From Lytechinus pictus (taxonomy: Eukaryota): DNA of 64,000 nucleotides. The position numbers and the translations under genes are program-made. The notes beneath the pieces are model-generated. The model saw only the letters and a list, made by a program, of their open reading frames with translations. It was not told the origin of the DNA and searched no databases. The stretch is from positions 17,732,001 through 17,796,000 of the forward strand of contig NC_087257.1 of the NCBI RefSeq assembly GCF_037042905.1, in the 5' to 3' direction. Below, piece after piece: positions 1-64,000 of this stretch. The number at the start of each line of letters is the position of its first letter. The first letter of the stretch is position 1.

Positions 1-59
1 GTTTTAAAATGAAAATTTGTTATTCTGATAAGAATCAATCATCATTTTATATTTCATTA

Positions 60-750
60 AATTGACAAGAAGAAAAGGAGGGGAGGAGAATAGGGAGAAA
101 GAGAAAGAAAAGGGAGAAGAAGAAGAAGCAATAGAGGAAAAGGAGAGGAGAATGGGGTAAAGAAAAAGAAAGAAGGGGAGGAGGAAAAGAAGGAGGGAAA
201 AGGAAGGAGAAAGGAAGGGGGAGAAATGGAAGAGCAAAAGGGGAAGGAAAGAAGGAGAGACAATGGGGAGGAGAAAGAGAAAGAAAGAGGTGAGAAGAAG
301 TGGAAGAGGAGGGGAGAAGAAGTGGAGGAGATGAGAAAGAGAGGAGAATGGGGAGAAGAGAGAGAAAGGAGGGGGAGAAGAAGAAAATGAGAATGGGATG
401 GAGAAAAAAAGAAAGGGAGAAGTGGAAGAGAAAAGGAGGAGAGAAGAATGGGAGGAGAAAGAGAAAGAAAGGGTGAATAAGAAATTAAAGGAGGAAAAGA
501 AGGAGAGGAGGATGGACAGGAGAAAGAGAAAAAAGAAGGGGAGAACAAGAGGAGGAGGAAAAGGAGAAGAAAAGAAGGAGTAGAATGGGGAGGAAAAAGA
601 AAAATGAGGGGGAGTATAGGGAGAAAAAGAGGAGAATGGGGAAGAGAACGAGAAAGGATGAGAGAAAAAAAGAATGGGAAGAGGGAGTGAAGAAAATATT
701 GAGAAGCTGAAGATGAAGAAGAAGCCGATGCCAAGGCAAAGAAGATGGAG
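60..750. repeat. GA-rich (polypurine) low-complexity tract
   Basis: Almost only G and A. It produces the spurious S/P/F/L-rich and K/E/R-rich ORFs at 4-739. Confidence 0.95.
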
Positions 751-1875
751 GAGATTTTATCTAAAAATACAATTATATTAAATTTGTAGGTTTAAGAGTA
801 CAATTATCAGGCTACCATTCTCTTGAATTGGAAAGCAAGAGGAAACCAACTATGTGAATTACAGATAATTTTTTCTTCTAAATCCACTACCGTCTTTGGC
901 TGGTCTCTTTAAAGAGAGATCTATCAAATCCTCGTAAATCTCATCACTTAATGCTACCGTATCCTCTGACTCAAACCAACATTCACTGAAAACCAGAAGA
1001 GGTAAATCGTCTCACTTCGCTTTACGAATTCATGTTAAAATGTATATGGTCTTACGGTTTCTCCAGCAGGCTGTGCAAAATTTACATAAAACTCATTTAT
1101 AAAATTGAATGCATGCATTCAAACGACTACATGTACAGTATATGCTGCTGATACGTAAATGACAGATTTTCATTAAAAACAGTGTCGCTTTGACAATGAC
1201 ATTGCAGTCAGTTTCTTCATTTTCTTGTCAAGTATTATAATTTATGGGTTAAAAGTAAATAAAAAATTCAAGTAAATAAAAAACATCATACATGTATTAA
1301 AGAGTGACAGTAATATGCATAGCATGCGGAAAAAGATTAGCTATAAATTGACTTGATATAAACATGGAGTTTGTATCAGAGGCAATCGTGCACAAACCTT
1401 TATTTTGCGCTTTGCTTGGCACATGCTACATAAGAGATAGGATTTATACACAGCTGATTGGATCGAGGATCGTGGAAATTCATCAGGGATTAAAATTATG
1501 CTGATTTTGAAATGTCTACGATCAGTCAAACTGCAGCAACTTAAGGTACATGTATTCAGCTTCAAATTCAGCTGCTGTTTTAGCACAACTAATGACATTT
1601 CAACAATTCCCTTGCATTTTACTTACTATTATGCATGTTTGTTCAAAACATTTTTTAGCTACGATGTATATTCATGCATTCATTGTTTTCTTGAAAATTC
1701 ACTGCGCTTCTCTTTGCATACAGAGGACATTGTGCAAGTTTTTCATAGAAAAAAATTATGACACTGATGGATTTCCATCGAGTTATGATTGTTCGGATCA
1801 ATCGTAACTCTTTGTAAGACGGGGCCCAGATTGAATTCATAGTATTTTTAAAACAGCATTGGTACTATCCCTTAA

Positions 1876-2811
1876 GGACGTTCCACAGTTATGTTTGTGC
1901 GCATTATGATCTGCGCATATTTTAAACTCTGCGCGCTGACGTCACAATGGATGAACAAGTGATTAATTAGCTGTGAGTATGAGCTGAATTTTCTCATCAA
2001 CTGCACTCTAACTGCAGATCCGATGCGTTATTTTATGAAGCTAAGAAAATAGAATTATTCCATGGACCATTTTTTAAAATATCTCTACAGTTTCAAAATA
2101 CTTTACTCTGCAGTGCTGCCAAGAATCACGAATATATCCCCGAGTTTGAATAAATGGTAGAGTGGTTTTGATTTTTTCTTCACATAGATACAAAGCATTC
2201 GGCGCATTTTTGGTGTTTTAAAAAGCACATTTGCTCTAATAAAAATGCTGATAGTTTGAAAACAAGCACATGAACCCCTATTTTTTAACGTTTGTACCTC
2301 TTAGGCATACCTTCCTCTACAACTTTGCAAATTTTGGTGAAAATGACATGGATTTTGAATAAAGTGCAGCATTTATTGTACTTTTGTAGTTTGTTATTGA
2401 TATTTCACATTTTTTAGATTGGGTTTTTGTTATCTTTTACGCCATTTTTAAGAACTGACAGTGCTGTTAGACTTAAAATTGCAAACAAATAGCACTATAA
2501 ATAGATTCTCCATTCTAACGATACAATTATTAACTCTCTTGCGAAATTTGATGACTTTTTCATGTATTTTGACTGAGTAATAGAGATTTAAATTCATTGT
2601 AGTAATCTTGCGAGGTCTAAAAATGCCAAATTATTTTGAATGCGCAATTCTTAAGAACATCAATTTGGGTGAACTTTGAAGCTCTATAGCAAAAAATCAA
2701 GCACATGGACCTATGTTAATTTTTGCATATTTCGAATATTAAGGTTCTAAAGTATCTATGTGCAAAGTTTGGTGAAAATGACATGGATTTCACTTTAACT
2801 GTGGAACGTCC
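1876..2811. mobile_element. Non-autonomous DNA transposon, Kolobok-like (TTAA TSD, GG termini)
   Basis: Perfect 16-bp TIR GGACGTTCCACAGTTA / TAACTGTGGAACGTCC, flanked by TTAA at 1872-1875 and 2812-2815. Internal direct repeat GGTGAAAATGACATGGATTT near 2336 and 2771. No ORF. Confidence 0.85.
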
Positions 2812-5800
2812 TTAATGCAACTTTTTGCAATCAAATACAAAAATAAGTGTGAAAGTCACCTTCCCAAATGTAAATCGATTACTTATTTTCATGTTCATAT
2901 CTAGAGATGTTAATATATGGAACCGGGGGACGGGGCGGGGGGGGGGGGAGAAGCTCCCCTTCCCATTTTTTTGCCAAAACCATACATGTACATGTACAAA
3001 ACAAACTACATGTACCATCTGACTGTGATTTGTTGTATGGTCAACCCCTCCCCATGGATTCAAAAACATTCCAAAGCCCCTGTATATTATTGTATAATTT
3101 CTTATCATGGATTTGAGAGTGAGAAATTATAGAAAAAGGAAAAATGCTATTTTGTAGTGGGATCTTATTATCAAAGAAAGATTGAATTCTGTCCTTATTC
3201 CATATCATTAAACATTGCATAAAAAGTTCAAACTCATCAATATTTTAGCAGTCAGATGCATCAGCCTTATATAATTTCTCTTCAAGAACGAGATTGAAGA
3301 AATGCTCCCTGAATGATTAATTGGAATTCTTCGTTTAGAGCAAGAACGCGATCTTCATCGGCCCAGCGCCACCGTAGCTTGCGGCACTTCTTGACCCGAT
3401 ACTTGATCTATTATGAGCAGAGACAGCTAGGGGCAAGGCTCAAAATTTACAATTCCATGGCAGCAAACCATTTGGAAAATTGGTTAGAACTATATCCCAT
3501 TAACTCATAAAGCATGGCGACGAACGTTTATTTTTATTACAATTTCCAAAATAGGAATCCATGTTGCATAAAATCGTTGCTGTTTGGCTGATGTTGAAGT
3601 CAAGAGCGTTTCTATGGTAATGGTGACCTTTAAAAGGAGGTTAACATAGGCATTATTATGAATAGCTATTATCCATCATAATCCATGTTCTATCCAGGCT
3701 AATGCTAACCTTTTGTTTTCTGATTACTATTCAAAAATTGAACTGCCAATATGCAGTTCTTTTCCCTGTTCACATGTAAAAATTAATGAATAGTTTATTA
3801 ATCCCTTTTCAAATAATTGTGAAGGGTATTAATAAAGAGGGATTTTTCTTTCTACTACATGTACCTGGTTCTACTTACTTTTGGTACACGTACAACACCT
3901 AAAATGTACTCGTGTTCATAATCATCCTCTTTGAACTACATGTATATTTTTCTTGGATCTTTTTATTTTTTATAAAAAAAACATCAAGTTCCAGTTTACC
4001 AATGTATAACATGAAGAGAGTCACTGGCTTTATTTAAACCCATATTCAAAGATTTATGCCCTAATTAGAGAAAACATATTTCATTATACATGTACTTTTT
4101 CATTATGGTTAAATTTTTACCAAGATATAAGAGGAGCAAGATGGCAAATTAATCAATCATTTCTAATTGAGCTTCATGTATATTTCTCAAACTAATTATA
4201 TTTTGTGCACTGAGGTAATCCAAGCATTCCAGTTTTCATATGGCATAGTCATACGTCAAAATTTCAATTGGATTATCGTAGGAGATATTAAAGTAAAAGA
4301 AAAAGATTACACTCACATGCTTCGTTGTGATGTTATGACAAAAATCAAGAAGTTTATTTACAGGTGTATCAATCAATTTCTTTTCAATTTCAACATAATT
4401 TCCATGCACTACAAATTCAGCCTCACTGATAATGTTTTCTTAGAAATTGTTTTGATTTGGGGATAATTTATTTTTTCTGAAACAAAATGATTATCCTTTC
4501 TGCATTCATTTTCTCTCTGTCACGACCCCCCCCCCCCCCCTTCCTCTCTCTTTCTTTTTATTTTTCCTTCTCTGTGTACATTTCTATCTGTTGCATTTAT
4601 CCCACTTTCTGATGTTTTCATAGAATGTTCACATGTTCTCCTTTTATCATTTATCTTGGTCTTTTTAGAAGAAAAAAAGTCTGTAAACATTTACATGTAC
4701 ATGTATGTATGAATAAATGCACCAATTTGAAGAAAAACCCAAGATAAAAATCTGTGAGTTATATTGCTTTGCAAATCACACAGAATATATGTTAAATACA
4801 CATATTACATTCAGCTACTACATGTAGTAGTACTTATTATTGAAGAAAATGCCTCGACAATGTGAATTCAAGATCTGCCTGAAAACCTGTCATCGCTGTC
4901 CAGAGCCATTGTAAACAACTGAATCATGAAATTTGCCACAACCAAATCAATGGCCAGTAAAATCATTTAAGAAAATAAAAAAGAGAAAGCGGAAAAGCAG
5001 CAGACAAGTGCGAAAATGACGATAATGCAATCAAAAGCCTGAGCGAGGAGAACGCTCTCCAGCGAACCATACAGACATACTTCGCCCACTTCAACATAAT
5101 TTTTTCCCGACACACGTTAATAGCAGTCGTGAGTGGTGCCTGCACGGATGACATCCGAGACAGTATCTCGTGACTTTTGCCTCTGTACAGAGCAAATTTA
5201 TAGGCTTTTATGTCATCTCGTATTTCATGATTTCTCTGAGTTCTTTATAAATTGAGGGAATGGAGAGAACAACTCTGATTTAAGCTTGTTGAAACATTGG
5301 ATGATGTTGACTGCAACTGACAAGAAGATAAAATTTGGCTTCAGGGGGATGGGAAATATTATCCAGTGAGCGTGATCATTATCGAAAATGAAAATAATAT
5401 CAGACCCTAAACAAGCAGTAGCCCCGATCTCCAAGTTTCTCATTAAGTCTAGAAAGAAAGCATCCTGAGGCATGTTTTTTTTTCAGCAATATTTCATACT
5501 GTGTCTTTCTTTCGTTTTTTTTTTGGGGGGGGTTGATTACTTTATTATAATTTCCTGCTTTCCTAAGTTTGAACCTGAATTTCAAATGAAAGCTAAACCG
5601 TTACATCACATGAAGTATAAAGATCATCATTTTCACTACCCTTCATTGTAAACCATAATCATTATTCAATAATCAAGTGCTATTATAAAAGTATTAAAAA
5701 GTAATTATTCTTATGATTACGATTATTATTATGATTATTTGCCTAAAGGCTACCATACGGGCTAGGGAAAACACTGGGTTTATTCTGTAAAAAAAAAGGC

Positions 5801-5873
5801 AGGGGATAAAGCAGAATCAAATCTACAGTTAATTATGACCAATTTTAACCCTGGGGGAGGATAGAATTCCCAC

Positions 5874-6051
5874 TACACTCTAAATTCCAAGGATTAAACA
5901 AATAAATCCAGATAGGCAGCAGATAGTGACCAGCCAAGTATTAGGTTTAGATTTAAACCTTGTTGATTTAAATATGAATCTAAAAGATTTGAATTTAAAT
6001 TTTTAGAGATTTAAAAGTTAATCCTTAAGAATCCTTGGACTTTAGAGTGTA
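5874..6051. mobile_element. MITE with CACTCTAAA termini between TA dinucleotides (EnSpm/CACTA-like)
   Basis: TACACTCTAAATTCCAAGGATT ... AATCCTTGGACTTTAGAGTGTA. A partial second copy at about 20395-20492 abuts the LINE 5' end. Confidence 0.7.
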
Positions 6052-6415
6052 ACATTTGGTGCAAAGTGATTACCATCAGTATAATTATAAATTGTTTTAT
6101 CTGATTTATCATTTAATCATCATAAGAACCCTAATTATCATCATTATCATTATTATCATTACACAATACCATCATCATCAGAAATATCAAATTTTCAGAT
6201 ACAACAAGAATTGAACAAAGTCAAAGATCCATCTTTCCTTCACGTTTACTTCCCCCTCTTTCAACAATCTGTCAAAATTTGAAAATTTCTCTCTCTCTGT
6301 TATGCAATCCGTCTCTAACAATCACTCACTCTCTTTCTCTCTTCCTTTACATGTATTCTCAATCAACTAGACATCAGTTCAATTTCACAGATGACTTTTA
6401 AAAATTTCTACTTAC

Positions 6416-6485
6416 CCCCTGTTGCGATATAAATTTTAGTGATGTTGTGGCCATAAAACGGAAACTGAAAAGGCAACCGGACCTC
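6416..6485 (-). CDS. PLXDC2: Plexin domain-containing protein (PLXDC1/2-like), coding exon 4
   Basis: ttcag|GAG...GGGG|gtaagt. Encodes EVRLPFQFPFYGHNITKIYIATG(G), matching the recalled PLXDC NIDO-like motif V.LSFDFPFYGH....I.VATGG. Phase 0 in, phase 1 out. No further exon recognised in 1-6415. Confidence 0.9.
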
Positions 6486-6645
6486 CTGAATATCAAACAT
6501 AAACATTGGAAATTTGTCATTAATGTTGTTTGAATGATGAAACAGTGAAAATTTGAAGATTGAATGCAAGTTATGACTTTACAACTGAGATCAATTTGGT
6601 AATTGATTGAATATAGATTTCTCACAAGACTCTTTATTGTGCATG

Positions 6646-7080
6646 NNNNNNNNNNNNNNNNNNNNNNNNNNNNNNNNNNNNNNNNNNNNNNNNNNNNNNN
6701 NNNNNNNNNNNNNNNNNNNNNNNNNNNNNNNNNNNNNNNNNNNNNNNNNNNNNNNNNNNNNNNNNNNNNNNNNNNNNNNNNNNNNNNNNNNNNNNNNNNN
6801 NNNNNNNNNNNNNNNNNNNNNNNNNNNNNNNNNNNNNNNNNNNNNNNNNNNNNNNNNNNNNNNNNNNNNNNNNNNNNNNNNNNNNNNNNNNNNNNNNNNN
6901 NNNNNNNNNNNNNNNNNNNNNNNNNNNNNNNNNNNNNNNNNNNNNNNNNNNNNNNNNNNNNNNNNNNNNNNNNNNNNNNNNNNNNNNNNNNNNNNNNNNN
7001 NNNNNNNNNNNNNNNNNNNNNNNNNNNNNNNNNNNNNNNNNNNNNNNNNNNNNNNNNNNNNNNNNNNNNNNNNNNNNNNN
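6646..7080. other. Assembly gap (N run)
   Basis: Run of N. Confidence 1.
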
Positions 7081-7420
7081 TCTTCTTCCGTAAAAGTTCT
7101 TCTCCTTTCCCTCTTCTCCTCCTTTTTATTCTTCTTCCGTAAATAGTTTCAGTGATATAGGGCATTCTTCTACCTCCTTACCTTTCTTCTTCTTTTTCCT
7201 CCTCCTCCTTCATCTTTCTTCCTCTTTGTCCACTTCTTCTTTTCCTTTCTCATCTTTGTTTTATTTCTTCCTATTCTTTTCCCCCTTTATTTCTTGCATC
7301 CTTTCTTTCTTAATTCCTGTTTTGTGTGTGTGTGTGCCTTCTTCTTCATATTTGCTTCATAATTCTTCTTCCTCCTCCTCTCACTCTTCTCACTCATCTC
7401 CTCCATCTTTTCCCTTTCTA
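7081..7420. repeat. CT-rich low-complexity tract
   Basis: Polypyrimidine CTT/CCT-rich sequence next to the gap. Confidence 0.85.
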
Positions 7421-7421
7421 A

Positions 7422-7532
7422 AGGGGCTATCACAATCGCTCTCACGATCATTTGCGATCATTTGGTCACAATATATGTTGCACATAATCGCAACGGTTGT
7501 AAGCAGTCGCACCACCAATTGTGAAAGGGGAT
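7422..7532. mobile_element. About 110-bp PIF/Harbinger-type MITE (copy 1)
   Basis: Closely similar to 15187-15297 (shared core GCGATCATTTGGTCACAATATATGTTGCACA). Imperfect TIR, TWA flanks. Confidence 0.75.
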
Positions 7533-7577
7533 TTACAATGATCAATTGTTGTATTGATGAAATGACTAAAAACTTAC

Positions 7578-7709
7578 CCCCGCTGTAAGATGGCTATTAG
7601 ATAGAGCATCATGAACATCTACTACAGTGTACGGACTACCCGTTTCAAGATTCTGAAAATATTCTCGACCATCAGAATAAAAATTTGATGTGTAGTAGTC
7701 ATGATTATC
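7578..7709 (-). CDS. PLXDC2: PLXDC1/2-like, coding exon 3
   Basis: tacag|GAT...GGG|gtaagt, 132 nt. Encodes DNHDYYTSNFYSDGREYFQNLETGSPYTVVDVHDALSNSHLTAG, resembling recalled vertebrate PLXDC DHNYY.S..Y...H.ILSNTH..A. Phases 0/0 fit both neighbours. Confidence 0.9.
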
Positions 7710-7830
7710 CTGTAGCATATAGAAATAAAAGAAGAAAAAAATTACATGCTTTAGATAAAATAACGTTGAATAAAAATTTGAAATCCTTTTGTGTGCCTTC
7801 TTCTTTATAAATTTTTGCTTCATAATTCAA

Positions 7831-8124
7831 GTGCCGTGGTGTAGTGGTTCTGACTCTTGCCTTGTAATCAGAGGGTCATGTGTTTGAATCCTAGCATCCT
7901 AGCATCCTTTGGCTAGGCGTCATTCCACACTTTGCCACTCTCTCCCAGCTAATAATTGGGTACCGGTAGGAAACAACCATCACTGTGGCTGGTCTAGCAA
8001 GTGTACATGCCTATTATTACAAGCTGCTAAAAAGCTATGAATCCAGTGAAGTGGTAATAATAATTGTGAAGCACTTTCAGCAGTCGTAGATTGACAAAGT
8101 GCTGTATAAAAGCCAATTATTATT
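7831..8124 (+). mobile_element. tRNA-derived SINE
   Basis: A-box TGGTGTAGTGG and B-box GTTTGAATCC; core ending GGGTACCGG shared with the SINE at 18802; LINE-like tail AAGTGCTGTATAAA followed by ATT repeats. Confidence 0.8.
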
Positions 8125-8951
8125 TCACAGCCAATACTGTACATGAGGCTTGCCAGATCAGCCTTAGAAAGGCTATTCATCCCAACAATGATAAAGAAAA
8201 TTCAAACACTTGAGAATAAATGTGCTGATAAATTTATAGAAATAAGAAGTCAAAGAAAAATACAAATTTCAAGTTTCATTTATTTTCACAAGACAGATTT
8301 TATATCAGCCCGGACAATGTTATCAGTGTTATGCTTCTTTTCTTAGGATGGAATTTTAATATTAGGCAGTGATGCTGATGGAAAAACCAACTCTGAATTT
8401 GTATACATGTAGACATATCCAAAGTTAAATGGCAAGCGTCAAAGCCAAAATACAGGCACTTCTGCAAAGCTATTTTTATAGTTCAATGCACTCGTTTCTA
8501 TGCATGTATATGTATGGACAGCAGTATGGGCTTTATTTCATTATTCACAACTACATGTACTGTACTATAAAACAGACCCAATGGGGATCCATCTGTCAAC
8601 CAAAGTAAGTACTAACAAGGTCAGAAAGACGCTTCTAGTTGGGAGAATGAGATCGAATGAGCGATAAAGGCATCTACAGGGAGATAAAGAGGGAAGGAGA
8701 TGCGGTTTGAGCCTTGAGAAAATAACACGTCAAGACTGAACATGGACCGAAGATGGTCAGCGGAATTGATGAGGGAACAGAAGCGGCAGAAAGGGACGAG
8801 TTCACCGGGATTCAATATGTTGATATAGCTGCGCCATGGCAACCAAAAGCTGCTCAGCGTAATTAAATCTGAGCGAGACGAGACATCGAAGGTGATAAGG
8901 AGAGTGACGATCTGTCGTGACAGGCCTCGTCCACACAAAAGTACAACATTA

Positions 8952-9331
8952 TACCCCTTTCATAAACCTATCCTCCAATTAGCCGCCTAATAGTAATGCG
9001 GATAATTCAATAAAAATTGCATTCACAAACTCCGAAAATTATCCGCATTATTTTTACGAGCGCCCGTCCTGAAAAAGGCGGATAATCGTCATCACAACTG
9101 GACATGCCCCCTCCCATGCGGTTGTGTTGGAAAAGGGTGACCTTGTGACCGCACCATGGCAATTATCCGCATTATTTGGAAATACGTTCATAAACTCAAA
9201 ATCTTGTCCCGATGCTGCTATTATGCGGATAATGGCAGCATCAAAATAATGCGGATAACTCTGGTCCTCCTCCGATTTTACGACCAAATTATGCTGCTAT
9301 TAGCCGCATAACTGGGTTTATGAAAGGGGTA
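8952..9331. mobile_element. 380-bp PIF/Harbinger-type MITE
   Basis: 17-bp TIR TACCCCTTTCATAAACC / GGTTTATGAAAGGGGTA with TTA TSD on both sides. Internal ATTATCCGCATT / AATGCGGATAA repeats. Confidence 0.85.
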
Positions 9332-11196
9332 TTAGTGACCATTTTATCAAATAGCATCAAACATACTTTGTCATTATCTATTACTGGAGAACATGTACAG
9401 AGGTTCCTTTTCATTTCCAGTGTTCACGAACAACGATACACTGTCAGGTCAGTTTTAAAGTGGTACTCTACAATGTACATGTACTGTACATATAGGTTGA
9501 ACATTTGATCTGAATAAATGAAAGTTTACAGAAATCGGAGAAATGTATCCATAATGGATGAAAAATAATTAAGTTAAATAGGAAATTCAAATGAATAATT
9601 TTCTTGAAATACTTCTGTACAGGTATGTCATTTGTCATGATTGTCATCATGAACATGCAAGGAGAGAAAGATGTTCACACATTTTTCATGAAATAACCAT
9701 GATTCCATCATAAATGTAATTAAAATGAGAGGGGGAATGTCTATAGTATAAATGCAGATAAAAGGGTAACTCAAGACTCGGGCATTTGCTTGAAAATGAT
9801 GAATACTGTACCTCTCAAATATGGAAGTAAAATAAAGTGCCCTGAAATTGTTGGCTTGTACAGTACAGGTCAGTATTAAAGCCTTTTCTTGTTTAGTTTT
9901 ATGAAATCCACATTAATCATATTCCAAATTCATTACAATTATACGCAATGTGTTAAAGGGATATGCAAAAGTAAATTAGGCCATGTACTGTATGCATACA
10001 TGTATAATTTCTTTTATTCTACATTAAAATATATTTCAAGTACCAGATCAAATTAGAGAGAAAAAAAATCTGGGTGTTTTATTTGTTTTGCTTGTTTGAT
10101 TTTTTAAAGAACATAGGGTTTTCCCCCTATGGCTATGCCTACCTACATGGTCTGTAAACCCTTTCTAAAACTCTTTGAGCGAGCAGGAAAGTTCTACATT
10201 TTAGTACATTTTTTACTAGTAAAGCAGGATGTATGTATTCTAAATAGCATTGAATAATTTTTACTATTTTAATAATTATCAGTTAAATTCCCATTTTCAT
10301 TGTGAAAGAGGCAATGTGTTCTTTGCTTTCTACATCTTTGCAAAATAACCAAACAGGGTACATTCCCAAATACATGTACATTGAAATCACTTTGGAAACT
10401 AACAATTATTGTCTCCCCTTAAATTCCCAAAACAAGTGATTCCTTTTAGTATTTTAGGGGCAATATGTTTGCTTGCTACATTTTTGCACAATGACCAAGC
10501 AGGATATGTAGGCCTGACTCTGTATTATTGTGCACTGAACAGTGTCAATGGGGAAATCTTCTTCCCAAATATATGCACTTTTGTAATGCAAACCACACAA
10601 GCACATTGTAATTCCTGTACGAGTGAGTTATCACAAAGCATTATGCATGACTAACATTTTTTTTTTATATAAAATTTTGCAGAAAATCTTAGAACTTATA
10701 TTTTTTACATTTTTATACACAATCTACATGAATTCAAGAATGAGACTGTACATATCAATCAATTAAACACAACATTGCATACTACACTATAACATGTAGA
10801 CCTATTTCAAAATTTAATTTTCATGTACATGTAGATCTAAAATTGTAACTTTATCAATCTTTTTCTTTTTGTCTTCACAGCTTCACCATGTGTATGCTTC
10901 TTTAATATTCCCTATTAGGTGAATTTTGTTATTTATCTCATCTTCACGACCCTCTCCCTCCATGTGAACAGTCACCAAATTCTCTCCAAATAAAAAAGAC
11001 ATACCGGTACATGTATGATATGACAATAATCATGTAGTTTGTGCATGGTATATTTTTGTCTACTGATTCTATTCAAAGAAATTATCCATATATAGCATGA
11101 TACAGTAATAAATGCACCAATGGATGTGAAAAAATTAATGCTCTTTTGTATTCAGGATTTTTTAAAAACTTTTATGAAATTATATAAACCAAAGTA

Positions 11197-12754
11197 GGGG
11201 AGATCAAGGTTAGTTGGAACGCGGGGTAAGTTGAAACATTGTAATTTTCTTTAATGCCTTTAATTAAAAATTTATGCAATACTGCCCTCAATTTATTGCT
11301 ATTATCAACAGCCATCCACTATATTACAGACAACACATGTGCAACAAGCCTGGTGAAGTTAGAAAGGAATTTTTGTTTTTTCACCTTCTGAGTAATATTT
11401 TGCTCTTTCAATTTTTTTTTATTATCTCAGAGAAGTTAATAGATCAAGTTGGCCTGTTTGGGGGTATAATGGACACTTGGACCAAGCTACAAAATAAGGT
11501 TATTAATTTGCCATGGTGATTATTGATGAAGTCCCTTTTTTGTGCTGTAAGCTTATAAATGTAAGCTTATAAATGTCAAATGGGCATCTGGGGTTAGTTG
11601 GAACAAAATTGAAGGGGCTACTTGGAACATGTCCAACTTACCCCAAACATAATTATGAATAAAAACATTGGATATGAGAAAAAAATGTATACAGTATTTC
11701 ACACTCTTCTGAACATGTATTGTATACCATGCTTGTTTTGTTTCTCAGTCAGGTCTGAGTGTGCATTTAAGGCCTATTGTAGGCCCCTAATGCAATATCA
11801 ACTCTTATCACACTGGGGGGGGGGGGTCAATTTGAGCCCCCCCCCCTGGACAAATTTCGTCACTACGCCGTCGCGCAAAATTGCTCAAAAACGTGATTCC
11901 ATGTACAACCAAAAATCATATGTATGATTATTTTTACTTTTGTTGGTTCAAATGGACTTATTTTATGCTATAAAAAGAGTCCCTGACAAAGTTCATCGGA
12001 AAAAACAATAAAAAACAAAGGTTCGAAAAAACAAAGAAATGCAAATTTAAAAAACAAAAAATACATAAGAAATTATATTTTTTGGAATTTTTGGAATTTT
12101 TGGTGGATATTTGTTATAAAGGTAAAAATTTATACTCTCACCAAAAATTAGCATTCTACTAGCTTAATAAATAAAAGGCAAAAACATACCAAAAAAACAA
12201 ATTAAGGGCAAATTTCATATGCTTAAAGTTATTTGCATAATTAATTAATTAAAAAAATATAAAAAATTAATTTTTGTAATGTAAATTTTACATGAAATTG
12301 CTGATAGTACACTTAATTGCATGTAAAATCAAACGCACACAAATAAGCAGAATTCTACTACACAGTCGGCTTGCGTGAGTGGCTGTATAATGGAAAACAT
12401 AAAGTTCAACAAATCCACTTTTAATATTTTGAACTTGAAAAAAATAAAGCAAGTAATATTACGGTTGTAAGTAGTTGTAGTATAATTCTTAATTGACCAT
12501 GCAGTGTTCCAACTCACCCCATACCATGTTCCAACTTACCCCATACATGTATATGGGGTAAGTTGGAATGCTTTCAATGGTCTTGTTCAAGGTGGATTTT
12601 TTCAGTAACCATCATAGAGTTATGGAATGGATGTTATGGAATACATTTGAAGCCCAGATATGCTTCAAGCTGATATATTGTTTCTCAAATAAAAATCTAT
12701 TTGGATTTTACAGCCATTGTTGTCAAAAATGTTCCAACTAACCCCGATCTCCCC
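11197..12754. mobile_element. Non-autonomous TA-target (Tc1/mariner-pogo-like) element with a probable nested fragment at about 11800-12330
   Basis: TA|GGGGAGATC...GATCTCCCC|TA. Many subterminal GGGG(T/A)AGTTGGAAC-type repeats in both orientations. Confidence 0.8.
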
Positions 12755-37674: not shown

Positions 37675-37740
37675 TCAACCCATGGTTCTGTACTTCATTT
37701 ATCTACCTTGAGGATTTATTATTTCAAAATATTTACATAT

Positions 37741-38155
37741 GAAGAGTTTGGTTGCAAAAGGGGTTAGGTCCACTTTGGACCATTCCGAGAAAAACCATGT
37801 TTTTTATTCTCACTTATTGCAATATTCTTATGAGAAACTAAATTTTCATGATACCCTACCATGAAAACATAAAATTGGGTATAAAAGAAACCTACCTGTC
37901 TTTATATTTTTTGAAATATTATTTTCAAAAAAATCTGTGTGGACCTAATCCCTTTTGCAACCAAACTGAAATGGACCTAACCCCTTTTGGAAAAAAAGTG
38001 ATTTTTCTTTGCCATTTTGGTTCACTTTTTAATGGGAATTTCAACTTTTCTTTGGTATCATCTTATAGAGCTACTAAAAATCTACACATTGAGACAAGAA
38101 AAAAAATCAAATTTGTTGAAAAATGGACCTAACCCCTTTTGCAAGTGAGCCCTTC
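37741..38155. mobile_element. 415-bp MITE with 4-bp ATAT TSD (Sola-like)
   Basis: ATAT|GAAGAGTTTGGTTGCAAAAGGGGTTAGGTCCA ... TGGACCTAACCCCTTTTGCAAGTGAGCCCTTC|ATAT; two extra internal copies of the TGGACCTAA motif. Confidence 0.8.
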
Positions 38156-39974
38156 ATATATACATATTTAAATAGGTATAACTTTTTTAAGAGTCAAATG
38201 ATATAATACTTACAACAGGAATTACAACATATCAATAATTTTTCATGACTTCTTATACACAAAATTTTTCATGTCCGAAATGATTAAAATAATACTTCAA
38301 ATATGAAACAAATTCAACGATCAGTCTCTTATTGCCTTCGATTTAAATTTTAGGGTTGCATATGATGATTATAAACTATAAACTGTGAAACATTTATCGT
38401 CAAATTAATAAGATAAAATTTTGGGTGTTCTATTTTATATCAAATTAACAGTGTTTTCATAGTTATCTCCATTTCCTGTTTGAAAATAAAATAAATAATC
38501 CTGGATAATATTTTCCAATAACCTCTTATCTTTTTACAAAAAAACTTAAAATGGTCTCGATTTAATTACAAATTTCGCATTAATTTCTATGTTCATCTTT
38601 CCACCAGTACAAATTATAGCTAGAAGGTAATATTTTATATAATAGTTTCAAATTGAATTGCTGTTATATTTTATCTTTTTATATCTAAAATGAAGGACAT
38701 CTTTCCAAAGAAACTTTTCTGGCCATTTTAGCTATTTTCTCCAGATTTCCAAAGTAAAAAAAAAAACACTACATTTTCTTGTACAAACAACAAATACTAT
38801 TTTTTTTCGCTTTGGTGCAAGTTACATTAATACGTTCACAAACAGATGTATCGATTTCATCTTGTTCTGGCGAATCATTTTGATTCTCTTTTATCGTGCT
38901 CATTTTTCAAACCAATGAACAGGATTTTTTTTAATTTTGAAAATCAAAAAGTAAATATTAAATCATCAACATCAAGAAAATTTCTTTAAAAATGTGATGT
39001 CCTTACATTTACCTCTATTTATAACTTGTTTAACATATAAAATATCAGCTTCTTTCCATTCCTGAAAATTTAAAGGTTGCCCATTTATTGTAAAGTTACT
39101 ATTATTCCATTAAAAAAATCATGATATATATAGATTCTCAACATTCTGCTTATCTAAATAACGTAGTTCAGCCCTTGTATAAAGAAAGTCGATATAAGAA
39201 ATTGGTAAACGCTTTTTTCTACAAAGCTTGAACATGTGTTTTGGATGACAATTTATTTGAAAACAAGAGAGGATTTCTACTATGTAGCTTTTAAATAACA
39301 AAATGAGAAAAGTGTTCTCCAGACTGTATCATAAATATTGAAAAATGAATTTATGCAAGACAATATAATTTCATATCTAAATTCATTTAATTCTAAGCTT
39401 AAAAAATATATTTTCAACCATTCAACATCTTCATTTGATTCATCCCATTATTATATGTTTATTTAATCAATACAAGTCTTGAATTCTATAGTTCACTGTC
39501 CATAGGGACTGCCTCGACAGAACATTTGCTTTGTTCTTTTGCAGCTTCCCATTTCATGCTCATTTATATGCATAATACTGTTAATAGCCATGTACAATCT
39601 TAGCTTTATTATCGTATCTATGTATCTTTAATTTTTGTGTTTTTCATCGTTTTTATATGCTCAATGTATTAAAATGGACTTGAATAAATCAATAAATGAA
39701 AAGAAAATGAACGAAGACATATTAAACTGTTAAAGGCATACATTTAAATACGTCATATATTGCTGTCATAATTGTTATTACACAAATAAACAATCTCAGG
39801 TTTCTTTTTGTAAGTCTCAGCACCAGTACGCCGTATCATGAGGTGGCCACATGCACTTAAGCATAAATCATTATGATTACACGTCTCAATCTGAATTACC
39901 ACCACCATGAATATTGAGACATTGTAAAGCTGTGACGTCATGTTTACGATTATTAAGAGTCGACCAGTCCATTT

Positions 39975-40065
39975 CTTAAAGACATCTTATAGTTGTCAGT
40001 TTACTATCAGGGGAGATGAGGTCTTTGATGTAAGCCGGAGCGAGTCCTTGGAAGGCATTTAAAGG
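39975..40065 (-). mobile_element. Small L2-like LINE ORF2 C-terminal fragment
   Basis: AFQGLAPAYIKDLI resembles the L2 ORF2 motif AL.GLAP.Y..DLL. Confidence 0.4.
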
Positions 40066-40469
40066 CCTAAGTGGTATTAATTCATTGAGATGGTCAATGC
40101 GCTCAAGATCCAGTAATGAAGAGAACCAAGAATTGCTGTTCCTCAGTGCTGCACCCACACGATGGCCTCTGGTGGTGAATGATAACGATTAATGAATGAT
40201 GATAAATGACCATTTTCTCCATCGCCTAGGAATTTTGGGCTTATACCAGCCATTGCACCTTCCGGTCAAACATAAAATATATATTAATATCGATTAAAAT
40301 GATTTGCCATTGACATGATGAGGTGCTCTGCTCAAGATGGTTCAGAAATTCTACATCGAAATAATAAAAAGATAACCAAATTTAATCTGTGTTTTTTTTT
40401 CTCATTGAGGAGTCCACGGGGGCACCAGCTTATGCTCATGCACATAACCCTTTCTCTATTTTTCAATAT

Positions 40470-40568
40470 TTCCCCCTCTCTCTCATTCACCCACACCAAA
40501 ACAAATCTTCAGCCTCACTCCAGCGCACGCGCGCACACACACGAAGGAACCTATATCAACACACTTTC

Positions 40569-40599
<31 letters not shown>

Positions 40600-40672
40600 C
40601 CCTCACACACACACACACGTACCCACTCTCGCAAGCATTCCAAACACCCCCTCTCTCTCACACACTCTCTCT
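40470..40672. repeat. (CA)n/(CT)n compound microsatellite
   Basis: Visible dinucleotide runs; similar sequence resumes near 48635 after the transposon stack. Confidence 0.85.
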
Positions 40673-43600
40673 GGCCCGTATTCTGAAGTCGGGTTTAACT
40701 TAAACTCAGGTTTAAAGTTGTGGTTTAAGTATGGATAGCCAATTGTTACATAAATCACTAACAGTAGAGATATCATATTTCAGCTCATTCGGCTCTCAAA
40801 TCATTCATAATTGTCTAGGAAGTATATATAAATGATTGTCTTCACCATCGATGAATCAGGAAAGAGCACAGTAAACATAAGAAACATACAACTTAATAAA
40901 AAATTTGATACTCTTGGCTTGCCATACTTAAACCACAACTTTAAACCTGAGTCTAAGTTAAACCCATAGAGATGTATACTAGTAACGCTAGAGGGCGTAC
41001 TTCGTCAAATCGCTGTGATTACGTGGAGACCGTCCGCCATTGCTCGATAGGTATTCGCAGCCTGCTATGCGCGTACAGTACCTATGGGGCATGTACACGG
41101 ATGAGCACAGAACATGACAAATTGAGCACGAAAGCATATGGAAAAGCAAAATTGTAAATATTGCACTGGATTAAAGTTCAAATACAACAAAAATCTAGCA
41201 AAACTGAGGTCAAAAGGCCTATATAGGCCTATCTATAGCGCATAATATAGGCCGATCCAGCTATAATACAGGCAAACGATTTAAAGTCCCAATTGTTTTT
41301 GCTTAGGTAAAATTTCGATACATTAATATGACTTCTATTTTCTAATGATTTGGAAGAGATGAATATCAAAAATAACATTTAGACCTAGGTCCTGATAAAT
41401 AAATTTAATGTGTTTTAATATGATTTGATGTACATTAACCTAAGAAAATTCATAGGCCATATCACAGTGTCTGATGCATCTGAGACGCTGTATCGAAAAA
41501 AAACCACGATTGTATTTTTATAGTTCATAGTTTCCTAATTACTATTATGCTGATTGCTGATAATTTATTTCTTCACTTTAGATAATTGTTATAATTCATT
41601 TTCCATATATATCTACACAATAGGGCCTATAATAACTCGATCCCTTTTCCCCATGTCTTACACGCTGATGTAAACCAACATCACAAAAACTCGCGAATCA
41701 TAAAATGACTTTTTATTGATATTTGGAAATGATTTACGCATTGATTCAGTTAAAAATTGATGATTTAGATTTCCTTTGCTGGCAACCATCCCATCATATT
41801 TATAAATATGTATATAAAAGTATACTTTCTTACTTGCGATCAATGTATAGAAAAGTTTGTTGACAGCAAAATTTGCATATCAAATGCGCGCATGCAGTCG
41901 TACAATTTTGCAATGTACAGGAGGCCTAATGGGGGGTTGGATGTTTATGTACAGTGTTATTGCCTTGCAAACATTTTAAAACTTCGGAGAGTAAACAAAT
42001 CACAATGCGCAAAACAATTTTACTTTGATTTTCTGGAAAGTATAGACTTGATTCTCCCCGGCTGAAAATATGCTGATCGGCAAACTGGCTGAAATATTTT
42101 GTTTATCGCCGTTGTTTCTGATCCTATAATGATTGGACCAATATCATGTGAACAAATCAAGGATAGAATAATAAGGAGAGGAAGAAGGGGGAGAAGGAGA
42201 GAAGAAAAGGGGCGGGATTATGATATATAATTTGTATTATACTATAAAGAATATTATTACTACTGCAAGAGTGTATAAAACTAATATCATGAAAGACATC
42301 AATGCAAACTTATCATAATTATGAAAACGGTTGCAAAATTGTGAGTACTAAAACCAAACATAATTATGAAACAATAATATTGCAAAAGTGACAATACTTG
42401 GAATAAGATATTAAAAATCCTAATTTAATCTGAAATTTGATACCTGCCTTGAAATTGTGTTAATTAACTGTGTCTGTGTCGCTTGAATAAATGAACTTTA
42501 TGGCAAATATTTGTAAGCACTGGCACCGGCCTAACATATAAACAGATAAACACGCGTTTTGAATATCCAGTTTTGTTTTTCATTTTAAAAGTATAACTGA
42601 ATTTGATTTTCTAGTTTTCTTCCTTTAATGTCATTTGCTGGCCTATGGACCTGAGTTTGAGTATTCGATCGGTTTTTTTTAAATAAGATTTCCATGGATG
42701 AACAAAATTATTTTATTATGTTACGGCGTCGCGGAATGATTTTGAAAGTGATGGGGTGCATAAAATCACAATCATTTATTATGTGTAATGTTCATTTTCA
42801 TTTCAGGGAGGGGTCCGGTCGCGCCCCCTGTATTTTATTTTGATCAGTATGTTAAAGCGAATTTGCTTAGGTGTGTTTGTTATTTTAATTGCACACACGG
42901 CCCCTAAAAAGCGAATTAAAAAAATCTAACTTAAAGTGAAGGGAATTAAAACTGTCATTTTTTAAAAGTTTGAACAAATTAGGCTATATTCTCGACATTT
43001 TAAATCAATATTTTATTTTCGGGCCATATAGGCCTGCAGATTTTGGGGAATTTATTATGTTCCTATAAGAACAAAATCAGCACGTTCACCAAATAACACA
43101 AATTTCAACATTGATGGTGTAACGGGAGGCTCACCAAGAACAATAATGAGATGCCCTTTAATAGCGCATGTAGATCAAAACACTAACTTATACAGAATTA
43201 ATTGTACAACTTAATGTATAAAAATGATAGGCCTATATTTCATACAAATTAAAGCAAGTTACATATCATGTAGGCCTATATAGAAATTACAAAATTATAT
43301 CCAACATAAACATAGAATCAAAGGACGTAAATGTGGGAAGGATGGAAGGAGGACGATGCAGTTAAAGGTAGGGAAATCCAGAGAAGGGCTAATTCACTGC
43401 AGTCTTTTGAATTAATTGTCAATCTTTCTATTAATGTCCGCTGTATGTTTTTATTTTTATATGATTGTTTATATGATAGTATATCAACATTGTTATCTAT
43501 TACAGGCCTATAAACGGACAGGTAAATGCAAATTATTTAGAATTTCATCCCGAGAAATCAGGTTTTTAAAATGCCAAATTAATAGCATAATCCCCATGTA

Positions 43601-43889
43601 ATCACTCTAATAGTGTATTGAGATGCAATTTGTCATTCATATTTTCGATTTTTATGAGGTTGTGTTCTTTTCTTCAAGATAAAGGCCGGAGACGGCACCC
43701 CTTTTCACAGCGTTACAACGCACGAGCTATGGGTACATCCGGGTACTTTTGCGAATCTATACCTATCGAGCAATGGCCGCCACGCTCCACACAATCACAG
43801 ACGTTAAGTACGCGCGCCTATGGCGACTCCGCACTCTAGCGTAGTTAGTATACATCTCTATGGTTAAACCTGACTTCAGAATACGGGCC
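40673..43889. mobile_element. About 310-bp Harbinger-like MITE split by a nested insertion
   Basis: TCT|GGCCCGTATTCTGAAGTC ... GACTTCAGAATACGGGCC|TCT; about 60-bp TIR whose right copy is interrupted at GTTAAACC. Confidence 0.85.
40965..43862. mobile_element. 2.9-kb non-autonomous element with 8-bp TSD (P-element-like CATAGAG termini)
   Basis: GTTAAACC|CATAGAGATGTATACTA ... TAGTATACATCTCTATG|GTTAAACC. Subterminal inverted blocks CTGTGATT..GTGGAG and GCCATTGCTCGATAGGTAT. No transposase ORF. Confidence 0.9.
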
Positions 43890-43914
43890 TCTGTCTCTTA
43901 ACCTTGCTCTTAAC

Positions 43915-46900
43915 CAGGGGGGTGAAACTCCGCTTCTGCATCCGGTTAGACATGGGGAAATTTTGGAAGGTCAAAAGTGCACACTGCTCCCATTTTTCAC
44001 GTACAAGCCTATGGACACCGCAACTTCATGGCACACCAGCGAAACGGAGGCGTGGTCATAATTGGCCTGCGCGCACAGCGTAAAAATATGCAAATAAGTA
44101 TATTGTCACTAATCAGCATAATGCGCGACGTGATTGAATATGAAATGAATTCATAGAGCATGCGATTATGGTTGGTTAATTGGTTGGTTGGTAGATTATG
44201 TCATTCATTTCCCCCCATGTATTCATCTTTTATTGTTTACATATTTTTTTCTTATTATCCGTCGCAATTATTACTACATCAATTAATACAAATTTTTATT
44301 TGCAAGCTATTTCCCAGGAAGACATGGAATGGAAGCTTGCAAGGGATTCATTAATGGGGCTGAACTTAGGGATCTAATTGTTCTGTTCATCACTGCATAT
44401 AATTTATTTTCATTACACATCATGAAGATCCAGATCCATATTCCATGATTATTTGTATGTTTGTTTTGTGTGTTTTTTTTTTTTGGGGGGGGGGGTCGGC
44501 GGTTAAATGCTTAACTTACCAAAGATACCTGAGCAAGAGAGCAAATCAATCAGATGGTCATTTTGACTTTATTTTTAAATTGAAATGAACAGTCTAGTGC
44601 AAATCTTACAAAGATTTTTAAAAAAATCTGAGTTTGGGGTGGGAGCAAAAGACAGCCCAGTACCCCCCCCCCTGCATGAATTACCTCTCATCAAGGCTAT
44701 CTTATAAAGGTCCCTTCCAAACAAAATACAATTTTTGTACCTGCCCATCCCCCAAATCTCTATATCGATCCCCCCCTCTCTCTCTCTTCCACACACACAC
44801 ACATACCAGCATACCACATGATTGTGCGAGCAAACAATTATTCTCATGTCATTTTTATATCTATCCCACTCTTAAATCAAACTCATTTATCTCTTCAGGA
44901 AGAATATTTGATTTTGCTGCCCCTGATCACAGTATGCCATGTTGCAATGGCTTTTATGGGCTATCTTGCCATGCATGGTATTTTGATACTTTGATACTCT
45001 TACCTGTTGTATATACCGTCTAGTATTATACCTGACAAACAAAATCAATCAACCAACCAACCAACCCCAACCAATCCACCAATCATATTCCAGTCATATA
45101 GAAGTATTCATTATCATCACCATCATCTAAATAGTGCCATTTCATCACAACACAGTTTGGTAGCAATGACATCATCATCACATATATTTCATGCAATATG
45201 AATTGGATTAAATAAATCACAAATATCAAAATTATAAAGTATATTTCAAAATAAAATGTTTATTAAGGAATCAATTTTCAAATTCGTGATTAAAATATTC
45301 CTATCCTTTTTTTCTTGCCAAAGCATCACATAACATCAGCAAAATGCATATAATGAATACAACAGAAATTGCAAGCCTGTTACAAGGGAGGGGATGTAAT
45401 TTTTTTTGGTAAAATCTAGAGAAGAAAAAAATTATGTATTCACTTTCATAAGTATTGATAAGCCTTATATAGTCAATATAAGGGGGCATCAAGGATGTCA
45501 TTAAAGAAAAAGTAACGATATACCTCTCTCTCAAAGTCGGTTACTCAAATATCAAGTCATTTTTTCAGCATTTCAGGCATGTATGTTGATTGTTGAATAA
45601 CCCAGAGCTCAGTAATAATAATAACAATAATAATATAGGTATATTTACCAGGGTAGCCACTTCAGTTTCGAAAACTGTTCTACCAGCGGGCTCTGCTATT
45701 ATTATTAAATACCCATTCTAAATTTATTATATTACCAGAATACAACCTATCCTTTTCAAACTACTAATGTCATTAAAAGTTCTTTCATTACTATAAGTAT
45801 TACATTTAGATGATTAGAACATTAACAGATGTGTAGTTCAAGCAACAATCAATATGTATCAAGTTGACACATTAATTGAAATTAATTCTATATTTAAAAT
45901 GTGTAATTGCGATGAAGTAATACTTGTTATAAAACTTGGCCTACATATTTCTGCTCAATCTGCCCTTGTGATACTCAAACAGCCTGCAAAACCTGCATGG
46001 TAAACAAAAGAGAAAAGAACAAAATGAGCTGCTGATATAAATTATTCTTACTCTTCTAGTCCAGTTTATTAAGAAGTTTTAAACTTTTTATTACTCTTCC
46101 ATGCAATATTCTTTAGTTAATGCACATGTATAATTTTTTTACTATAGCCAGATAAAAATCATAGATCAGTATTTATAGATCATTCTTCATAGAACTTTTT
46201 ATGACTAAATGTGCAAACTCATTCAAATATATCATAAAATTACTCTCAATATTTTGTCCTTTTTTATTTGTCTACAGAGTAACTGGCTTTTAAAGTGATT
46301 TATGTATGACTAATATAGATAAAAGATATGGACAATAAGTATGCATTGATGATAATGGAAATACTGGTGAATCTGAATCTAAATAAATATGAACTCTCAA
46401 TTTAGCTTTACTATATGGGATAACACAATTCAGAAAAAAAAAGCTGCTATAGCCCCCCCCCCCCCACAAGGAAATAGGGGCCTTTTTAAACAAAAACAAG
46501 CATACCTTGGAAGTTTTCAGTTCAGATATCCTGTTCCTCATCAGATTGTAACTCTTGGTGATAAGCAAATGGTAGTTGACTTTGTACTTCTGACTGGGCT
46601 GGGACAGCTAAGAACTTGATCCCATTGGATCTGCCATTTAAAATACACACAATACTTTACAGTTTAGAATTTTAGAAGTGATAAACAAAATTCCTCTCTT
46701 TAATTTTTTTTTCTTCAAAATTTCCAGCTAGTCATATCCTCAGCCTATGAATAATCCCAACTAGAAAAAAAGCTGGTCTAGACCCAAAGCTTCTTTCTCT
46801 CTATATCATGTTCTACTGAAATAGGCATACCTGGCTGTTTCCACTGACCATCTTCATTGTTAACAAGAGTCAGTATTGGTTCAAGCATACGTGGCCTACT

Positions 46901-48622
46901 ATAGCGAAGCCTTTTGTCAATCTTCAAGATAATGTATATACACCAAGCCAATTTTGACAGATGTAGGATAATTATTATTTGTATGGTAATTTGGCTCTCG
47001 CTCATTCACCAGTGCGAGACAATTATTTATTTTCTTGCACTATAGTATAGACATGTGAATCTCTACGTCTAAGTGATTTCCTCTTTAAGTTTGATTTTGG
47101 TAAAAAAAAATAAAAATACAAAAAGGTTAGCTTGCTCGCAAGTTTAAACGACCCTTTACCTTTAACCATAAATACGGTCAAGTGAGGACAATAAAAATAA
47201 ATTGGATCAGCCCCTTTCTCTGCTTATTCTGATAAAATTAAAAATGGGGCACTTTAAATTTTCTCAACCCTTCCCATAAAAATTGCACACTCATGTTAGC
47301 CTATACGATAATACAGCAGTTTGAAACCTGTCAAAGAAATGTTGGCCCAAACAAAACATAAGAATCATTTAACTCTGTTATATTAGGCTAATCATAATTT
47401 AAGTCCAACGGTCCAGGCAGGGACTAGACTAATAAAGGGGTGAATCTTCCTAGAAAGTCAAACCAGACAGATCTAGAATTTCATTTTCAGAAATCTAGAT
47501 CTAAGTTAGACCTATCCCAGGGCCTTACTTAGTTACTTTTTAGTTTTAGTAAAAAAAAGACCAATGTTTAAATCTATCTCAAATCATTCCATGACCATGG
47601 CAGTATCTACCGATATCATTCCGAATAAAATAGATTTTAGGGGCCGAGCCCTAAGTTAGGCCTTACTTAGTAAGAAGGTGAAATAGCGGTGTAAAAAAAT
47701 CAGTAGGCCCAGGCCTAACTTTAAACTTCAACTCTAGCTTGTTTGTTACAAAGTCCCAACACCTACATCATGTACAACGGCAATTTCGCAGCCGGCTGGC
47801 ACTGGCGGTACCGAAGGCTGTATCCCGCTCTGACTATTTGGCTTAGATTTGATGCAGCTTTGCCGTTACTAAAGTTAAACAAGTCCACATCTACCCCTGA
47901 TAGTGATATTTGACAATAGAACTGAAATACAGATTTAATAAGGACGCACATGAAGCATTCCAATTAACCAACTAAGCTCTACGAAAAACTGCATTACTTT
48001 TTGAGAAAATATGTCAGTCAGATCTCAGATTTATTTGGGATCAGGAAAAAGAAATGGAAATATGGAAATTGGTTTGGTACGTAAGGCCCTGACTGCGACG
48101 CCGAACCCAAGCAAACACATTACAATTACAACTGAGATCAAAGCACGAAATTGAACTTAACTTACTTTTATTTGTATGGAATACCATTACTTTGATGTCG
48201 ATGTTCCCTCAAAGATTTTCTGCTCAACTGAATTTCACTCAGAAATCATGATTCCTGACACTAATTCTATAAACAGATAATTAGTCTTGCTACTGTATTT
48301 CAAAAAGTTGAATTTCGCAGAGTCAAAATGAACGACACTTCGCACAGATATCGTAGGGAATTGTGGGACGGGAAAAAATGTTTAATGCGTGAGGACATGA
48401 ATGAAACATTAGCGTGTTATCCAATCATACAAGTGCATTATGCGTATTTTGACGTCATTACTCATGAATTAAACATTGACCTTCCAAAATAAACCTTCAA
48501 ATTGGCCAAATGGCAGCCATGTTTGTTATGTACAAAACCTATGGAAAATAAAAAACGCGCGGAAAGAGTTCCCTCTCTAGCCCCATCGGGAGCTTACGTA
48601 TACGTAAGATCGTATCTCTGTG
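43915..48622. mobile_element. Probable 4.7-kb non-autonomous P/hAT-like element with a damaged left TIR
   Basis: CTCTTAAC on both sides (43907-43914, 48623-48630); CA...TG ends, the right end reading CACAGAGATA; perfect 15-bp subterminal inverted repeat ATTTTGGAAGGTCAA (43960-43974 / 48476-48490). Confidence 0.55.
45613..45706 (-). mobile_element. 3' fragment of the SINE family seen at 18802
   Basis: Reverse complement of AATAATAGCAG...AACAGTTTTCG.AACTGAAGTGGCTACCCTGG plus an (ATT)n tail. Confidence 0.85.
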
Positions 48623-48697
48623 CTCTTAACACCTTAACACACACACACGCGCGCGCACCCCACACGATCGCGCACGCATCTTGTATGTAGGCCTGTA

Positions 48698-49505
48698 GGG
48701 GAAGGCGTATGTATGTTAGAATTGATATGATTGATAATCTTGTAGAAATAAGTACCTTGCCTTAAAATTGAATTCTGAAATAATTTTCACCTATGTATAA
48801 CTTCCTACCCCGTCACTGAAAGTCATTGTTACCTTTGAAAAAAGCGATTTCAAATGGCTCATCTTGCCCCATCTGTGGGGTAAGTTGAGCCACAAAAACT
48901 TTGTACAAAATGTATAGGGGAAGAACCAGCATGTCAATTTTTTATTTATAGTCTTTTCACTTGCTAATTCTCTATAAATAATCACATCCTCTAAAAGGAA
49001 AATAACAGTCATGTAAATTTGCTAATTTCTGCCTGCATATCGATGGCTTTTTAAGGTTTTTTTTAAATATATATATATACATTACCATAAGAATTACCAT
49101 GGCTCAACTTGCCCCATGTTGGCTGACTTACCCCAGTCCGAACTTAATTCGATAATTTCGCATCCACACATTTCTTATAGATCCATCATGTAAAAGACTA
49201 TGACAAGAACGAAGATCCATACCTGGACTAACAATATTGTTCTTATTTCTTTATTATATTTAAAGACCTGTGTGGGTAAAAAGCACTTATCTTTTTCACA
49301 CCCTTTTTTACTTTTTTGGCTGAAATTTGTATTTTTCCCTCTAAAAGAGAACTTTTTGTTTCAAAGTTGAAAACAATGTGGTGGGGTTATGGGTTATGCA
49401 ATGGATCATCAATGCATGACACCACCACAATGTCTGACTCGTTCATTATTGGCCTGGGGCTGGTGGCTCAACTTGCCCCTATGCTCAACTTACCCCGCCT
49501 TCCCC
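48698..49505. mobile_element. TA-target pogo-like MITE built like 11197-12754
   Basis: TA|GGGGAAGGCG ... CGCCTTCCCC|TA; repeated GCTCAACTT(G/A)CCCC motifs. Confidence 0.7.
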
Positions 49506-50685
49506 TATGTATAGGATATAAAAGCGTTCTTTATATTTTAATTGACGCGAGACCTAGTACCATTATATACCATTATACAATTAATACCATCATATACAAC
49601 AGCATTTTTTTTCTAATTAAAAAATTGGCATACTTTATGATCTATGCCTGATTCTATTTTTTTTCCAAAGGACAACTCAGAACTAGTTGCTTGATAAAAA
49701 GCTATATATGCATTAAAATCAACATAAATTTATCAAACAGAAGGCTGGTAAAGACTTGCGATTGAAAGCGTTTACAATCGCCTCCAAAAAGGTACTACAC
49801 AAATATACATATATACATGGCGGCACCGGGGGGAGTCGATCACTGGCGGCATTTACCCCACCCCCAGTCAGGATCATTGCCTTCCCCCCAGAAATTTTGA
49901 AAAGTAAAAAAAAAATGCATTGTAAATGCTGTCATAAGCATCCTACTCAAGATGTCAAGTGCTCCAAAACAGCATTTTCACTTCAATTGTGAAAAATTTC
50001 TTATCTAGTCACTGTTAGCACCAAATTTTCAAGTCATTATATAACATTCAAAATTTGACTAAAAAATCCAGTGTTCAAGTCAATTTACACAAATTATTTG
50101 TCTCGTAATTTGAGTTTTCATTACTTGTTTTAGCGAAATACACATCCTGCATTTTCATGATGACTAAAAAGTGATGGAAATTAAAAAAATTTAGCTCGCG
50201 CTACGCGCTTTCATCAATTTAGTTAGATACCCATCCTGTTCATGGTTAAAAAGTGCTTATAACTTTTCACGCTCGATTTTGGGAAACAGGCAGCAAATTT
50301 CATGTCTGCCTTTGCTCCCGATGTTCTGTTGCCCCCTCCCCCATTTGGATCCCTAGTTTTAACATCCTGGTGCCGCCACTTATTTTTCTGTACATTGAAA
50401 ATATTATATATCATCAGATATTTATCATTACTCAACAGCATAATCTCTATCTTTATTTTTTCTTCAATGCAATTCAAATTTTTATTCATGCCATTATAAC
50501 CTATCGACTTAAAAACTGCTCTTGTCAGTCAAGGCTTAGTCATAAAGCCGATTTCATCAACTTTTTTCAATTCAACTGTATGTTGTTTTTTTCTTATTCT
50601 TTTGGCCGACTGTAAAAATTCATTTCCTCTGATGAACGTCAGAGAATTTTGTTTTTAGCAAGCATAAGTGATTATTGTATTGTCT

Positions 50686-50785
50686 GGTCACACTGGCGTA
50701 GAACCGACTGCAGATCGCACAAAATATCAGGTTATTTTCAAGAACATATCGTGCGGTTTAGAATCGGTTTCGTTTGCGTGACTGT
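50686..50785. mobile_element. About 100-bp hairpin MITE family (relatives near 57223-57323 and 58689-58783)
   Basis: GTCACAC...AACCGA ... TCGGTTTCGTT(T/G)G(C/T)GTGACT in three diverged copies. Confidence 0.55.
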
Positions 50786-51984
50786 TTCATTGTGACGCAT
50801 TAGAAGTGTATGGTTCGATTAGAAAACTAAAACTTCTTAAAAATCTCTGGAATGTTGACTGTATACTATAATAGAGTGGTAAGTAATTCTCTTTAGTAAA
50901 ACATTCCTTTATAGAAAAGATTAGTAGATTTGAAACAATATGAGGTGAAAATACGTGTTTTTTAAAATAAATATGGAGAGTAAAATGCACATTCATACTG
51001 GGTTTTCTCGGAGAAAAAAATGATTGACCTTTTGAATACTTAAAAATGGGGGAACATTTTGATAGGCGAAAAAAGGTAGGGGACAAGGCCCGCTTGCCCC
51101 CCCCCCCCAACCCCCTTCTATCCACCTCTGTTTGTTACCCATTATGCTATAAATGACATAAAGCATTGCATGAACAACACATGATACATGTATAAGACCA
51201 TATAAACACCCAATAACCTACCGATGTATTAAAACATGGCAAGCATAAAAAATTCCGAACCAGTGCATTAATGCAAGACTTATTCTATAGGACTATTTTG
51301 TGGCCTACAAATCAAACATAAAGCAATTATGACTTAAAATGCATAATATTTCAAAGTTTAATGTCAAACACACGAAAATAACAGAGTCGATAGTGCCACA
51401 CATCAACCATTTATTTTGTATTTTATAACAAAAGATATTTCATTAAACGCATTCGTTAAATGATGCTCTTGACTTGAATCGTATAAATTAAAATAATGGT
51501 TAATCTACAAGCTGAATGACAAGTCAACCCAAGTATCACGTTATAGGAGGAAAGGTGCAAATATTTAATATCCTATACATTAAGATACAATATATAGCGA
51601 TATGCATCGTCACCCTTTCCTCCATTTTAAAACTGCTCATGTTAACTTTTTGGTATTCGCATATTTTTGAAATACCTTAACTTTCTAATTTATGAAATCC
51701 GACTTTGATGACATTTTCAGTGTTAAAGCAATTTACTGCTGATATGGATTTTGCCTTTCATAAAATATAATTCTCTACAGAAGTTATTTTAAACCTAACT
51801 TTGAAGAATCAATGGAGTTACATCCTTTAACAAGTCCACAACTCCAGCGACATAGTTTTTATTATATATATATATTTTTCCCCTCGGTGACCTTATGAAT
51901 ACGAAAATTAGCTTATTTTGCCACGATGACTTATGAAAATATTCAGAAAAGATCGAACGACCGACTTATACGTGTACATGACAT

Positions 51985-52361
51985 GGTTTATTTAAATTCG
52001 TCTAATGCCAATTCGTCCAATTGCCAACTCGTCTACTATCATATGGTCTACCATCAGTCGTCCACTCACCACATGGTCTACTTTCATTTATTTAAACGCC
52101 ATTTCGTCTAATAATCAGTTGGTCCAATAGCCATTTAGTCATTTGGTCTCATTGGACTAAGTGTTATATTGTGCAAAATGAATGAAAACGAAATGGATAT
52201 TAGACCAACTGGTTATGAGACGAAATGGTGATTCGACGAAGTGATGATTGGACCAAATGGTTGTTAGACGAAATTTTGATGGACGTAATATCCTTAGACT
52301 AAATGAGAGTAGACCATGTGATAAATGGACGAGTTGGCAGTAGACGAATTGGCAATTTACC
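51985..52361. mobile_element. Fold-back MITE with 8-bp TSD CATGACAT (Merlin/MuDR-like)
   Basis: CATGACAT|GGT...ACC|CATGACAT. The left half is tandem (TC/TG)GTC(T/C)A units and the right half their reverse complements. Confidence 0.8.
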
Positions 52362-53371
52362 CATGACATTTCTTCTCTTATGATCTCACAGAAACAATAC
52401 TTTTTATTTTTCTGCATTTTCATAACATATTTGTCAGGGAAGACTGACATTAGTCGTGAAATGGGAATCGTAATTTTTTTTTAATAGTTAGAGATGTTAA
52501 CATCTAAAGTAAGATAGCTGTACCACTATGATATTTTATGGTACAAAACTACTTTAGATGGTTGGAAGGTTGGTGGTTGCTTTTAAAGTTCCTTCGTTTT
52601 CTTTCCGATATAAATGTAGGACACGCAGACAGAAAAGTGATAGGCCTATTGGCGCAGGAATTTCAATTTTTCAAAATTACTTGTTCCTAAATTTTAAACA
52701 AAGTCAGAAGATTATCGACGGGGAGGGGGCAATAAATAACATACAAGCGTAAATTATTGAAAACAGAAGAAATTAATAGATTAATTAAGAACAGAAATAC
52801 CTTTAATCTCGCACCGTCGCGACGGTCTCAGAATGTACGGTATAGTCACTTGGCGAAAAGCTTGCATTTGCAATGGCCCTCGACCCCGAAACGATTATGT
52901 ATCTGTTCAACAGGAACAGATGCAATCCTTATTCCTGAATTGTACCTTAAAGTTTGAACACTTTAGAGCATTTCAAGTTCTAAACAACTTTTCTCCTTTA
53001 TGTACACTTTATCTGGCTTAAGGAAATTCAATTTCATTTCTTTATAAACATGTTTTAATCCTTTTCCAACAAATCAGAATTTTCAACGTATATTCATTCG
53101 AGATCAATTTGTGACATGAGAATATAAATATATCCAAAAGTTTTTTTTTTTACAGAAAAAGGCGTGGTCCTTTTATGAGAGAATGCTCGAGATTCACAAG
53201 GAAGACCCGCCTGAATTAAGTTGCAGTGCAACTCGCTTGCATTTTGGAACTAGAAAGGGGAAGATCCCCGTCCTGTGTAACTTATAATATGACTATTAAC
53301 AATCTTTTTCGATGGTGACATCATTCCGGGTTTCACTTGTGCATCTTTCAATTTTCAATCAACAAGATATC

Positions 53372-54505
53372 TTAAACATTGGACGACGATGCTGTAAGTC
53401 TCTTTTGATCCTTAGCAGTGACTTCTCCGAAAAGAGGAACTAATATCTTAGAATCGCTCCTGAACATATCACATATGGCCCGACGAAATTTAGGGTAACG
53501 AATGGTGTATATGAAAACGTTGGCACAGGAGTTCATAAACGCGAGGACGACAAGAGATCGATGAAGAGTGCCGTACAAGAATGAGATGTCAAGAAGTCCC
53601 AGGTTGAACATCAGGAAAAAGATTTGATCAGGTCCCCAGCAGAAGATAAATACCGTTATCACGAGCAGAAGCATACTGACGACGCGCTTTCTAGCGGCGA
53701 TGTGGTTAGCATTTGATCGGTCATTGATTGAGCTACCTTCCTGGAACCGAAAAGACTGCCTATGTAGAATGACTGCTGTCATTGTCTGCGTTGAGATCAT
53801 TACCGTTATTGGAACGACAAACTCTATCATGAAAACAAAAACGCCGATCGTGTACTGAGCATTCTGTGACGGAAATACGACGACACATGTATTTTCTGCC
53901 GCAAAACCTACAACAATCTGAAAGCTATTTGTTACAACTGCAGCAACCCAAATGATCAGGATGCAGATAGAGGTGCGAGAAGAGTTGACGTGTTTCATGA
54001 AGAAGAATGGATATGCGATAGCGAGGTAGCGATCCATGGATATTGCTGTTAGTGTAAATACGGAAGCAACAACGGCTATCCACAAGACAAGAGAAGAGTG
54101 GATGACAAGACAGTAGACCTGAGACAGCCACCCGTCACTTGGTAAGGTATCAATCTGTGGGTGCGGTACGAGGAACACGGAGGTCAAAAAGTCGGCGAAG
54201 GCCAGACCACCAATGAGGGTGTCGGTAGACCTACGAACCTTTCGTCTGCTGTACAAGACCAACATAACCAGAAGGTTTCCAAAGATTCCAAGTATTGCAG
54301 ATACCAGTTGAAGAATGTTCCACCAGGACCACTGCATCGGAAACCATTTCCAGTGCGCTGCGACCCCGTCGTAATCTCGGCGAACGGTTGGATAACCTTC
54401 CATAAACGTAGAAAATGGCAATAGATCAGTGGAGCTCTCATTTTCTGTCATCATAAAAGTAGCGTTTTCGTCGAACCTCTGAGCCATTGTCTTAGTATCA
54501 ATCAT
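53372..54505 (-). CDS. Class A GPCR-3, intronless CDS, 377 aa
   Basis: GIFGN, LAFADF, SMDRY, CWGP, NVFIY; N-terminal N-glycosylation sequons NAT and NES. Confidence 0.95.
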   Translation of the reverse strand: MIDTKTMAQRFDENATFMMTENESSTDLLPFSTFMEGYPTVRRDYDGVAAHWKWFPMQWSWWNILQLVSAILGIFGNLLVMLVLYSRRKVRRSTDTLIGGLAFADFLTSVFLVPHPQIDTLPSDGWLSQVYCLVIHSSLVLWIAVVASVFTLTAISMDRYLAIAYPFFFMKHVNSSRTSICILIIWVAAVVTNSFQIVVGFAAENTCVVVFPSQNAQYTIGVFVFMIEFVVPITVMISTQTMTAVILHRQSFRFQEGSSINDRSNANHIAARKRVVSMLLLVITVFIFCWGPDQIFFLMFNLGLLDISFLYGTLHRSLVVLAFMNSCANVFIYTIRYPKFRRAICDMFRSDSKILVPLFGEVTAKDQKRLTASSSNV

Positions 54506-54621
54506 CAGGCAAACAGATTTAAGAAGTTGAGGTGGAAAGGGATACTTTTAGAAGAAAAGTAATGTGCATCTCATCAGCACGCGTAGATAACATGTGAAGA
54601 GACATTTCTTAGAGTTCGAGA

Positions 54622-54629
54622 TTTATATA
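54622..54629 (-). promoter_or_regulatory. Candidate TATA box of GPCR-3
   Basis: CTATATAAAT about 117 nt upstream of the ATG. Confidence 0.45.
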
Positions 54630-57624
54630 GTTTCATTTGACAGTATCGATTGATCTGATATGGAACCTATCAAGCTTGAGAATCATTGTACTGTATTTCT
54701 AAGGACAAACATTGGTTTCACGTCAAGGCCAGCAGTCCTGCATCTCGTTGATGCAGATTTGCATTACGAAGTGGCCAGAGGAAATACTACTTTTAATAAA
54801 ACGCCTAGGTAGCTGTCAAACAAATTCTATTTCATTTTGATAGAAGAACAAATACCGCTTATGAATGGTTTCTTTTAAAAAAGACTGGAACTTAATTTTG
54901 TCAGAGTTGTCACATCACCTCGTTGACAGGTAACCAAATTTGATGAATACGCTTAAAAATCATAAACTAAGAATTATCCATGTCAGAGCAGGTGAGTGAA
55001 ATGATTTATTATTTGTTAGACACTCATTTATTAACAGGGTGAACTAATTCTCATAACCAAGATCATATACGTCGACAGCACGATTGCCTAATAAGTGATT
55101 GACATCATAAGTGATATATGGGAAATAACAGTTTTTATGAAATGTAAAATGCAATATTGGGATTGTGATCAACCCAACTCCAATGACCTCAGGGAATTCA
55201 AGTCTATGACAAGATGATGTCATTTTCAGGTCATGGTACCACTATCAAAAATATGTTGGCTCCGCCCATTTTCTAGTGTATCTAATGACAAACCGCCAAC
55301 TAAAGCTCAGAGAAAAGTAAATTAATCTTGCCACAATTGACATAATGGACAATACACAGTTTCTGGATGCAGATATACGTTCAAACATTGGCCAAAAGTG
55401 GACGTCGAGAGAATGATACAGGCAACGTTCTCGCAAAATTCACTACAAAAGCGTTGAGTCTCCATCGTTAAACGAAAGAATATGAGGGTTCCTTTCACGA
55501 GAAGCAGATGTCTTGCTTCAAGGTCTTTTGATTAATTGATTGATAACGAATTTATTTCATTTAAATTTTCAAAACAAAATTACAGAATAAAGCGAATCAT
55601 AATAAAACAACGAAATGAAAAGGGAACCTTCTGGAAATCAAAGCTTATTATTGAAGGTTCCCTTCAATGAATAAAAATAAGTATGAGACATATTAATACA
55701 AAATACAAAGTACAATATACGTATATTATACAAATTGAATATGAAATTGAATATAAATGCCTGTAAAATATATAAAGCGTTTTATCATTCTCCCAAATAC
55801 GGATAACTACAAGATATGATAAGACAAGTGAAAAGGACACACGTAACAAAACGTTGCAAGTACAGGACATAACGGAACCGAACGGTACAAGAACAATTGC
55901 ACATTCTTCTTCAGTAGATTGAGGGGCTGAATGGATAATTACCTCAAAAGAAAGAAATGACCAGATCACAAAAGTCATTGTGTGATATATTTATTAATGA
56001 TGGTGATGAACTCACGCAAAAAGCGGCGGCAATTAACAGGTACTTACATCGAACAAAGTGGTGATTATAAATATTCGTCAAGGATTCTCAGAAAGTGAAA
56101 TCCGTATTGAAAACAATTGTAGGGAATAAGCTGTTAATACTTTTTTAACGAAAAAACAAACAATAAATGAATAAATGAAAATTCATATTCACCGAGTAAC
56201 AACGAAGTATCACAATAACAAAGTGATTTGTGACGGGGCTATAAACACGACTACATTAATTAATACGACAATGTTTTAAACAACGTGGCAACTTTATTAC
56301 ATACAAGATGGAAACTGGGAATTGATCATAGCGTCTGAAAATAATTAGCCATCTTGATATTAATCGAAATGAATTGCATAGGATTTGATAAAATTATGCA
56401 CGGTATGATTTCGAAGAAAAAAGCAATGTCGACATTGTTGATAAGCGTCATATCCAATGTCATATTATTGTCGTCATGGTTAAGGCCCCGTCACAACTTA
56501 ACTTTTTATTTTCTTCTTAGTTTTTGTTTTGTTAAAGAAGAAGTAACATCTCCTTCTCAATCTCCAATGAAACGAGGCAATGGAACGAGGTATATTATAC
56601 CACTTTAGCATATATTTAGCTGCGACATTTGGGAGTTTCGCTCAATGATGCACGACGTATTCAACAACATAGAAAATATATTGTCAAATAAACAATGAAC
56701 AACCAAGAAGTCTTTGTCGAATATTGGTGAATGAAAACCACTTTCAAAACATTTTCGTCCTGGACTCTTGGCAGACGGCATATTTGCAATTTTTCGTCAG
56801 CTCCGGAACTCGGGACGAAACTGCTGGTCCGGTTCACCAATTAACGACAACGACCTCCCGGCTGTTCATTGTACTTTGACGGAGATTTTCAATACATTTG
56901 ATGTGTTCTTGAATCCGTTGTTTGTCGAGGAGTGGAAACTCCCTATCATCACCAGATCAAATGCAAATAGTCTCTCCGACCCTGCATTTAATACTGAATA
57001 GTTTTTGGAATAGTATTATGATATGCCAATCCATTCATGTATCACCTTCATAACATAAATACCATTACATCAATAGCAACCTAACAGTGACTAAGAGAGG
57101 AAAAACGATGAACTAAGACCTGGAGATCAATAAAAAAAAGAATCCCCGCCTAAATGACCTTGCACCAATTCATTTGATTCCCATAACTATTATTTAATGG
57201 TCATGTTTATGCTATAGGGTTAGGGTCACACCAACGAAACCGATTCCAAACCGATCGATCGTATGTCATTGGAAATAACAGAAGAGCTGTAATCGATCTC
57301 AGAGGTGTTTCACAGGTGTGACTGAGTTACAACACTGATATATATATTACATACATGTCTTCGTAGTTTCTCTCGCAAATGGATTTTAGAGTCTCTCTGC
57401 ATGTTATGTATGTCTACTTTCAAAATTCAATCATTTTTATGTCCAAACATCATTTCGTTACATGGCGACCCAAAAATCTCACAATATTGTTGGGACTCTT
57501 CAAAAAATGATTTAATTGGTTAGTTGTGTAATTCATGCTTTTTCAACACCTTTATCTGTACAAATTTATATTCTCATAATATATGTCCTATCTTGTAATA
57601 CTTAAAATCCAAAAGGTGAAATTG

Positions 57625-58248
57625 TTAAAGGAAAAGTCTATCCTAACAACAACAAAAAAAAGTTAATTTGAAATAAAAGAGAAAAATTCAACTAGCATAA
57701 CACTGAAAATTTTTCATTAAAATCGGATGTGAAATAAAAAAGTTATGACATTGTTTCGCTTAATTTCACAAAACAGTTATATTCACATCCTGGTTGGTAT
57801 GCGAATGAGGGGACTGATGACATCACCGCTCACTATTTCTTTTGTATATTATTATATGAAATATGAATTATATTTTTATCCTCATTGTCCCGTGAAAGTT
57901 TTATTCCTCCCTGAAAATGTGGTATTACCATTACCTTAACATTTTATGGTGAAGTCGAGTTGGTCCTTAATGTCAAATCTGTAAACAAAAAAGAAATATT
58001 GCTTATTTCAAACAATAAACAAACAAAAGAAACAGAGAGTGAGGGGCATCATCGACTATCCCATTTTCATGTCAACGATTTATGGATATAACTGTTTGGT
58101 GAAAAAAATAATGAAGGAAACAGGAAAATGTCATAATTTGTTTATTTTGCCTCCAATTTTGATGAAATTTTTAGCGTTATTATATGCTTCTTTGATTTTT
58201 CTCTGTTGATTCAAATCAACACTTTCTGGATTGGAATTGACCTTTTAA
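57625..58248. mobile_element. About 620-bp TTAA-target (Kolobok-like) MITE, diverged
   Basis: TTAAAGGAAAAGTCTATCC ... GGATTGGAATTGACCTTTTAA with long imperfect inverted arms. A more decayed relative lies near 51500-51830. Confidence 0.65.
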
Positions 58249-58810
58249 GTGTCTAAAAGGAATGCAAATCATTCTAAAATAAGCGTAATGCTATGATATA
58301 GAACTAAAAATACACCAAATAATATTATATCAATAAATTTTTGTTAATGTTACACATTTCTTTCATCTGGTGCATGACAGCCTCCTCTGTTGAATAATTC
58401 AAGAAAGCCATTGAATCACATCTATTTTGCTAAAAAAGGATAACAAATTGCATGGTCTAAGCTGACCATTCTGAGGTGTTTAATTATTGTTTTATTGGCC
58501 CGAACATGGAGTAGTGTGTGCGCAATGCTCTGTAACCAAACAGAAAATGTGCTATATCAAATGACTTTTGATTGGATTGGATGACGTATGTTTTATGTGA
58601 ATAAGTAGCATTTTGAAAGTCACTCTATAGGCCTACATGATATCATGGATATTGGTGAAATTATCGAACGCAAATCCGTTCGCTATGACAGTCATATGCA
58701 CTGACGAAACCGACATCACGTTTACTATTACCAGTGACATACCATCTGTCGGTTTTGATGAGTCGGTTTCGTTGGTGTGACTGTAATAGCGTCATAAGTC
58801 AATAACTAGC

Positions 58811-59106
58811 GTATTTTAGCATCCACTCCGCAGACGCTTTCTGAAACGTTCAGGATCTATTGACAATGCCTGTCAAATCAGAACCGACAGATTTAGAGGT
58901 CATTGTCGAAAGTTGTTGGACCGGGACAGCATGTCTTAAGATTCGGACCGGACGAACAATTGCAAACATGTCGCTTTTCCAGAGTGCAGGACGACACTGC
59001 AGTTTTGATTCACTGATTTTCGACAAAGGCTGCGTTTTTGTAAAGGGCTTTTGACTAAACATTATCTGCGTTATACAAAGCGTCTGTGAAGTGGATGCTA
59101 AAATAC
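58811..59106. mobile_element. About 300-bp MITE
   Basis: 30-bp TIR GTATTTTAGCATCCACTCCGCAGACGCTTT / AAAGCGTCTGTGAAGTGGATGCTAAAATAC with two mismatches. Confidence 0.8.
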
Positions 59107-59388
59107 AGGCAAGCCTCTCCCCCCCCCCAAAAAAAAAAATAATAAATAGATAAATGAAAATAGTCATCACTTGAAATAAAGGGCGTTTCTTTCGTGTCCA
59201 AAAAAAATTGACAAAAAGGGTACAATTCTTTGTTATGGGGTACGCAATGAAAGCATTTGTGCAAAGTTATATTTTCAAATTTTACAGGATGCATGCACCT
59301 GCACCCCCCCCCCCCGCCTCACCATGATCCACTCCTGAATTTTTCAAGGATTCAATTTTCTATACAAGAAAAGACGCGCATCTGTAAT

Positions 59389-59536
59389 TCACACTGTGTT
59401 CTTGTCTTCGGATACCGTGGAGGAAAGAACAGTACTCTTGGTGGCACCATCTCCTTCGTCTTGGTCAAATAGAGGGCGCTGCTCAATACGTTTCCTCTTG
59501 AACATGTCTTTGACAGCCTTCCTGAATTGAGGATAC
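59389..59536 (-). CDS. Class A GPCR-4, last coding exon (helix 8 and C-terminal tail)
   Basis: aacag|G TAT CCT... encodes (R)YPQFRKAVKDMFKRKRIEQRPLFDQDEGDGATKSTVLSSTVSEDKNTV*, matching paralog tails RYPRFREALKDLF...PIFG and RYPKFRRAICDMF...PLFG. Confidence 0.9.
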
Positions 59537-60099
59537 CTGTTGGATTAAAGCAGGATATACATTCCAGAACTGTACCAAATCACAATAAGAGCCCTTTATC
59601 AATGTGAGGTCTTCACGGTTTAGGCCTACCTTAAACATTCTTATTTGTTGTTTCCATAAAAATGGCAAAAACATACTTGTCGAAACGTCGAATTTATGTG
59701 GCCCTTTCGGAACCAATTATTTACGCCCACCCCTCCCCCCCCCCCAAAAAAAAAGAGAATAGGTCGATGTGGAGTACCTTAAAAGCTTCCACTTGATTTA
59801 TTATTTGCCATGGAAGCCCTCGAAGGTACGTACTTCATCACTGGATATGATTTTTTTTCTCAAGTTAAAGATACATTTGATGTAGGGGGCCAAGTAGAAT
59901 ATGTTCATTTGATATTGGTACAATGCTTGGAGCCATGGCTATTGAAAAGCTGAGTTAAGGATACTTATCAGTCCTTTGGAGAAAAAGGTCTACAATTTCT
60001 CTTGAGGCATAGTATCATGGTGATGACACAAAAAGCAGTATAAATCTAGGCTTGATTTGTTCAAATGGGAAAAAACGAAATGATAAACATAATGTATAC

Positions 60100-61166
60100 C
60101 TGGCAGTATAGATGATCGGGTTCGCGCACGAGTTGACGTAAGCCACGACTACGAAGCTCCAGTAGATATGTTGATCAAGAAGTTGGTTTCCCCTGACGAT
60201 GATGATCTGCGTGATCAGCAATCCAAGCTGAGCTGGTGTCCAACTGAGGAGGAACGTGATGATAACAATCAGAACCAGATTAATGACACGGTTGCGAGCA
60301 ATTCGAAGGCGATATGCCGGATCGCTTTCATCCGATCTGCTGCTCTCTTTGTTGAAGTTATCCGCTTCTCGGTGAAGTCGGCGAACCACCGCGAGTTGGG
60401 TGACCACCATGATCACGACAGGAGCGAGGAAGGATGCGGTTAGATAAGCCACCGCGCTTGGAATCTGAACACCCGGTGGAAGAGGTTTGTAGGAGCACAG
60501 GTACCGAACGGGGTCCACGTACGCGAAGAATGCCAGATAGGTTGTGATCGCCGCGGAGAGGATCCACAGCGCGATGACGTACATCACCGTGCGGGACTTG
60601 GTAAATGTGAAGCGGTAACGTATCGGATACATTACCGCGGTATACCGCTGCACGGATAACGCGGTCAGGGTGAACACTGACGCGGTTATGCAGGTGCGGA
60701 GAAGCGCGTCGGTACCGAATAGGTAACAGTAGAACTTCGTCATCCACAGATACGGCGTCGTTAGCAAATATGGACGCGGTAATATAATGAGGGACGTCAA
60801 CAGGTCGGCCGCTGCCAATGCCGCTATGAGTGTATCGGTAGAGCTTTTGGCTTTGCGTCTGCTGTAAAGAACCACGATGACTAGAAGATTACCGGAGACA
60901 CCAACGAATCCAAAGATCAGTTGAAAAAATCGGTACCAGTCGCGGAATTTGAATTCATGCCATATCCAGACAGGAACATGGGGTCGCTCTGCTTCAGTCG
61001 AACCCTCTGTGATGTTGGGGAACTCCGTGAACACTTTTTCTTCGAGTACGGACATGGTTTGTGTCATGTAGGTCGAATCGCTGCCATTGTTGAAGTCAGT
61101 GGAATAGCAGGAGTTAGAGAATGACAAGATGCAGATCAATGATGTGAAAACGTGGAGCAGTGCCAT
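60100..61166 (-). CDS. Class A GPCR-4, main coding exon (signal peptide to TM7)
   Basis: ATG at 61166 after an acceptor cacag|; leader MALLHVFTSLICILSFSNSCYS; motifs GVSGN, LAAADL, SVQRY, SWTP, NPIIY; phase 2 donor CAG|GTATAC. Confidence 0.93.
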
Positions 61167-62536
61167 TCTTCTCCTGTGAGAAATAATTTGACATATGTAA
61201 TATTTAGCCCTATGCATCTTGAAAGATTTTGATTAAAGTTTTTTTTTCAATTTACAATGAATATTTTTACTCATGAAGGATATTATACGGGTACATAAAT
61301 AATGGACTGTAGTCAGCATGTTACATTATCTGCATGGTGGTAAAACACAACTTTAGCTGACCCTGAATATTCGGAGGAAACAAAATCTGAGAGAAACGGA
61401 GGTGATATTGGCAGAACATGCAGAATAAGGGCTTATAACTGCTAAAACTGCTGACGTCCGTTGTTCTGGGGTTCGATATTCCAAATATTTCACACACTGC
61501 ATTGCGATAACAATTCACTTGCTGTGATAGGTCATATTTTCGATTACATTTTGCAACAATATGTATTCAGTCTTATTCTAATTCATTTACATATTATTTG
61601 CATTTCACCACGCTTATATTCTTTTCACATTCATACTTAGAATTACGTTCATAACAATTGAATGTATGAAATAAGTTTGAGTTGTGTGCACAAAGTCGAA
61701 GAGAAGAATTTCCACAAAATTATCTGAAGACCTATCCCTTGGAAACACGACGTGATTTATACATGCATTTAGACTTTTCGCATCATAATTAGCGAATTGC
61801 TTTCTATTTTGTAAATAGTAATTGAACCATATAATGCCATATTATACATTTCCTTAAAAAAAGAAACACCAATGAAGGTAAGAATGGTGACGGTAGGCCT
61901 TTAGATATTTATCTATTTTTGTGAAGGCTTCTGAAACGATAAATCATTGTATTATTTCATTTTAACTGAAACACTATTGTATTTGAGGAGTCGCACTAAT
62001 GGCTCAATCACTTTTTACAAAATTTGATAGAATAAATCCTGTGCCACTTTCACGTGGTATCCCCAAGGAATACCACGTGATATATAACGTTTATTTTCGT
62101 TGTGCATCAATAATCTTTTAAGTTCTTCAAATTGTTTAGATTTCTAACTCTACTATGGGAATAACTACAATTTAATTGTAATGAATATTATATTGACTTA
62201 AGCATAAGCATAATATTGTAACTTAAATGAATAGGCAATTAGTGTAAATAAAACGAAATACATATTTTCTTATAAAAACATTATGTCCTATATCAGAACA
62301 ATAATTATTTCTTGGGATGTGTATTGACTATTGACAACAACCTGACATGAAAATGGACAAATGCAATCAACCCTCGCTACCATCAGTTCGGTAAAAAGGA
62401 GGTTGGGTCACACAACTGAAAAAAACGGTAAAAGACCATCTAAACACAAAAAGTCATTAAATTGCTTTACGATCTTGATATTTAATCGGTGCGAATATAA
62501 ATTACATCTCCATCAATCTTCAAAGAGTTACGTTTA

Positions 62537-63121
62537 AGGTGAATGAAACCTTTGGAACAAGATAGCTTGTATGAAAACAGAAAAATCAAAGAAACAGATC
62601 AACGAAAGTTTGAGAAAAATCCGACAAATAATGAGAAAGTTATGAGCATTTGAATATTGCGATCACTAATGCTATGGAGATCCTCACATTGGCAATGCGA
62701 CAAATATGTGTGATGTCACTTGTGAACAACTCTCCCCATTACTTCAGTATATATTTCACTTAAACTGCCTCTTTCATTACATCTATAAGTAGATCATGTA
62801 TTATTTTTATAGGAGGGCATGTAAAACAGATTTTTAAAGAATACATCATGGATAAAGAGTTTGTATCACCATAAGAAAAAGCAAAAAGGGACATTTTGGT
62901 GGTATTTTATAGTCCTTCAAAGGGAAAGTTGTTCACACGTGACATCACACATCTTTGTCGCATTGCCAATAGGAGGATCTCCATGGCATTAGTGATTGCA
63001 ATATTCAAATGCTCGTAACTTTCTCATTATGTGTCCGATTTTTTTCAAACTTTCGTTGACCTGTCTCTTTGATTTTTCTGTTTTCACACAAGCTATCTTG
63101 TTCCAAAGGTTTCATTCTCCT
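62537..63121. mobile_element. 585-bp fold-back MITE, TTAA target (Kolobok-like)
   Basis: About 200-bp high-identity inverted arms: AGGTGAATGAAACCTTTGGAACAAGATAGCTTG... / ...CAAGCTATCTTGTTCCAAAGGTTTCATTCTCCT|TTAA. Confidence 0.9.
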
Positions 63122-63169
63122 TTAATATGATGTCCGTAAATAGAACCGGTAGTGTTTGTGTTTGGCATT

Positions 63170-63290
63170 CTTCTACCTCCTCCTCCTCCTCCTTTTTTTC
63201 CTTCTTGTTCTCCTTCTTCTTCTTGTTCTTAGTCTTCTTCATCTTCTTCTTTTTTCTTCTTGTTCTTCTTCTTCTTCTTCCTTTTTCTTT
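63170..63290. repeat. (CCT)/(CTT)n trinucleotide repeat
   Basis: Visible triplet array; source of the spurious ORFs at 63093-63347. Confidence 0.9.
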
Positions 63291-64000
63291 TCGGCGGGGG
63301 GAGGGTGGGGGCAAAAAAATACGCTTTGCCATTTTATTATAAATTGACTGTCTTTACGGAGTGCCGAATCTTACTTGAGACTCACGATTCAGATTCAGAA
63401 TATCTATTTCTGTAAAAAAAAAAAATGCTGGCACTAAATGAACATTACACAAGACAGACGAAAAACAAATATTTAAACTATCAGATTCAAATACAAACGT
63501 AATAAATAGATAAATAATCAACACAAAAATACCAAGATATACTCAATCTCCATGCATCTCCCCAGGGCCGTAGCCAGAAGCATTTTGTTGGGGGGGTGTA
63601 CCAGCTAAATTTGCCAACTAAATTTGGCGTGACAGCGCCAACGTGAGCACAGGGGGAGTCTGATGGGGGGTGTGCCCCCCCCCCTACAATAATCACATGC
63701 TAAAAGATTTTGAATTTTTAGAATTGAATTAGTGGCATTTGGTGAATACTTTAAGGTAAATTATACAAAGATATACAAAGATATTTGCACTGCAAAAATA
63801 AACATTTTGGATCAAAATAGAAAGGCTAGTGTGCCGTAGTTGCTAACTTGCAGTATAATGCCCTATATGCATTAATAATATCAAAATCAAAGATTTGTTC
63901 ATTTTTAATTGACCTTCTGTGCAAGATGTTTCAACTAACATTTCAAGAGTGCTACTGCTAACAGTGGTGTACCGTGGGTCACGGCATTGGGGGCGGCACC

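Follow-up and report, generated by a model that had tools for sequence, protein, structure and literature searches.

Intron gains at AG|GT sites have been described in Daphnia pulex, in which lineage-specific neo-introns interrupt otherwise uninterrupted coding regions (PMC4202315; reviewed in PMC3443670). The flanking repeats of the Daphnia introns range from 4 to 12 bp, the inserted DNA cannot be traced to a source and the splice sites are weaker than those of old introns, while the cases themselves are young and polymorphic, so that empty alleles prove the duplication. In Drosophila, repeats of at least 5 bp flank old introns as often as new ones (26% vs 25%; PMC3443670). A related class of gains, the transposon-derived intron families known as introners, has been reported in the sea urchin Strongylocentrotus purpuratus (PMC12130899); these form multi-copy families of near-identical members with conserved termini, and in concept a target-site duplication (TSD) supplies the AG and the GT on either side of the insert. 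The receptors considered here belong to a third known setting, as the rhodopsin-type GPCRs of sea urchins are rapidly expanded, tandemly clustered and mostly single-exon according to Raible et al. (2006, Dev Biol 300:461) as represented in PMC2700072.

Here we describe the gene GPCR-4 of Lytechinus pictus, which lies on the minus strand of a 64,000-nt window (contig NC_087257.1, positions 17,732,001 to 17,796,000), this being the whole stretch of DNA analysed and the reference for all coordinates below. The window agrees with the expanded urchin receptor set in having four tandem same-strand paralogs, and its relatives in the genome, of which more than 100 were scored among 826 candidates, have single coding exons and profiles of the 7tm_1/Srsx/Srx type. 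GPCR-4 differs from this set by its very long branch and by having acquired an intron in its coding region. With the Daphnia cases it shares a lineage-specific intron at AG|GT in an otherwise uninterrupted coding region, a flanking repeat of 7-9 bp that falls inside their range, inserted DNA without a recognisable source and weak splice sites; in contrast to them, its intron is fixed and old (dS ~0.7). Since no empty site was found, unlike in Daphnia, the repeat of GPCR-4 is inseparable from splice consensus and coding constraint. With introners it shares a sea-urchin host and the concept of a TSD supplying both splice dinucleotides, but it has neither a multi-copy family nor conserved termini, and its only homology to transposable elements (TEs) is internal. 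GPCR-4 is thus a further instance of an established phenomenon, intron gain at AG|GT, and it reveals no new mechanism.

Reading of the exons (Table 1) confirmed that GPCR-4 is split in phase 2 within an Arg codon by a 563-nt intron, as the preliminary description of this DNA had proposed. The exon 1 coding sequence comprises 1067 nt (355 codons plus 2 nt) with a 3' end reading ...ACT GCC AG, exon 2 begins G TAT CCT, and the intron cuts the Arg codon AG|G between bases 2 and 3, at a site that follows the NPxxY motif of TM7 and precedes helix 8. The donor junction reads ...ACTGC CAG|GTATACATT... and the acceptor junction ...TCCAA CAG|GTATCCTCA..., giving a weak donor (CAG|GTATAC) and an AACAG|G acceptor, and the heptamer CAGGTAT was located at both junctions at the positions given previously. 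Splicing yields a 404-aa protein with ...NPIIYTAR|YPQFRKAVKDMF..., which is colinear with GPCR-1 (IYTARYPRFREALKDLF), GPCR-2 (IYTISNAEFRLAVKSVL) and GPCR-3 (IYTIRYPKFRRAICDMF) of the same window, all of which run unbroken through TM7 into the tail as had been noted. The mechanical ORF (60015..61217) enters the intron and translates 28 codons of it into a false C-terminus, a fault of the ORF track that had already been recognised, and the intron therefore corrects the naive ORF-based C-terminus of the receptor.

Table 1. Features of the GPCR-4 locus, in coordinates of the 64,000-nt window.
Feature	Position	Strand	Description
GPCR-4 coding exon 1	60100..61166	-	From Met to base 2 of the interrupted Arg codon; covers TM1-TM7 with NPIIY
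Donor-side CAGGTAT copy	60096..60102	-	Exon CAG + intron GTAT; plus-strand ATACCTG
GPCR-4 intron	59537..60099	-	563 nt, U2-type GT..AG, phase 2, 38% GC
T-run/G-run tract (T9 G11 AGGGG...)	59727..59757	-	Directly 5' of the MITE fragment in the intron
MITE fragment in GPCR-4 intron	59659..59716	-	52-58 nt, 80-85% identical to one inner arm of a ~255-nt foldback MITE
3' arm of proposed inverted match, AATGTATATCCTG	59551..59563	-	Judged a chance match
Intron 3' end, last 19 nt (branch/pyrimidine/acceptor region)	59537..59555	-	15/19 identical to species X
Acceptor-side CAGGTAT copy	59533..59539	-	Intron CAG + exon GTAT (Arg G, Tyr TAT); plus-strand ATACCTG
GPCR-4 coding exon 2	59389..59536	-	Third Arg base, helix 8 YPQFRKAVKDMF, C-tail, TGA stop

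Splicing support from L. pictus transcripts consists of one contig from one small run (X1, 89 Mb of contigs), the RNA label of which is a guess; we read X1 as RNA because 89 Mb of DNA could not give a depth of 5 on a unique locus of an 812-Mb genome. This 241-nt contig (depth 5.3) maps without a mismatch to 59377-59532 and 60096-60180, leaving out the 563 nt between them, so that the exons are joined exactly at the junction for which confirmation in RNA had been suggested, and the 7 letters whose placement at the joint is ambiguous are the flanking repeat itself. Depth in X1 was 0 in the intron bins, and coverage was present over exon 2 with the 3'UTR, over the last part of exon 1 and directly 5' of the ATG. 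Three raw RNA-seq runs (X6-X8, ~1.9 Gb read each) gave 0 reads on GPCR-4, which says nothing on splicing or on expression elsewhere. The reads of X6-X8 near GPCR-4 were exclusively repeat-derived and located at 58900-59150.

The same junction is present in public gene models. The L. pictus RefSeq protein XP_054766958.1 is 98.9% identical to the spliced protein of the window (4/367 residues differ), and the best database match, XP_041478021.1 of L. variegatus (96% identical; gene span of 1671 nt for 371 aa), is spliced at the identical junction and has XP_054766958.1 in its 90% cluster as well. A UniParc protein (P0031) of the type of a distant urchin, here called species X and represented by Logan contig L008, is also spliced there, and spliced protein models thus cross the junction in three species. 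The intron is therefore already annotated in RefSeq, where XP_054766958.1 of L. pictus and XP_041478021.1 and XP_041478968.1 of L. variegatus represent the same gene with the same exon junction, and these models are silent on its origin.

The intron of GPCR-4 is an ordinary U2-type spliceosomal intron that is precisely spliced. U12 introns have a conserved 5' site, /GTATCCTT, and a branch site, TCCTTAAC, 10-15 nt from the 3' site. A U12-type intron was considered on account of the GTAT start and rejected, as the donor GTATACAT (in species X GTATAAAT) does not carry CC at +5/+6, and a search for the TCCTTAAC branch box near the GPCR-4 acceptor found none. No hosted RNA was detected when 59300-60300 was compared with Rfam (threshold E <= 1).

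Comparison with orthologs showed that the intron is old rather than recent. In the L. variegatus ortholog it occupies the same position and phase with a length of 555 nt and 87% identity, and a second gene copy 6.3 Mb away in that species carries a 526-nt version. In species X, whose protein is 78% identical, a 785-nt intron is found at the same codon and in the same phase, with donor ACCAG|GTATAAAT and acceptor TTCACCAG|GTATCCCC; its interior is unalignable with that of Lytechinus (~46% identity), and conservation is limited to 8 nt at the 5' end and ~19 nt at the 3' end. For GPCR-4, coding dS amounts to 0.10 against L. variegatus and 0.71-0.82 against species X, the gene-wide dN/dS is ~0.2, and the C-tail is kept in both species. 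An exhaustive HMMER protein search recovered no orthologs between 84% and 40% identity, and no ortholog without the intron was found, all matches beyond Lytechinus and the X type being at most 40% identical; within the databases searched, orthologs of GPCR-4 were confined to camarodont-type urchins. The presence of the intron in both L. variegatus and species X (dS ~0.7) confines its gain to the interval from the rise of the GPCR-4 lineage to the split of Lytechinus and X, and it was thus in place before Lytechinus separated from a distant urchin lineage.

To place the intron on the family, a six-frame search of the L. pictus genome was made with the spliced ortholog, in which the junction falls at residue 322. 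Among the 111 scored matches (826 candidates), ~95 paralogs of 27-39% identity are open without a break across residue 322, and GPCR-4 is the only one of the matches that is split there; the paralogs that were extracted are colinear through NPxxY and helix 8 without exception (29/29). We also sought an intron at this site in family members of Diadema and Amphiura and in a bombesin-type receptor, and none has one: of the Diadema receptors, P0006 and P0009 consist of a single exon and P0005 carries no intron other than an N-terminal one, Amphiura P0004 has its intron ~22 aa upstream of NPxxY, and in snake NMBR the last exon spans TM6 to the tail. The mapping of the intron across the family that had been advised thus agrees with a gain, and a shared intron position in outgroups, which would have spoken for an ancestral intron, was not seen in Diadema, Amphiura or snake NMBR. 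In a maximum-likelihood tree with two non-echinoderm receptors as the root, a stem of 1.83 substitutions/site leads to the GPCR-4 clade, which is nested among intronless members (SH-aLRT 84-85), but a topology in which GPCR-4 is the sister of all 36 remaining members was not rejected by an AU test (p = 0.35). With this value, the case for gain stands on parsimony (one event versus two) and on the outgroups, and not on firm nesting. The intron is accordingly read as derived within a family that shows no other interruption here, which parsimony and outgroups support and which is in line with the gain first proposed from the window. GPCR-4 then offers a clean, datable gain of a coding-region intron in a deuterostome family that is otherwise single-exon, and it comes with the usual controls, namely splicing, paralogs, outgroups and orthologs at two depths.

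Two readings would remove the gain altogether. If the insert were unspliced, it would truncate the receptor after TM7 and leave a pseudogene or a short-tail isoform, as might be supposed from an ORF that extends 28 codons into it and from three RNA runs without reads on the gene. This is contradicted by the existence of the spliced X1 contig; moreover, exon 2 is in frame and conserved between species with a dN/dS of ~0.2, whereas the read-through peptides differ between species, and we give this reading practically no credence. Alternatively, the intron may be ancestral to the family, GPCR-4 having retained it and the common ancestor of the remaining members having lost it, for instance through retroposition. 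Single-exon GPCR families commonly arise by retroposition, and the AU test allows GPCR-4 as sister to all other sampled members; against this, two events are needed instead of one, the Diadema, Amphiura and bombesin-type outgroups all lack an intron at the site, and the best tree places GPCR-4 inside intronless clades, which makes an ancestral intron very unlikely. The account that we hold to be highly probable is that an ordinary U2 intron was gained on the GPCR-4 stem and predates the split of Lytechinus and species X.

The source of the inserted DNA was searched for in several ways. Within the 812-Mb genome, the intron matched only its own locus and, over 51-68 nt, five partial copies of its internal repeat, and these counts, like those for the repeat itself, are lower bounds. 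The advice to look for copies of the intron in unrelated genes therefore yielded nothing beyond short matches to the MITE fragment, and a search for copies of the species X intron gave no match either. A blastn comparison of the intron with the 64-kb window matched only T/G-run tracts. The MITE fragment derives from a foldback family with at least 1429 candidates, whose copies are 87-91% alike. The donor is 383 nt and the acceptor 122 nt away from this fragment, part of which has been deleted in L. variegatus. Being internal to the intron, the fragment is a passenger or filler and not the founding element.

A 12-13-bp inverted match had been put forward as a possible remnant of terminal inverted repeats (TIRs). 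The match (12/13; CAGG-TATACATT versus the reverse complement of AATGTATATCCTG) is at chance level when compared with composition-matched random pieces (P ~0.05), it is not conserved, as L. variegatus has another best match and species X has none, and its 3' arm is set 14 nt into the intron from the acceptor, out of register with the direct repeat; we therefore dismissed it. Origin by tandem exon duplication was likewise rejected, as local alignments of the intron with either exon, made on both strands, scored no better than dinucleotide shuffles (31-173 of 200 shuffles scored at least as high), and the two local resemblances, between the start of exon 2 and 59950-59964 (13/15) and between the intron 5' region and TM6 codons (21/29), are not colinear together. 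The first of these resemblances is weaker in L. variegatus.

The flanking repeat was examined in register with the junctions. It measures 3+4 = 7 bp in L. pictus and L. variegatus and 5+4 = 9 bp (ACCAGGTAT) in species X, as compared with 1-4 bp in control introns of related receptors (n=4), GPCR-4 having been chosen for follow-up on account of its repeat. A 9-bp ancestral repeat needs as many changes as a 7-bp one and is not more parsimonious. The donors also differ, since the control introns begin GTAAGA, GTGATC, GTGAGT and GTAAGT and the GPCR-4 introns GTATAC or GTATAA; the GPCR-4 donor is poor on its intron side (+4 T, +5 A, +6 C/A) and equals the downstream exon at +3 and +4. The preliminary description had cautioned that CAG|GT is also the plain splice consensus, and this caution was justified: AGG|T occurs in the same register in 4/29 intronless paralogs, one of which (L030) reads GCA AGG TAT CCT, and because intronless paralogs carry the same bases, the exonic half of the repeat is explained by coding for R-Y-P. 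CAG is consensus on both sides, and a donor this weak depends on the exonic one. Judged from the sequences compared, splice consensus and R-Y-P codons appear to explain most of the CAGGTAT repeat, and the only bases beyond them are the intronic +3 A and +4 T. By our own estimate, which uses general metazoan splice-site frequencies and not those of the L. pictus genome, the chance of this +3 A/+4 T pair is ~0.04-0.07. The repeat may be the footprint of a duplication, as had been proposed: its length of 9 bp in species X and a GTAT donor of uncommon form speak for this, and the consensus, the coding constraint and the Drosophila background (PMC3443670) speak against it.

We envisage a single origin of the intron on the long stem leading to GPCR-4, where non-coding DNA would have entered an AG|GT proto-splice site made by Arg-Tyr codons (AGG TAT), a sequence that persists uninterrupted in intronless paralogs. 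Pairing of the exon-side CAG with U1 may offset the poor intron side of the donor, and removal of the insert at CAG|GTATAC...AACAG|G restores the family-typical ...IYTAR-YPQFRKAVKDMF...; the inserted DNA itself is no longer recognisable. With regard to how the DNA entered, the 7-9-bp repeat and the odd GTAT donor fit a duplication of the target at insertion, and we tentatively suggest, with chances only just short of even, that the target may have been duplicated, either as a transposon TSD or by fill-in of a staggered break. Gain without duplication is also tenable, though we would not quite give it an even chance; here filler DNA inserted at blunt ends, reverse splicing or transposition of an intron into AG|GT would have produced the intron, and the repeat would be coincidental, produced by splice consensus, the composition of the pyrimidine tract and the Arg-Tyr-Pro codons. 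It is favoured by the intronless paralogs that already carry (C/A)AGG TAT CCT at the site, by the consensus nature of a CAG|G acceptor and a CAG|GT donor, by the high frequency of repeat-flanked conserved introns in other animals (PMC3443670), and by the searches for TE ends, TIRs and copies, all of which found none. Yet a donor that is odd at +4 to +6 and equals the downstream exon at +3/+4 is not what this predicts, as one would expect a copied intron to bring a better donor with it from its source, and the 9-bp repeat of species X exceeds the 1-4 bp of the four control introns.

A more specific form of duplication, that the intron is a decayed introner with CAGGTAT (+) as its TSD, had also been raised. 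Several DNA-transposon superfamilies, and retroposons too, typically leave TSDs of 7-9 bp. Introner families are reported in a sea urchin (PMC12130899), and age would have wiped out similarity to sister copies. However, no second copy exists in the 812 Mb, the species X intron is without a match, the sole repeat homology is an internal 52-58-nt MITE fragment that cannot be the founder, and the TIR-like match is not conserved. The earlier suggestion of a transposon copy was consequently not borne out, the intron being single-copy save for that fragment, and we consider a transposon-derived origin improbable. GPCR-4 illustrates how little of a birth mechanism outlasts the age of an intron.

Returning to duplication of the target, its most explicit version, which we advance with reserve as a possibility somewhat below even, is that foreign DNA duplicated the 9-bp target ACCAGGTAT within Thr/Ala-Arg-Tyr codons, so that the copies gave the acceptor AG and the non-consensus donor GTAT. 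Splicing and coding constraint would then have frozen this footprint for tens of millions of years, and if this is true, GPCR-4 would be among the few old animal introns whose birth mechanism is still legible in the sequence.

As to the receptor itself, GPCR-4 is a rhodopsin-family GPCR with a full-length 7tm_1 profile and NPIIY in TM7 followed by helix 8 YPQFRKAVKDMF. Exon 1 matches Pfam PF00001 (7tm_1) over residues 92-353 with an E value of 1e-37 and 130.6 bits (gathering cut-off 30.5), covering profile positions 1-260 of 260. The RefSeq model matched by GPCR-4 is labelled 'trace amine-associated receptor 7h-like', a name given by automatic similarity annotation and to be taken as a name only. 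The closest non-echinoderm matches of GPCR-4 are peptide-receptor-like, at ~27% identity.

The intron of GPCR-4 was present in both of the ortholog copies annotated in L. variegatus, where it measured 555 and 526 nt and was 95% alike; these copies lie 6.3 Mb apart on the same sequence, whereas only one GPCR-4 copy was visible in the genome of the window. A family member of the brittle star Amphiura filiformis (L039, gene at 1501-3687) carries its own intron of 1233 nt, positioned approximately 22 residues upstream of the TM7 motif NPxxY; it could be a further independent intron within this mostly single-exon receptor family.

The GPCR-4 intron holds only a short inner-arm fragment (59659-59716) of a MITE-like palindromic (foldback) family of approximately 255 nt, for which a first look gave at least 1429 candidates in the window's genome, with copies 87-91% alike and matches on both strands. 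The T(6+)G(6+) tract occurred five times in the 64 kb window compared to 0.03 expected from shuffles, and GPCR-4 has two of the five, one in the intron and one in the 3' region, both on the sense strand of the gene. Since the flanks of the five tracts did not align with one another, the tracts do not belong to a single repeat family.

Coordinates of the sequence features
Feature	Location	Strand
T(6+)G(6+) tract	5519-5530, 20583-20594, 44479-44490	+
T(6+)G(6+) tract	59123-59134, 59740-59751	-
L. variegatus GPCR-4 ortholog copy L007	CM031027.1, 21.46 Mb
L. variegatus GPCR-4 ortholog copy L047	CM031027.1, 15.18 Mb
Full-length foldback copy (example), L044	G000:C3:20258364-20258618
GPCR-1	window 27204-28436
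GPCR-1 near-identical copy, L019	G000:C6:14881326-14882309

Reads from three RNA runs, 90-95% alike, piled up at 58900-59150, where the contigs of the small run X1 were also very deep. As these reads and contigs show numerous opposite-strand joints and loose ends, expression of GPCR-4 was rejected as the source of this signal, and the region is therefore a highly repeated, hairpin-forming element immediately downstream of the gene. Directly 5' of the GPCR-4 ATG (61166), 61168-61335 is covered by X1 contigs, although the sequence ...tttctcacag|gag at approximately 61174 resembles an acceptor.

A nearly identical copy of GPCR-1 lies on a different contig, with 93% identity over approximately 2.8 kb, flanks included; it reflects either a recent segmental duplication between chromosomes or a haplotype that was misplaced.
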